Source: Alphaproteobacteria bacterium
Lineage (GTDB): Bacteria; Pseudomonadota; Alphaproteobacteria; Bin95
Direction of reading: 5' to 3'
Assembly: GCA_963665325.3 (NCBI GenBank)
Contig: OZ224045.1
Coordinates: 1-64,000 of the forward strand
DNA length: 64,000 bases
The translations under genes and the position numbers were made by a program. Each line of letters opens with the position of its first letter. The stretch's first letter is position 1. The notes under the pieces are model-generated. The model was not told the origin of the DNA. It saw only the letters and a program-made list of their open reading frames with translations, and ran no database searches. Below are positions 1 through 64,000 of the stretch, piece after piece.

Positions 1-835
1 CGTTCTCGATCCGGGTATCGTAAGTCGCAAAACGCGGGTCCCGGGCGAGCTCCGGCCGGCCCACGAGGCCGCAAAGCGCCTCGAAATGCTTCTCGCGCCG
101 GGCATTGATATTCACGAAGCCGTCCGCGCTTTCGAATGTCCCGACGGGGACACCGACCACCTGAGGCACAGGGCCTTCAAGATGGTATTCGATCATCTTC
201 GCGGCCATGAAGGCGCCGGCGGACTGCTGGAGGCTCATGTCGACATAGCGGCCCGGCGCGCCGCGGACAGCACGGGCATAGAGTGCCGCCGACACTGCCT
301 GGAAGGCGTAGAGGCCGGTCATCACGTCGATGGCGATCATGCCGACCCGTTGCGGCAACCCGTCCTTGTCGCGGTTCATCGACATCATGCCGGTCACCGC
401 CTGTGCGATAGAATCGGTCAGCGGCTTGTGGCTCCAGGGCCCAGTCTGGCCGTAGCCGGTCACGGACAGGTAGATGACATCCGGATTGACGGCGCGGATG
501 CTCTCATAGTCGAGGCCGAACCGCGCGGTGACGCCCGGCCGGAACGCCTCCAGCACCACATCCGCCTCTGCCGCAATCTTCGCCGCCGCGTTTCTCGCCT
601 CGACCTGCTTGAGGTCGAGGGCGAGTGAGCGTTTACCCCGATTGACCTGCAGGAAAAAGGCGGAGTAAGGCCCGTGCCGCTTGCCGATGCCCCGTGCCCA
701 GTCCCCGCCCGGCGGTTCGATCTTGATGACGTCGGCGCCGTGCTGAGCCAGCAGGAATGCGCAGTGAGGCCCGGCAACGCCCTGCGTCAGGTCGCACACG
801 CGAAGGCCGGCATAGGCGCGATGGTCGGTGGTCAT
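1..835 (-). CDS. CoA-transferase family III (CaiB/BaiF), 3' end runs off the window
   Basis: Hand translation from ATG at 835: MTTDHRAYAGLRVCDLTQGVAGPHCAFLLAQHGADVIKIEPPGGDWAR...NRGKRSLALDLK, the typical CaiB N-terminus. ATGA overlap with the upstream AKR stop. Not in the ORF track because it is open-ended. Confidence 0.9.
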   Translation of the reverse strand, partial: MTTDHRAYAGLRVCDLTQGVAGPHCAFLLAQHGADVIKIEPPGGDWARGIGKRHGPYSAFFLQVNRGKRSLALDLKQVEARNAAAKIAAEADVVLEAFRPGVTARFGLDYESIRAVNPDVIYLSVTGYGQTGPWSHKPLTDSIAQAVTGMMSMNRDKDGLPQRVGMIAIDVMTGLYAFQAVSAALYARAVRGAPGRYVDMSLQQSAGAFMAAKMIEYHLEGPVPQVVGVPVGTFESADGFVNINARREKHFEALCGLVGRPELARDPRFATYDTRIEN

Positions 836-1866
836 TGCGAAACCCCTTGCTCGGGTACGGCGGTCCAGACCGGCCTGCCTTCGACGGGATATTGCGGATC
901 GTTGTAGCCGGGGGTGGAAGGATGGCCGGGCGCGACCAGACTGTCGATCAGCGCTTCATCCTCGGTAGTGAAGGCGCAATCCGTCGCGCCCAGATAGTCG
1001 CGCCACTGCGCCCGGGTTCGCGGGCCGGCGATCACCGATGTGACGAAGCGGTTGTTCAGCACCCACAATGTGGCGAATTGGGCGGCGGACATGCCCCGCC
1101 GCTCCGCATGGGCGACAATCTGCCCCGCAATCTCCAGCGACTCGTCCCGGAGTTCCGTTTCCTGGATGCGCCGGTCTCCGCGGGCTGCCCGACTGCCGGC
1201 CTCGGGATCGGCTCCGGGGCGGTATTTGCCGGTCAGCACGCCGCGCGCGACCGGGCTGTACGGCACGACACCCAGTCCGAACCAGTTGCAAGCCGGCAGA
1301 TGTTCGGTTTCCGGCATCCGGTTGACCGCATTGTAATAGGGTTGGCTGGCGATGGGGCGGGGCGCCCCGAGGGCATCCGCGATCCGGCAGATTTCCGCAA
1401 TGCGCCAGGACCGGTAGTTGGACACGCCGTAATACAGCACCTTGCCGGCCCGGATCAGGTCGTCCATCGCCCGCACGGTTTCTTCAAGCGGCGTCTCCGG
1501 GTCTTCCTTGTGCAGGTAATACAGGTCGATCCGGTCGGTGCCGAGGCGTTTCAGGCTGGCCTCGCAGGCGCGCAGCATCCATTTCCGGGAAAGACCGCCG
1601 CCATTGGGTCCCTCGCCCATCCGGTTGAAGAGCTTGGTGGCGATGACCCAATCGTCGCGGTCGTGCGCGATGGCCCGGCCGACGACCTCTTCGGAGCGCC
1701 CGCGGTTATAGCCGTCCGCCGTGTCGACAAAGTTGACGCCGCCAGTCCGGGCATCCTCGACCATGGCCTCGGCGTCTTCGGGCGATGTCGGCCCGCCGAA
1801 CATCATTGCGCCCAGGCAGAGTTTCGAGACCTTGAGCCCGCTCCGCCCGAGATTCCGGTATTCCAC
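832..1866 (-). CDS. Aldo/keto reductase
   Basis: VEYRNLGRSGLKVSKLCLGAMMFG, FVDTADGYNRGRSEE, IDLYYLH, YSPVARGVLTGKY. GTG start at 1866 inside ORF 832..2472. Confidence 0.92.
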   Translation of the reverse strand: MEYRNLGRSGLKVSKLCLGAMMFGGPTSPEDAEAMVEDARTGGVNFVDTADGYNRGRSEEVVGRAIAHDRDDWVIATKLFNRMGEGPNGGGLSRKWMLRACEASLKRLGTDRIDLYYLHKEDPETPLEETVRAMDDLIRAGKVLYYGVSNYRSWRIAEICRIADALGAPRPIASQPYYNAVNRMPETEHLPACNWFGLGVVPYSPVARGVLTGKYRPGADPEAGSRAARGDRRIQETELRDESLEIAGQIVAHAERRGMSAAQFATLWVLNNRFVTSVIAGPRTRAQWRDYLGATDCAFTTEDEALIDSLVAPGHPSTPGYNDPQYPVEGRPVWTAVPEQGVSQ

Positions 1867-2059
1867 TCCGCGTCCCCCCGATGCTTCCGCGTCTCTATAT
1901 GGCCGAACCGCTGCCGGTGCGGCAAGTATCGGCTGTTGCCGGCGCCGTGCGTGGTTTGCGCGTCGGCACGGGGCCCAATAGGATGACCTGCAAGACGCTC
2001 CGGCTACTGGTTCGGGTGCAAGGGGCGGGCCTCGTGCCGGGGTAGGAGGGGAACCGGGG

Positions 2060-2557
2060 ATGACCGTCGAGCCGCGCGCCTTCCGGGACACGCTTGGCCG
2101 CATGCCGACCGGCGTAACGGTGATCACGACCACGGCGCAGGATGGAGAAATGCACGGCGTGACCATCGGGTCGTTCAGTTCGTTGTCACTGGAGCCGCCG
2201 CTGGTGCTGTTCTGCCTCGACAAGGACGCCAATTGCCGCCAGGCGTTCCTCGACAGCACCCATTTCGCGGTCAATGTGCTGGCGGAGGACCAGTCGGGCC
2301 TGTCCTCGACTTTTGCGACCAAGAATGCGCCGCGCCCGTGGGACGACCTCGATTTCTCCATCGGCGAAGCGAGCGGCGCTCCCCTGATGGCAGGCGCGGT
2401 TGCGCAGATCGAATGCACTACCGAATCGGTCCATGACGGTGGAGACCACGATATCGTGATCGGCCGCGCCAAGACCCTGGCTTCATCGGAAACGGTCCGG
2501 CCGTTGATCTTTTTCGCGGGCGGCTATCGCCGGCTGGACGGCGACGGCTCTTCATAG
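2060..2557 (+). CDS. Flavin reductase family protein (RutF/HpaC-like)
   Basis: [50 protein letters not shown] upstream. Confidence 0.92.
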
Positions 2558-3690
2558 GTCCACTCACGGCGGACCGAAGCATCGGCCTCGCCGGGAAGCC
2601 GCGCAGTTCTTAGTTCGTTGAATTCCGGTGCAGGCAGCAGTTCGCGCAGTGCCCAGACGGCTGCCCCGCGCACAAGCGGTGCCGGATCGTCCAGCGCATG
2701 TCTTGCAGTCGGAACCAGCGTTGCGTCGCCGCTATTGCCGACCGCGATCAGCACGTTGCGCAGAAAGCGGTTGCGGCCTGTGCGCTTGATCGGGGAGCCG
2801 GAGAAGACCTGCCGGAAGCCTGTATCGTCCAGCCCGGCGAGGTCGGCGAGTTTGGGCGCTTCCAGTTCGATGCGTGGCAGAAGGTCCGGCTCTCGGGCCC
2901 GGGCGGCGAACTTGTTCCACGGGCAGACGGCCAGGCAGTCGTCGCAACCGTAAATCCGGTTTCCCATGGGCCTTCGGAACGCGTGCGGGATCGGTCCCTT
3001 GTGTTCGATTGTCAGATAGGAAATGCAGCGCCGGGCATCGAGCCGGTATGGGGCGGTGAAGGCCTCGGTCGGGCAGATGTCCAGACAGGCGCGGCAAGTG
3101 CCGCAACGGTCTTCATGGGGCTCGTCCGGGGCGAGCGCCAGCGTCGTGAAGACTTCGCCCAGGAAAAGCCAGGAGCCGAATCGGCGCGATACGAGATTGG
3201 TGTGCTTGCCCTGCCAGCCGAGACCGGCAGCCTCGGCGGCGGGCTTTTCCATGACGGGCGCGGTATCGACGAACACCTTGACCCCGCCACCCTGGGTCTC
3301 GACCAGCCAGCGGGCCAGCCGTTTCAGCTTTTTCTTGACGACATCGTGATAGTCGCGGGCCGTGCGGGCATAGACCGAGACCGTGCCCCGCTCTTTCTTC
3401 GAGAGCAATTCGAGCGGATCGCCCGTCGGGCCGTAACTCATGGCCAGCGCGATGACCGTCTGCGCTTCCGGCCAGAGCGCATCGGGGCTCGAACGACGGG
3501 CCTCATGCGCGGCAAGCCAGCCCATATCGCCGTAGCGGCCTTCTCCGAGGAACTCCCGAAGATTCCGGCGGACCTCAAGGCGCGATGCCGCCGGCGCAAA
3601 GCCGACGGCATCGAATCCCAGTTCCAGCGCATGCTCCCTGATTGCTGCCGGCCCGACCGGCGCTGGCGACGCCGGGCCGGCAGGCACCAT
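2524..3690 (-). CDS. queG: Epoxyqueuosine reductase QueG
   Basis: [58 protein letters not shown] and a HEAT-like C-terminus. ATG at 3690 overlaps the upstream stop. Confidence 0.95.
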
Positions 3691-4193
3691 CAGAACGGTG
3701 GGTTCTGCGCGGCCAGCATGCCGTAAAGCATCGGAATCGAGAGCATGGTGTTGGTGCGCGAGAACATCAGCGCCCGGCGCGCGGCCGGAGGCTTCTGGTC
3801 GTCCGACGCATCCACGATGCCCAGCGCGATCTTCTGGCTGGGCCAGATCACGAACCAGACATTGAACGCCATGATGAGGCCGAGCCACATGCCGATGCCG
3901 ATGAAGGCGCTGACGCTGCTGCCGTCGGCCAGGCCGATGGCGAGCCAGTCGCCGAACGTGCCCTGCATGAGCGCGAGCAAGAGGCCCCAAAGTACCGTCG
4001 AGGCCGCCGACCAGCGGAACCAGAACAATACCGCCGGAGCGATGTGCTTGCCGATGGCAGGTTTCATTTCGTCGGGGATCTTCGGCATGGTCGGGACCTG
4101 CACGAAGTTCAGGTACCAAAGCAGACCGATCCACATCACGCCGCTCAGGACATGGAACCATCGAACGAGATGGAGAAGGAATTCATTTTCCAT
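3690..4193 (-). CDS. Integral membrane protein of the PuuD/urate-oxidase N-terminal family (no cytochrome c domain)
   Basis: [64 protein letters not shown]. Confidence 0.75.
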
Positions 4194-4218
4194 GACGTAT
4201 CGTCCTCCCTTTCCGTGC

Positions 4219-4314
4219 CTAGCCGCCGATTGCCTGGGCGACGATAATCAGGATGACGGTCAAAACGACCCCCAATCCGACTGTCATATGGAGCGATTCC
4301 AAGGGGTTCTTCAT
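4219..4314 (-). CDS. 31-aa single-helix membrane microprotein (MKNPLESLHMTVGLGVVLTVILIIVAQAIGG)
   Basis: Strong RBS GAGGAG before the ATG, hydrophobic helix, TAG 25 nt before the PuuD-family start. Minus-strand TATAAT at 4346-4351. Below the ORF-track cutoff. Confidence 0.65.
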   Translation of the reverse strand: MKNPLESLHMTVGLGVVLTVILIIVAQAIGG

Positions 4315-4461
4315 CGAAGTCTCCTCCCCGCCGGGTTTTCGCGCGATTATATCTGTTAGGCGGCGTCCAAAAGCAAGAACCGTTTGCGTTGCTGCTGGGG
4401 ATTTTCCGGCCGCAAAGCCCGGTCCAATCCCGTTTGCGGGCAGTCGGGCGGTCGCTGCGAG

Positions 4462-5271
4462 CTACCGGAATCGGCGCATGAGCGGAGTAAATCCGGCAAG
4501 AAGCAAATCGAACCTTCCGAGGCGGACCCGTTCCGCCAGCGGGTCCAGGCGGCGCAATTTCCGCGCCAGGCGGCGGCCCGTGGCGACGGTCATGGCCGCC
4601 TGCGCGGCCAGGCCGCGATGACGAATCCGGCCAGGCAAGCCCGCGGCGATGGCCAGCATGTCGTCGACGCGGTCGAGGCCTGCGTCCAATGCCGCGCGCA
4701 GTGCCGGAGCAGTGCGGCGCTCCGCCAGCAGGTTGCGGTCGGGCAACAGGGCGGCCGGAATGTAAGCGCGGTCGAGTCGGCGATAGTCCTCTCCGCAATT
4801 CCGCAGAATGCCCAGAACCTGGTGGGCGGTGCACAGAGCGTCTGCCGGCCGCCTGGCCTCGTCCATCTCATCGTGCAGCGCCAGCAGGAACCGCCCGGCC
4901 GGCACGGCGGAAAAGCTGCAATAGAGGATGAGGTCGTTCCAGCTCTCGTAGGTTTTCCCCCGGGCATCCTGACGGAACGCATCGAGCAACATGAGAGCCG
5001 GCTCGACAAGGGCGGGAGTTCCGGTGAGCGCTTCATGCAGGGCTGAGGCTTCCGGCGGGCATGTCCCGTTTCGCAGGCCGTTCCCGAGCGCGTCAAGCCG
5101 GGCGAGCTTTTCCTCCGGGTCGATCTCGGGATCGTCGGCAATGTCGTCCGCATGTCGGGCGAAGCGGTAGAAGGCCAGGACGGGCGCCCGGCTCGCGGCG
5201 GGCAAATGGCGGGAAAGGACCGGAAAATTCTCGGCCTTCGGGGTCTTGCCGGGACGCGGCGGGGCGCTCAT
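4462..5271 (-). CDS. hpnC: HpnC-like squalene/phytoene synthase family protein
   Basis: ENFPVLS, FYRFARHADDIADD, LLDAFRQD, YCSFSAVPAGRFLL. The second Asp-rich motif is degenerate (GILRNCGEDY). Confidence 0.75.
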   Translation of the reverse strand: MSAPPRPGKTPKAENFPVLSRHLPAASRAPVLAFYRFARHADDIADDPEIDPEEKLARLDALGNGLRNGTCPPEASALHEALTGTPALVEPALMLLDAFRQDARGKTYESWNDLILYCSFSAVPAGRFLLALHDEMDEARRPADALCTAHQVLGILRNCGEDYRRLDRAYIPAALLPDRNLLAERRTAPALRAALDAGLDRVDDMLAIAAGLPGRIRHRGLAAQAAMTVATGRRLARKLRRLDPLAERVRLGRFDLLLAGFTPLMRRFR

Positions 5272-5323
5272 CGTCCCTCCTCTGGACTGCGGGCTGTCTT
5301 TCCTGTCCCGAAGATATTGCGCC

Positions 5324-6034
5324 ATGGCCGAGCAAAGCAACGACGCAGCCTATTGCAAGGACCGGGTTATCCGGTTCGATGCGGACCGGGCAGCCGTCAT
5401 CGCCTTCCAGCCCGCACGGGCCAGGCCAGCCCTCTACGCGCTGCACGCCTTCAACCTGGAGGTAGCGCATCTGCGGGAGACCGTGGGCGAGCCGATGCTG
5501 GGAGCCGTGCGGCTCCAATGGTGGCGCGATGCACTGGGCGAGGCCGCTTCGGGGCGGGAACGCCGCCACGCCGTGGTGCAACCGCTCGCGGCTGCCATGC
5601 GCGAGCACGGCCTGCCGGCTGACCGTTTCCGACGCCTTCTCGACGCACGGGAAATGGACCTGGACGCTTCGCCGCCCACCGACCTGCCGGCCTATGCGCG
5701 GGAAACGGGCGGGACGCTGGCAGCGCTTGCGGGACAGGTTGTGAGCGGAGAGGCCGGCAGCGAAGACATCGGCACAGCCTGGGCGCTGGTCGGCTGGCTG
5801 CGCGCCGCCGCATTCTTCCACCGGACATTGCCGGAGGGCGCCGAGCCGCGCGCGATCGCACAGGAGGCCGCGGCCCTGCTGGCGCCCGCCGCAGACGGCT
5901 ACGGTCGCGCGCTCGCGGCGCTGACGCGCGCCTATATCCGAAAACTCGAGCGACTGGACTACGATCTGTCCGATTCGCGCGCGGCCGAGCCATTGCGGTT
6001 CAGGGGATGGCGGATCGTCCTTGGGAGGGGCTGA
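5324..6034 (+). CDS. Squalene/phytoene synthase-like protein (NDUFAF6-type, no DDxxD)
   Basis: ALYALHAFNLEVAHLRETVGEPMLGAVRLQWWRDAL, LLDAREMDL. Confidence 0.8.
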   Translation: MAEQSNDAAYCKDRVIRFDADRAAVIAFQPARARPALYALHAFNLEVAHLRETVGEPMLGAVRLQWWRDALGEAASGRERRHAVVQPLAAAMREHGLPADRFRRLLDAREMDLDASPPTDLPAYARETGGTLAALAGQVVSGEAGSEDIGTAWALVGWLRAAAFFHRTLPEGAEPRAIAQEAAALLAPAADGYGRALAALTRAYIRKLERLDYDLSDSRAAEPLRFRGWRIVLGRG

Positions 6035-6037
6035 ATC

Positions 6038-7210
6038 ATGGCGCAGGCAGGCCAGATCGAATTTTCGCGAATGCAGAGGGTCGTGTGGGGCCGGCCCGCC
6101 TCGGAAGTTGTTGCGGAAGAGGCTAGGCGACTCGGGGCGGAGCGCGTCTTCCTCATCGTGAGCCGGACGCTGAACCGCGAGAGCGATGTCGTCTCGGAAA
6201 TCGGCAGGGGGCTCGGGAACCGTGTCGCCGGGCTGTTCGAGGGCATTCCGGCCCATGTCCACCGCGAAACGGTGATCGCCGCGGCGCGCGATGCCCGCGC
6301 TGCGAAGGCCGACCTGATCGTCACGGTCGGCGGCAGTTCGGCCTCCGGCGTCGGCAAGATGGCGCGGCTGGCGCTGGCGCACGGTCTTGAAACCGTGGAC
6401 GACATGGAGCCGTTCCGCACCGTCGTTCAGCCCGACGGCACAAGAACGAAGCCGGAGTTCCGGGGGCCGGAAATCGGCCAGGTCGCCGTGCCGACGACGC
6501 TCTCGGGCGGCGAGTACTACCACTACCAGGGCAGCACCGACACGCGCATCCCGGAAAAGCAGGGCTACGAGCACCCCGACATGATCCCGACCTCGGTGGT
6601 GCTCGATCCCTGGGCCGTACTTCACACGCCGGAATGGCTGTGGTTCTCGACCGGGATCCGGGCTGTCGATCACGCGGTCGAAGGGCTCTGCGCGCCCGGA
6701 GCCAATGCCTATACCGACGCCATGAATCTCCAGGCCCTGAAGCTGCTTTCCCGATCGCTGGCGGCGTCGAAAGCGGCGCCCGGCGATGTGGATGCGCGGC
6801 TCGAAAGCCAACTCGGCGCCTGGATGTCCATGGCAGGTGTCACGGCAGGGGTGCGGGTCGGGGCCAGCCACGGAATCGGCCATGTCCTCGGCGGCGCCTG
6901 CGACGTGCCGCACGGTTATACCTCCTGCGTCATGCTCGCCCCGGTGCTGCGCTGGAACCGGCAGGCGGGAGGGGAGCGCCAGCAGGTCGTGTCCGAGGCG
7001 ATGGGGCAGCCGGACCGCCCCGCAGCCGATCTGGTGGCCGATCTGGTTGCCCGCCTGGGCCTGCCGACGCGGCTCGGCGATGTCGGCGTCGGGCCGGACC
7101 GCTTTCCGGAAATCGCCGAACAGGCGATGCGCGAGCCGTTCGTCCTCGCCAATCCTCGTCCGGTGCGCAGCATCGGGGATGTCTTCGAAATCCTCGAGAG
7201 CGCGCTGTAG
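6038..7210 (+). CDS. Iron-containing alcohol dehydrogenase / maleylacetate reductase family
   Basis: VGGSS, VPTTLSGGE, GIRAVDHAVEG, SHGIGHVLGG, VPHGYTSC metal-binding motifs. Confidence 0.9.
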   Translation: MAQAGQIEFSRMQRVVWGRPASEVVAEEARRLGAERVFLIVSRTLNRESDVVSEIGRGLGNRVAGLFEGIPAHVHRETVIAAARDARAAKADLIVTVGGSSASGVGKMARLALAHGLETVDDMEPFRTVVQPDGTRTKPEFRGPEIGQVAVPTTLSGGEYYHYQGSTDTRIPEKQGYEHPDMIPTSVVLDPWAVLHTPEWLWFSTGIRAVDHAVEGLCAPGANAYTDAMNLQALKLLSRSLAASKAAPGDVDARLESQLGAWMSMAGVTAGVRVGASHGIGHVLGGACDVPHGYTSCVMLAPVLRWNRQAGGERQQVVSEAMGQPDRPAADLVADLVARLGLPTRLGDVGVGPDRFPEIAEQAMREPFVLANPRPVRSIGDVFEILESAL

Positions 7211-7293
7211 CGGCGTTTTCGAGTCCCGGGACTGGCGGGGCAGGGGCTTGCTGTCTATATTGCGGGGCACTGGGTGGAGGAGGGCATTAAACG

Positions 7294-8316
7294 ATGGACG
7301 GCGGCCCCTGGGGCGGTGCAGCGCCGATTATCGACCCGTTCGGGCGTGCGATCACCTATCTGCGCGTCTCGGTGACCGACCGGTGCGACTTCCGCTGCGT
7401 CTATTGCATGTCGGAGCACATGACGTTCCTGCCTAAGCGGGACCTGCTGACGCTCGAGGAACTCGACCGGCTGTGCAGCGCCTTCGTGCGCATGGGCGTG
7501 CGCAAGCTGCGTCTCACCGGCGGCGAGCCGCTGATGCGGCGCAATGTCATGCAGCTCATCCAGTCGCTCGGGCGTCATCTCGACGGGGATGGGCTGGAAG
7601 AGCTCACACTGACCACGAATGGCAGCCAGCTCGGGCGCTTCTCCGAAGGTCTCTTCGAAGCCGGCGTCCGCCGGGTGAATGTCTCGCTCGACACGCTGGA
7701 CCCGGCGAAGTTCAAGGAAATCACCCGTTGGGGGCGGTTCGAGCAGGTCATGGCCGGGCTGGATGCGGCGCAGGCCGCCGGGTTGGCCGTGAAGATCAAC
7801 ATGGTCGCGCTGCGCGGCGTCAACGACGACGAATTCGACGCCATGATCGCCTGGTGCGGCGAGCGCGGGTTCGATCTCGTCGTCATCGAGGTGATGCCGA
7901 TGGGGGATATCGGCGAAGACCGCCTCGACCAGTATATGCCGCTCTCCATGGTGCGCGCGAAGATCGAGCGCAACTGGACGCTGGCGGAAACCGACTACAG
8001 CACGGGCGGCCCGGCGCGATACGCCGTGATCGAGGAAACCGGGCAGCGGATCGGCTTCATCACGCCGCTTACGCATAACTTCTGCGAAAGCTGCAACCGG
8101 GTGCGGCTGACCTGCACCGGCACGCTCTATATGTGCCTCGGCCAGGAAGACGCGGCCGATCTTCGTGCGCCGCTCAGGGCCGATGCCGGCGACACCTTGC
8201 TGGAACAGGCCGTGCACGAGGCGATCTCGCGCAAGCCCAAGGGCCACGATTTCGTCATCGACCGGCGGCGAGGCGCGATCTCGGTGCCGCGCCATATGAG
8301 CGTGACCGGCGGCTGA
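7294..8316 (+). CDS. moaA: GTP 3',8-cyclase MoaA
   Basis: [18 protein letters not shown] radical-SAM motif, [15 protein letters not shown]-terminal MSVTGG. Confidence 0.97.
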
Positions 8317-8333
8317 CGCTGCCGCGCCTGTCG

Positions 8334-9101
8334 ATGGCCGGTCCGCGCCTGGCGTTCGTTGCCGCCGAGACGTCCGCGGCGCAGGAGGCCCGCCAGGCCC
8401 TGGCGGCGGCCTATGGCGAAATCGCACCGGCCGAAGCCGATGTCGTCGTGGCGCTGGGCGGTGACGGGTTCATGCTCGAAACGCTGCACAGCTTCGGGGA
8501 CAGCCCGCCGCCGATCTATGGCATGAACCGGGGCAGCGTCGGCTTCCTGATGAACGGTTTCCGCGCCGAGGGACTTCCCGAGCGGGTCGCGGCAGCGGAG
8601 ACTGTGAGCCTTCATCCGTTGCTCATGGAGGCGCGCACGCTTGCCGGCCAGGTACGCAAGGCGCGCGCGATCAACGAAGTCTCGCTGCTGCGCGAGACCC
8701 GGCAGACGGCGAAGCTGCGCATCGAGATCGACGGCATCGAGCGGATGGAAGAGCTGATGTGCGACGGCGTCATCGTGGCGACGCCCGCCGGGAGCACGGC
8801 CTACAACCTGTCCGCGCACGGGCCCATCCTACCGCTTCGGGGCCAGTCGCTCTGTATCACGCCGATCAGCGCCTTCCGGCCCCGGCGGTGGCCCGGCGCG
8901 ATTCTGCCCGACACGGTGTCCGTGCGGTTGACCGTTCTCGAGGCGCGCAAGCGGCCAGTGAGCGCGGTTGCGGATTTCACCGAAGTGCGCGACGCGGCCG
9001 AGGTGCTGGTCCGTCGGGACGAGGGAATGTTGCTGCACCTGCTGTTCGATCCGGACCGGGGCCTGGAGGAGCGCATCCTGAAGGAGCAATTCCAGCCGTG
9101 A
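8334..9101 (+). CDS. nadK: NAD kinase
   Basis: [47 protein letters not shown]. Confidence 0.95.
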
Positions 9102-10168
9102 TGCGCGCCTTGCGCGAACTCGCGCAGAACTGGCCCCTGCTTCTGAAGACGCTATTTATCGGGACTTGCGGCGGCTACCTGTTCTCGCTTCTGCAAAGCC
9201 CGTTGCCCTGGATGATGGGCAGTCTGTTCGCTTGCACCGTCGCGGCCCTGGCCGGTGTCCGTCTTTACATGCCGAACGATGTGCGGCGCGTGTGGATGGT
9301 CGTGCTGGGCGTCATGCTGGGCGCTGCTTTCGCGCCCGATGTGCTGGACCGGCTCGCAAGCTGGGGGGGCGTGTTCGCCGGCATGCTCGTTTTCACCATT
9401 GCCGGCGCGGCGGCCGGGGCCTGGTTCTTCCGCCGGGTCGGGCGGATGGACCGCCGCACCGCTTTTTTCTGCGCCGCCCCCGGCGGCCTCGGGGAGATGT
9501 CGTTGCTGGGCCCCGCAATGGGCGCGGACGAGCGGGCCATCCTGCTCTCCCACTCCACCCGCATCCTCATGGTGATGTTCATCGTGCCGCCGGCATACCG
9601 GCTGCTTACCGACTATGTGCCGCCGGTCGATCTCGGCGGTTCCCGGCTCGCGGACCTGAGTCTACACGACTGGGTGGTGCTCACGGCTTCCGCCGTCGTC
9701 GGCGGCGGTGCGGCCAAGCTGCTGCGCATTCCCGCCTGGCAGATGGTCGGTCCGATGCTTGTCAGCGCAGCCGTGCATATCGGCGGCCTGACGGAGTCGC
9801 GTCCTCCTACCGAACTGCTGGCCACGGCCCAGGTGTTCATCGGCTGCGGCGCCGGCGCGCGCTTCGTCGGCGTGCGGCCGCGCGAACTGGGGCGTACGGT
9901 TGCGGTCTCGGCCATGTATTACGCGCTGTTTCTGGTCGCGGCATTTGCGGTCGCCGGACTGGTGGCCGCCTTGGGCGGCTTTGACTTCAGGGCCGTCCAC
10001 CTGGCCTATACGCCGGGGGGCTTCGCCGAAATGAACCTGATTGCGCTGTCGCTCGACATCGACGTTGCCTTCGTGGCGACGCACCATACCGGGCGCCTGT
10101 TCGTCGTGGTGATAGGAGCGGCGCTGCTGGCGCGCATGCTCTGGCCCGTCGCGCGGCGAAGGGAATAG
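9101..10168 (+). CDS. Membrane AbrB-family protein (putative ammonia monooxygenase family)
   Basis: Two internal repeats: PLPWMMGSL / IPAWQMVGPML and APGGLGEM / TPGGFAEM. Very hydrophobic. TGATG coupling to nadK. Confidence 0.85.
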   Translation: MRALRELAQNWPLLLKTLFIGTCGGYLFSLLQSPLPWMMGSLFACTVAALAGVRLYMPNDVRRVWMVVLGVMLGAAFAPDVLDRLASWGGVFAGMLVFTIAGAAAGAWFFRRVGRMDRRTAFFCAAPGGLGEMSLLGPAMGADERAILLSHSTRILMVMFIVPPAYRLLTDYVPPVDLGGSRLADLSLHDWVVLTASAVVGGGAAKLLRIPAWQMVGPMLVSAAVHIGGLTESRPPTELLATAQVFIGCGAGARFVGVRPRELGRTVAVSAMYYALFLVAAFAVAGLVAALGGFDFRAVHLAYTPGGFAEMNLIALSLDIDVAFVATHHTGRLFVVVIGAALLARMLWPVARRRE

Positions 10169-10182
10169 CGGGTCCGGGAAGC

Positions 10183-13100
10183 CTAGATTTCCTGTACGTC
10201 CACGATATCGCGCATCGCCTTGAGTTCCGTCAACATTCCGGGTGTGACGGCGAAACGGGTGCCCAGCGTCATCTGGACTTCATGCGACCTGTCCATGTCG
10301 AACAGAATCCGGACCTCGCCGCGCCCGGACGGTTCCCGCTGCAGCACGCTCCGGATGCGGGCCAGCGCCTCGCAGTCCTCGATGAATATGTTGAGGCCGG
10401 CCCCGGTCTTGCCGACCGCGGCATCCAGCGGTTCCACGGTTTTGGCGGTCAGGCGCACATCCTCGCCGTCCATGGCAGCCTCGCAGGCGAATAACAGCGG
10501 TTTTCCCGTGTCCAGCAGCGTTCTCGCCGACGCCAGCACTTCGGAAAAAACCGTGATCTCCGACTGCCCGGAACTGTCGGAAACGGCGACGAAGGCGAAA
10601 CGGTTGCCGCGCTTCGACGTGCGTTCCTGCCTGGACAACACGGTCCCTGCGACTTTGACCGTGCTGCGCCCGCGTCTCACGAGATCCGGCAATGTGCGGA
10701 TCGATTCGATCCTGAGCCGCTGGAAATAGCGCCGGTATTCGTCCAGCGGATGGGCGGACAGATAGAAGCCGGTGGCGTCGAATTCGTGTTGAAGGCGCTC
10801 CATCGGCTCCCAGCTCTGGGCATTCGGCAGCGTCGGGTCCGGCACCAGGTCTTCGACTGCCCCGAAGAGGCTGGTCTGGTTGGTCGTCCGTTCCTCCTCC
10901 TCGACGGCCGCATGGCGCAGCAGCATCTCCGCGCCCGCGAACACGCGCGCCCGGTCCTCCTCCAGCGAATCGAATGCGCCCGCTTCCGCCAGCTTCTCGA
11001 GCAGCCGGGAATTCAGCACCCTGGGGCCGAGCCTGCCGGCAAAGTCGAACGGGTTCTTGAACGGACCGCCGGAACGGCGTTCCCTCTCCATCGCCTCCAT
11101 GGCCGCCCTGCCGACGGATTTGACCGCGGCCAGGGCGTAACGGATGGCAGGCGCTTCCTCCGGCCCCGCCTCTACCTGGAAGAGGGCGCCCGAACGCTGC
11201 ACATCGGGCGGCAGCAGCGCGATGTTCATCCTGTCCAGCTCGCGGAGAAAGGGACCCAGCTTGTCTGTATTGCCGAGCTCGTGGGTCATGGAGGCAGCCA
11301 TGAATTCGACCGGGTGGTTCGCCTTCAACCATGCCGTCTGGTAGGCGATAAGCGCATAAGCCGCCGCGTGGGACTTGTTGAAACCGTAGCCTGCGAATTT
11401 ATCCACAAGATTAAAGATTTTTTCCGCCAGTTTGGCATCGACACCTCTTGCGACCGCGCCGTCGATAAAGGTCTGCCTTTGTGCATCCATTTCCGACTGG
11501 ATTTTCTTGCCCATGGCCCGTCTTAACAAATCGGCGGCGCCAAGCGTGTATCCGGAAAGGACTTGCGCAATTTCCATGACCTGTTCCTGATAAATTATAA
11601 TTCCATATGTTTCCTCCAGAATCGGTTGAAGGGTTTCGTACAGGTAGTCGATCTTCTCCTTTCCGTGCTTTCTCTTGATATAAGCCGGTATATTGTCCAT
11701 CGGGCCCGGCCGGTATAACGCAACAACGGCAATCAGGTCCTCGAACCGGCTGGGTTTCAGCTTCTTCAACATGTCTCGCATTCCGGAGCCTTCCATCTGG
11801 AACACACCGACCGTGTCCCCGCGCGACAGCATTTCGAAGGTCTTTTCGTCGTCCAGAGGCAATTGCAGAAGGTCGATCTCTACTCCCGTTTCGGCAAGCA
11901 TTTTTCGAGTGTCCTCGAGAACCGTCAGTGTCTTGAGGCCGAGGAAGTCGAATTTGACCAGGCCGGCAGCTTCCGCCCATTTCATGCTGAATTGCACCGC
12001 CGGGAGATCCGAGGAGCCACGATCCCGGTAGAGCGGGGCAAGTTGCTGCAACGGCCGGTCGGCGATTACGACGCCCGCTGCGTGGGTCGAGGCGTGCCGG
12101 TACAGTCCTTCGAGCTTGAGCGCCAGATGGATGAGCTGCCCGACTGTCTCGTCCTCGTCCCGCATGGTCAGGAGCGCCGGTTCGTTGGCGACCGCGTCCG
12201 CCAGTTTCGGCGGGTTGGCAGGATTGTGGGGGACCAGCTTGCTGATCCGGTCCACCTGGCCGAACGGCATGCCGAGCACCCGGCCCACATCGCGCAGCGC
12301 GGCGCGGGCTTGCAGCTTGCCGAACGTAATGATCTGCGCCACCCGGTCGTGTCCGTAGCGCTGCTGGACATGCGCGATCACCTCGTCGCGCCGGTCCTGG
12401 CAGAAATCGATGTCGAAGTCCGGCATCGAGACCCGCTCGGGATTGAGGAAGCGTTCGAACAGGAGTCCCCAGCGCAGCGGGTCTAGGTCCGTGATCTGCA
12501 GGGCCCAGGCGACGACCGACCCGGCACCCGAGCCTCGCCCGGGGCCGACCGGAATGTCCCGATCCCTGGCCCAGCGGATGAATTCGGAGACGATGAGGAA
12601 GTAGCCCGGAAAGTTCATGTCGACGATGACGTCGAGCTCGTATTCGAGCCGGTCGCGATAGGCCTTCATGTCTTCTTCGCTGGCGCCGCGCGGCAGGACA
12701 TGCTCCGTAAGCCGCGCTTCGAGGCCGTCGCGGGCCAGGCGGCGGAGTTCCTCCGCTTCGTTCACGCCGGCATCGAAGGCGGGCAGAATCGGCGCCGACT
12801 CGGTCGGCATGAAGGCGCAACGCCTTGCGATGACCAGAGAGTTGTCCGCGGCCTCCGGCAGGTCGGCGAAGAGCGCGCGCATCTCCTCGGCCGTCTTGAA
12901 GCGGTGGTCCGGCGTGAGGCGCGGGCGGTCTTCTTCCTCGACCCGCCGCGACGAGGCGATACAAAGCAGCGCATCGTGGGCTTCGTAGTCGTCCTCGGCG
13001 CCGAAATGAACGTCGTTGGTCGCGACCAGCGGCAGGTGGAGCGCATAGGCGAGTTCGATAGACGCCGCTTCTTCGGCCGGGAGGCCCCCGTCTCCATGGC

Positions 13101-13629
13101 GCATCAACTCGACATAGAGGCGGCCCGGAAACAATCCCTTCAGACGGTCTAGCAGCTCGCGGGCGGCATCCGTCCGGCCTTCCGCCAGAGCGCGCCCGAC
13201 CGGGCCGCGCGGACCTCCGGTGAGCGCAATCAGGCCATCCGTGCGTCCCTCCAGATGGTTCCACTCCACATGCGGCGCTTCCGTCCCTGCTATCTCGAGA
13301 AAGGAAGCGCTGACGAGTTCGAGCAGGTTGCGGTAGCCGTTCTCGTTCTGCGCCAGCAGCAGCAGCGGCGCCGGTTCGCCCTCGTGGCGTCCGCGTTGCC
13401 TGGGGGGCGCCCCGACCGCAAGCAGCGTGCCGATAATGGGCTGGATTCCGGCACGGGAGGCATAGACGGCGAACTCCATCGCGCCAAAGAGATTGCCGCT
13501 GTCCGTGACCGCCACCGCTGGCATGCGCGCCTGCTTGCAGAGGGAGACGAGGTCCTCGATCCGGACCGCCCCTTGGGAAAGCGAGTAGGCGGAATGCACT
13601 CGCAGATGCACGAAATCGGCATAAGGCAT
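10183..13629 (-). CDS. dnaE: DNA polymerase III subunit alpha
   Basis: FVHLRVHSAYSL PHP domain, GPGRGSGAGS, ERVSMPDFDIDF, GLVKFDFLGL, KFAGYGFNKSH. 1148 aa, no intein. Confidence 0.98.
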   Translation of the reverse strand: MPYADFVHLRVHSAYSLSQGAVRIEDLVSLCKQARMPAVAVTDSGNLFGAMEFAVYASRAGIQPIIGTLLAVGAPPRQRGRHEGEPAPLLLLAQNENGYRNLLELVSASFLEIAGTEAPHVEWNHLEGRTDGLIALTGGPRGPVGRALAEGRTDAARELLDRLKGLFPGRLYVELMRHGDGGLPAEEAASIELAYALHLPLVATNDVHFGAEDDYEAHDALLCIASSRRVEEEDRPRLTPDHRFKTAEEMRALFADLPEAADNSLVIARRCAFMPTESAPILPAFDAGVNEAEELRRLARDGLEARLTEHVLPRGASEEDMKAYRDRLEYELDVIVDMNFPGYFLIVSEFIRWARDRDIPVGPGRGSGAGSVVAWALQITDLDPLRWGLLFERFLNPERVSMPDFDIDFCQDRRDEVIAHVQQRYGHDRVAQIITFGKLQARAALRDVGRVLGMPFGQVDRISKLVPHNPANPPKLADAVANEPALLTMRDEDETVGQLIHLALKLEGLYRHASTHAAGVVIADRPLQQLAPLYRDRGSSDLPAVQFSMKWAEAAGLVKFDFLGLKTLTVLEDTRKMLAETGVEIDLLQLPLDDEKTFEMLSRGDTVGVFQMEGSGMRDMLKKLKPSRFEDLIAVVALYRPGPMDNIPAYIKRKHGKEKIDYLYETLQPILEETYGIIIYQEQVMEIAQVLSGYTLGAADLLRRAMGKKIQSEMDAQRQTFIDGAVARGVDAKLAEKIFNLVDKFAGYGFNKSHAAAYALIAYQTAWLKANHPVEFMAASMTHELGNTDKLGPFLRELDRMNIALLPPDVQRSGALFQVEAGPEEAPAIRYALAAVKSVGRAAMEAMERERRSGGPFKNPFDFAGRLGPRVLNSRLLEKLAEAGAFDSLEEDRARVFAGAEMLLRHAAVEEEERTTNQTSLFGAVEDLVPDPTLPNAQSWEPMERLQHEFDATGFYLSAHPLDEYRRYFQRLRIESIRTLPDLVRRGRSTVKVAGTVLSRQERTSKRGNRFAFVAVSDSSGQSEITVFSEVLASARTLLDTGKPLLFACEAAMDGEDVRLTAKTVEPLDAAVGKTGAGLNIFIEDCEALARIRSVLQREPSGRGEVRILFDMDRSHEVQMTLGTRFAVTPGMLTELKAMRDIVDVQEI
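11399..11407 (+). promoter_or_regulatory. Perfect DnaA box TTATCCACA inside the AT-rich patch of dnaE
   Basis: Exact match to the consensus. Function unproven and could be chance. Confidence 0.3.
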
Positions 13630-13768
13630 CGGGCCCGCACTCCCTCATCGTCGGCGAGTCGGGACCTAAACGGATTCGCCCGCCGTGAGCGAGCGAATTA
13701 CCCACAGAATGCCGGAAATCGGTGTGCCGACGGCGGTCGGGTCCGCCCGGGCGCCTGGAGGTTCGACC

Positions 13769-14635
13769 TTACTCCGCCGCTTCCGCCGCCAGTGCGAGCG
13801 GGGCGAGATACGGGCGGTCGCCTTGTATCGTCACCCGGTGGCCTTTGCGCTCCTCCGGCCAGTAGTCCCACATGGCATGGTGCTGGAGGCAACGATTGTC
13901 CCAGAAGGCCATATCGTTGACTTCCCACTTGAAGCGGACCTGGAAACGCTCCTGCTCGATATGCTCGAACAGGAAGTTGAGCAGCGCCTTGCTCTCGGCC
14001 TTGCCAAGCCCTTCGATAGCGGTAGTGAAGCCGCAATTGACATAGAGCGCGCGCCGGCCCGTCTCCGGATGGGTGCGGACGACCGGATGCACGGACTCCG
14101 GATAGACCTTTCCGGCGTCGTCCACATTCCGGTCAGAATAGCGTCCCCGGTAAACATGTTCGGACTCGTGGCGGGCGTTCAGCGTCTCGAGGAACGCCTG
14201 CATCGGCGCCGACAATGCTTCCCAGGCCGCATACATGCTGGCGAACAGCGTATCGCCACCCTGGCTTGGCAATTGGTGCAATTGCAGCATGGTGCCGAGC
14301 GGCGGTTCCGCGTCGCAGGAGACATCCGTGTGCCAGCCATTGCCGTTCGCAATCTTCGAGTCCTTGTGGGTGTGGATCACGAAGACTTCCGGCAGGCCTT
14401 CGAGATGCGGCGCCGCCGGGTGCACGTGGAGCCCGCCGAAACGCCGGCCGAAGGCGATCTGCTGGTCGGGCGACAACCTCTCCTGTTCCTTGAAGAACAC
14501 CACCTGGTGGCGCAGGAATGCCGACCGCACTTCCTCAAACACCTCGTCCGGCAGGGGCTCACGGAGGTCCACCCCGCGAATCTCGGCCCCAACCGTAGGA
14601 GTCAGGCTCCTGACATCTATATGACGGTAGGTCAT
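13769..14635 (-). CDS. TauD/TfdA-family Fe(II)/2-oxoglutarate dioxygenase
   Basis: LTPTVGAEIRGVDL, WHTDVS (HxD), GGDTLFASMYAA, HPVVRTHPETGR, FWDNRCLQH. RBS GAGGAG. Confidence 0.93.
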   Translation of the reverse strand: MTYRHIDVRSLTPTVGAEIRGVDLREPLPDEVFEEVRSAFLRHQVVFFKEQERLSPDQQIAFGRRFGGLHVHPAAPHLEGLPEVFVIHTHKDSKIANGNGWHTDVSCDAEPPLGTMLQLHQLPSQGGDTLFASMYAAWEALSAPMQAFLETLNARHESEHVYRGRYSDRNVDDAGKVYPESVHPVVRTHPETGRRALYVNCGFTTAIEGLGKAESKALLNFLFEHIEQERFQVRFKWEVNDMAFWDNRCLQHHAMWDYWPEERKGHRVTIQGDRPYLAPLALAAEAAE

Positions 14636-14660
14636 ATCCGGTTTCTCCTCGTTCGCCCGC

Positions 14661-14963
14661 TCAAGCCAGAACCTGTGCGACATCGACAATCCGGCGCGTG
14701 CGGGTGACACGGTCCTGCCAGACCCGGTCGAATTCCGCAATGAGCGCGGCAATCGCTTCCGAGTTCGTGGCCTTCTCCGCCGCCGCCATATCGGCGAACG
14801 CATAGAAGGCGAGATGTGCGCCGTCGTCGCTCCAGCCGCGAAACGCCTTCGCCACCTTGAAGGCAGCCTTCGCGTCCGGCAGGTGTTCGTCCGCATACCA
14901 GCGGTCGAACGCGGCGCGGTCGCTCTCGGGCACCTCTGCGCGCACCATCAGATAAGCAGTCAT
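14661..14963 (-). CDS. Small EthD/ABM-like alpha-beta barrel hypothetical protein
   Basis: AAFDRWYADEHLPDA motif, 100 aa, co-oriented with the dioxygenase. Start could be 14969. Confidence 0.65.
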   Translation of the reverse strand: MTAYLMVRAEVPESDRAAFDRWYADEHLPDAKAAFKVAKAFRGWSDDGAHLAFYAFADMAAAEKATNSEAIAALIAEFDRVWQDRVTRTRRIVDVAQVLA

Positions 14964-15136
14964 CGGCATGTCCCGTCGAATGAACGCTGCCGGTAATTCT
15001 GTGCCACCGGCTTCCAACAGGCAAGTGTGCTCCCGGGCCGCCTCTCTGCTTTTCTGCGCAGGAGAGCGGCCGGGGCAGCAACAAAAGTCCCGGCGGAACG
15101 ACTCCCAAGCTGCGGAATTCCGCGTAGGCTCGCCTC

Positions 15137-16288
15137 ATGATCGAAAATTGCGATACCGCCTACGGTCGGGTCCCCTTGCCGGCCGGCATCCGTTCGCGCA
15201 TGGCGGCGAACGGTAACGGGCTCGAAATGCACTTCCTGGAAGCCGGCTTCGAGGTGCGGGGTCGGCCCTGCGCGCTGCTGCTGCACGGCTTCCCCGAACT
15301 CGCTTACAGCTGGCGGCGTGTCATGCCGGCCCTGGCGAAGGCGGGCTACCATGTCGTCGCGCCAGACCAGCGCGGCTTCGGGCGGACGACGGGCTGGGAC
15401 CCGGACTACGACGCCGACCTTTCGCCCTACCGGCTGTTCAATCTGGTGCGCGACATCATGGGACTGCTGGACGCGCTCGGCCACCGGGAGGTCGCGCTGC
15501 TGGCTGGCCACGACTACGGCGCGTCGGTTGCGGCCTGGGCGGCCGTGATCCGCCCCGACATCTTCCGCAGGCTGGCGCTGATGAGCGCGCCGTTCCCGGG
15601 GCCGCCGGACATTTCGCCGCAACCGCCGCCCGCGCGGTCGATCCACGCCGACCTCGCGGCGCTCGACCGGCCGCGCAAGCACTACCATTGGTACTATTCC
15701 ACGCCGTCGGCGAACTCGGACATGCAGGATTGCCCCCAGGGAGTCCACGCCTTCCTGCGGGCCTATTTCCACCACAAGAGCGCCGACTGGTCCGGCAACC
15801 GCCCTTTCCGGTTGGCGGGGTGGACCGCCGGGGAACTGGCCCGGATGCCGACCTACTACATCATGGACCTCGGCCGGACGATGGCGGAAACGGTAGCCGA
15901 AGAGATGCCCGGCGTAGAGGTAATCGCTGCCTGCCAATGGCTTCCGGACACTGAACTCGCAGTCTATGCACGGGAATACGAACGCACCGGATTCCAGGGC
16001 GGGCTGCAATGGTATCGCTGCCGGACGAGCGGGCTGTTCGACCGGGAGCAGGAACTGTTTTCCGGGCGCCGTTTCGAGCTTCCGGCCTGCTTCATTTCGG
16101 GGACTGCCGACTGGGGTGTCTACCAGACCCCCGGTGCCCTGGAAGCCATGGAGGCGCGCGCCGCCGCCTGGGCCGGCACATGGCTGGTCGAGGGGGCAGG
16201 ACACTGGGTCCAGCAGGAGCAAGCGGAGGCCGTATCGGCCCGCCTGATGGCTTTTGCCGCAGGTTCCGCCGGCCCGTGCGCGGGATGA
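15137..16288 (+). CDS. Alpha/beta hydrolase, epoxide hydrolase type
   Basis: LLHGFPELAYSWR, APDQRGFG, GHDYGA nucleophile Asp, GAGHWVQQEQ. Confidence 0.92.
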   Translation: MIENCDTAYGRVPLPAGIRSRMAANGNGLEMHFLEAGFEVRGRPCALLLHGFPELAYSWRRVMPALAKAGYHVVAPDQRGFGRTTGWDPDYDADLSPYRLFNLVRDIMGLLDALGHREVALLAGHDYGASVAAWAAVIRPDIFRRLALMSAPFPGPPDISPQPPPARSIHADLAALDRPRKHYHWYYSTPSANSDMQDCPQGVHAFLRAYFHHKSADWSGNRPFRLAGWTAGELARMPTYYIMDLGRTMAETVAEEMPGVEVIAACQWLPDTELAVYAREYERTGFQGGLQWYRCRTSGLFDREQELFSGRRFELPACFISGTADWGVYQTPGALEAMEARAAAWAGTWLVEGAGHWVQQEQAEAVSARLMAFAAGSAGPCAG

Positions 16289-16344
16289 CACGGCGGGACT
16301 CCCGCTGCTAGTTTCGCCCGCAACCCCTCTGGAGGAAAAGCAAA

Positions 16345-18003
16345 GTGGGCACTTCGACCGGCGCCGAGATCATGGCGCGCGAACTCAAGAAACACGGCGT
16401 CGAATACATGTTCGGCATTGTCGGCTTTCCGGTGCAGCCGATCGCCAAGGCGGCGCAGGAGGTCGGCATCAAATATGTCGGCATGCGCAACGAGCAGGCG
16501 GCGTCCTATGCGGCACAGGCCGCCGGCTATCTGACCGGGCGTCCGGGCGCGTGCCTCACGGTCTCCGGGCCGGGCGTCATCCATGCGCTCGCCGGCCTCG
16601 CCAATGCCGAGCAGAACTGCTGGCCGATGATCCTGATCGGCGGCGCCTCGCCCGTCTATCAGAACGGCATGGGCGCGTTCCAGGAGGAGAACCAGGTCCA
16701 GCTCGCTGCGCCCTACTGCAAGTTCGCCCATGCCGTCGAGCACGCACGGCGCATCCCGTTCTATGTCGAAAAGGCGGTGCGCACCTCGATCTACGGCCGT
16801 CCGGGTCCGGTCTATCTCGACATGCCGGACGACATCATCCAGGAGGCCGTTGAGGAAGAGGACATCCACGAGGCCGCTCCGGTGGCCGATCCGCCGCGGA
16901 TGCAGGCGATGGGCGAGGACATCGAAGCGGCGCTAGACGCGCTCGAATCCGCCGAGCGTCCGCTGGTGATCGTCGGCAAGGGCATGGCGTGGTCGCGCGC
17001 CGAGGACGAGGTTCGCGCGTTCATCGAGCGGACTCAGGTGCCGTTCCTGGCATCGCCGCTCGGCAAGGGCGTCGTGGACGATAACCACCCGCTGTCCGTG
17101 GGCGCTGCGCGCAGCCATGCGTTGCGCGAGGCCGATGTGATCTTCCTCATGGGCGCGCGGCTCAACTGGATCATGCATTTCGGCCAGCCGCCGCGTTTCA
17201 ACAAGAAGGTGCGGATCGTCCAGCTCGACATTTCGCCGGAGGCCATCGGCAACAATGTGCCGACGGAAGTGGCGCTTGTCGGCGACGGCAAGGCCGTGGT
17301 CGGCCAGTTGAATGCGGCGCTCGGCGGGCGGCAGTGGTTCTATCCGGCCGATACCGACTGGCGCTCCGCCATCGCGGAGAAGGCGGCCGGCAATGCCGAG
17401 CAGATCCGCCCGATGCTGGAAGACGACTCCACGCCGACCAACTACTACCGCGCGCTGAAGGACATCAACACCTGGGCGGGCAAGGATGCGGTGATTATCG
17501 GCGAAGGCGCCAACACCATGGATATCGGGCGCACACAGCTTCCGAATGCATCGGCGCGCCTGCGCCTCGATGCCGGTAGCTACGGCACGATGGGCATCGG
17601 CATGGGCTTCGCGGTCGCGGCCGCAGTGGTGCACCCGGACCGGCCGATCGTCTCGGTTTCCGGCGACTCCGCCATCGGGTTCTCCGGCATGGAGATCGAG
17701 ACGGCCTGCCGCTACAAGCTGCCGATCAAGATCGTGGTGCTGAACAATGGCGGCATCGGCCAGGGCATCCCGGAATATCCGGAAGACCCGTTCGACAACC
17801 CGGCCGGCGTCCTCATCTACGGCGCGCGCTACGACAAGATGATGGAGGCATTCGGCGGGTTCGGCGCCTTCATTGAAGACCCGGCGGACCTGCCGGCGGC
17901 GCTCGACGCGGCGACGGCTTTTGACGGTCCGGCGCTGGTAAATGTCCGCCTGCACCCGCAAGCCGGCCGCAAGCCGCAGCAATTCGGCTGGCTGACGACC
18001 TGA
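16345..18003 (+). CDS. TPP-dependent 2-hydroxyacyl-CoA lyase / oxalyl-CoA decarboxylase family (HACL-type)
   Basis: GMRNEQAASYAA, NWIMHFG, EGANTMDIGRT, GDSAIGFSGMEIET...LNNGG TPP motif, C-terminal RKPQQFGW. Confidence 0.9.
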   Translation: MGTSTGAEIMARELKKHGVEYMFGIVGFPVQPIAKAAQEVGIKYVGMRNEQAASYAAQAAGYLTGRPGACLTVSGPGVIHALAGLANAEQNCWPMILIGGASPVYQNGMGAFQEENQVQLAAPYCKFAHAVEHARRIPFYVEKAVRTSIYGRPGPVYLDMPDDIIQEAVEEEDIHEAAPVADPPRMQAMGEDIEAALDALESAERPLVIVGKGMAWSRAEDEVRAFIERTQVPFLASPLGKGVVDDNHPLSVGAARSHALREADVIFLMGARLNWIMHFGQPPRFNKKVRIVQLDISPEAIGNNVPTEVALVGDGKAVVGQLNAALGGRQWFYPADTDWRSAIAEKAAGNAEQIRPMLEDDSTPTNYYRALKDINTWAGKDAVIIGEGANTMDIGRTQLPNASARLRLDAGSYGTMGIGMGFAVAAAVVHPDRPIVSVSGDSAIGFSGMEIETACRYKLPIKIVVLNNGGIGQGIPEYPEDPFDNPAGVLIYGARYDKMMEAFGGFGAFIEDPADLPAALDAATAFDGPALVNVRLHPQAGRKPQQFGWLTT

Positions 18004-18011
18004 CTCGCACT

Positions 18012-18043
18012 CCGGCGGCGGCAGGGCGTTCCGCCGCCGCCGG
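18012..18043. terminator. GC-rich hairpin after the HACL gene (possible terminator or stabiliser)
   Basis: Perfect 11-bp stem CCGGCGGCGGC/GCCGCCGCCGG, 8 nt after the stop. No U-tract. Confidence 0.4.
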
Positions 18044-18073
18044 GGAGAGGCGGCAAGAAGGGGGAGGCGCAGA

Positions 18074-20581
18074 GTGCATCCTCTTGTTTTTGCAACGCTT
18101 CTCCTGCCGCTGCTGGCGGCGTGCCAGCAGCAGGGCATGTCCGCGCATCTTTACGGTCCGCCCAAGGGCACGACGCCGGCCTACTGGCAGGTGGACGCCT
18201 ACTCGGACAAGCCGTCCATCGGGCCCGAGGCATCCAGGGGCGTCCTGTTCTGGAGCCATGGTGTCAGCGGGACGAATGTGCAGTGGAAGGGCAAGCCGCT
18301 GCGCTTCGTCAAGAAGTTCGCCGCGGCCGGCTGGGATGTCATCAAGGTCAACCGGAACAACCTGCATGAGCGCGGCTGGACGGTCAGCGGGCCGAAACAT
18401 GTCGCGGACTTGCAGGAGCGTGCCAGAAAGGCCCGCAGCGACGGCTACAGGCGGGTAATCCTGGGCGGACAATCCTATGGCGGGGCGATCTCGCTCGAAG
18501 CGGCCGGAATACCGGGAATTGCGGACGGCGTTATTGCGATTGCGCCGGGCCACGGCTCGGACGCCTGCGGCAGGGGCAGCAGTATCGGACGGCGGGCAGA
18601 CAGTCTGCCACGCCAGTTGAGGGACGCGCTCGAGAGGAACACCGCACCGCGCACTGTGCTCATGGTGGCCGACGGTGACGAGTGCGTCGGCTTCAACCGG
18701 CCTCATGCTTCCTATCGCCAGACGCTCCAGGCTTCCGGTTCGAGCTTCGTGTTTCTGGACGACACCATGCCGGTCCGCGGACACGGCGCAGGCAACACCA
18801 ACCAGTTCGACAGCTGGTACGGCAGGTGTCTTCTGGATTTCCTGGATGCCGGAGGAGCGCCGAAATCCGGCGAGACCGTATGTCCGTCGCCGAGCCCGGT
18901 TCCCGCCTATCTACTGCCGCGCGACTACCGACCGCCGGCGGACGGCGGGGCGGGCAGCCTCCTCGGTGCCTGGAGCGGCGGCTATTCGACCGACAAGCTG
19001 GGAACCCGGAATTTGTGCATTCTCGTCGATGGGGAATTCGCGGCCGGCTTCAGGGCGGAAGTCGCGTTCGGTGCCGGCAGCCAGCGGAAGGCGTCGATGG
19101 GCACGATTCGCCGGTATTTCAGTGTTGAAGCCGGCAGCGGGAAATTCGTTTACGCCCACAACAAATACCGCATGACCGTGAAGGCCGACGCAGAACGCAA
19201 GAATGTCTCGATGACGATACGGACCGCAAAGGGCAGGGAGTATCGCTCCAAGCTCGAACGCGGATGCAAGCTGGTGGACGACTGGCCGCCCAGAAAGCTT
19301 GCGTCGGCCAAGCCCCCGTCAGCCAGCCGGGCAGCCTCTTTGCCCGCTGCGCAAAGCCGGAAGGCCGCTTCGCAAGGTGCCGCGAACCGGCCGTTCGCGT
19401 CGGTCGGGCCGTCGACAAGACCGCCTCATCTGTATGGGCCGCCTACGGGCACCTTCCCGGCCTACTGGCAGGTCCGCGCCTATGGGATCCGGCCGCCCAG
19501 AGGGCCGGAAGCGTCCAAGGGCATCCTCTTCTGGAGTCACGGCCTTTGGGGGCGCACTCCCAAGTGGAAGGATAAACCGCCGCGGTTCGTCCAGAAATTC
19601 GCATATGCCGACTGGGATGTCGTGAAGGTCAACCGGGATGAGCGGCTCGAGTATGTATGGGCGACCGCCGGGAGCAAACATGCGGCCGATCTCCGGGAAC
19701 GTGCGCGCGAAGCCCGCAAGACCGGCTACAAACGCATCGTGCTCGGTGGACAGTCCTATGGTGCCGCGATTGCGCTAGAAGCGGCTTCGGAGGCGGGAAT
19801 TGCCGATGCGGTGATCGCGCTTGCGCCCAATCACGACGGCAACAATTGCACCGGCGTGCGTACTCCTGGATATCATCCCATCTGGCCCCAGCAACAACTG
19901 ATAAACGCACTCGAAGATGTGGTATCGCCGCGCACTGTACTGGTGATTCCGGGTGGAGACATATGCCTCGGACCGGAACGGTCGGATAGCTCTTACCGCA
20001 ATGCGCTTGTGGCAAGCGGCACGGATTTCATTCTTCTGGACAATACCCTACCCATTCGCGGCCGTAAGGCGGGCCGAACGCGACAGTTCGGAGAGTGGTA
20101 CGGCGAGTGCCTGCTCGATTTCGTTGGCCTCAAGAATCCGTATCGGGCCGGGGAAACCGAGTGTCCGCCGCCGAACCCGCTTCCCGTATTCCTGCTTCCG
20201 GCCGGGTACTCCCCGCCCTTGCCGACTGGAAAGGACAGCCTAGTCGGCGCATGGGGCGGCGAGTATTTTGTCGGCAGTAAGGGCAGCAGAAACTTCTGCA
20301 TGTTCGTAGAGGAGGAATATGAAGACGGGTTCAAGGCCCGGACGGCTTTCGGGGCCGGCACCAAGAGACTGTTGTCGATGGAGACCCATACCCGGATATT
20401 TTACAGGTTCGGCGGGGACAGGGAGTTCGTTTACAGCAAGAACAGATACCGGATGACTCTCTTTGACAATCCGGCCCGCCGCGAACTGGAGCTCGCCATA
20501 CGGACGGCAAGCGGAACCGGATATCGCGTCTACCTTACCCGAGGATGCGAGCTTGACGACGACAGTACCCTAGTCGGTTGA
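18074..20581 (+). CDS. Predicted lipoprotein with two tandem alpha/beta-hydrolase modules
   Basis: Lipobox LLAAC. Two ~375-aa repeats, each HLYGPP...GPEASxGxLFWSHG...LGGQSYG...CLLDF...GAWxGxY...RGCxL, joined by an Ala/Ser/Pro-rich linker. Confidence 0.85.
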   Translation: MHPLVFATLLLPLLAACQQQGMSAHLYGPPKGTTPAYWQVDAYSDKPSIGPEASRGVLFWSHGVSGTNVQWKGKPLRFVKKFAAAGWDVIKVNRNNLHERGWTVSGPKHVADLQERARKARSDGYRRVILGGQSYGGAISLEAAGIPGIADGVIAIAPGHGSDACGRGSSIGRRADSLPRQLRDALERNTAPRTVLMVADGDECVGFNRPHASYRQTLQASGSSFVFLDDTMPVRGHGAGNTNQFDSWYGRCLLDFLDAGGAPKSGETVCPSPSPVPAYLLPRDYRPPADGGAGSLLGAWSGGYSTDKLGTRNLCILVDGEFAAGFRAEVAFGAGSQRKASMGTIRRYFSVEAGSGKFVYAHNKYRMTVKADAERKNVSMTIRTAKGREYRSKLERGCKLVDDWPPRKLASAKPPSASRAASLPAAQSRKAASQGAANRPFASVGPSTRPPHLYGPPTGTFPAYWQVRAYGIRPPRGPEASKGILFWSHGLWGRTPKWKDKPPRFVQKFAYADWDVVKVNRDERLEYVWATAGSKHAADLRERAREARKTGYKRIVLGGQSYGAAIALEAASEAGIADAVIALAPNHDGNNCTGVRTPGYHPIWPQQQLINALEDVVSPRTVLVIPGGDICLGPERSDSSYRNALVASGTDFILLDNTLPIRGRKAGRTRQFGEWYGECLLDFVGLKNPYRAGETECPPPNPLPVFLLPAGYSPPLPTGKDSLVGAWGGEYFVGSKGSRNFCMFVEEEYEDGFKARTAFGAGTKRLLSMETHTRIFYRFGGDREFVYSKNRYRMTLFDNPARRELELAIRTASGTGYRVYLTRGCELDDDSTLVG

Positions 20582-20667
20582 ACTACTGGAAGTGGGATAA
20601 TCTGGACGAAACATCCAGGATAGGCTTGCTCAAATGTCGGAATTACAACTGGCGTACGGGGAACGAA

Positions 20668-20925
20668 TTACTTGTGGTCGAGAGCATCGAATATTACGCC
20701 GAGAGTGCAAAAAAGACCAGCTGTCACCAGCACAAACATGACCACGAGAAGAATTTGGGAATTTTCTGAATCAGTCAAGGCCATAATGGACGATAACGTT
20801 ACGACGGCGAATATTATTGCCAACACGGCTGTCAGGGACTTGTTTCTTTTCGCCCTTCTGGAAAGGCGCTCGAACAGGCCGTCATCAGATACCGCTCTGT
20901 GCATGCTCGTTTCCGGCTTGTCCAT
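20668..20925 (-). CDS. Small two-helix membrane hypothetical protein in an AT-richer stretch
   Basis: 85 aa with two hydrophobic segments. No recognisable family. Confidence 0.4.
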   Translation of the reverse strand: MDKPETSMHRAVSDDGLFERLSRRAKRNKSLTAVLAIIFAVVTLSSIMALTDSENSQILLVVMFVLVTAGLFCTLGVIFDALDHK

Positions 20926-21076
20926 TCATCGCGACCCTTGTCGCACTGAGACGCTTGCACGCACAATATCACGGATTGGCGGAGATGACTGCTGTCCGCC
21001 ACATTTCATGTTTGAGGGGCGCGGCCGTCGGGCGGCCAAGCACTCGCGGCCAGCTGCAGCGAGACCGAAAATACGT

Positions 21077-21151
21077 TGGTAGCGGGGGAGGGATTTGAAC
21101 CCCCGACCCAGGGATTATGATTCCCCTGCTCTACCGCTGAGCTACCCCGCC
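21077..21151 (-). tRNA. tRNA-Met (CAT), elongator type
   Basis: GGCGGGGTAGCTCAGCGGTAGAGCA-GGGGA ATCATAA TCCCT-GGGTCGGGGGTTCAAATCCCTCCCCCGCTACCA. 75-nt cloverleaf with encoded CCA. Confidence 0.95.
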
Positions 21152-21214
21152 GAAGGACCGGCGTTTTAGGCGCAGGCGCTTGCGCCGTCAACGGGATCGA
21201 CCCATCCTGCGACG

Positions 21215-21631
21215 ATGAAACGAACGGCTGTCCTCCTGCTCGCCGGTTTCCTGCTGGCCGCCCATGGCGGTGCGACGGGCATCGTCAAGCAGCGTATGGA
21301 CGCCATGGTCGATATCGGGCGCGCGACGAAGACCATTCGGGATGCGATCCGGCGTTCCGAGCCGGACGCGGTCCGGGACGCGGCGGGGCGGATCGCCAGA
21401 CACGCTGCGGAGGTTCCGAAGCTGTTTCCGGACGGTAGCTTCCATCACCCTTCGGAAGCTCTACCGGCGATTTCGACCGACCGGGCGGCATTCAATGCGC
21501 TTGCGGCGAAGCTTGCCCTCGCTGCCGGCGAACTGGCTTCGAATGCCGACGCGCCTCGCGAAGCGGCACGGAAACTCGCGGACGCTTGCAAGCAGTGCCA
21601 CACGCGCTTCCGGGTGCAGAAGAAGCGCTGA
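21215..21631 (+). CDS. Class II cytochrome c (cytochrome c'/c556)
   Basis: Signal peptide, RMDAM, LFPDGS, SEALPAI and C-terminal heme motif CKQCH. Confidence 0.88.
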   Translation: MKRTAVLLLAGFLLAAHGGATGIVKQRMDAMVDIGRATKTIRDAIRRSEPDAVRDAAGRIARHAAEVPKLFPDGSFHHPSEALPAISTDRAAFNALAAKLALAAGELASNADAPREAARKLADACKQCHTRFRVQKKR

Positions 21632-21646
21632 GCCGGCAGCGGGCGC

Positions 21647-22282
21647 TCAGTCGAACACCTCCTCGAAGCTCGCCCTGAGCGCCGAGTCCACCTCTGGCAT
21701 GGACGCGACGATCCCCTCTGCCGCAAGCGAAGTGACGCCGAACCCTTCGATGCCGCAGGGCACGATGCCGTCGAAATGTCCGAGGTCCGGCTCGACATTG
21801 AGCGCGATGCCGTGGAACGCGACCCAACGGCGCACACGTACGCCGAGGGCTGCAATCTTGCGCTCGGATCCGCCGCGCCGGACCCAGACACCGATCCGCC
21901 CCTCGCGCCGCTCACCGAGGAGACCGAACCGGGCCAACGTCCGGATCAACCATTCCTCCAGGCCGCACACATAGTCGCGCACGCCGAACCCGCGGTCCTG
22001 GAGGTCGAGCATGGCATAGGCGATGCGCTGGCCCGGACCGTGATAAGTGTAGCGCCCGCCGCGCCCCGTCCTGAACACCGGGAAACGATCCGGCGCAAGC
22101 AGTTCGGCCGGATCGGCGGAGGTGCCGGCCGTGTAGAGCGGCGGATGCTCAAGGAGCCAAACGAGCTCCGGCGACCCGTCCTGCCGAATGGAGCGGACCC
22201 GGTCTTCCATAGCCGCGACCGCCGGCTCGTAGTCCACCGGCACGTCGTCGATGCGCCATTCCACCGGTCTTGAAACCGCCAT
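21647..22282 (-). CDS. lipB: Octanoyltransferase LipB
   Basis: [55 protein letters not shown]. Confidence 0.97.
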
Positions 22283-22339
22283 TGCGATTTGCTATCCCGC
22301 CCTCGCCTTGAGGCGGGCAGTTTAGCGCGTCTCCGATAT

Positions 22340-22426
22340 GCGGTCGTGGCGGAATTGGTAGACGCGCAGCGTTGAGGTCGCTGTGGGGGCAACCCCGTGG
22401 AAGTTCGAGTCTTCTCGACCGCACCA
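22340..22426 (+). tRNA. tRNA-Leu (GAG)
   Basis: GCGGTCGTGGCGGAATTGGTAGACGCG-CAGCG TTGAGGT CGCTG, long variable arm, GTTCGAGTC, ends CGACCGCACCA. 87 nt. Confidence 0.96.
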
Positions 22427-22453
22427 TGAGCACAGAATGCGCGGAGGGATACG

Positions 22454-23833
22454 ATGGCTGAGCCCCATACGGTCCCGCGCGCCGACGACCGGGCCGAGGA
22501 CACGCTGGCGCTGACGCCCGACCTGGTCCGGGACGTGCTTGAGGCAGGCGACGCCGAAGCCATCCGCGCCAGGCTCGCTCCCCTCCATGCCGCCGACGTC
22601 GCGGACCTGCTGGAACGCATCGCGCCGGACGACCGCTCTACCGTGCTCGAAGCGCTGAGCGGCGCGCTCGACGCCGACATTCTGGCCGAACTGGACGAGA
22701 CCGTGCGCGGCGAGGTCGTCAACCAGATGGCGCCGCAGGAGCTTGCGCGGGCGGTCGCGGAACTCGACGACGACGATGCGGTCGATGTTGTAGCCGACCT
22801 GGACGAAGAGACCCGCAAGGACATTCTGGCGCGCCTGCCCCAGGCGGATCGAACGGCGGTCGAGCAGGCGCTGACCTATGAAGAAGACACTGTCGGACGC
22901 CTCATGCAGCGCGCAACGGTGGTCGTGCCCGCCTACTGGACCGTCGGCGAAACCATCGACTATCTGCGCGCAGATGCGTCCCTGCCCGATACATTCTTCG
23001 ACATCTTTGTCGTGGACCCGCGCCACCGCCCGGTCGGCAGCCTTCCGCTCTCGCGCATTCTTCGCAACCGCCGCCCCGTCGGGTTGGCCGAGATCATGGA
23101 CGGTGAGCCTGTCGTGCTGCCGGTTTCAATGGACCAGGAGGAAGCGGCGTTCCTGTTCCGCCAGCAGGACCTGACCTCGGCCCCGGTGGTCGATGAGTCG
23201 GGTCGGCTCGCCGGCGTGCTCACCATCGACGATATGGTCGATGTCATGGACGAGGAGCACGAAGACGACATTCTGAAGCTTGGAGGCGTGTATGAGGACG
23301 ACCTCTATCATGCCGCGGCGGCCACGGCGGCAAAGCGCTTTCCCTGGCTGCTCATCAACCTCGCCACGGCGGTGCTCGCTTCCCTCGTCATCGCGCAGTT
23401 CGAGGCGACCATCGAGGCCGTGGTTGCGCTCGCCGTGCTGATGCCCATCGTCGCCTCGATGGGCGGCAATGCCGGTACGCAGGCGCTCACCGTCGCGGTC
23501 CGCGCGCTTGCGACCAGAGAGCTTTCGGCTACCAACGCCATGCGCATCGTTGTCAAGGAAGTGATTGTTGGCGGCTTCAGCGGCGTGCTGTTCGCCGTCA
23601 TCGCAGCGGCGCTGACATTCGCCTGGTTCGGCAACTGGCAATTGGGCGCGGTGATTGCAGCGGCCATGGTCGTCAACCTGCTGGTCGCGGGCCTTTCCGG
23701 CGTCGCCATCCCGCTTGCTTTGGACCGGATGCGGATCGACCCGGCCGTCGCGTCTTCGGTGGTGCTGACGACGGTGACGGATGTTGTCGGCTTCTTCGCC
23801 TTTCTGGGCCTTGCCGCTGCGGTGCTGCTGTGA
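22454..23833 (+). CDS. mgtE: Magnesium transporter MgtE
   Basis: LHAADVADLLE N-domain, CBS pair, MPIVASMGGNAGTQ, DPAVAS...TTVTDVVG. Confidence 0.96.
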   Translation: MAEPHTVPRADDRAEDTLALTPDLVRDVLEAGDAEAIRARLAPLHAADVADLLERIAPDDRSTVLEALSGALDADILAELDETVRGEVVNQMAPQELARAVAELDDDDAVDVVADLDEETRKDILARLPQADRTAVEQALTYEEDTVGRLMQRATVVVPAYWTVGETIDYLRADASLPDTFFDIFVVDPRHRPVGSLPLSRILRNRRPVGLAEIMDGEPVVLPVSMDQEEAAFLFRQQDLTSAPVVDESGRLAGVLTIDDMVDVMDEEHEDDILKLGGVYEDDLYHAAAATAAKRFPWLLINLATAVLASLVIAQFEATIEAVVALAVLMPIVASMGGNAGTQALTVAVRALATRELSATNAMRIVVKEVIVGGFSGVLFAVIAAALTFAWFGNWQLGAVIAAAMVVNLLVAGLSGVAIPLALDRMRIDPAVASSVVLTTVTDVVGFFAFLGLAAAVLL

Positions 23834-24324
23834 CCGGCGCAATCCGCCCGGTCCTGGACAGCGACGCGGACGGGCTGATCCGCCTGATCGATGTCTGCTG
23901 GTCCGCCTATGAAGGCTGCATCCTCGACGTCGATGCCGAAGAACCGCAGCTCCGCGGCATGAGGAGCCATTTCGACGCTCTCGGCGGCGAATACTGGGTT
24001 GTGGAGAATGCCGGCGGACAAATCGCGGCCGCCGGTGGCTGGGCGCCCGCCGTCGACCCCACCGGCTCGGAGATTCACAAGCTATACGTCCTGGCGGAGT
24101 TGCGCCGGCAGGGGATTGCCCGGCGCCTGGTCGGCATGGCGGAAGCGGCTGCCCGGAGCCGTGGCAGCCGCTTCGTGGAGCTCTGGTCCGATACGCGCTT
24201 CCTCGAGGCGCATGCGTTCTACGAGGCGCTGGGCTATCGGCGGACCGGCAAGGTCCGCGACTTGCACGACCTGTCGAATACGACGGAGTTCCATTTCGTC
24301 AAGGAGTCGTTCACCGTATCGTGA
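23830..24324 (+). CDS. GNAT acetyltransferase
   Basis: HKLYVLAELRRQGIARRL, AHAFYEALGY. GTGA overlap with mgtE. Confidence 0.88.
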   Translation: MTGAIRPVLDSDADGLIRLIDVCWSAYEGCILDVDAEEPQLRGMRSHFDALGGEYWVVENAGGQIAAAGGWAPAVDPTGSEIHKLYVLAELRRQGIARRLVGMAEAAARSRGSRFVELWSDTRFLEAHAFYEALGYRRTGKVRDLHDLSNTTEFHFVKESFTVS

Positions 24325-24387
24325 TTGGCCGATGCCGGGTGCGGGACCGATCTTTCCCGGCAGGCAACACTTCTGGAGGATCGTCCG

Positions 24388-24843
24388 ATGCGAACCGTCT
24401 TCACACGTCTTGCAGCAACCTCCGTGCTCGTGCTGCTGGCCGGCTTCGCGGCCGCCAAGGAGCCCGTGTTCCAGCGCAGCGGTGCCGCGATCCACGGCTA
24501 CGACCCGGTCGCCTACTTCCAGGCCGGAGAGCCGACCAAGGGCAAGTCCCGGCACGAGGTGGAATGGAACGGCGCCAAGTGGCGCTTTGCGAGCGTCGCC
24601 AACCGCGATGCCTTCGAGGCCGACCCGGAGCGCTATGCACCGCAATATGGCGGCTATTGCGCCTGGGCGGTGTCGCAGGGCTATACGGCGCCCATCGACC
24701 CCAAGGCGTGGAAGGTCGTGGACGGCAAGCTCTACCTCAACTACTCGAAGTCGGTGCAGAAGAACTGGGAGAAGGACATCCCGGGCCATATCACCGCGGC
24801 AGACGGCCATTGGCCGGGGATACTGGCGGAACTGTCCAACTGA
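24388..24843 (+). CDS. Exported YHS-domain protein
   Basis: Signal peptide, AIHGYDPVAYF, WRFASVANRDAFEADPERYAPQYGGYCAWAV, VDGKLYLNY. RBS GGAGG. Confidence 0.9.
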   Translation: MRTVFTRLAATSVLVLLAGFAAAKEPVFQRSGAAIHGYDPVAYFQAGEPTKGKSRHEVEWNGAKWRFASVANRDAFEADPERYAPQYGGYCAWAVSQGYTAPIDPKAWKVVDGKLYLNYSKSVQKNWEKDIPGHITAADGHWPGILAELSN

Positions 24844-24892
24844 CGGCTTATCGGCTAGGGTCGCGCCCGGATTTGAGAGGAGGCCGACCGCC

Positions 24893-25345
24893 GTGCTGAA
24901 GATCGCAACACTCGCCAACCTTGAGGATTGGGTCGGCAAGGAACTCGGCGTCAGCGACTGGATCGAGGTCGGCCAGGACCGGATCGACGGGTTCGCCGAG
25001 GCGACCGAAGACCGCCAGTGGATTCATCTCGACACGGAGCGCGCGCGGACGGACATGCCGGGCGGCAAGACCATCGCCCACGGCTTCCTTACCCTGTCGC
25101 TGACCGCGGGGTTGATGGTGTTCTCGGTGCCGGGCGCCAGCCGGGCGATCAATTACGGGCTCAACCGCGTGCGCTTCACCAACACCGTGCCGGCGGGCTC
25201 CAGGGTCCGCCTGCGCCAGACCCTCGCCTCCACGGAGCCGGTCAAGGGCGGCGGCGTGCGCTGCGTAGTGGACAACTCGGTCGAGATCGATGGAACCGAC
25301 CGCCCGGCCATGGTGGGAGAAGCGCTGATCGTCTTCTATCCGTGA
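24893..25345 (+). CDS. MaoC-family (R)-enoyl-CoA hydratase/dehydratase
   Basis: FAEATEDRQWIHLD, TIAHGFLTLSL, INYGLNRVRF. RBS GAGGAGG then GTG. Confidence 0.9.
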   Translation: MLKIATLANLEDWVGKELGVSDWIEVGQDRIDGFAEATEDRQWIHLDTERARTDMPGGKTIAHGFLTLSLTAGLMVFSVPGASRAINYGLNRVRFTNTVPAGSRVRLRQTLASTEPVKGGGVRCVVDNSVEIDGTDRPAMVGEALIVFYP

Positions 25346-25400
25346 GTCCCGGTCGTCCTGATCAAATCCGTCAACAGGGCCTAGCACAGGTTTCTCCATG

Positions 25401-25829
25401 TCAAATCCTGGGGAAGCGCTGGCGGATGCGCGCTTCGAGATCGCTGCGTACTGACCGAAATGCCATGAGTCGTTGCTCGCGCGATCCGTCATACAATGTA
25501 GGGTCCGCGACATCCCAGTATTCGACGGACGCGCGCGAACCGGCGACATACGTTTCCGCCTCCCAATTTGCGTTTGCCGACAACGCGACGATGAGATCGA
25601 AGTGGCAATCCGCAAGCTCCTCGAAAGTACTCGCCCTGTGGCAGCGAATGTCGAGGCCGACCTCGGCCATAACGGCAACCGCGAACGGGTTGACGGGGGC
25701 CGGCTCCACTCCTGCTGAATCGATAAAGATCCCGGAACCCAGCCAGCGTCTGGCGAGCGCCTCGGCCATGGGCGAGCGGACCGCGTTCCGCGTGCATGCG
25801 AAGAGCAGGTTGCGGGGCAGGCCGTTCAT
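25401..25829 (-). CDS. Low-molecular-weight phosphatase / ArsC-like protein
   Basis: LFACTRNAVRSPMAE (CX5R), DSAGV, WDVADP. Confidence 0.88.
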   Translation of the reverse strand: MNGLPRNLLFACTRNAVRSPMAEALARRWLGSGIFIDSAGVEPAPVNPFAVAVMAEVGLDIRCHRASTFEELADCHFDLIVALSANANWEAETYVAGSRASVEYWDVADPTLYDGSREQRLMAFRSVRSDLEARIRQRFPRI

Positions 25830-26323
25830 CCGGACCGGGCCCGGAAATGCAGGACACAGAGCAGGGTGAACAGCCGCCGGGCGGTGTCGTGGTCCAATTC
25901 GACGTGAGCGGCCAGCGCCTGTTGCAGCTTGTCCGCGCCTTCGTCATGCAGGGCGCGCCGGCCTATGTCGATGGCCTCGATCTGTGAAGGCGAGAGACGC
26001 TTGATCGCTTCATAGTAGCTGTCGCACACGACGAGATAGTCTTTGACAATACGCCGGAAGCCCCCGAGCGACACCGCAATTTCGAGCGGGGGCGACCGGC
26101 CGGGAGCTCCGATCCGCAGAGTCAGCCGCCGCTCGACAACGGCCAGATGGAGCGTATAGGGGCCGGAGGGACCTTCCAGGAGGCGGAACCGGTTGTTTTC
26201 GACCAGATCGAAGATCGCTACGGCGCGTTCCTGCTCGATTTCCGGCGTGCGCTGCACGACAAGCCGTTCGTCGAGGCTGACCGAAGCAATCTGGAACCGG
26301 CTCTCCGCTCCGCTGTCAGCCAT
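25826..26323 (-). CDS. UPF0262 family protein
   Basis: EQERAVAIFDL, FRRIVKDY, SPSQIEAIDIGRRALHDEG, TARRLFTLLCVLH. Canonical neighbour of hisD. Confidence 0.9.
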   Translation of the reverse strand: MADSGAESRFQIASVSLDERLVVQRTPEIEQERAVAIFDLVENNRFRLLEGPSGPYTLHLAVVERRLTLRIGAPGRSPPLEIAVSLGGFRRIVKDYLVVCDSYYEAIKRLSPSQIEAIDIGRRALHDEGADKLQQALAAHVELDHDTARRLFTLLCVLHFRARSG

Positions 26324-27599
26324 CGAGCCGGAGCGAAACCGACAGGCCGTGGGCGTCCAGTCCTTCGGCGGCGGCGAGTGCGGCAGCGGCCGGGCCAATG
26401 GCGGCCAGCGAGTCCGTGCCGCAGCCGAGCAGCGTCGTGCGTTTCATGAAGTCCAGGACGCCGAGCCCGGAAGCGAAGCGTGCCGTACGCGAGGTCGGCA
26501 GGACATGGTTCGGCCCTCCGACATAGTCGCCGATGGCCTCCGGCGTGAGGGCGCCCAAGAAGATGGCACCCGCATGGCGCACGCGCGTGGCCAACGGATC
26601 CGGGTCGGCGACCGCCAGCTGGAGATGTTCCGGCGCAATGGCGTCGATCAATGCTGGCGCCTCGTCGAGGTTCCGGACGACGATGCAGGTGCCGTGGCGC
26701 TCCCAGCTTGCCCGCGCGGTTGCCGCTCGCGGCAGGGTTTCCAGATGGCGCCCGATTTCCGTTTCGACTGCATCGGCATAGTCGTGCGACAACGCGATGA
26801 GAAGGCATTGCGCCGCCTCGTCGTGTTCGGCCTGTGCCAGCAGGTCGGCTGCGACCCAGGATGCCGGGCAGCAGCCGTCGGCCACGACGAGCACTTCGGA
26901 GGGGCCGGCTATCGTGTCGATGCCGACATGCCCGAATACCTGGCGCTTGGCGGTTGTGACCCACATATTTCCGGGGCCGACGATCTTGTCCACCGGCGGG
27001 ATGCTACCGGTTCCGAACGCCAGCGCGCCCACCGCCTGCGCGCCGCCAATTCGGTAAATTTCCTCTATGCCGGCGATCCGGGCGGCCGCAAACACCAGAG
27101 GGTCGAATGCGCCTGCCGGGGTCGGCACCGTCATGGCGAGCCGTTCGACGCCGGCCACCCGCGCCGGTATCGCATTCATCAGCACCGAACTCGGATAGGC
27201 GGCCGAGCCTCCCGGCACATAGAGGCCGACCGCCTCGATCGGCGTCCAACGCAGGCCGAGGCGCACTCCAAGGGCGTCCCGGTAATCGAGGTCCGACGGG
27301 ATTTGGGTCCGATGGAACGCCTCGACCCGCGATGCTGCCAGCTCCAGCGCGTCGCGTGCGGGCCCCGGCGTTTCCGAAAGCGCCCGGTCCAGAGTCTCTA
27401 CCGGGATGCGCAGCGGGCCGGTCACGCCGTCGAAGCGTTCGGTGTATTCGGAGACGGCCGCATCGCCGCGGGCGCGGACATCGGCGAGGATCGCGGCGAC
27501 AGCCGCATCGACATCCTCGGTCCCCGCGCGCTCCGAGCGTATCAGCGCTTCGAAATCGCGTGCGAAATCCGGGTCGCCGGTGTCAAGCCGCCTGGGCAA
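26316..27599 (-). CDS. hisD: Histidinol dehydrogenase
   Basis: [52 protein letters not shown]. Confidence 0.97.
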
Positions 27600-28245
27600 G
27601 GGAGGCCTCCCGAAAGCGTTCGATCCAGCCCTGCAACTCGGCCGTCCGGGTTTTTAGCGCGGTCCGGTTGACAATCAGGCAGGACGTGATGTCGGCAATA
27701 TGCTCGACCTCGACCAGGCCGTTCGCCCTTAGGGTTGCTCCGGAGGAAACCAGGTCCACGATGCGCCGGCAGAGGCCGAGCGAGGGGGCCAGCTCCATAG
27801 CGCCGCTGAGCTTGATGCACTGCGCCTGCACGCCGCGGGCTGCGAAATGGCGTTTGGTGATTTCGGGATATTTGGTTGCGATCCGGATCTGGCTCCAGCG
27901 TCGGGGGTCGTCATTCGCGACCATGGCTGCGGGTTCGGCGACCGCGAGGCGGCAATGGCCGATACCGAGGTCGAGCGGCGCGTAGAGCTCGTCATAGCCG
28001 AACTCCATGATGACGTCGCGCCCCGCAATGCCCATCCCGGCCGCGCCGAAGGCCACGAAAGTGGCGACATCGAACGAGCGGGCCCGGATGATGGACAGGC
28101 CGGGCAGGTTTGTCCGGAAATGCAGCCGGCGGTCGCGTGGATCGTCGAAGCCCGCTTCCGGCTCGATTCCGGCCGCGCGAACCAGGGGCATCGCTTCGGA
28201 AAGGATACGCCCCTTCGGCAGCGCCAGCACGAGCGGGCCGGTCAT
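27583..28245 (-). CDS. hisG: ATP phosphoribosyltransferase, short form
   Basis: [49 protein letters not shown]. Confidence 0.96.
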
Positions 28246-28676
28246 TTTCCGTTCCCGTCGCCGCTGTGGTCCGGCCGCCAGACCGTGGGCCAGGGTTCGC
28301 CAAGATCGTCGAGCACGCAGTCGAACGGCTCGCTTTCGATCCGCACGGTGGCGCCATCTGCAAAGGCGAGATCGACAGCCCCATCTTCGCTCGCCGCGAG
28401 GGTCAACAGGTTGAGCGGCCGATCCGGCCGGTCGCGGTCCACGTTCCGCGTGCGGACGGCCTGCACATTCTGGAAAGACAGCATGGTGTGGGTGCGCTCG
28501 AAGGGCGGCGCATCGCCCGCGCATTCCCACCGGAACCGGTTCAACACAAGCGCGAACCGGTCCTGATCGCGTATCCATGTCATGTCCGACAGCGGTGCGA
28601 TCGCGTCCTGCACGCACGCGGCAATTACCTGCAACTCCTCGACGGATGTCGCACGGAGCTTCAGCCGCCCGCTCAT
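28242..28676 (-). CDS. DUF2948 family protein
   Basis: LKLRA...[31 protein letters not shown]. Usual position between murA and the his genes. Confidence 0.9.
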
Positions 28677-30037
28677 TGGGCGGCCAGATCGCTTTCCAGG
28701 GACGGCACGACATCGATGTCGGCGCCGATACTCGCCAGCCGTCCGGGAATATCCGCATAGCCCCGCTCGATGAAGTGGGCTCCCAGAACCTGGCTCTCGC
28801 CGTCGGCAATGAGGGCTGCGAGCAGGTAGGCGAAGCCGGCCCGCAGGTCGGGCACTTCGATTTTCCGTCCGACCAGCGGCGTTGCGCCCTGCACGACCGC
28901 ACTGTGCGGAAAGTTCCGTTCCAGAAACCGGCAGAGTTTGCCACCGAGGCAGGCGGTCGAGAGGGCAATATTGGCGCCCATATCGTTCAGCGTCCGGGTA
29001 TAGCCGAAGCGGTTCTCGTAAACCGTTTCGTGCAGCACCGAGACGCCTTCTGCCTGGGTCAGCAGGGTCGCCATCGGTTGCTGCCAGTCCGTCATGAAGC
29101 CGGGATGGACATCGGTCTCGATATGGATCGGCTGCAAGGTGTCACGAGCCCGAAAGAAGGTGATCGAATCGTCCACGATCTCGAAACCGCCGCCGACCTT
29201 CCGCAGCACGTTGAGGAAAGTGACCATAGCCCGCTGGTCCGCCCCGGCGATGCGGATGCGCCCACCGGTTGCGACCGCCGCCATGGCGAAAGACGCGACC
29301 TCGATGCGGTCGGCGATGGGCCGGTGTTGCGCGCCGGAAAGCCGTTCGACCCCCTCGATCACGATTTTCCGGTCCGTCTCGATCTGGATCAGCGCCCCCA
29401 TCTTCTGAAGGAACAGGACGGTATCGACGATCTCCGGTTCGATGGCCGCATTGTGGATGACTGTGGTGCCATCGGCGAGGCAGGCCGCCTGGATGGCATT
29501 CTCGGTCGCGCCGACGCTGGGGTAGGGCAGGTGGATTACGGCGCCCTTCAGCCGGTCGGCCTTGGCGGTATAGCCGTCCCTGTCCGCGTCGATGCGCGCG
29601 CCCATCTGCTCCAGCAGCCCGATGTGAAAGTCTATGGGCCGCTCGCCGATATGGTCTCCACCCACCACCGGAACCCGCGCCATCCCTGCTCGATGCAGCA
29701 GCGGGGCGATCAACAGCACCGGCAGGCGGTTGACGCCGGAATAGCGTTGCCCGATGGCGGTTGAGGCGATGTCTGCGGTCTGGATATCGACCGCGCCGGA
29801 CCCGTCGCGGGAAACGGTCGCGCCGATCTCGGTCAGCATGCCGAGCGCCAGTTCGATTTCGGAGATGTCGGGCACGTCCAGCAGGCGGCAAGGCTCGGCG
29901 GTCAACATCGACGCGACAAGCTGCTTGCTCACGGCGTTCTTGGCCGTCTGGGCGCGGATCGCCCCGTTCAACGGCGTGCCGCCGCGAATAAGGTAGGCTC
30001 TGGCGCCAGCTTCGAGCACGAGTGGAGCCCTCTTCAC
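28673..30037 (-). CDS. murA: UDP-N-acetylglucosamine 1-carboxyvinyltransferase, atypical Asp-type
   Basis: [62 protein letters not shown]. Confidence 0.95.
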
Positions 30038-30100
30038 GGATCGGGCGCTATCGGCAGCCGGTTATTGTGCTGCCGCGACCTATTGGGGCCGCTTGTAGCT

Positions 30101-30256
30101 TCAGCAGTCCCGTTCGGCAACGCTGTCGGACGTTTCGTTATCATCATCGCGCTCGCCGCGCTGCCGCGCCTTGCGGCGGCGAAGGTTCTGGCGCAAGGCC
30201 TCGGCCAGGCGCCGTTGCCTGTCTTCCTTTGTCTCCCGGTCTCCGGACGCTGCCAT
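30101..30256 (-). CDS. Small basic protein upstream of murA (51 aa)
   Basis: RLAEALRQNLRRRKAR motif, recalled as the conserved small ORF between tRNA-Thr and murA in alphaproteobacteria. Confidence 0.7.
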   Translation of the reverse strand: MAASGDRETKEDRQRRLAEALRQNLRRRKARQRGERDDDNETSDSVAERDC

Positions 30257-30304
30257 GTCCGCTTGCCCTTTCGGCATTCCCTGTGGCATAGACGCGCCCG
30301 GGGA

Positions 30305-30379
30305 GCCGCCGTAGCTCAGGGGTAGAGCACACCCTTGGTAAGGGTGGGGTCGAGTGTTCAATTCACTCCGGCGGCACCA
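30305..30379 (+). tRNA. tRNA-Thr (GGT)
   Basis: GCCGCCGTAGCTCAGGGGTAGAGCA-CACCC TTGGTAA GGGTG-GGGTCGAGTGTTCAATTCACTCCGGCGGCACCA. 75 nt. Confidence 0.96.
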
Positions 30380-31103
30380 TAGCCCGGCGCATGGTGAGCA
30401 TGGTTTCGCGGGCAGCGGCCAGAGCGTCCGCGACCGGAAGGTCGAGCGAGCGCTGGAATACCCGCTTGGTCGCGCGTACCGCCTCCCGGTCGAACGCAGC
30501 CAGGGTTTCCGCCATCGCCAGCGCTTCGTCGACAACCTTCTCGTCCGGCACGACCCGGTTGATCATGCCGAGTTCCAGCGCCCTGTTGGCAGAAACGTCC
30601 TCGGCGAGAGTCAACAGTTCGAACGCTGCCTTGGGCCCGATGCGGTGTGCGAGCCCCGGCGTCACCATGGTGGCGGCCAGTCCGCGCTTGACCTCCGGAT
30701 AGCCGAACACGGCGCTTGCCCCTGCGACCGCAAGATCGCACGCGATGGCGAGATTGCAGCCGCCACCGAGCGCGTAACCGCGCACGGCGGCAATAAGGGG
30801 TTTGTCCGTCAGCCGACCGAGTTCGTATAGCGCAGCGCCCGCCTCCGCCCGGTCCCGCGCTTCGCGCACGCCATCGCCGGCGTGCTCGGCCGCCTCCTTC
30901 ATGTCGGCCCCGGCGGAAAAGGCGCGTTCATCGCCTCGCAACAGGACGCAGGCCACTGTGTCGTCCCTGTGGGCGCGCGCCACCGCATCGCAGATGGCCG
31001 TTACCAACGCACCGTTGAGTGCGTTCAGTCTGCGTGGCCGGTTCAGGGTCAGGATGCGGGTGCTGCCGCGGTCTTCCTGAAGGAGGATATCGGTGTCGGC
31101 CAT
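30363..31103 (-). CDS. Enoyl-CoA hydratase/isomerase family
   Basis: LTLNRPRRLNAL, AFSAGADM, KPLIAAVRGYALGGG, FGYPEVKRG. Confidence 0.92.
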   Translation of the reverse strand: MADTDILLQEDRGSTRILTLNRPRRLNALNGALVTAICDAVARAHRDDTVACVLLRGDERAFSAGADMKEAAEHAGDGVREARDRAEAGAALYELGRLTDKPLIAAVRGYALGGGCNLAIACDLAVAGASAVFGYPEVKRGLAATMVTPGLAHRIGPKAAFELLTLAEDVSANRALELGMINRVVPDEKVVDEALAMAETLAAFDREAVRATKRVFQRSLDLPVADALAAARETMLTMRRAMVPPE

Positions 31104-31172
31104 GCGCGAGGCGTCCTTGTTCCGTCGGGGTCAGTGTATGGTGGGGTGAGAGGAACGGAAGAGGGGAAGGCT

Positions 31173-31799
31173 GTGAGCGATCTCAACCATTGGCTGGAGC
31201 GGGTCTATGCCGCCGGATCCACGGCGGAGAATCAGCGTATCTACGACGACTGGGCAGAGAGCTACGACGACGATGTGTCGTCGGGCGGCTATGCCTACGC
31301 GCCGATGGCGGCGGGCCTGTTCGGGCGCCATGTCGCGCCGGGCGAGACGCCGGTGCTCGATGCAGGCTGCGGCAGCGGCATCATCGGCGCGACTCTGGCG
31401 CGGCTCGGATACGCCAACCTCACCGGCATCGACCTTTCGGACGGCATGTTGCGCGCGGCCGGAGCCAAGGGCGTCTATCGCGACCTGCGCCAGAGGGTAC
31501 TGGGCGAGCCGCTCGACTTCGAGGACGGCGCGTTCCAGGCAGTGGTCTGCACCGGCGTCTTTACTCCCGGGCATGCGCCGCCGGAATCGCTGGACGAGCT
31601 TGTCCGGACGACGGCGAAAGGCGGCTTGCTCATCTTCTCCTGCACGGAGGCGGCACTGGCGGAAGGCGGTTTCCAGGCCAGGATCGATGCGCTGGCCGAT
31701 GCCGGTCTCTGGACGCGGATCGACACGGCGGGGCCGGTCACGGCATTGCCGCAGGCCGCCATCCAGCACGACGCGATGTTTTTCGTCTATCGGCGCTGA
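31173..31799 (+). CDS. Class I SAM-dependent methyltransferase
   Basis: YDDWAESYD, VLDAGCGSG, GIDLSDGML, GVFTPGH. GTG start. Confidence 0.88.
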   Translation: MSDLNHWLERVYAAGSTAENQRIYDDWAESYDDDVSSGGYAYAPMAAGLFGRHVAPGETPVLDAGCGSGIIGATLARLGYANLTGIDLSDGMLRAAGAKGVYRDLRQRVLGEPLDFEDGAFQAVVCTGVFTPGHAPPESLDELVRTTAKGGLLIFSCTEAALAEGGFQARIDALADAGLWTRIDTAGPVTALPQAAIQHDAMFFVYRR

Positions 31800-31945
31800 A
31801 CCGGAGCCTGTCCGTCGCCGTCCGGGACTGCAGGCTCCAGTTCCTTCAGCCTCTTGGCCGACTGGATACGCCGCCAGGTCAGCCAGATCTTGAGGCCGAC
31901 GGCCAGCGCCAGCGCGCCGCAAACGACCAGCGCCTCGACGATCAT
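31787..31945 (-). CDS. 52-aa single-TM protein coupled to ccr
   Basis: ATGA overlap with the ccr stop. MIVEALVVCGALALAVGLKIWLTWRR: hydrophobic helix followed by basic residues. Confidence 0.5.
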   Translation of the reverse strand: MIVEALVVCGALALAVGLKIWLTWRRIQSAKRLKELEPAVPDGDGQAPVQRR

Positions 31946-33177
31946 GAAGCGCCCTGGCCGCGTTCGGTTGCGTTGACCAGCACGGCCATCTGTCCCGCGG
32001 CATGGCGGTTCTCGTGCATCAATTGGTGTGCGTGGCCGAGATCGTCGAAGTCGAACACCTCCGAGAGGCACGGGTCGACCTTGCCGTCGATGACCAGCCG
32101 GTTCACCGCCGCAGCCTGCTCGTCATTGGACAGGTGGCTGCCCTGGAAGCGCTTCTGCCGCATCCAGTGGTAGCGAAGGTCCAGGGTCACATTGTAGCCG
32201 GTGGTGCCGGCGCAGATGACGATCATGCCGCCGGTGTCGCAGACGAACTCGGAGGTCGGCAGGGTCGCTTCACCCGGATGTTCGAACACGATCTTCGGGC
32301 TCGCTCGCTCACCGAGCGCCTCCCAGATCGCCCCTCCGAAAGCGCGGGCTCCTTTGGCCCACGCGCCGTAGGCGGCGCCGTCGGTCGTGTCCGGCATCGG
32401 CCCCCAATGGTCGAAGGCGGTGCGGTTGATGACGCCGACCGCACCCATTTCCATGCACCAGTCCCGCTTGGCGTCGTCCGAGACGACGGCAACCGGCCGG
32501 CCGCCGAGCGCCGCGGTGATCTGGAGCGCCATGGCGCCCAGGCCGCCCGATGCGCCCCACACCAGTACGGCGTCGCCCGGTTCGATGACATGCGGCGGCC
32601 AGCCCATAAGCATCCGGTAGGCGGTCGAGGCGCAGAGCAGGTAGCAGCCGGACTGCTCCCAGGTCAGGTGCTTCGGGCGGGGCTGGCACTGGTGCGCCTG
32701 CGCCTTCGCGAACTGGCAGTAGGAGCCGTAATTGGTCTGGTATCCCCAGATGCGGGTCGAGTTCGCAAGCATCGGGTCCTTGCCGGAGAGCACCCACGGG
32801 TCGTCCGGCTCCCACCAGCCGGAATGGATCACCACCTCGTCGCCTGGCCTGACGTTCGTGACCTCCGAGCCGACAGCCTGGACGATGCCGGAGCAGTCGC
32901 TGCCGCCGGCATGGAAATCTTCCGGCTCGCCCTTGCGCATCCGCTCCTTGATGACGTCAATCGGGTAGCCGAGAGCCGCCCAGACATTGTTGTAGTTGAT
33001 GCCCGTCGCCATGACATAGACGAGCACCTCGTCGGGTTTGAGGTCAGGAACCGGGATGACCTCATGCTGCCAGGCGTCCTTCGGTTCCCCGAACCGGTCC
33101 TGGCGCACGAGGAAGGCATGCATCGTCGCGGGCACTTCGCCGAGCGGCGGCTGTTCGCCCAAAGCGCAGAGTTCCAT
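31942..33177 (-). CDS. ccr: Crotonyl-CoA carboxylase/reductase
   Basis: GINYNNVWAALG, GSDCSG, IWGYQTNYGS, TAYRML, VWGASGGLG, VFEHPG, CAGTTGYN, WMRQKRFQGSH. Confidence 0.93.
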   Translation of the reverse strand: MELCALGEQPPLGEVPATMHAFLVRQDRFGEPKDAWQHEVIPVPDLKPDEVLVYVMATGINYNNVWAALGYPIDVIKERMRKGEPEDFHAGGSDCSGIVQAVGSEVTNVRPGDEVVIHSGWWEPDDPWVLSGKDPMLANSTRIWGYQTNYGSYCQFAKAQAHQCQPRPKHLTWEQSGCYLLCASTAYRMLMGWPPHVIEPGDAVLVWGASGGLGAMALQITAALGGRPVAVVSDDAKRDWCMEMGAVGVINRTAFDHWGPMPDTTDGAAYGAWAKGARAFGGAIWEALGERASPKIVFEHPGEATLPTSEFVCDTGGMIVICAGTTGYNVTLDLRYHWMRQKRFQGSHLSNDEQAAAVNRLVIDGKVDPCLSEVFDFDDLGHAHQLMHENRHAAGQMAVLVNATERGQGAS

Positions 33178-33283
33178 CGGGCCGGCTCCTTCATCGTTTC
33201 GCGTCGGCAGCGATACGCTCTAGGCGGTTGCCGACCGGAATTCAATTCCCGCCCTGTACCCGCGCCGCCGCAGGGGTAGTCGC

Positions 33284-33301
33284 GAGATGTCATGAAATCT
33301 C
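33284..33301. promoter_or_regulatory. 18-bp near-perfect palindrome, candidate operator upstream of ccr
   Basis: GAGATGTCATGAAATCTC, one mismatched pair, in the ccr/prpE divergent intergenic region. Confidence 0.35.
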
Positions 33302-33648
33302 ATGTCTTGTCCTGCGCGGGTCATGACCGGCTCTCCGCCGGCCCCGCCAACGCCCCGGTCCGCCTGTGTCCTGCAGGTCCTTCCTCAGTCGCGTTTCGTT
33401 CCATTTGCGACGCTCCGGGTCCGCGGTGGAGCGGGAGCCGAAGCGGCTTCGGGCTACCGCTTTCCCGACCCATCTTGCCGCAGGTTCTCAGGGGTGTAGC
33501 TATTTGTAGGAAATAAATCAAATTCAATGAACGAATTTCCATCGCCGGGCGGATAAACAGGGCTTCACCGGTGTCAAGGCTCCGCCGGCTTCCGCCGCTG
33601 CCGCCGAGGTGCTATCCATCCGGCCCCAGCGGAAGTGGAGGGATCGTC

Positions 33649-35559
33649 ATGGCCGGAGCATATGAAACCGCGTTCCGCCGCTCGCTCGACGAGCGCGAGG
33701 CGTTCTGGGCGGAAGCCGCCGCCGCCTTGCACTGGTACAAGGCTCCGACGCAAATACTGGATACCGAGGCCACCCCCGCCGGGCGCTGGTTCGTGGACGG
33801 CGTGACCAACACCTGCTTCAACGCCCTCGACCGGCACGTGGAGGCGGGGCGCGGCGAGCAGGCCGCAATGATCTACGACAGCCCGGTGACCGACACGGTC
33901 CGCTCCTTCACCTACCGCGAATTGCGGGACGCCGTGGCGGCCTTCGCCGGCGCGCTCAAGAGCCGTGGCATCGGTAAGGGCGACCGGGTCGTCATCTACA
34001 TGCCGATGATCCCCGAGACGGCGATCGCCATGCTCGCCTGCGCCAGGCTGGGCGCGGTGCATTCCGTGGTCTTCGGCGGGTTCGCCTCCAATGAACTCGC
34101 GGTCCGCATCGACGACAGCACCTGCAAGGCCGTGGTCGCCGCCTCCTGCGGCATCGAGCCGGGACGCGTGGTGGAATACAAGCCGCTGCTCGACGGCGCC
34201 ATCGATCTGGCCGAGCACAAGCCCGACTTCTGCGTCGTCTTCCAGCGGCCCGAGTGCGAGGCGTCGATGGTCGAGGGGCGCGATGTCGACTGGGTCGAGG
34301 CCGTCGCTGAAGCCGAGCCGGCGGATTGCGTGCCGGTAAGCGCGCTCGACCCCCTTTATATCCTCTACACCTCCGGCACGACCGGCCAGCCGAAGGGCGT
34401 GGTGCGCGACAATGGCGGCCACATGGTGGTGCTGCACTGGACCATGAAGAACGTCTATGGCGTCGAGCCGGGCGAGGTGTTCTGGGCCGCGTCCGATGTC
34501 GGTTGGGTCGTCGGCCATTCCTACATCGTCTATGCGCCGCTGCTGGCCGGCAACACGGCCATCCTGTTCGAAGGCAAGCCGGTCGGCACGCCGGATGCAG
34601 GCGTCTATTGGCGCATCATCGAGCAGCACAAGGTCGCCGCGCTGTTCACCGCCCCGACCGCCTTCCGCGCCATCCGCCGGGACGACCCCGAGGCGAAGCT
34701 GCTTCAGGGGCGCGACCTCACGCATTTCCGGACGCTCTTCCTCGCGGGCGAACGCAGCGACCCGGACACGTTGAAATGGGCCGAAGATATTCTGGACCGC
34801 CCGGTGATCGACCATTGGTGGCAGACGGAGACCGGCTGGCCCATGTGCGCGAATTGCATTGGCATCGAGCTCCTGCCCGTCAAACACGGTTCGCCGACGC
34901 GCCCCGTGCCGGGCTGGGACCTGCGCGTGGTGGACGACGGCAACAACGAGGTACCTGCGGAGACCATCGGGGCGCTGGTGGTGAAGACGCCTATGCCCCC
35001 GGGTTCCTTCCCGACGCTCTGGAACGCCCATGAGCGCTATCTGGACACCTATTTCACCGAGTTCCCCGGCTACTACAAGACGGCCGATGCAGGCTACATC
35101 GACAAGGACGGCTACGCCTACATCATGGCGCGGACCGACGACATCATTAACGTCGCCGGCCACCGGCTCTCGACCGGGGCGATGGAAGAGGTGCTGGCCG
35201 CGCACAACGATGTCGCGGAGTGCGCCGTCATCGGAGTTGCGGACCAGTTGAAAGGCCAGATTCCGGTTGGTTTTCTGGTGCTCAAGGCAGGGGTCAACCG
35301 GCCCTTGAGCGAGATCGAGACCGAGGTCGTCGCCATGGTGCGCCGTCGGATCGGCCCGGTCGCGGCATTCAAGACGGCCGTCGTGGTCGACCGCCTGCCG
35401 AAGACGCGCTCCGGCAAGATCCTCCGCGGTACGATGCAGAAGGTGGCCGACCGGGAAACCTGGAAAATGCCGGCGACCATCGACGACCCCGAAATCATGG
35501 CGGAGATCGAGGCCGCGCTGAAACAGGCCGGCTATGCCGGCGGCGCGCCGGCGCCGTAA
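33649..35559 (+). CDS. prpE: Propionyl-CoA synthetase
   Basis: [65 protein letters not shown]. Confidence 0.92.
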
Positions 35560-35611
35560 TACCCGTCTGCTCTCCTTTGCTGCCCGAACCCGAACTCGAA
35601 AGAACGCCCCG

Positions 35612-36805
35612 ATGCCAGATTCGATGAAACAGAAGCGCGCCGCATTCGTCTGGGAAGATCCGTTCCTGCTGGGCGATCAGCTCGACGAGGACGAACGGCT
35701 GGTCAGCGAGACGGCGCGGCGCTTCGTTGCCGACACTCTCGCGCCGGGCGTGCGCGACGCCAACCGCAATGAGACTTTCGACCCTGCCCTGATGAAAGCT
35801 TACGGAGAGGCCGGGTTCCTTGGCGTCGGCCTCGATGGCTATGGCTGCCCCGGCGGCAGTGCCGTCATGTACGGCCTGGTCGCGCGCGAGGTGGAGCGTT
35901 GCGACAGCTCGTATCGCTCGGCGATGAGCGTGCAGTCCTCGCTGGTCATGTTTCCGATCCACACCTACGGCACGGAAGCGCAGAAGGAGAAATACCTTCC
36001 GAAACTGGCCTCCGGGGAATGGATCGGCGCCTTCGGCCTGACCGAGCCGGACCACGGCTCCGATGCCGGCGGGCTGACCACGAGGGCCCGCAAGGTCCCC
36101 GGCGGCTATCGCCTGACCGGCGCGAAGATGTGGATCACGCAGGCCAATATCGCCGACGTGTTCGTGATCTGGGCGAAGGACGACGAGGATGTCATACGCG
36201 GCTTCGTGCTGGAGCGCGGCATGGAGGGCCTGACGACCGCGAAGATCGAGGGCAAGTTCTCCCTGCGCGCCTGGCCCACGGGCGAGATCGCGATGGACGA
36301 TGTCTTCGTTCCCGAAGAGAACAAATTTCCCCACGCACGGGGCCTCGGCGGGCCGTTCGGCTGCCTCAACAAGGCGCGCTACGGCATCGCCTGGGGGTCG
36401 ATGGGATCGGCCGAGTTCTGCTGGCACGCGGCCCGGCAATACACGCTCGACCGCCATGCCTTCGGCCGTCCGCTGGCGCAGACCCAGCTGATCCAGAAGA
36501 AGCTCGCCGACATGCAGACGGAGATTGCGCTCGGGCTCCAGGGCGCGCTTCGCGTTGGGCGGTTGATGGACGAGGGCAGGGTGGCGCCGGAGATGATTTC
36601 GCTGGTCAAGCGCAACAATTGCGGCAAGGCGCTCGATATCGCCCGGGTCGCCCGCGACATGCACGGCGGCAACGGCGTCAGCGACGAGTACCATGTCGTG
36701 CGCCACTCGATGAATCTGGAGGCCGTCAACACCTATGAGGGAACGCACGACGTGCATGCGCTGATCCTCGGCCGCGCCCAGACCGGCCTCCAGGCGTTCT
36801 CGTGA
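35612..36805 (+). CDS. gcdH: Glutaryl-CoA dehydrogenase
   Basis: [64 protein letters not shown]. Confidence 0.95.
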
Positions 36806-36813
36806 GGCCGGCG

Positions 36814-37635
36814 ATGCCGACGCAGAGGGAAAAAGCCGAACGGTTCCGGGCCCTGCATGAGGGCGAGGGACCGTTCGTTGTCGCCAACCCGTTCGACGCC
36901 GGGTCGGCGAGAATCCTCGCCGCAATGGGCTTCGCGGCGCTCGCGACCACCAGCGGTGGGTTCGCCGGAACCATGGGGCGCCGGGACGGAGAGGTCACGC
37001 GGGACGAGGCGCTGGCCCATGCGCGGGCGGTGGTCGAAGCCGTGGACCTGCCGGTTTCCGCCGATTTCGAAAACGGGTTCGGCCACGAACCCGGCGAAGC
37101 GGCGCGGACCGTCGAACTGGCGATCGGGGCCGGGCTTGCCGGATGCTCTATCGAGGATGCGACTCTGGAGCCGGACGAACCGCTGTACGATATTGACAAG
37201 GCAGCGGCGCGGATAGCGGCATCTGCGGCTGCGGTGCATGCGACGGACATTCCGTTCGTCCTGACCGGACGGGCCGAAGGCTTCATGCGGGGCAGACCGG
37301 ACCTGGACGACGTCATCGCGCGTCTTCAGGCTTATGAAGCTGCGGGCGCCGATGTGCTCATGGCGCCGGCATTGCCCGACATGGCTGCGGTCACGAAGGT
37401 TTGCGCCTCGCTGACAAAGCCGTTCAGCTTCATGGCCGGGGTGCCGGGCCGGTCCTTCCCGGTCAAGGACCTGGCGGCGGCCGGGGTCCGCCGCATCTCC
37501 CTGGCGACCTCGCTCTACCGTACCGCCATGGGCAGCGTCGAGGCCGCCGCCCGGGAGGTGCGGGACAAGGGCACCTTCACCTATGTGGAAGACGCGATGC
37601 CGTCGAAGGACCTCGCCGACTATATGGGGCCGTAG
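36814..37635 (+). CDS. Isocitrate lyase / PEP mutase family protein
   Basis: NPFDAGSAR, ALATTSGG, PVSADFENGFG, GCSIEDAT, RLQAYEAAGADVL. Start may be the GTG at 36802. Confidence 0.9.
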   Translation: MPTQREKAERFRALHEGEGPFVVANPFDAGSARILAAMGFAALATTSGGFAGTMGRRDGEVTRDEALAHARAVVEAVDLPVSADFENGFGHEPGEAARTVELAIGAGLAGCSIEDATLEPDEPLYDIDKAAARIAASAAAVHATDIPFVLTGRAEGFMRGRPDLDDVIARLQAYEAAGADVLMAPALPDMAAVTKVCASLTKPFSFMAGVPGRSFPVKDLAAAGVRRISLATSLYRTAMGSVEAAAREVRDKGTFTYVEDAMPSKDLADYMGP

Positions 37636-37660
37636 CGCGCCCTGAAGTCTTCCGTTCGGC

Positions 37661-38113
37661 CTACAGGCGCTTGCGCATGTAAATGCGCGGGAAGCCGCGT
37701 TCGACCCGGCGCTCGACTTCTTCGTAGCCGTTGCGCAAATACATGGCGAAATTTTCCGTCATCAGTTCGTGGGTATAGAGGTCGATGCAATCGTATCCGA
37801 GCTGGCGCGCTTCCGCCTCGGCGTGGAGCATGAGGCTGCGACCGATCCCTTCGCCTTGCCTGGGCGGGAGGACGGCGACATTGTCGAGCAGGATGGTTCC
37901 CCGCTCTTCGATCAGGACAATCGCTCCGGCGATTTCGCCACCGCTGTCGATTACGAAGACCCGGCGGTCGCGGACGACCTGCCGGTAGTCGTCCAGCATG
38001 GGCCCGGGCGGTTCGCCCAGTCGCTCGACATAGTGCGAATAGGCTGCGTGAACGCACCGGGCGATTGCGGCAGCGTCGCCAGCGGTTGCAGGGCGGGGTC
38101 GCAGACCGTCCAT
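37661..38113 (-). CDS. GNAT acetyltransferase
   Basis: LLDNVAVLPPRQGEGIGRSL, LYTHELMTENFAMY. Confidence 0.88.
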   Translation of the reverse strand: MDGLRPRPATAGDAAAIARCVHAAYSHYVERLGEPPGPMLDDYRQVVRDRRVFVIDSGGEIAGAIVLIEERGTILLDNVAVLPPRQGEGIGRSLMLHAEAEARQLGYDCIDLYTHELMTENFAMYLRNGYEEVERRVERGFPRIYMRKRL

Positions 38114-38133
38114 CGGATTCGTCACGCCGTCCG

Positions 38134-40263
<2,130 letters not shown>

Positions 40264-40275
40264 CGGCGCGACCGG

Positions 40276-41274
40276 TCAGAGCCAGTCGGGGACGGGCAGG
40301 CCGGCTTCTTTCAGGAAGGCCGGGTTCCAGAGCTTCGCCGAGTAGCGCTGGCCGAGATCGCAAAGCAGGGTGACGACGGTGTGGCCGGGGCCGAGTTCCT
40401 TCGCCGCCCGGATCGCGCCTGCCACGTTGATGCCGCTGGAGAGCCCGACGCAGAACCCCTCATCCTTGAGCAGGTCGAAGACGATCGGCAGCGCCTCGGA
40501 GTCGGGTATCAGATACGGGAAATCGACCTCGAGGCCCTCCAGATTGGCCGTCACGCGCCCCTGGCCGATGCCCTCGCTGATTGAGCTGCCTTCCGACTTG
40601 AGCTCGCCGTTTGCGTACCATTCGTAGAGTGCGGCGCCCTGGGGGTCGGCAAGCGCAATCTTGATGTTCCGGTTGCGCTCAAGCAGGCCCATGGCCGTGC
40701 CGGCCAGCGTGCCGCCGGTGCCGACGGCAGAGACGAACGCATCCACCTTGCCGTCCGTCTGCGACCAGATTTCGGGCCCGGTGGTCTCGATATGGATCTG
40801 GCGGTTGGCGACATTGTCGAACTGGTTGGCCCAGATGGCGCCTTGCTTGTGCGTTGCTGCAAGCTCTTCCGCCAATCGACCGGAAACATGGACATAATTG
40901 CCTGGGTCGCGATAGGGCACGGCAGGCACCTCGCGCAGGTCGGCGCCGCAAAGCCGCAGCATCTGCTTCTTTTCTTCCGCTTGCGTTTCCGGAATTACGA
41001 TAACAGTCCGGTAGCCGCGCGCATTGCCGACCAGCGCGAGCCCGATGCCGGTATTGCCGGCGGTCCCTTCGACGATGATGCCGCCGGGCTCCAACTGCCC
41101 TCTGGCCTCGGCATCGCGGATGATGCCGAGCGCCGCCCGGTCCTTCACCGACCCGCCCGGATTGAGGAACTCCAGTTTGGCGAGCACCTCGCAGCCGGTG
41201 AGCTCGGAGGCTTTCCGGAGACGCACCAGCGGCGTATTGCCGATGGTGTCAATGAAGCCGTCGCGAATGTTCAT
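40276..41274 (-). CDS. cysK: Cysteine synthase (O-acetylserine sulfhydrylase)
   Basis: IGNTPL, NPGGSVKDR (PLP Lys), EGTAGNTG, GTGGT, EGIGQG. Confidence 0.95.
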   Translation of the reverse strand: MNIRDGFIDTIGNTPLVRLRKASELTGCEVLAKLEFLNPGGSVKDRAALGIIRDAEARGQLEPGGIIVEGTAGNTGIGLALVGNARGYRTVIVIPETQAEEKKQMLRLCGADLREVPAVPYRDPGNYVHVSGRLAEELAATHKQGAIWANQFDNVANRQIHIETTGPEIWSQTDGKVDAFVSAVGTGGTLAGTAMGLLERNRNIKIALADPQGAALYEWYANGELKSEGSSISEGIGQGRVTANLEGLEVDFPYLIPDSEALPIVFDLLKDEGFCVGLSSGINVAGAIRAAKELGPGHTVVTLLCDLGQRYSAKLWNPAFLKEAGLPVPDWL

Positions 41275-41282
41275 GGTTCCTT

Positions 41283-41549
41283 AGCCCGGATTTCTCACCA
41301 ATGTCATGGCCTGCGCGGCGCTGTCGGGCCGGCAGGGTAGGAAAGACGCGTAGCGCGATGCCGGGCATCGGGCAAGCGACTTGACGCCCCCTGCCGGCCC
41401 GACAGCGCCGCCCTTCGGGTCGCGTCCAGCCGTTCGCCCACTGCGGCGCGGGCCTCAAGCGTAGGCTCCGCTACGCTTTTCGGCCCGCTCCTTGCCGATC
41501 GAACGCCTGGACGCGACGCAGGCCGTGACCTTGGTGGGAAATCGGGGCT
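41283..41549. repeat. 267-bp MITE-like structured element with 33-bp terminal inverted repeats and two internal hairpins
   Basis: TIRs 41283-41315 / 41517-41549 match 29/33. Perfect 23-bp inverted repeat 41315-41337 / 41389-41411. Nested hairpin 41419-41517. Confidence 0.8.
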
Positions 41550-41553
41550 GGCC

Positions 41554-41582
41554 CTTGCCGCGCGCCGAGTGCAAGTCATATA
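41554..41582 (+). promoter_or_regulatory. Candidate sigma70 promoter of cysE
   Basis: CTTGCC-N17-CATATA, close to the alphaproteobacterial CTTGAC-N17-CTATAT consensus, 35 nt before the ATG. Confidence 0.5.
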
Positions 41583-41617
41583 AGCGGAATATCGGCGGCG
41601 AGGAAGGGCGCTCGGCG

Positions 41618-42325
41618 ATGGGCCTGCTGAAGGAGATCGACAGCTATATCGACCGCGACCCGGCGCTGCGCTCGCGCTTGGAAGTGGTTCTGGCCTATCC
41701 GGGCTTCCACGCGCTGATCTTCTACCGGATCGCCAACTGGCTCTGGCGCAAGCGCTTCTATCTCATTGGCCGGTTCGTCAGCCATCTGGGCCGAGGCTTC
41801 ACCGGCATCGAGATCCATCCGGGCGCGACCATCGGCCAGCGGCTTTTCATCGATCACGGCATGGGGGTCGTCATCGGTGAGACGGCGGAGCTCGGCAACG
41901 ATGTCACGCTCTACCAGGGAGTTACGCTTGGCACCACCTCGACCGCGAAGGGCAAGCGCCACCCGACGCTCGCTGACGGCGTGATCGTTGGGTCGGGCGC
42001 TCAGGTGCTGGGGCCGTTCACGGTGGGCGAGGGCGCGCGGATCGGTGCCAATGCGGTGGTTCTCAAGGCCGTGCCCGCCGGCGCAACCATGACGGGTATC
42101 CCGGCAAAGATGGCGCAGCCGCGAAGCCGCAGGCAGCCGGAGAGCTTCGTCGCCTACGGCACTCCCGAGGGCGTAACCAACCCCGACAGCCGTTCGATCC
42201 GCACGCTGGCCGAAACGGTGAAGCGGCTGGAGGCGCGGGTGGCCGAACTGGAGCGGGAACTCGACGAACGCGGCCGCGACGGCGAGAGCGAAGACCGTTC
42301 GCCGCGAATCGGCACTGCCGGTTAG
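41618..42325 (+). CDS. cysE: Serine O-acetyltransferase
   Basis: [41 protein letters not shown] hexapeptide repeats. Confidence 0.96.
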
Positions 42326-42366
42326 CCCGCGCACAAATACTGTTATTCGAAAAGGAGAAGACCGTC

Positions 42367-42912
42367 ATGGCGCGTCTGCCCATGCCCGAAACCCTGAGCG
42401 AACGCCAGCGCGAGGTTCTCGACGCGATTTCCGCCGGTCCGCGCGGCGGGGCTCGCGGCCCCTTTGCCGCCCTGTTACGCAGTCCCGAGCTCTGCGAGCG
42501 GGCCCAGTTGCTGGGAGCGTTCTGCCGCTTCGGCACGAGCCTCGGTCCACGGCTCTCGGAGCTTGCCATCTTGGTGACGGCGCGGGAGTGGACTGCGCAA
42601 TACGAGTGGTATGCCCATGCGCGGCTCGCCCGCGAAGCCGGTTTGGACGGAGAGATTGTGGAGGCCATCAAGGCGCGGAGGCGTCCGGAGGGGATGGCGG
42701 CGGACGAGGCCGCGGTCTACGACCTGTCCACCGAACTCTATGCGACGAAGCGCGTGAGCGACGCCACCTATAACCGCGCTGTCGCGGCTCTGGGCGAAAC
42801 GGGTGTCGTCGAGACCGTCGGCGTCATGGGCTATTACTGCTTGGTCTCGATGGCGCTGAACGTCTCCGGCGTCGAACTCCCGGAGGGCGAGCCGGAGCCG
42901 CTCAGCCTGTAG
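42367..42912 (+). CDS. Carboxymuconolactone decarboxylase / AhpD-like family
   Basis: GPFAALLRSPEL, ELAILVTAR, YEWYAHARLA, GVMGYY. RBS AGGAG. Confidence 0.88.
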   Translation: MARLPMPETLSERQREVLDAISAGPRGGARGPFAALLRSPELCERAQLLGAFCRFGTSLGPRLSELAILVTAREWTAQYEWYAHARLAREAGLDGEIVEAIKARRRPEGMAADEAAVYDLSTELYATKRVSDATYNRAVAALGETGVVETVGVMGYYCLVSMALNVSGVELPEGEPEPLSL

Positions 42913-42917
42913 CCGAT

Positions 42918-43445
42918 CTAGCCGCGGCGCCCGTGGCCGCGGTGTTTCAGCAGCCCGTCGAGCGCCTGGCGCTGTTCGTCGTTCAGCGTGGCATACCAGC
43001 CGTCGAAGGCGGGTCTGACATCGCTCAGGACCGCGGCCACCGTCTTGCTTGCGGCCTCCGCCAGTGCGAGCTTCGCTGGAAGCGTCTTCTCGGCCCGTAG
43101 CGCTTCGGTCTCCGCGCATGTCTCGCCGACCTTCTCGCCGCCCGCCCTGACAGTGTCCGTCAGGCGGTCCCAGGCGGCGCGCTGTTCCGGCGTGAACGCC
43201 ATGAAGGTCTCGGCGAAGGTGATCGCGGCCTCGATATGCTCGCCGCGCGCGTCGCTGCACAGCTTTTGCGCCATGTTGCCCTTGCGGCCGTGGCCGCCCC
43301 AGCCGTGGCGGTAGCCGGCGAGCGTGATCGCGGCCTGGCCGGTGGCCACGCCCTGGCGGATGTCGGGCGACACAGCCCAGGCGCCGACCGCACCCAGGCT
43401 TGCGAGGCCCAGCCCGCCGGCGATGAGGATGACCTTGAGTTTCAT
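42918..43445 (-). CDS. Spy/CpxP-family periplasmic protein
   Basis: Signal anchor, Gly/His-rich segment, FTPEQRAAW and LNDEQR (LTxxQ-like) motifs. RBS GAAGGA. Divergent from a two-component system. Confidence 0.8.
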   Translation of the reverse strand: MKLKVILIAGGLGLASLGAVGAWAVSPDIRQGVATGQAAITLAGYRHGWGGHGRKGNMAQKLCSDARGEHIEAAITFAETFMAFTPEQRAAWDRLTDTVRAGGEKVGETCAETEALRAEKTLPAKLALAEAASKTVAAVLSDVRPAFDGWYATLNDEQRQALDGLLKHRGHGRRG

Positions 43446-43571
43446 GGGATGTCCTTCCTTCGGTTCTGCCGGCCAACGTAGCCGGACTGCTCCGTGTATG
43501 GGGTCTCCAAGTAACGCGGCCATGTCCCGGCCGCCGGCATTTGGCAACGAAGCATTGCGGACGCCGGGCCC

Positions 43572-43586
43572 GTTACGCTTCGTTAC
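43572..43586 (-). promoter_or_regulatory. OmpR/CpxR-type direct repeat GTAAC-N5-GTAAC
   Basis: Plus strand GTTACGCTTCGTTAC, 10-bp period, between the spy-like gene and the response regulator. Confidence 0.55.
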
Positions 43587-43631
43587 AAGATTTCCTCCGG
43601 CTCGCCGTTTCGACCGCATAAACTCCGGTCC

Positions 43632-44354
43632 GTGAACAGCAGCCCGCATATCCTGGTGGTCGACGACGACCGTGAAATCCGCGACCTGCTCGCCCGGTTC
43701 CTGCGCAAGCACGGGTTCCGGGTGGAGACGGCCGCCGACGGCAAGGCAATGTTCCGCACCCTGTCGGCGGGGCGCTTCGATCTGGTGGTGCTCGACCTGA
43801 TGCTGCCGGGCGAAGACGGGCTCAGCCTCTGCCGCAGGGTCCGGGCGGAGTCCGACCTGCCGATCGTCATGCTCACGGCAATCGGGGAGGATACCGACCG
43901 CATCGTCGGGCTCGAGATGGGCGCAGACGACTATCTCGCCAAGCCGTTCAATCCGCGCGAGCTGCTGGCCCGCATCCGAGCCGTGCTGCGCCGCGCGCCG
44001 GAAATGCGCCAGCGGCCGGAGGCGGACCCATCCCGGACCTACCGCTTCCAGGGCTGGGTGCTGGATGCCGGTCGGCGCAGCCTCCACGCGCCCGACGGCG
44101 CGCTGGTGGACCTGACCGGTGGCGAGTTCGACCTGCTGCTGGCGCTCGTCGGGCATCCGGGCCGGGTGTTGAACCGAGACCAGCTTCTGGACCTCACCCG
44201 CGGGCGCGAAGCCGGGCCGTTCGACCGCAGCGTCGATGTCCAGGTGAGCCGCCTGCGCCGCAAGATCGAGGAAGACGCGAAGCAACCGGAGCTCATCAAG
44301 ACGGTGCGCGGCGGCGGCTATGTCTTTGCCGGCGCGGTGCAGGAAAGCCCGTGA
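43632..44354 (+). CDS. OmpR-family response regulator
   Basis: ILVVDDD, VLDLMLPG, GADDYLAKPFNPREL, DRSVDVQVSRLRRKI, IKTVRGGGY. Confidence 0.96.
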   Translation: MNSSPHILVVDDDREIRDLLARFLRKHGFRVETAADGKAMFRTLSAGRFDLVVLDLMLPGEDGLSLCRRVRAESDLPIVMLTAIGEDTDRIVGLEMGADDYLAKPFNPRELLARIRAVLRRAPEMRQRPEADPSRTYRFQGWVLDAGRRSLHAPDGALVDLTGGEFDLLLALVGHPGRVLNRDQLLDLTRGREAGPFDRSVDVQVSRLRRKIEEDAKQPELIKTVRGGGYVFAGAVQESP

Positions 44355-45673
44355 CCCGCTGGCTGCTGCGCCTCTGGCCGGAGGGCATTGCCGGCCGCCT
44401 CGGCCTGCTGCTTCTGGCCGCGCTGGCGGTGTTCTGTCTTGCGGCGGCGCTGGTCTATCTGGATGAGCGGCGCGACCGCGCGGTGGACAATTTCGGCCGG
44501 ACAATGTCGGTCCGGATGACGGCCATGGTGGAGTTGCTGGAAGAAACGCCGGCGGACGGGAGGCAGCGGCTGCAGACTGTGCTGTCGGACCGGCGGTTTC
44601 GAGTGAGGCTGCTGGCGGGACGGCCGCAGGGCCTGGAATGGCTGCCGCCTGACCGCGTCGATATGGATGCCGCCCGTCACCTGCAAGTGCTCCAGCCTCG
44701 GCCGGTGCTCATGCGCCTAGGCGGCGCGGGCCCGAAGGACAGGCACGGCAGGCCCCGCATCGCCGCGGCGGTCGCGCTGGATGACGGCGCGTGGGCAGAA
44801 TTTATCATCCGGCGGCCCTATTGGCCGCGCTCCGGGCCGCTGATCTGGCTCGGCCTGACGGCGCTGCTGGTTGTCGGGGCCCTGGTCTGGGGCGCGCACC
44901 GGATGACCCGGCCGCTGCGCCGCTTTGCGGAGGCAGCGGACCGGCTGGGGCTGGATGCAGGGCCGCCGCCGCTGCCGGAGCGGGGCCCGCGCGAGTTGCG
45001 CAATGCCACGCGGGCCTTCAACCGCATGACGGCGCGTATCCGCCGGCTCGTGGACGACCGCACATTGATGCTGGCGGCGGTCTCGCACGACCTCAAGACC
45101 ATGCTGACGCGTCTGCGCCTGCGCGCCGAGTTCATCGAGGACGTCGAGCAGAAGGAGAAGGCCGCAGCCGACCTCGACGAGATGCAGGCCATGCTGGAGG
45201 CGACGCTCTCTTTCGCGCGCGACGACGTGGCGGACGAGCATCCGGTGGCCGTCGATTTGGCGGCCATGCTGCAGAGCCTAGCCGCCGACTTCGCCGATGC
45301 CGGCCGCGCGGCCTCCTATGACGGCCCCGACCGTCTGACCCTACAGGGCCGGCCGGTCGCGCTGCGCCGTGTCTTCCAGAACCTGATCGACAATGCCCTG
45401 CGTTACGGCGAGGAGGCGGGCGTCTCGCTGCGGCAGGCAGACGGATGGGCCGAAGTGCAGATCGACGACCGCGGGCCCGGCATACCTCCGGAGCTCAGGG
45501 AGCGGGTCTTCGACCCCTTCTTTCGCGTGGAGGCGTCGAGGAGCCGCGACACGGGCGGCAGCGGTCTCGGCCTTGCCGTGGTTCGCGCCATCGTCCAGCG
45601 GCACGACGGCGAAATCGCCCTGGAAGACCGCCCCGGCGGCGGGCTGCGGGTGCGCGTCCTGTTGCCGCTGTAG
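44351..45673 (+). CDS. Sensor histidine kinase (EnvZ/CpxA-like)
   Basis: Two TM helices, HAMP, H-box VSHDLKT, NLIDNALRY, DRGPGI, GGSGLGL. Confidence 0.96.
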   Translation: MTRWLLRLWPEGIAGRLGLLLLAALAVFCLAAALVYLDERRDRAVDNFGRTMSVRMTAMVELLEETPADGRQRLQTVLSDRRFRVRLLAGRPQGLEWLPPDRVDMDAARHLQVLQPRPVLMRLGGAGPKDRHGRPRIAAAVALDDGAWAEFIIRRPYWPRSGPLIWLGLTALLVVGALVWGAHRMTRPLRRFAEAADRLGLDAGPPPLPERGPRELRNATRAFNRMTARIRRLVDDRTLMLAAVSHDLKTMLTRLRLRAEFIEDVEQKEKAAADLDEMQAMLEATLSFARDDVADEHPVAVDLAAMLQSLAADFADAGRAASYDGPDRLTLQGRPVALRRVFQNLIDNALRYGEEAGVSLRQADGWAEVQIDDRGPGIPPELRERVFDPFFRVEASRSRDTGGSGLGLAVVRAIVQRHDGEIALEDRPGGGLRVRVLLPL

Positions 45674-45718
45674 CGGGCTGCGTCCGGGCGCGATACAGGG
45701 CCTCGAACGGCGCATGCG

Positions 45719-45831
45719 CCCTTCGATACGCGCCCGCTGGCGCGGGCGCTACTCAGGGCGAGAAAAAGGGCGCTGGCGGGGTTCCGGGAATTCTCTCATC
45801 CCGAGCAACGGCGTCAGCCGCGTATCGAGGG
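45719..45831. repeat. Inverted pair of REP/RIME-like palindromic elements
   Basis: CCCTTCGATACGCG-hairpin-CGCTACTCAGGGCGAG (45719-45762) and its degenerate inverse CTCATCCCGAGCAACG-hairpin-CGCGTATCGAGGG (45795-45831). Resembles recalled alphaproteobacterial intergenic repeats. Confidence 0.7.
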
Positions 45832-45917
45832 ACAGCCGCGGATTGCGGGCTGCGCCCGTGTTTTTCCCGATCGGGGTTTCATTCTGGCGAGAAAGAGCTT
45901 ATATTCTGCCTAATCTA

Positions 45918-45932
45918 GTACAAAACAGAAAC
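45918..45932 (+). promoter_or_regulatory. Possible alphaproteobacterial LexA box
   Basis: GTAC-AAAACAG-AAAC against the consensus GAAC-N7-GAAC (2 mismatches), in an AT-rich promoter-like patch. Confidence 0.3.
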
Positions 45933-46151
45933 ACGTAGGCGCATGACCTGACAATGTGGAGCGCGTGCGGCATGAGCCGCATTGTGGCGCTATTCGGGAT
46001 TTCGATGGGCGAAACCGGCGGCCGGGCCGGACAGGAGAGGTGCGCGCGCCGGTCGCGGAAGAACCGACCGAGTTGCCGTAACTCCGGGTCGGGTCCGCGC
46101 GTTTGACCCGTTCGAAATGACCCGCCGGGCGGTGCGGCCGGGGGAGGAACC

Positions 46152-46586
46152 ATGACGGATTTGCTGGCGGAGCGGAGCCGGGGGCGGGCGTTCGGCGAGG
46201 ACCTCCGCCGCCGGGCGGTTTCGGCGGTGTTGGACGATGGGATGACCAAGGCGGCCGCGGGCCGGCGGTTCGGGGTCCATCCCCAAAGCATCGCCCGGTG
46301 GGTCAAGCGCTACCGGGAACGCGGCGACCTGCGGCCGGACCCAAGGGGCGGCGACCTCCAGTCCTGGCGGATCGAAGCGGAGCGGGGGCGAATCGGCCGC
46401 CTTCTGGAGAGGCGGCCGAGACTCACCATCCGCGCCCTCCGCGATGCGCTGGCCGAGGAGGGCGCCGTGTTCGGGTCCGCCACGGTGCAGCGCTTCCTGA
46501 AACGCCACGGCCTGGAACGCGACCGCCGCCTCGCCCGCCTCGGCACCCGGTACGGCGCAAAACGCCCGTCTGCCGGGCGCGGGTGA
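46152..46586 (+). CDS. Stand-alone IS630-transposase-type HTH protein (no DDE domain)
   Basis: RAFGEDLRRRAVSAV...AAGRRFGVHPQSIARWVKRYRERGDLRP...PRLTIRALRDALAEEG...SATVQRFLKRHGL, the IS630 N-terminal double HTH. RBS GGAGG. No catalytic ORF recognised downstream. Confidence 0.8.
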   Translation: MTDLLAERSRGRAFGEDLRRRAVSAVLDDGMTKAAAGRRFGVHPQSIARWVKRYRERGDLRPDPRGGDLQSWRIEAERGRIGRLLERRPRLTIRALRDALAEEGAVFGSATVQRFLKRHGLERDRRLARLGTRYGAKRPSAGRG

Positions 46587-46639
46587 CGTCCGGGCGCCGG
46601 AAGAGTCTGGTACGGCGCACTTTTGTCCTGATCGTCAAT

Positions 46640-46678
46640 GTCGGCGGCCTCTTCGAGGTCTATGCCGACTTTTTTTTT
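46640..46678 (+). terminator. Rho-independent terminator
   Basis: GTCGGC-GGCCTC-TTC-GAGGTC-TAT-GCCGAC hairpin followed by 9 T. Confidence 0.8.
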
Positions 46679-46956
46679 GGCCCGGGGAAGAATTACGCCC
46701 AATTCCCGGACCGGCACTGCGGACGCCGCGTTGCTCTCGGGGATTGAGACGATGGAAATTTGGATCACGCCGGCGCCAGTATTTGCGTTGGCTGCATTGC
46801 AACTGCACCAGCGCAAGTGCTTTCCGGCAGGCTCGTCATGGACAAACACAAATTAAGACGGTAACGACTTGAAGGTTTGGCCATCACCGTCCTGCAACCG
46901 CTAACGCTCCGACACGCCGAGCACTTTAAACTACCCAGACCTAAAGTTAAGTGTAG

Positions 46957-49162
46957 CTAGTTGATCGCTATCCTTGCATCAAACGTGCGAAGTTCTATCA
47001 TTGGATTTCCCAAACCAGTAATTGCCATTTCCAAATGTTTGTCGATTTGACGAACAACAATTATACCTCTCACCTCCTCACTAGGCTCATTTGCCAACTC
47101 CGACCTGACAAATCCCATATACCGCAACGTTTGCCTAACCACCCGATCAGATGCCCTCCCTTTCTTCAACTCGACTACTACGTATTTTCCATTCTTGTCC
47201 TTGCACAACAGATCCATTCTTCCAACTACTGTGGAAAATTGTCGCTCAACTAACCTCAACCCTTCCTCCAACTGAGATACATTCTTTTCCAAGTAATCTT
47301 CAAGAATCTTCTCCTTAATTTGCACCTCATCAAATAGCTCGTCATTTCCCATTTCAAACAAATTCCATTGTCGTGATCCGACCTTACTGACGTCTATATA
47401 ATAATCGATAGCTTCTTCTTTAGTTGGAAATCTATCGATCTCACCGTAATACGCGAACCAATCCTTTGGATTGTCAAACTCAATAAACACCGCCTTAGAC
47501 TGAAACTCTCTGACTAACCGTTCGACCTCAAATCTCCTCGACAACTTAAGGCGCGCCGCCTCATGTGGCGCCTTGGCTTCAGAAAAATACCGAGCAAACG
47601 TCAAGAAATTGATTGCGTAGCTACGATTCAGCTTTATCGTATTGACTAGGGTCTGTACTCGATTAGGGGATTCCGACAGAGTCTGGAATGTGATTCAAGT
47701 TTCCAAACGATATGGAGGTTTGAATGGCGCGGACGCTGTTTTGGTTGAGCGAGGAGGAATGGACTCGGATCGAACCTTGGCTTCCTCATGGTCGTCGCGG
47801 CGCACACCGGGTTGATGACCGCCGGGTGATCTCTGGGATTGTCCACATGTTGAAGACCGGAGCGCGCTGGCGGGATTGTCCGGCGGAGTATGGCCCCTAT
47901 ACGACGATCTACAATCGGTTCAACCGGTGGAGCAAACAGGGTGTGTGGGAGGATGTGTTCTACGCCCTGTCGGGCTCAAGTGGCGTGATCAGCACGACCG
48001 CTGTCGATTCCACCCACGTAAAGGCTCACCGTTCGGCTGCCGGCGCAAAAGGGGGGAATATGAACACGCGATCGGACGATCTCGCGGCGGACGGACGACC
48101 AAGATTCACGCCCTGACCGATGAGGCCGGCCGGCCCGTGGCATTCACCCTTACGCCCGGCCAGGCCCACGATCTTGCCGGGGTCGGGGCTCTCCTGAAGC
48201 AGGTCCCCGCACCAAAGCGATTGATCGCCGACAGGGCCTACGATGCCCGCAAGTTCCGTAACTGGCTCACCGACCGCGGCTGCGAACCGGTGATACCGCC
48301 CCAGTCCACGCGGAAGACCCGCACTCCTTCGACGCCACAGCCTACAAGCTCCGTAACCGCATCGAGCGTATGTTCTGTCGCCTCAAAGACTTTCGCCGTA
48401 TCGCAACCCGCTACGACAAACGCGCCGATACATTCTTGTCGGCCGTCTTCATCGCCGCAACTCTCGCCTGGTGGGCCAATTGAGTCCCGACCCTAGATCA
48501 GTCCTTCTTCCAGGTAACTGATGCATACCTGCAGCGCTTTCCATAATTGCAATTTGATCTGCCTCGCTCACTTCTCGCCACTTCTGTATTAATTCAAGAA
48601 CGTAATCCAAATCGTCATGTTGCCGACACCGTGACAAAAACAACGTATATTCATCATAACTAAGGTAATGGTCCGTATTGAGTAAAACATCCAACAAAAA
48701 AATATGCGGTCGAATTCTGAACTGATCGAATTTCTGTTGTCTAATTGTTGGATTAGTTATTTGATATCTTTGCACCTGTCGTTCTGCAACTATAGATGGA
48801 TCGTTTGACGACATAAGGCGTTCTCCTGCCGTCGTAATTAGTACTCTTTCCTGATCTTCCACCCAAGCGATACCAAGCGTTGAAAACACTACCTTCCACA
48901 TTCGAGCCATAGCAGTAGAGTCTTGCTCAGTCTGATTGCTTGCTCTTTTCAAGAAAAGGCCACTTTTTTTCAGAGCTGCTAAGTAATCTCCTTGAGCATC
49001 ACTCCATATCCGTCCTTCGAAACTCTTTAGGACCCGAAATGCCTCTAATACTTCATGAGACTTCACCACGCGGCCCTTTGGAAAATACCAATATCCTTCG
49101 TCTTTACCATACCAATCCAAAAAACCTGTCCAGTACTGGAGTCGTCTTGGCAATTGTGTCAT
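46957..49162 (-). pseudogene. IS-interrupted restriction endonuclease: AlwI/Nt.BstNBI-like N-terminal domain plus NucS-like PD-(D/E)xK C-terminal domain (452 aa when rebuilt)
   Basis: Joining 49162-48493 to 47645-46957 gives an uninterrupted frame: ...GRRTDL-VNTIKLNRSYAINFLTFARYF... The C-terminus has EKILEDYL, GRMDLL, VVVELKKG, QTLRY. Confidence 0.85.
47649..48493 (+). mobile_element. IS5-family (IS427-like) element, defective
   Basis: IRs GGGTCTGTACTCGATT / GGGTCGGGACTCAATT, with CTAG at both junctions (TA or CTAG duplication). orfA 47724-48116; -1 slippery AAAAGGGGGG at 48047-48056; extra frameshift near 48318 before RNRIER. Confidence 0.95.
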
Positions 49163-49165
49163 CCA

Positions 49166-50245
49166 TTATTCTCCATTGTTTTTGTCGTCAAATAGGTCGA
49201 GCGGAGTTTGCGATTGACTAGGTATATTCCGACCATAAGTCGTTCTCTTGTGCTTAGCTAATGCCCTATCGACATCTGCTTCGTCACCGAATCGTTTCTC
49301 AGAAGATTCATAGTCCTTTTGGCATTTATATGTAGACAATTCCTCAGACGTGGGATAATTTGGTCGTCCAACTAGCCAGTTTAATCCTTGACCCCAAATG
49401 CAACTGTTAACGCGATTCTTGGCCAGACGATGATATTCGTGAGATAATTCAATTCCAATGCAACGACGCTGAAGCATCTTGGCTACAATTGAAGTTGTGC
49501 CAATTCCATTGAATGGGTCAAGTATCAAGTCTCCATCGTGATCTTCGCTTGCACCGAAGGAATACATTTTTATGAAGCGAGCTGGTAATTTCAATGGAAA
49601 AGGTGCGGGATGATGTAGTTCACGCTTAACATCAGCAGGATACATAAACCAAACTTGTTGAGTCAAATCTAGCCATTCATACTGCTTTAGATGATTTGCA
49701 TTCTTGGTTGCCGTTGACATTTTTCGAGGGAAACCGGGTTTAACGTAAACAGCCATAAACTCAATCGTGTTGTTTTCCAAAATGTTGGGCGGAAACGGGT
49801 AGCTCCCGAACATCATTTTCGAAGTTTGCTTCTGCCAAATATACAAGCTAAATCGATTGTAGTCGGTGTTCGATAAAATCCATTGTTCGGTGTCAGAAAA
49901 AATGTTCTTTATGTGCCTCGGCCTTTGCTTAATTACTTTATTTGGAATCGGCATGATTGGGGTGTTGATTACAAGCTTTCCGTTGGGCCGTAAAGCGCGA
50001 AAACAATCCAACCAAACTGAACCTAACCAAGCGATGTATTCTTCATACGTTTGAGACGATAAGGTGTCGTTTCCTTGGTACTCGACAGCAGTCCAATATG
50101 GAGGTGAAGTGACGACCAAGTCGATGGTTTCATCCTCGATGCGTGATAAGCCTTCCAAAACGTCAGCGTGGAGGAGAGCAATGTTGCCCGTAGTGTCGAG
50201 GTCCGCGTTGAGTGAGGAGAGGTTCATTGAATGGAAGTGATGCAC
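49166..50245 (-). CDS. Beta-class N4/N6 DNA methyltransferase, probably m4C
   Basis: LVVTSPPY catalytic motif before HPAPFP and ILDPFNGIGTT (SAM binding), CIGIEL. Start may be the ATG at 50227. Stop is 3 nt before the endonuclease ATG. Confidence 0.93.
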   Translation of the reverse strand: MHHFHSMNLSSLNADLDTTGNIALLHADVLEGLSRIEDETIDLVVTSPPYWTAVEYQGNDTLSSQTYEEYIAWLGSVWLDCFRALRPNGKLVINTPIMPIPNKVIKQRPRHIKNIFSDTEQWILSNTDYNRFSLYIWQKQTSKMMFGSYPFPPNILENNTIEFMAVYVKPGFPRKMSTATKNANHLKQYEWLDLTQQVWFMYPADVKRELHHPAPFPLKLPARFIKMYSFGASEDHDGDLILDPFNGIGTTSIVAKMLQRRCIGIELSHEYHRLAKNRVNSCIWGQGLNWLVGRPNYPTSEELSTYKCQKDYESSEKRFGDEADVDRALAKHKRTTYGRNIPSQSQTPLDLFDDKNNGE

Positions 50246-50296
50246 CGGTAGAGAAAGTAACCCTGTGACATGTTGAAGTATGAAGGCCGTGTACTA

Positions 50297-51133
50297 GGTC
50301 GTGTACCCATAAGGGGTTTCGTGATTTGCGAAGATGTGATTCAAGCTCCCAACCTCAGGGAGCTTGGAGATGGGCCGCTACGATCTGACGGACTTCGAAT
50401 GGCGTGTGATCGAGCCGCTGCTGCCGAACAAGCCCCGCGGCGTCCCGCGGGTGGACGACCGCCGAGTGTTGAACGGCATTCTGTGGGTGCTTCGCACGGG
50501 GGCACCGTGGCGTGACCTCCCGGAGCGCTACGGGCCTTATACGACCTGCTACAACCGGTTCAACCGCTGGCGCAAGAAGGGCGTCTGGGATCAGTTGATG
50601 GATGCGGTGGTGGAGGCTTACGACGGCAATGTGCAGATGATCGACAGTTCGAGCGTCCGGGTTCACCAGCACGCAGCGGGTGCAAAAAGGGGGGTCCGGA
50701 TCGTTGCATGGGTCGTTCCCGCGGTGGACTGACCACGAAGATCCACGCCGTGGCGGACGTTACCGGTCTGCCGATCCGCTACGACCTCAGCCCCGGCCAG
50801 GCACACGACAGTACGCCCGCCGGCGCCATGCTGGCGCACCTGCCGCCCGACAGTTTCCTCATCGCCGACAAGGCCTATGACGCCAAATGGATCCGTGACC
50901 TGATCGAGCAACGCGATGCCGTCGCGATCATCCCCGACCGAGAAGGCGCGAAGACCAGGCACACCTTCAGCAAACCGTTGTATCGATTGCGAAATCGCAT
51001 CGAACGCGCCTTCAACAAGCTCAAGCAGTTCCGCCGCATCGCCACCCGCTACGAAAAGCTCGCGGCCAACTTCCTGGCCATGATCAAGATCGCTACCATC
51101 AGACTCTGGCTGCGCGCTTATGAGTCCACGACC
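50297..51133 (+). mobile_element. IS5-family (IS427-like) element, apparently intact
   Basis: IRs GGTCGTGTACCCATAAG / GGTCGTGGACTCATAAG, with CTAG at both junctions. orfA 50370-50732; -1 slippery AAAAAGGGGGG at 50684-50694; orfB to 51136 with ADKAYD and RNRIERAFNKLKQFRRIATRYEK. Confidence 0.96.
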
Positions 51134-51177
51134 TAGACAGGTAATGCTAGTCGTCTGTCAAGGCGGGAAATTTTCAA

Positions 51178-51888
51178 TCATGGGGCGCGGAAAAGGAAAG
51201 CATTGGCAATCTCATTCTGGAAACGGATGGCGGCTGCCCGCGGGTCGGGGGCGCGGAGGATTTCGCGGGCGACGACCAGGTGGTCGGCGCCGGCGGCGAT
51301 GGCGGCGCGGGGAGTGGCGACGCGCTTCTGGTCGTCTGCCGAGGAGCCGGGCAGGCGGATGCCGGGCGTGACGATCAGCATGTCGGGGCCCAGCGCCTCG
51401 CGGAGCATGGCGGCCTCCTGGCCCGACGCAACCACGCCGTCCATGCCGGCCTCCCTTGCATGGCGCGCGCGGGCCAGCACGAGTTCGTCCAGGGTGCCGC
51501 GCCAGCCGAGTTCGCGGATGCCGGCCTCCTCGATGTCGGTGAGCACGGTGATGGCAAGCAGGCGTGTCCCGGAAGCGCCCCGTCCGCGCCGGGCGGCTTC
51601 CATGACCTGCCGGTCGCCATGCACTGTCAGCAGGTCGGCCCCCAGCGCCGCCGCGCCGCGCGCCGCGTTCTCGACCGTCTGGCCGATGTCCCAGGCCTTG
51701 GCGTCGAGGAAGACCTTGCAGCCCTCCGCGATGAGCTCGCGCGCGAGCTCGACGCCGCCGATATAGAAGAGGCCCATGCCGATCTTGTAGAAGCGCGCCG
51801 CGTCGCCGATCCGCTCGACGATCCGCCGGGCGCTGTCGCAGTCCGGCGTGTCGAGGCCGACGATCAGGCGGTCTTGCGGGTCTGTCAC
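51178..51888 (-). CDS. pyrF: Orotidine-5'-phosphate decarboxylase
   Basis: LIVGLD, YKIG, VFLDAKAWDIGQTV (DxKxxD), VTPGIR, DDQKRVATP. Confidence 0.96.
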   Translation of the reverse strand: MTDPQDRLIVGLDTPDCDSARRIVERIGDAARFYKIGMGLFYIGGVELARELIAEGCKVFLDAKAWDIGQTVENAARGAAALGADLLTVHGDRQVMEAARRGRGASGTRLLAITVLTDIEEAGIRELGWRGTLDELVLARARHAREAGMDGVVASGQEAAMLREALGPDMLIVTPGIRLPGSSADDQKRVATPRAAIAAGADHLVVAREILRAPDPRAAAIRFQNEIANAFLFRAP

Positions 51889-53888
51889 GAGGCGGCCGTG
51901 AAGCCCACGAGCTCAACGCCTTCCTCGACCCGGTCGCCCACCGCGAAGGGCAGGGCCTCGACCGTGCCGTCTGCCGGGGCGGCAATCGTGTGCTCCATCT
52001 TCATCGCTTCGAGCACCAGCAGCGGTGTGTCCTTGGCCACCGTCTGGCCGGCTTCCACCAGCACCCGAACGACAGTGCCCGGCATGGGCGAGGTCAGCCG
52101 CCCGCCGCCCATCTCCGCGCTCTCGGCCGCGGCGCCCGGGTCTTCGAGAAGAACTTGCCGGCGGGCGCCGCTCAGGAATATTTCGAGCCGGTTGCCGTCC
52201 GCGATGACGGCGCCGCTTCGCCGGCGGCCGTCGATCTCCGCCGTCAGGCCCCCGTCCGGGCCGCGCGCAACGTCAGCGACCGCTACAGCACATTCGCCAT
52301 TTTCCAGCCGGTAGCCGTTGCCGGTATGCACGACTTCGTATGTCGCCTTCTCGCCATTGTCGTCGAAGTCGAGCCGGTCGCGACCGGTGCCGTTGAGACG
52401 CCAGGCGTCGCTGCGGCCCCACGGCGAAAAGCGGTCCGGCGCGGCTTCCTGCCCGGCAATCCGGCGGACCGTCCTGTCTTCGAGCACGGCTATTGCCGCC
52501 ATCGCGCGCATGGCCGCCGTGTCGCCCGCAGGCGGCTCGGCCGCCGCGACATCGTGCGTCTCGATGAAATGCGTATCCAGCGCGGCTTCTGCAAAGGCCG
52601 GGTGGCGGGCCAGCGTCTCGAGGAAAAACAGGTTGGTGTTGAGACCGGCGATGCGCGTGTCGGCCAACCCGTCGGCCAGCGTCAGCCGGGCGCGCTCGCG
52701 ATCTTCGCCCCAAGCGACGACCTTGGCGATCATCGGGTCGTAGAACGGCGTGATCTCGTCTCCCGTCTCGACGCCGCTGTCGATGCGCAGGCCCGGCCGG
52801 CCTTCGGGAAAGGCGAGATGTGCAAGCCGCCCTGTCTGCGGCAGAAAGCCCCGCGCCGGGTCCTCCGCGTAGAGTCGGGCTTCGACGGCATGGCCGGTCG
52901 CCGCAATATCGTCCTGGGAGAACGCAAGCGGTTCCCCCGCGGCGATGCGAAGCTGCCATTCGACCAGATCCAGACCGGTCACCATCTCGGTCACCGGATG
53001 CTCGACCTGAAGGCGCGTGTTCATCTCGATGAAATGGAAGGCGCTGTCGTTCTCGACCAGGAATTCGACTGTGCCGGCGCCGACATAGCCGATGGCGCAT
53101 GCGAGCCTCGTGGCGGCTTCGCCCATTTCCGCCCGCAGTGTGTCTGACAGGCCGGGGGCCGGCGCCTCCTCGATGACCTTCTGGTGCCGGCGCTGGATCG
53201 AGCAGTCGCGGTCCAGCAGGTGCAGCACCGTGCCATGCGCGTCGGCCAGCACTTGTACCTCGACATGGCGCGGCCGGGCGATATAGCGCTCCAGCAGCAA
53301 CGCGCCGTCGCCGAAGGCCGCGGCGGCTTCGCGCTCCGCGGCCGCGAGCGCGGCGGCCAGGTCCTCCGCGCGCTCGACGATGCGCATTCCGCGCCCGCCG
53401 CCGCCGGCCGATGCCTTGACGAGCACCGGATAGCCGATCTCCGCTGCCGCTTCCGCCAGCCGCTCCGTCGTTGCATCCGGCTCGTGATAGCCCGGCACGA
53501 GAGGCACATTGGCATCGGCTGCGATCTTCTTCGCGGCGCTTTTCGACCCCATCGCCCGGATCGCTTCCGCCGGCGGGCCGACGAAGATCAGCCCGGCGCC
53601 CGCCACGCGCTCGGCGAATTCGGCGTTTTCGGAGAGGAAGCCATAGCCGGGATGCACCGCCTCCGCGCCGGTGCGCCGCGCCGCATCGATCAGCGCGTCG
53701 ATGTCGAGATAGCTCGCCTGCGCGCGCGCCGGGCCGATGCACACGCTCTCGTCCGCCGCCCGGACATGGGCCGCGCCGGTATCCGCTTCGGAATGGACGG
53801 CGGTGACATGCAGCCCCATGCGTCCGGCGGTGGCGGCGATGCGGCAGGCGATTTCGCCGCGATTGGCGATCAGCAGCCGCCGGAACAT
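51885..53888 (-). CDS. Acyl-CoA carboxylase alpha subunit (biotin carboxylase plus BCCP; methylcrotonyl-CoA carboxylase-like)
   Basis: LIANRGEIA, HPGYGFLSEN, GGGGRGMR, RDCSIQRRHQKVIEEAP, EMNTRLQVEHPVTE, EAMKMEH biotin site. Confidence 0.93.
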   Translation of the reverse strand: MFRRLLIANRGEIACRIAATAGRMGLHVTAVHSEADTGAAHVRAADESVCIGPARAQASYLDIDALIDAARRTGAEAVHPGYGFLSENAEFAERVAGAGLIFVGPPAEAIRAMGSKSAAKKIAADANVPLVPGYHEPDATTERLAEAAAEIGYPVLVKASAGGGGRGMRIVERAEDLAAALAAAEREAAAAFGDGALLLERYIARPRHVEVQVLADAHGTVLHLLDRDCSIQRRHQKVIEEAPAPGLSDTLRAEMGEAATRLACAIGYVGAGTVEFLVENDSAFHFIEMNTRLQVEHPVTEMVTGLDLVEWQLRIAAGEPLAFSQDDIAATGHAVEARLYAEDPARGFLPQTGRLAHLAFPEGRPGLRIDSGVETGDEITPFYDPMIAKVVAWGEDRERARLTLADGLADTRIAGLNTNLFFLETLARHPAFAEAALDTHFIETHDVAAAEPPAGDTAAMRAMAAIAVLEDRTVRRIAGQEAAPDRFSPWGRSDAWRLNGTGRDRLDFDDNGEKATYEVVHTGNGYRLENGECAVAVADVARGPDGGLTAEIDGRRRSGAVIADGNRLEIFLSGARRQVLLEDPGAAAESAEMGGGRLTSPMPGTVVRVLVEAGQTVAKDTPLLVLEAMKMEHTIAAPADGTVEALPFAVGDRVEEGVELVGFTAAS

Positions 53889-53998
53889 GATGCAATCATT
53901 CGCTGGAAAGGCCCCCGCTCGACACCGCCACCATAGCGGCGGCAAAGGCGCTGCGCAAAGTGCCTGACAGGCGGCCGGCTATCCGGTAAGCAGGCGGC

Positions 53999-56131
53999 AT
54001 GATGCGAATATTGCGGTTTCTGGTCGCGGCGTTTGCGATTGCGCTGACGCCGCTTGCATCGGCGGCGCAGGAAGCGCCGGCCGGGCCGGGCGCGGCGGAA
54101 TTGGAGGCGCTGGCGGCAGAGCTTCGGGACGAGGCGAAGCGGGCCGAGATCATCCGGCGGATCGAGGCGTTGGCTGCTGCGCGGGAAGGAAGCGCGGCCG
54201 CGGAGGAGGAACCCGCGCGCGGGCCTCTGGCTTCCGTCACCGACAGCATTGTGGCTTTCGGCGGGGATGTTGCCGGGTCGCTGTCCTTCGCGTTCGATCC
54301 CGGCGTGTTCCGGCAATGGCTGGAGCAGGGATTCAACGATCCCGCAAGCGGCGCGCCCGTCTGGACGGTGCTCGGCCAGGCGTTGCTGGTCCTGCTTGCC
54401 GGACTCGTCGTCGAAATCGCGGTGCGGCGCCTTATGGCGAGCCTGCGGAGGGTGTCTTCCCGGCCCGAATCCGGAACCGTCGGCGAGCGGCTGTTGGCGG
54501 CGGCGGTAGCATTGCTGCTTGGAATCGTGCCTGTCGCGGCCTTCGCGGCCGGCAGCTTCGTTGCGCTTTCCGCTGCGGCACTGCCGCAGACGGCAGCTGA
54601 ATTGGTCCTCGCCGTCGTTTATGCGAGCAGCGCAGCGCGGCTCGCCATGCTGGCGGTGCGCGCCGGGTTGGCCCCGGATGCGGCCGGCGCACGCCTTGCG
54701 CCGCTGGAAGACGCCAGCGCCGCCGGCCTGCTTGCCTGGTTGCGCCGGCTGGTCCTCGCTGTCGTTTACGGCTGGCTCGTTTGCGAGATCGCACGCGTTT
54801 TCGCGCTGCCGTCGGCCCCTTACCGCCTGCTGGTCGATCTCGTCGGCCTGACCGTGCTGGCCGTGGCCGTCTCCATGGTGCTGCGCAACCGCACGACCGT
54901 CCGGAACCGCCTGCGCGGTAACGGGGAAGGCGTCAGGGCCCGGCTCGCCGATATCTGGCATGTCGTCGCCGTCGCCTATCTGGCGGCCGTCTTCCTCGTT
55001 TGGGCGGCTGCCGTTGAGGGCGGGTTCGCCTATGTCGGAGCCGCATCGGCCTGGACCGTCGCCGCTGTTGCCGCCGCACGGCTGGCGGACCTCGGAGTTC
55101 TGCGGCTTGTCGAAGCCGCAACGCGCTGGGAGGTCCGGGCCGACAGCCGGTTGCCCGGTGTGAAGGCGCGCGCCGACCGCTATGTGCCCGTGCTGCGCAA
55201 ATGCCTACGGTCGGCGGTCTGGCTCATCGCGGCGATTGCCGCGCTGGAAGCATGGCGCGCGCCGGTGCTGGACCTGCTGGCGGCTCCCGTGGGCGAGCGC
55301 ATTCTGGGGGCGCTGGTCCGGATTGCGCTGGTCTTCGGCCTGTTCCTCGTTCTCTGGGAGGCGCTTTGCCTCGCTATCGAGCGCTATCTGGACGCCCGGG
55401 ACGAGGACGGCAATCCGATGGAACGCAGCGGACGAGCGCGGACGCTGCTGCCGCTCCTGCGCCGAGCGAGCGCCGTCCTGCTGCTGACGGTCGGCGGCCT
55501 GACGGCCGCCTCCGAACTCGGCATCGACATAGCGCCGCTGCTGGCGGGCGTCGGCATCGCCGGCCTCGCCATCGGTTTCGGGGCGCAGACGCTGGTGAAG
55601 GACGTCATCACCGGCCTGTTCATCGTCATGGAGGACCAGGTTGCGGTTGGCGAATATGTGTCGGTGGCCGGCCATTCTGGCATAGTGGAGGCGCTTTCGA
55701 TCCGCACGATCCGGCTGCGCGACCTGTCCGGCACCGTCCATGTCGTGCCGTTCGGCGAGGTCGGCACGGTCGAGAACCTGACGCGCGACTACTCTTATGC
55801 GGTCATCGACGCGGGCGTCGGCTACGGTGAGGATACCGACCGGGTAAGCGACGTGCTGCGCGAGATCGCCGCGGGGATGGAAGGCGATGACAGCTGGCGG
55901 CACCGCGTCATCCCGCCCTTCGAGGTGTTCGGTGTGCAGGAGCTGGGCGATTCGGCCGTTGTCGTCCGCTGCCGCTTCAAGACGCCGCCCATGCAGCAAT
56001 GGGCGGTCGCCCGCGAGTTCCGGCGCCGGATGAAGAAGCGCTTCGACGAGCTCGGGATCGAGATTCCGTTCCCACACCGGACCGTCTATTTCGGCGGCGG
56101 CAAGGGACCGGAGTCTGTGCCGGAAAGCTGA
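53999..56131 (+). CDS. Large MscS-family mechanosensitive channel (YbiO-like)
   Basis: Signal peptide, many TM helices, PLLAGVGIAGLAIGFGAQTLVKDVITG, GIEIPFPHRT. Confidence 0.92.
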   Translation: MMRILRFLVAAFAIALTPLASAAQEAPAGPGAAELEALAAELRDEAKRAEIIRRIEALAAAREGSAAAEEEPARGPLASVTDSIVAFGGDVAGSLSFAFDPGVFRQWLEQGFNDPASGAPVWTVLGQALLVLLAGLVVEIAVRRLMASLRRVSSRPESGTVGERLLAAAVALLLGIVPVAAFAAGSFVALSAAALPQTAAELVLAVVYASSAARLAMLAVRAGLAPDAAGARLAPLEDASAAGLLAWLRRLVLAVVYGWLVCEIARVFALPSAPYRLLVDLVGLTVLAVAVSMVLRNRTTVRNRLRGNGEGVRARLADIWHVVAVAYLAAVFLVWAAAVEGGFAYVGAASAWTVAAVAAARLADLGVLRLVEAATRWEVRADSRLPGVKARADRYVPVLRKCLRSAVWLIAAIAALEAWRAPVLDLLAAPVGERILGALVRIALVFGLFLVLWEALCLAIERYLDARDEDGNPMERSGRARTLLPLLRRASAVLLLTVGGLTAASELGIDIAPLLAGVGIAGLAIGFGAQTLVKDVITGLFIVMEDQVAVGEYVSVAGHSGIVEALSIRTIRLRDLSGTVHVVPFGEVGTVENLTRDYSYAVIDAGVGYGEDTDRVSDVLREIAAGMEGDDSWRHRVIPPFEVFGVQELGDSAVVVRCRFKTPPMQQWAVAREFRRRMKKRFDELGIEIPFPHRTVYFGGGKGPESVPES

Positions 56132-56634
56132 TCCCGGAGGAACGCCAGAATCTCCGGCGCGTCCCATTCAGCCGGACCTTCGAGGCGACCGATCTCGCGG
56201 CCCTCGGCGTCGACAAGCACGGTCGTCGGCAGGATGCGGACATTCATTGCACCCCCGACCGCGTTGCGGGGGTCGAGATAGCGCTTGAGCCGGCCGATGC
56301 CGTGCTCTTCGAAGAACGGATCCACCCGTTCGGCACCGCCCCGGTCTATGGAGAGTGCGACGACCTCCAGCCGATCGCCGCCGAGCAGGCCCTGCAATCG
56401 ATCCAGCGAGGGCATTTCGCGCCGGCAGGGCGCACACCAGGTGGCCCAGAAATTCAGGACGACCAGCTTGCCGCCGAACCGGGCGAGCGTTATCTCGCCA
56501 CCATCCGGATCGGTAAAGACGGCTTCGGGCGCGGGTGCCGGCGGGTCCGTCTTCCGGTAGTTTTGCAGCCAGCCTTCCGCCGCCGCCGCGGTTCCGGCGG
56601 CGATACAGAAGACCAGAAGAAGCGAGCGCAGCAT
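56086..56634 (-). CDS. tlpA: TlpA-family thiol-disulfide oxidoreductase
   Basis: Signal peptide, [30 protein letters not shown]. Confidence 0.92.
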
Positions 56635-58045
56635 GGCACCTTCCAGCAGTTCCGGCTCCGGCCCGCCCGCCAATACCATGTGGGGCGGACGTTTCGCCGG
56701 CGGGCCGTCGGACATCATGGCCGCGATCAACGCTTCCATCGGCTTCGACCGGCGCCTGCACGCACAGGATATCCGCGGCTCGCGCGCCCATCTGGACATG
56801 CTCGAAGCCGCGGACATCGTAAGCGCGCCGGACGCCGCGACGATCCGTGAGGGCCTCGACCGGGTCGAGCAGGAAATAGCGGCGGGCCGCTTCGTCTTCA
56901 AGCCGGAGCTTGAGGACATTCACATGAATATCGAAGCCCGGCTTGCGGAACTGGTCGGTCCCGTCGCCGGCCGCCTGCATACGGCGCGGTCGCGCAACGA
57001 CCAGGTGGCGACCGACTTCCGGCTCTGGGTACGGGACGAGATCGACGCCGTCGATGCGGCGCTCGCCGATGCACAGGCCGCCTTCATCGAGAAAGTCGAG
57101 GCCTGGCCGGACCTGCCCATGCCGGGCTTCACGCATTTGCAGAACGGCCAGCCGGTTTCCTTCGGCCACCACATGCTCGCCTATGTCGAGATGCTGGGGC
57201 GCGATCGCGGGCGTTTCGCCGACGCCCGGCGGCGCCTGAACGAGTCGCCGCTCGGCGCAGCGGCGCTGGCCGGCACGCCGTTTCCCATCGACCGGGATAT
57301 GACCGCTGCCGCGCTCGGCTTCGACCGTCCGGCAGCCAATTCGATGGATGCCGTTTCCGACCGCGACTTCGCACTGGAATTCCTGGCGGCCGGCGCGATA
57401 ACCGCGCTGCACCTGTCGCGCTTCGCGGAAGAGCTCGTGCTCTGGACCAGCGCGCAGTTCCGGTTCGTTCGTCTCTCCGACGCCTTCACCACGGGTAGCT
57501 CGATCATGCCGCAGAAGCGCAACCCGGATGCGGCGGAGCTCGTGCGCGCCAAGCCGGGGCGGCTGCTCGGCGCCTTCACTTCGCTCGCCACCATGCTCAA
57601 GGGGCTTCCGCTCGCCTACGGCAAGGACATGCAGGAGGACAAGGAGCCGACCTTCGAGGCGGCCGATTCGCTTATGCTGGCGATCGCTGCCGCCGCCGGG
57701 ATGGTGCGCGACATGGAACCCGATCCGGAGCGGCTGCGCGCAGCGGCGGCGGTCGGCCATCCCACCGCCACGGATCTTGCCGACTGGCTGGTGCGCAGGC
57801 TCGGCACGCCGTTCCGGGAGGCGCACCGCGTGACGGGGGAGCTGGTGGCCGAGGCCGACAGACGCGGGCTGCCGCTCGCGCAATTGCCGCTCGATGCCAT
57901 GCAGGCGGTTGAGGCCCGAATCGAGGAAAGCGTGTACGATGTCCTGTCCGTAGAGCGGTCGATTGCGGCGCGGACCAGCTATGGCGGCACTGCCCCGGAC
58001 AATGTGCGTGCCGCCGCAGCGGCCGCGCGGGAGCGTTTCCTGTGA
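56633..58045 (+). CDS. argH: Argininosuccinate lyase
   Basis: [45 protein letters not shown]. Start may be 56678. Confidence 0.97.
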
Positions 58046-58050
58046 AGACC

Positions 58051-58179
58051 ATGCGCTGGATCCTGTTGTTCGCCGCGCTTGCCGCCGGCCTTGCCGCCTG
58101 CGGGCGCAAGGGCGATCTCGAACACCCGCCGGAATCGATGTCGGAGACGTCCTATCCGAGGACCTATCCGACCAAATGA
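58051..58179 (+). CDS. Small lipoprotein, LppL/YifL (LptM)-like
   Basis: MRWILLFAALAAGLAACGRKGDLEHPP...YPRTYPTK: lipobox LAAC plus CGxKGxL motif. Canonical argH-lysA position; ATGA overlap with lysA. Confidence 0.88.
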   Translation: MRWILLFAALAAGLAACGRKGDLEHPPESMSETSYPRTYPTK

Positions 58180-59450
58180 GGCCGTTCGGCTATATCGGCG
58201 GCGGCCTGGCGGCGGGGCAAGTCCCGCTGGCGGATATTGCGGCAGAAGTCGGCACGCCGGTCTATGTCTATTCCGCTGACGCTATCGAGGCTGCCTACCG
58301 CGAGCTTGAGACGGTGCTGGGGCCAGCGCGCATCTGCTATGCGATGAAGGCGAACGGGAACCTGGCGGTGCTGCGCCTGCTCGCCGGGTTGGGCGCGGGC
58401 GCGGATGTCGTGTCGGAAGGGGAACTCAGGCGCGCGCTTGCGGCCGGCATTGCGCCGGAGAAGATCGTCTTTTCCGGCGTTGGCAAGACCGATGCGGAGA
58501 TCGAGGCCGCACTCCGGGACGGCATTCTTCAGATCAATGTCGAGAGCGCGCCGGAGCTCCGCAGCCTTTCGGGCATCGCGGCCTCGCTCGGCCGGACCGC
58601 GTCCGTCGCCGTGCGCATCAACCCCGATGTCGATGCCGGCACGCTGGACCAGATCAGCACCGGCCGGAAAACGGACAAGTTCGGAGTCGACTGGACCGAG
58701 GCGCCGGCCCTGTTCCGCGCCGCTGCCGCGCTTCCCGGTCTGTCGATGGACGGGATTGCGGTGCATATCGGCTCGCAACTGGGCGAGCTGGAGCCGTACC
58801 GCCGCGCATTCCGCCGCGTTGCCGAACTCGTCCGGGCCTTGCGGGCCGACGGCTCCCGCATTCACCGCCTCGATCTGGGCGGCGGATTCGGCATCCGCTA
58901 TCGCGACGAGACACCGTTGCCGCTCGCCGGATATGCAAGGGTTGTCGAGGAAGAGGTCGGCGGGCTCGGATGCGAGATCGTGGTCGAACCCGGAAGGCGG
59001 CTGGTCGGGCCGGCCGGCGTATTGCTGGCGCGCGTCGTCGCAGTCAAGGAGACACCCGAGCGCCGATTCGTTATTGTCGATGCCGGCATGAACGATCTGG
59101 TCCGTCCGATGATGTACGGAGCCTGGCACGATATCCTGCCACTCGACGCCCCGCCGGCAGGAGTCGATTGCCGGCCGGCCGATGTCGTGGGTCCGGTCTG
59201 CGAAACCACGGACAAATTCGCCGACGGTCGCATGCTGCCGCCGCTGGAAGCGGGAGACCTGGTGGCATTCTGCGAAGCCGGAGCCTACGGCGCCGTCATG
59301 TCCTCGACCTATAACGGGCGCCCGCTCGTGCCGGAGGTGCTCGTGCGCGGCAGCCGGTTCGACGTCGTTCGCGCCCGTCCGACCTTCGAGGAAAGCCTGG
59401 CGCTGGAACGCCTGCCGGACTGGCTCGCGGGTCCCGGCAGAGAGAAATGA
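58176..59450 (+). CDS. lysA: Diaminopimelate decarboxylase
   Basis: GTPVYVYS, YAMKAN, HIGSQ, DLGGGFG, EPGR, GPVCETTD, GAYGAVMSSTYN. Confidence 0.96.
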   Translation: MRPFGYIGGGLAAGQVPLADIAAEVGTPVYVYSADAIEAAYRELETVLGPARICYAMKANGNLAVLRLLAGLGAGADVVSEGELRRALAAGIAPEKIVFSGVGKTDAEIEAALRDGILQINVESAPELRSLSGIAASLGRTASVAVRINPDVDAGTLDQISTGRKTDKFGVDWTEAPALFRAAAALPGLSMDGIAVHIGSQLGELEPYRRAFRRVAELVRALRADGSRIHRLDLGGGFGIRYRDETPLPLAGYARVVEEEVGGLGCEIVVEPGRRLVGPAGVLLARVVAVKETPERRFVIVDAGMNDLVRPMMYGAWHDILPLDAPPAGVDCRPADVVGPVCETTDKFADGRMLPPLEAGDLVAFCEAGAYGAVMSSTYNGRPLVPEVLVRGSRFDVVRARPTFEESLALERLPDWLAGPGREK

Positions 59451-61831
59451 ATATCCGCCGGCGCATTGCCCGGGTGCGCTGGCAAGCGCGCATGGCGTTG
59501 CTCGGCCAGGCGCTCTGGTCGGCGTTCTGGCCGGGCCAGATCATACTGGGGGGGTTCCTGCTGCTGGCGCTCAGCGATGCGCTGCCGCGGCTGGGCGGCT
59601 GGCCTCATTCGACTGTGCTTGCTGCGTTGGCCGTCGCGCTCGGCTGGACGGTCTGGCGGGCCTGGCGCCGGTTCCGGCTGCCGCCGGCGGAGGCTGCCGA
59701 CCGCCAGGTCGAAAGGGCCAGCGGCCTGCGGCACCGCCCGCTGACGAGCCTTGAGGACCGCCCGGCGACGACCGGATCGGCGAGTCAGGTCCTCTGGAGT
59801 GCGCATCTCCGCCGGATCGCCGGCCAGATTCGCCGTCTGCGGGCCGGTTGGCCTGCCGGCGTGATGCCGTCGCGCGACCCTTGGGCGTTGCGCATTCTGA
59901 CGCTGGTTTGCCTGGCGACGGCGTTCGGCATGGTCGGCGGCAACGCCGGGGACCGGCTTGCGCGAGCCCTGGTGCCGTCCTTCGCCGCCGCGAGTTCGGC
60001 ACCGGTCACCGTCGATATGTGGATCGAGCCGCCCGCCTATACCGGGTGGCCCACCCTGTTCGCCGGAGGCGGGGAGACAAGCTTCGAGGTCCCGGAGGGC
60101 AGCACCGTCCATGTCCGTGTCGCCGGCATTGGCGGTGCCGCCGTGCTGGTCGCGGGACCGGACCGCGCCGTTCTGGAGAGTTCGGGCGGCGTGGCGGAAG
60201 GCGGCGCGACGATCCGGATGGGAGGGCGCATCGCGGTGGTGGTCGAAGACCATGAACTGGTCGGTTGGCCAGCCACGGTGATACCCGACAGTCCACCTCA
60301 CGCCCGGTTCGACATGCCGCCCCGGGCGACTCAACGGCACGCCTTCCGCATCGACTATGGCGGCAGCGACGATTACGGGGTTGCGGCAATGCGCGTCGAA
60401 ACGGCCCCGATCGATGAGCCGGCTGCGGAGCCTCTGGTCCTGCCCTTGCCGGTGCTGGGCGAACCGGAGGCGCCCCGGGGCAACGCCTATTTCGATCTCA
60501 CCGCGCATATCTGGGCCGGCCGCGAAGTGACCGTGCAGGTGATTGCCGTGGATGGCGCCGGACAGGAGGGGGAAGGCCCTCCGCTACCGTTCGTACTGCC
60601 GGAACGGCCGTTCGAGCATCCCGTGGCGCGGGCAGTCGTCGAGGAGCGCAAGACGTTGCGGTGGAACGGCAGGGATGCCACTGCGGAAAGGTTGGACGGG
60701 ATTGCCGCTGGCACGGAGCTATACGACGGGGACCCGGCCGTGACGGTGGCCCTCGCGGTGGCGGCCGCGCGGCTCCGCCGGGCGGAGCGGGCCGAGCCCG
60801 CTCTGGCGAGTGTGCGGAGCCTGCTCTGGAAAACGGCGCTCCGGCTGGAGGAGGGCGGTCTGGCGCTTGCGGACCGGGAGCTTCGGGCATCCCAGGAAGC
60901 CATTATGCGCGCGCTTGAGGAAGGCGCGCCGGCGGAGGAGATCGACAGGCTTTTCGATGAGCTGCGCCGGTCGATCGACCGGCTGTTGCAGGAACTCGCC
61001 CTGAGGGCCGGGGAAACCGGCAACGAGACTGGGCCGGGTCCCGAGGGGCAAGGGCAGGACCGTCTGATCGACCGCGAGGGATTGCAACAGATGGTCGAGC
61101 GCATCCGCCGGCTTTGGGAGGCGGGTGCGCGGGACGAAGCGAGGGAAATGCTTTCGCAACTCCAGAACATTTTGGAGAACATCCGCCTGGCGCGCATGGG
61201 CGAAGGTCAGGCTGAGCGCCAGGCCGAAATGTTAAACAAGCTCAAGCAGCTGAGAGAGCTGGGGCGGGACCAGCAGCGCTTGCTCGACCGCACTTTCAGG
61301 CGCGGACGCCCGCCGCCGACGGGACCGCGCCAGGGGCCGCAGGGCAGTCGGCCGGGTGCAGAGAGCGGGTATCCGGACCTGCAGCAGGCACAGGAAGGGC
61401 TGCGCCGGCGCCTCGGAAACTATATGCGGCGTCTGGGGGCGGGTGCGGGCCGTGTGTCCGAGGAACTCGGCCGGGCGGACCGGTCGATGCGCGATGCCTC
61501 GGGCGCGCTCCGGTCGGGCAAACATGGCGAGGCGCTCGAAGCCCAGGGACAGGTCTTGCGCGACCTCCAGAAAGCAGGCGATGAAATGCTCCGGGACTTT
61601 GCGCGCGACGGCAGCGGGCACGGCGGCATTACCGGCGGCCAGTCGGAGTTCGATCCGCTCGGCCGTCGCGACGGCGGCTTCATGCCGGACGGCAGCGATG
61701 TCGTCTTGCCCGGGGAGGAGAGTTTCCAGCGCGCCCGCCATATCCGCGACGAATTGCGCCGGCGCGTCGGCGACGAAAACCGCCCGCCGCCGGAGCGCGA
61801 CTATATCGAAAGGCTGCTTCACAGGTTTTAG
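59447..61831 (+). CDS. DUF4175 / TIGR02302-family membrane-anchored coiled-coil protein
   Basis: LRHRPL, RDPWALR, WIEPPAYTG, SDDYGV, DLTAHIWAG, LPERPFEHPVARA, DPLGR, ERDYIERLL. Downstream of lysA. Confidence 0.88.
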   Translation: MNIRRRIARVRWQARMALLGQALWSAFWPGQIILGGFLLLALSDALPRLGGWPHSTVLAALAVALGWTVWRAWRRFRLPPAEAADRQVERASGLRHRPLTSLEDRPATTGSASQVLWSAHLRRIAGQIRRLRAGWPAGVMPSRDPWALRILTLVCLATAFGMVGGNAGDRLARALVPSFAAASSAPVTVDMWIEPPAYTGWPTLFAGGGETSFEVPEGSTVHVRVAGIGGAAVLVAGPDRAVLESSGGVAEGGATIRMGGRIAVVVEDHELVGWPATVIPDSPPHARFDMPPRATQRHAFRIDYGGSDDYGVAAMRVETAPIDEPAAEPLVLPLPVLGEPEAPRGNAYFDLTAHIWAGREVTVQVIAVDGAGQEGEGPPLPFVLPERPFEHPVARAVVEERKTLRWNGRDATAERLDGIAAGTELYDGDPAVTVALAVAAARLRRAERAEPALASVRSLLWKTALRLEEGGLALADRELRASQEAIMRALEEGAPAEEIDRLFDELRRSIDRLLQELALRAGETGNETGPGPEGQGQDRLIDREGLQQMVERIRRLWEAGARDEAREMLSQLQNILENIRLARMGEGQAERQAEMLNKLKQLRELGRDQQRLLDRTFRRGRPPPTGPRQGPQGSRPGAESGYPDLQQAQEGLRRRLGNYMRRLGAGAGRVSEELGRADRSMRDASGALRSGKHGEALEAQGQVLRDLQKAGDEMLRDFARDGSGHGGITGGQSEFDPLGRRDGGFMPDGSDVVLPGEESFQRARHIRDELRRRVGDENRPPPERDYIERLLHRF

Positions 61832-61895
61832 CGGCGCGACTGTCGGGCTAAGACTGCCCGGTCTCAACACACGAAGCATGGAAGGACTGGGACAC

Positions 61896-62813
61896 ATGTC
61901 CGACGGAGTATTGGAAGGCAAGGTTGTTCTTGTGACGGGGGCGGGCCGGGGCATCGGGCGCGAGGTCGCGGTGCTGGCGGCTCGCGAGGGCGCGCGGGTG
62001 GTCGTGAACGATCTCGGCGGCGATGTCGGCGGCGCGGGAGCGGATGCGACGCCGGCGCAGGAAACCGTCGCCATGATCGAGGGCGCGGGCGGTGAGGCGG
62101 TCGTCAACGGCGACAGCGTTGCCGACTACGAGGCGGCGGGCCGGATGGTAGGCCAGGCGGTGGAGACCTTCGGGCGCATCGACGGGGTCGTGAACGTGGC
62201 CGGCATCCTGCGCGACGTGATTTTCCACAAGATGAGCGAGGCGGACTGGGATTCGGTGATCTCGGTGCACCTCAAGGGCTCGTTCAATGTGGCGCGCAAT
62301 GCGGCGGACCATTTCCGGGCGCAGGAATCGGGCGCGATGGTGCATTTCACCTCGACCTCGGGGCTGATCGGCAATTTCGGCCAGGCGAACTATGCCGCGG
62401 CGAAGATGGGAATCGTGGGGCTGTCGAAGTCGATTGCGCTCGACATGCAGCGTTTCAATGTGCGCTCCAACTGCATGTCCCCCTTCGCCTGGACACGCAT
62501 GATCGGCACGATTCCGTCCAATACGCCGGAGCAGGAGGCGCGGCTCGCCAAGATCAAGCAGATGACGCCCGCCCAGATTGCGCCGATGGTGATCTACCTG
62601 CTCTCGGACCTCGCGAGCGGTGTCACCGGCCAGATTTTCGGTAGCCGCATGAACGAGCAGATCCTGTTCAATCAGAACCGCCCCGTGCGCTCCGTGCATC
62701 GCAGCGAAGGATGGACGCCCGCCGAAATCCACGAACACGCCATGCCGGCGTTGACGGCCGCGTTCACGCCCAACGAACGCTCGGGCGATGTCTTCAACTG
62801 GGACCCGATCTGA
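61896..62813 (+). CDS. Short-chain dehydrogenase (MFE-2 / 3-hydroxyacyl-CoA dehydrogenase-like)
   Basis: VTGAGRGIG, VVNDLGG, AGILRD, GNFGQANYAAAK. Confidence 0.92.
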   Translation: MSDGVLEGKVVLVTGAGRGIGREVAVLAAREGARVVVNDLGGDVGGAGADATPAQETVAMIEGAGGEAVVNGDSVADYEAAGRMVGQAVETFGRIDGVVNVAGILRDVIFHKMSEADWDSVISVHLKGSFNVARNAADHFRAQESGAMVHFTSTSGLIGNFGQANYAAAKMGIVGLSKSIALDMQRFNVRSNCMSPFAWTRMIGTIPSNTPEQEARLAKIKQMTPAQIAPMVIYLLSDLASGVTGQIFGSRMNEQILFNQNRPVRSVHRSEGWTPAEIHEHAMPALTAAFTPNERSGDVFNWDPI

Positions 62814-62819
62814 TCGGGC

Positions 62820-63767
62820 TTACCAATCCGGCCCCGGCCGCTGGAAGGCGGCCGCGGCCAGCCCGGCCAGAGCGGGCGCAGGGTGCGTAACCACGGCGCT
62901 CGGTATGGCCTGGAGAAACTCCCGAAACCGGCCCTTGTCCGCGAACCGGTCGAGATAGGCCGCACGGTCGAAGCACGGGCCGAGGCGGGGCAGTATCCCG
63001 CCGGAAAGATATACGCCTCCCCCGGCAGCGAAGACGAGCGCGAGATCGGAAGCTGCCGTCGCCAGAAAGCGGGTAAAATGCCGGACGGCCGCGACGGCAA
63101 GCGGTTCGCCGGCGGCGGCGCGCGCCGTAACCTCTTCGGGAGCGGGCGCGGGCTTCCGGTCCCCGGCGACGGCGCGGTAGAGCAGCGCCAGCCCCGCACC
63201 GGACACGATCCGCTCGACCGAGACATGGCCGAAGTCCTGGCGAATTCCGGCGAGCAGGACAGCTTCGGTTTCGTTCGCCGCTGCGAGCGTCATATGCCCG
63301 GCCTCGCCGCAAACCGCCCGCCAGCCGCCGCCGGGCTCCGGAAGCAGGGCGGCGGCGCCGAAACCGGTGCCGGGGCCGAGCACGATCTTCGGAGCGCCGG
63401 CGTCCGGCGCAAAGGTCTCGCCGACAGGTGAGAGGTCGCGGTCCCCGAGGAAGGGCAGGGAGAGCGCTTGCGCTTCGAAATCGTTGAAAAGGCGGACCCG
63501 TTCGACGCCAAGGGCTTCGGCTATGGATGCACCGTCGACGATCCAGTTGCGGTTGGTCATGACAGCACGGCCGCCGGTCACCGGCCCGGCCACCGCCACG
63601 GCGGCGCGTTCGACCCCGGTCTCGCCCAGATAGCTCCGCGCTGCGTCCTCGAACGACGGGTGGTCGTCGGCCGCCAGCACGGAAACGGCCTCGGGCGGCC
63701 CGCCGCCGCGGCTCAGGGCGAAACGGATATTCGTGCCGCCGAGGTCGCAGAGGAGCGCCAGCGTCAC
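62820..63767 (-). CDS. glk: Glucokinase
   Basis: DLGGTNIRF, AVAGPV, MTN, NDFEAQA, GPGTGFG, GEAGH, SVERIVSG, GGVYLSGGI. GTG start overlaps the upstream stop. Confidence 0.92.
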   Translation of the reverse strand: MTLALLCDLGGTNIRFALSRGGGPPEAVSVLAADDHPSFEDAARSYLGETGVERAAVAVAGPVTGGRAVMTNRNWIVDGASIAEALGVERVRLFNDFEAQALSLPFLGDRDLSPVGETFAPDAGAPKIVLGPGTGFGAAALLPEPGGGWRAVCGEAGHMTLAAANETEAVLLAGIRQDFGHVSVERIVSGAGLALLYRAVAGDRKPAPAPEEVTARAAAGEPLAVAAVRHFTRFLATAASDLALVFAAGGGVYLSGGILPRLGPCFDRAAYLDRFADKGRFREFLQAIPSAVVTHPAPALAGLAAAAFQRPGPDW

Positions 63768-64000
63768 GCGAACGGCGCCTCCGCAAGCCGCGAGACGAAG
63801 GTTTCCCTCCAACGGCCGACATCGTTGCGGCGAAGTGTCTCCATATTCGCTTCCCAACGCTCGACCCGCTCTTCCCGCGGCATGTCCAGCGCCTGCTGCA
63901 CGGCTTCGGCCACGCCCTCGGCGTCGTATGGATTGACGATCAGGGCGCCCGGTATGGAATGGGCCGCGCCGGCGAAGCGCGACAGGACGAGCACGCCCGG
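63764..64000 (-). CDS. otsA: Trehalose-6-phosphate synthase, C-terminal fragment (gene starts beyond the window)
   Basis: PGVLVLSRFAGAA...ALIVNPYD...AL.MP.EER, the GT20 C-terminus. Confidence 0.88.
   Translation of the reverse strand, partial: PGVLVLSRFAGAAHSIPGALIVNPYDAEGVAEAVQQALDMPREERVERWEANMETLRRNDVGRWRETFVSRLAEAPFA

Follow-up and report, generated by a model that had tools for sequence, protein, structure and literature searches.

The window analysed here, a stretch of 64,000 nucleotides from an alphaproteobacterial contig (OZ224045.1, assembly GCA_963665325.3), carries a DNA methyltransferase gene followed on the same strand by two open reading frames that an insertion element separates. 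Are these frames unrelated fragments, or do they represent the remains of one gene, and in the latter case, what was the function of its product? The original prediction saw in them a single broken nuclease gene, with a recognition domain of the AlwI family in its N-half and a NucS-type domain in its C-half, paired with one beta-class methyltransferase in a domain-shuffled restriction-modification system. With a probability of about 80%, we consider that a two-gene Type II restriction-modification cassette was gained by horizontal transfer and that this locus is what remains of it; the modular nuclease of the cassette, composed of a reader and a NucS-type domain, was inactivated by an IS5-type element while the methyltransferase frame was spared. 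The features on which this reading rests are collected in Table 1.

Table 1. Features of the split nuclease locus, with positions in the window
Feature	Position	Strand	Evidence or remark
Low-GC foreign island (methyltransferase and nuclease genes only, plus the inserted element)	46860..50293		GC 42-49% against 64-73% in both flanks
Open reading frames forming the split nuclease gene	48449-49162 and 46957-47604	both -	ORF listing
5' portion of the putative restriction nuclease gene (first recognition subdomain, codons 1-222)	48497..49162	-	RE_AlwI 5.6e-9; intact homologues align over their residues 1-222
Nuclease gene, 3' part (codons 223-452 and stop)	46957..47649	-	NucS_C 9e-18; aligns with homologue residues 223-end
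NucS/EndoMS-type PD-(D/E)XK domain (residues 334-452)	46960..47316	-	NucS_C 9e-18; fold matches
Catalytic triad codons D368 (47212-47214), E382 (47170-47172), K384 (47164-47166)	47164..47214	-	Invariant in 75 homologues
Arg394	47134..47136	-	All 75 aligned homologues have Gly here; the invariant Gln follows
IS-A, IS5-family insertion element, 843 bp	47650..48492	+	DUF4096 6e-27; DDE_Tnp_1 8.5e-15
Overlapping transposase frames of IS-A	47724-48116 and 47876-48496	+	DUF4096 and DDE_Tnp_1 parts
CTAG, left IS-A junction, target site	47646..47649		Sequence common to the IS-A copies extends to here
CTAG, right IS-A junction	48493..48496		843 bp between both CTAGs
Beta-class N4/N6 amino-methyltransferase gene, intact, 359 aa from GTG	49166..50245	-	PF01555 5.4e-36
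SAM-binding motif I, FxGxG (residues 245-249)	49499..49513	-	After motif IV, the beta-class order
Catalytic motif IV, SPPY (residues 47-50)	50096..50107	-	Aligns with SPPY of 2zie and N4CMT 8s9m
IS-B, second, different IS5-type element	50294..51136	+	Abuts 5' side of methyltransferase gene, 49 bp from GTG
IS-B transposase ORFs	50364-50732 and 50708-51136	+	ORF listing

The unity of the nuclease gene could be assessed directly on the sequence. Deleting positions 47650-48496 by script, that is, the insertion element and one copy of CTAG, yields a single open frame of 1359 nt, stop included, with 452 codons, whose ATG (49160-49162) lies 3 nt past the methyltransferase stop codon, as had been described. 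This restoration goes far beyond chance, since the N-half matches 21 intact proteins of 427-453 residues with 46-57% identity and all 21 also possess the C-half domain. In the alignment, the end of the N-half and the start of the C-half occupy neighbouring columns, and the two halves tile onto the intact proteins without gap or overlap, exactly so for homologues of 446-453 aa, which bears out the claim of one gene. The opposite reading, with two unrelated fragments and a coincidentally restored frame, draws on the protein lists of gene callers, where a 237-aa fragment of the nuclease appears as a protein (P0022), and on nothing else. It is refuted by the exact tiling and by the nature of the interrupting DNA, which is an insertion element with sharply defined ends and several genomic copies, leaving it a practically negligible probability.

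The interrupting element, IS-A, belongs to the IS5 family, and to a subgroup which we take to be IS427/IS1031-like. It encodes a DDE transposase with a DUF4096 N-terminal part, is bounded by imperfect terminal inverted repeats, and occurs in seven genomic copies including the one in the window. The six others are 98-100% identical and the stretch that they share ends at the CTAGs. With copies so similar, the insertion into the nuclease gene is recent. The nuclease copy of the source genome is dead, and no second copy was found elsewhere in that genome. On the other side of the cassette, IS-B also has copies elsewhere in the genome, 97-98% identical and covering 50288/50294 to 51135/51137. A composite transposon formed by IS-A and IS-B was considered and rejected, as their mutual match amounts to two short stretches of 69-79% identity.

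The base composition of the locus stands apart from its surroundings: the two gene pieces have a GC content of 43-44%, the insertion element reaches 61%, and the window as a whole 66%. No orthologue was found in 16 genomes of the same genus, and no intact orthologue displaying the state before insertion among 40 relatives searched. A distant full-length member of the family is present in just one same-genus genome (G004), and several other NucS_C proteins are encoded in genomes of this genus. The cassette is strain-specific foreign DNA, hemmed in by insertion sequences.

What did the nuclease recognize, and with which domain? The N-half matches the Pfam family RE_AlwI with 35.9 bits (cut-off 23.1) over profile positions 3-121 of 441, and a family profile built on 75 homologues matches N.BspD6I at 1.3e-23 (profile positions 21-325 on chain residues 11-339). 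The AlwI-type identity proposed for the recognition domain is upheld by these matches, and its extent has to be revised: the domain covers residues 13-293 approximately, in two subdomains, and continues past the break. IS-A therefore cuts through it, and the 3' part of the gene encodes the second subdomain of the reader, followed by the linker and the nuclease domain. Structures were compared with the AlphaFold model of an intact homologue that is 56-57% identical (P0002, pLDDT 91.5). This model aligns with Nt.BspD6I over 372 residues (Z 23.8), the rmsd of 21 being due to a different placement of the domains. Its residues 13-294 align with the BpuJI recognition domain (2vla) over 251 of 280 positions (Z 17.9, rmsd 3.4), and the model also matches FokI (whole-chain Foldseek E 4.6e-6, Z 9.1). 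Among the 92 relatives that were scanned, just two, P0128 and P0132, have the classic RE_AlwI architecture. In homologues bearing NucS_C, the match to RE_AlwI mostly ends at about position 113-130, and at position 268 at most.

In the C-half, the catalytic part of the AlwI family is unmatched and a NucS-type domain takes its place, in agreement with the original prediction. The family profile matches NucS at 7.8e-15, and residues 323/331-449 of the P0002 model superpose on EndoMS (5gke; Z 16.5, rmsd 2.4, 116 aligned) and NucS (2vld; Z 16.4, rmsd 1.7, 108 aligned) with 25% identity. The protein is not a full-length NucS equivalog, scoring 63 bits against NCBIfam NF003270 (cut-off 216) and 50 against NF002876 (cut-off 252) with matches confined to the C-terminal parts of these profiles, and its N-terminus is BspD6I-like. 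The D-E-K triad is retained in the nuclease of the window, for one predicted active site per chain. Judging from the alignment, the presence of Arg394 at an otherwise invariant Gly beside the active-site Gln suggests that the enzyme may have been attenuated before the insertion, and that a repaired copy may be inactive. The EndoMS residue at the aligned column is Arg.

The single beta-class SPPY partner that had been predicted is confirmed by the order of its motifs, SPPY at residue 47 preceding FxGxG at residue 245, and by a PF01555 score of 125 bits (cut-off 26.7). Translation more likely starts at an ATG (50225-50227) than at the GTG. The best solved relative is a putative enzyme (2zie, 7e-33), followed by N4-cytosine methyltransferases (8s9m and 8s9n, 1e-12); the N4CMT among these structural relatives is a rotifer enzyme. 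With SPPY rather than DPPY, the product is probably N4-methylcytosine. The SPPY of the N4-cytosine enzyme N4CMT, as given in the available part of PMC10406627, aligns with the motif found here, the motif alone being no proof of the base. Homologues located beside the nuclease in related loci are 34-62% identical to this methyltransferase, and its matches on plasmids bear generic names only. A single methyltransferase fits poorly with an asymmetric Type IIS site, unless that site is quasi-palindromic or modified on one strand. Expression of the gene is uncertain, because IS-B has left just 49 bp upstream and no sigma-70-like site was found in this interval, the number of such sites in the region not exceeding that of shuffled controls. 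The intact frame is possibly an orphan in the source genome.

The neighbourhood of related nucleases was examined for indications of function. A methyltransferase homologue adjoins the nuclease in all 55 judgeable related loci, which argues for a real restriction-modification family. It lies directly upstream on the same strand in 52 of them and is adjacent in another arrangement in three, each locus has one methyltransferase gene, and the pairing extends across several phyla. The two closest loci (L089 and L090) present the same order of methyltransferase then nuclease as the window, L090 with the same 3-nt gap. Three deep clades of nucleases could be distinguished (the window clade, R1 and R2), all paired with methyltransferases of about 50-60% identity. 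R1 and R2 stand in tandem behind a single methyltransferase in 12 of the 55 loci, both being complete paralogs endowed with an E-x-K motif; Marivita lacus (L002) has such R1 and R2 paralogs. No second-subunit gene was found in the window clade. Intact pairs exist in L090, the locus closest to the window, and on plasmid pTK7 of Sphingobium sp. TKS (L088), whose nuclease gene is labelled 'NucS domain-containing'. The pair is also carried by a 9.6-kb mobilisable plasmid, where it adjoins a toxin-antitoxin pair, and a decayed nuclease accompanies a retained methyltransferase in the window and in five other loci (L012, L015, L016, L018 and L020).

Full-length two-domain proteins next to similar methyltransferases are common, and NucS_C is present in 69 of 92 long relatives. 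The architecture that had been proposed is less singular than it seemed. The family is widespread rather than the product of a single shuffling event, and the combination of a FokI-like reader with a minimal PD-(D/E)XK nuclease has a characterised precedent in BpuJI. A literature search on the RE_AlwI/NucS fusion and its family returned no relevant paper. In the portion available of a survey of PD-(D/E)XK nucleases (PMC3424549), DUF91 and RE_AlwI form separate groups and the fusion goes unmentioned. One member is named in RefSeq only as "endonuclease NucS domain-containing protein", and members of the family are not labelled there as restriction enzymes. The family is widespread and apparently unstudied.

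These elements can be assembled into a mechanism. The cassette runs from the methyltransferase to the nuclease, with close translational coupling, and the nuclease comprises a reader (about residues 13-293), a short helical linker and the C-terminal NucS/EndoMS-type domain (334-452). Acting as a monomer, the reader would bind one particular site, probably an asymmetric one; the pairing of two nuclease domains, as in FokI, MlyI and BpuJI, would then allow cleavage of both strands, at this site or close to it. Host DNA would be shielded from this putative restriction activity by the beta-class SPPY enzyme, which probably forms N4-methylcytosine. An active IS5-type element, recently inserted at CTAG within the recognition domain, has knocked out the nuclease. 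The split, the domains with their homologies, the conserved pairing of the genes and the recent date of the insertion are established by the sequence comparisons; restriction activity, the mode of cutting (Type IIS or nicking), m4C chemistry and specificity are inferred.

Other modes of action have to be weighed against this mechanism. The same family could operate in an orthodox Type IIP-like manner, a stable homodimer cutting within a palindromic site and a dimeric methyltransferase modifying both strands. The nearest relatives of the nuclease domain, NucS and EndoMS, act as symmetric dimers, the 5gke structure of EndoMS being a DNA complex. The solitary methyltransferase gene of every judgeable locus points in the same direction, and beta-class methyltransferases are typically homodimers according to the available text of PMC7544214. 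However, the readers of Nt.BspD6I, BpuJI and FokI take asymmetric sites as monomers in the accessible portions of PMC3017599 and PMC1874659, and the reader described here, with both subdomains complete and about 280 residues in all, is big enough for a whole site. We therefore hold the palindromic scheme for a serious but minority possibility. Somewhat more doubtful is the proposal of a new modular class, uniting a monomeric asymmetric-site reader of the BspD6I/FokI type, a NucS nuclease and a single m4C methyltransferase acting on one strand or on a hidden quasi-palindrome.

A natural site-specific nickase, whose chains would each have a single active site and would not dimerise productively, in the manner of the isolated large subunit Nt.BspD6I/Nt.BstNBI, would agree with the homology of the reader to that of Nt.BspD6I, with the single D-E-K site and with the window clade being devoid of a second-subunit gene. 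It is nevertheless unlikely: Nt.BspD6I nicks only because its small catalytic subunit is absent (PMC3017599, in the part available), nicking alone would make for weak restriction, yet the pairing with a methyltransferase is tight in all 55 loci, and 12 of these contain two full paralogs each with its E-x-K motif. Such tandem R1 and R2 could constitute a natural heterodimer, one strand being cut per paralog. It is very improbable that the protein would be no restriction enzyme at all, and rather a repair, recombination or modification-dependent (e.g. Type IV-like) nuclease that merely neighbours a methyltransferase. NucS_C domains are indeed found in many non-restriction contexts, including several other proteins in the same genus, and the RefSeq name is merely generic. 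But in 52 of 55 loci, which belong to several phyla, the methyltransferase homologue directly precedes the nuclease on the same strand, in close coupling; the pair travels both on a small plasmid and in an island reduced to a minimum, and the reader has a homologue in a bona fide restriction enzyme. The decay of the nuclease with conservation of the methyltransferase, in the window and five other loci, is moreover what is expected of a toxic partner.

If the restriction-modification reading is correct, this family would be of interest beyond the locus itself. Nickases and programmable nucleases are made from restriction enzymes with separable reader and cutter, such as FokI, BstNBI and AlwI. 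Enzymes that join a BspD6I-type reader with a NucS-type cutter would bring a new specificity to this repertoire, perhaps along with a new geometry of cleavage, and a nuclease fold known from mismatch repair would have been recruited into defence. The R1/R2 system, should it prove to be heterodimeric, would readily supply nickases specific for one strand, as well as a new portable module for cleavage. In the source genome, the locus would illustrate the usual end of a selfish restriction-modification cassette, with its toxic nuclease inactivated by a resident insertion element, and the spared methyltransferase frame may still mark the chromosome.

Among known systems, Nt.BspD6I/Nt.BstNBI shares with this nuclease a homologous N-terminal recognition domain and a modular layout of reader plus nuclease with one active site per chain. 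Nt.BspD6I/Nt.BstNBI is the large subunit of R.BspD6I (GAGTC 4/6), and RE_AlwI also covers AlwI, MlyI and PleI. The linker and catalytic domain proper to that family, which make up the rest of the 441-position profile, are absent here and replaced by the NucS-type domain, for a length of about 450 aa against about 600 aa in Nt.BspD6I. Unlike R.BspD6I, the window clade has no small-subunit gene, and its partner is a single SPPY beta-class enzyme; MlyI/BstNBI systems, according to the original prediction, use m6A methyltransferases.

BpuJI (CCCGT) is alike in overall architecture and size, with a reader that is monomeric, has two subdomains and measures about 285 aa, and a C-terminal minimal PD-(D/E)XK domain with D...E-x-K near residues 350-370, as described in the available part of Sukackaite et al. 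2007 (PMC1874659). The reader fold is predicted to be shared, from the comparison of the P0002 model with 2vla, and no sequence similarity to the BpuJI N-domain chains was detected at E-values up to 10 for the single protein and up to 1 for the profile. The BpuJI nuclease domain, compared by its description only, resembles archaeal Holliday junction resolvases (same portion of PMC1874659), in contrast with NucS_C here. FokI also combines an N-terminal reader with a C-terminal single-site PD-(D/E)XK nuclease, but the likeness is much weaker, FokI having a third reader subdomain and a nuclease of a different subfamily. Finally, the mismatch endonuclease NucS/EndoMS (2vld, 5gke) shares the C-terminal domain, with aligned D-E-K and Q..Y motifs, while its N-terminal dimerisation and mismatch-binding domain is absent here; NucS/EndoMS belongs to the context of repair, whereas the nuclease of this locus has a methyltransferase as its neighbour.

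The split nuclease of the window belongs to a family of modular proteins in which a DNA-recognition (reader) domain with homology to the reader of a site-specific nickase of Type IIS is joined to a single-site PD-(D/E)XK nuclease, and this modular nuclease is always paired with one amino-methyltransferase. The gene pair forms a low-GC island (42-49% at 46860-50293, against 64-73% in the neighbourhood), in which the 237-codon and 215-codon nuclease ORFs are separated by IS-A, an element of 843 bp with 61% GC. IS-A has imperfect terminal inverted repeats and codes, in two overlapping frames, for an IS5-type transposase (DUF4096, 6e-27; DDE_Tnp_1, 8.5e-15). Seven copies with 98-100% identity are present in the 5.58-Mb genome, and their common sequence stops at the CTAGs. 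Deletion of IS-A and one CTAG by script gave a single frame of 452 codons (1359 nt including the stop), whose ATG is separated by 3 nt from the methyltransferase stop codon; the numbers of the original prediction proved exact on recomputation. Compared with longer proteins, the N-half matched 21 intact proteins of 427-453 aa (46-57% identity), all with NucS_C (PF01939) and 13 also with RE_AlwI (PF09491), so that the predicted fusion has full-length homologues with both domains. In the alignment to these proteins, the end of the N-half and the start of the C-half fall at neighbouring columns. Judged by sequence, the frame restored in this way is a genuine gene. No second copy of the split nuclease was found in the same genome. 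The fragments are visible to gene callers, since P0022, the 237-aa fragment plus an IS-derived tail, is already recorded as a predicted protein.

The two halves have different relatives. The N-half matched RE_AlwI over the Pfam cut-off (5.6e-9), covering only profile positions 3-121 of 441, and the C-half matched NucS_C (9e-18); the NCBIfam NucS equivalogs were matched in their own C-terminal parts only, with scores far under their cut-offs. Against solved structures, the intact homologue P0002 alone retrieved EndoMS (3.6e-5), NucS and N.BspD6I (1e-4), and a 75-member family profile retrieved N.BspD6I (1.3e-23, chain residues 11-339) and NucS (7.8e-15). A confident AlphaFold model of P0002 on the 75-member alignment (pLDDT 91.5, pTM 0.78) matched Nt.BspD6I (Z 23.8, rmsd 21, 372 aligned, model 21-446, with a different domain orientation), the BpuJI recognition domain (2vla; Z 17.9, rmsd 3.4, 251/280 aligned, model 13-294), EndoMS (5gke; Z 16.5, rmsd 2.4, 116 aligned, model 323-449), NucS (2vld; Z 16.4, rmsd 1.7, 108 aligned, model 331-447) and FokI (2fok; Z 9.1, rmsd 20.1, 297 aligned, model 26-445). 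From these matches, the window's protein is predicted to consist of a two-subdomain reader (~13-293), a helical linker and a nuclease domain (334-452). IS-A, at codon 222/223, interrupts the reader domain itself and not a domain boundary.

Among the columns invariant in the 75 sequences are the PD-(D/E)XK triad D368, E382 and K384 (window numbering), together with E335, Q395 and Y399. Among the 55 columns conserved at 85% or more, the window's protein keeps 53; the departures are a Leu-to-Val change and Arg394, a residue unique to it within the family, for the invariant Gly directly ahead of the invariant Gln. Arg394 need not be fatal because EndoMS carries Arg at the aligned position. It may be an attenuating change older than the IS-A insertion.

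Searched exhaustively with HMMER, the N-half gave 234 clusters (50% identity) at E <=0.001. Among 92 of the longer hits scanned for architecture (>=316 aa; one 321-aa hit left out), 69 carry NucS_C, and this fusion is therefore the main setting of the reader domain and no one-off. RNA-polymerase-alpha-CTD and/or sigma-70 region 4 replace NucS_C in eight, two are classic RE_AlwI enzymes, and 13 have other or no matches. Eight reader proteins of 580-1057 aa (P0070, P0071, P0074, P0081, P0090, P0098, P0140 and P0157) have a BspD6I-like reader at the N-terminus and no nuclease, and bear RNA-polymerase-alpha-CTD-like and/or sigma-70 region 4 domains instead.

The 359-codon partner gene encodes an intact PF01555 methyltransferase (5.4e-36) of beta-class order, with SPPY at 47-50 preceding FxGxG at 245-249. 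Among solved structures, the putative enzyme TTHA0409 (2zie, 7e-33) is its closest relative and N4-cytosine enzymes rank next (1e-12), all sharing SPPY. PMC10406627 sets the SPPY of N4CMT against DPPY in CcrM, an adenine enzyme; an m4C product is thus reasonably, though not firmly, predicted from the sequence.

Pairing was assessed in 87 loci: L001-L028, with full-length relatives and one genome per species (mostly Alphaproteobacteria, also Zixibacteria, Chloroflexota, Bacteroidota, Planctomycetota, Spirochaetota and Armatimonadota), and L089-L147 from metagenomes. Of these, 55 were judgeable, having at least 1100 bp of sequence upstream and a nuclease match that took in the N-terminus; the remaining 32 were not. 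The expected pairing with similar methyltransferases is common: in 52 of the 55, a homologue of the window's methyltransferase on the same strand ends at most 400 bp upstream of the nuclease, and in three it adjoins differently, being downstream in L005, downstream but on the opposite strand in L106, and upstream past a nuclease remnant in L018. The closest loci, L089 and L090, have the gene order of the window (nuclease identity 51-52%, methyltransferase 59-62%), and L090 repeats its 3-nt gap. An intact pair (L088, 3011-6333) directly follows a RelE/ParE-HigA toxin-antitoxin pair on the 9.6-kb mobilisable MOBQ plasmid pTK7 of Sphingobium sp. TKS; RefSeq labels its nuclease merely 'endonuclease NucS domain-containing protein'.

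The window nuclease is dead, and the window copy is a decayed example of its family. The IS-A insertion is recent, given the near identity of the IS-A copies and two nuclease halves free of any other stop or frameshift. A distinct IS5-type element, IS-B, leaves a gap of 49 bp upstream of the GTG start of the methyltransferase gene. A scan of this gap showed no promoter-like site, and IS-B may have taken away or replaced the methyltransferase promoter. With IS-B on one side and a transposase remnant on the other, the cassette is boxed in by insertion-sequence debris. Among 16 same-genus genomes, no ortholog was found, and one has a distant family member. Split or truncated family nuclease genes beside long, intact-looking methyltransferase matches recur in other genomes, which agrees with an easily lost toxic partner.

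Coordinates of the features in the window and in related loci (L numbers)
Feature	Position	Strand	Basis or remark
Methyltransferase ORF, 359 codons	49166-50245	-	ORF listing
Nuclease 5' ORF, 237 codons	48449-49162	-	ORF listing
Nuclease 3' ORF, 215 codons	46957-47604	-	ORF listing
CTAG flanks of IS-A	47646-47649 and 48493-48496		sequence
Arg394 codon AGG	47134-47136		Gly in all 75 aligned family members; adjoins invariant active-site Gln
IS-B, IS5-type, distinct from IS-A	about 50294-51136		97-98% identical copies elsewhere in genome
Truncated transposase remnant left of island	45939-46550, or 45939-46586 with the ORF 46152-46586 (helix-turn-helix N-part)		~67-74% identity to several genome copies
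Tandem-paralog spans	L002 4971-7699; L006 4959-7718; L010 4953-7705		
Further tandem-paralog loci	L092, L093, L094, L099, L120, L121, L136, L137, L023		
Decayed nuclease genes	L016 4944-6356; L020 4962-6329; L012 6374-7228; L015 6597-7211; L018 4995-5267		

In 12 of the 55 loci, two near-full-length nuclease paralogs, R1 and R2, ~30% identical to each other, stand behind one methyltransferase, in most of those examined in the order methyltransferase, R1, R2 and both with an E-x-K motif. In a quick IQ-TREE analysis of 61 rows (ORFs <390 aa and P0019 left out), R1 (6 rows) and R2 (4 rows) were each confined to one side of a branch supported at 99%. A third clade, with 21 rows and 100% support, holds the window's protein and 20 of the 21 proteins matched by its N-half, and has a single nuclease gene. 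R1 and R2 may form a heterodimer. We lean towards two independently working enzymes with a common methyltransferase over an obligate heterodimer, because an R2-type gene occurs singly with a methyltransferase (L014) and either paralog may be decayed while its partner is intact, as R2 is in L012 and L015 and R1 in L018.

By analogy with FokI, MlyI, AlwI and BpuJI, the reader would bind a specific site, and cutting of both strands would need two nuclease domains. According to PMC3017599, FokI, MlyI and AlwI bind as monomers before their cleavage domains dimerise; BpuJI is described in PMC1874659 as a dimeric nuclease core bearing monomeric readers. The presence of one methyltransferase agrees with a palindromic or quasi-palindromic site, or with protection of one strand. 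As it suits a palindromic site, we keep alive, as an unlikely alternative to these modular modes, a Type IIP-like enzyme, a stable homodimer that would read such a site and cut within it.

The window's protein is not a full RE_AlwI member, since the catalytic half of that family is absent, nor a NucS, since it lacks the N-terminal half of NucS. Literature searches, with REBASE outside their scope, found no paper on the reader-NucS fusion. We read the fusion as a modular Type II restriction enzyme, a kind already known, that differs in having a repair-type module for cleavage; the predicted working mode would be most like that of BpuJI or FokI.
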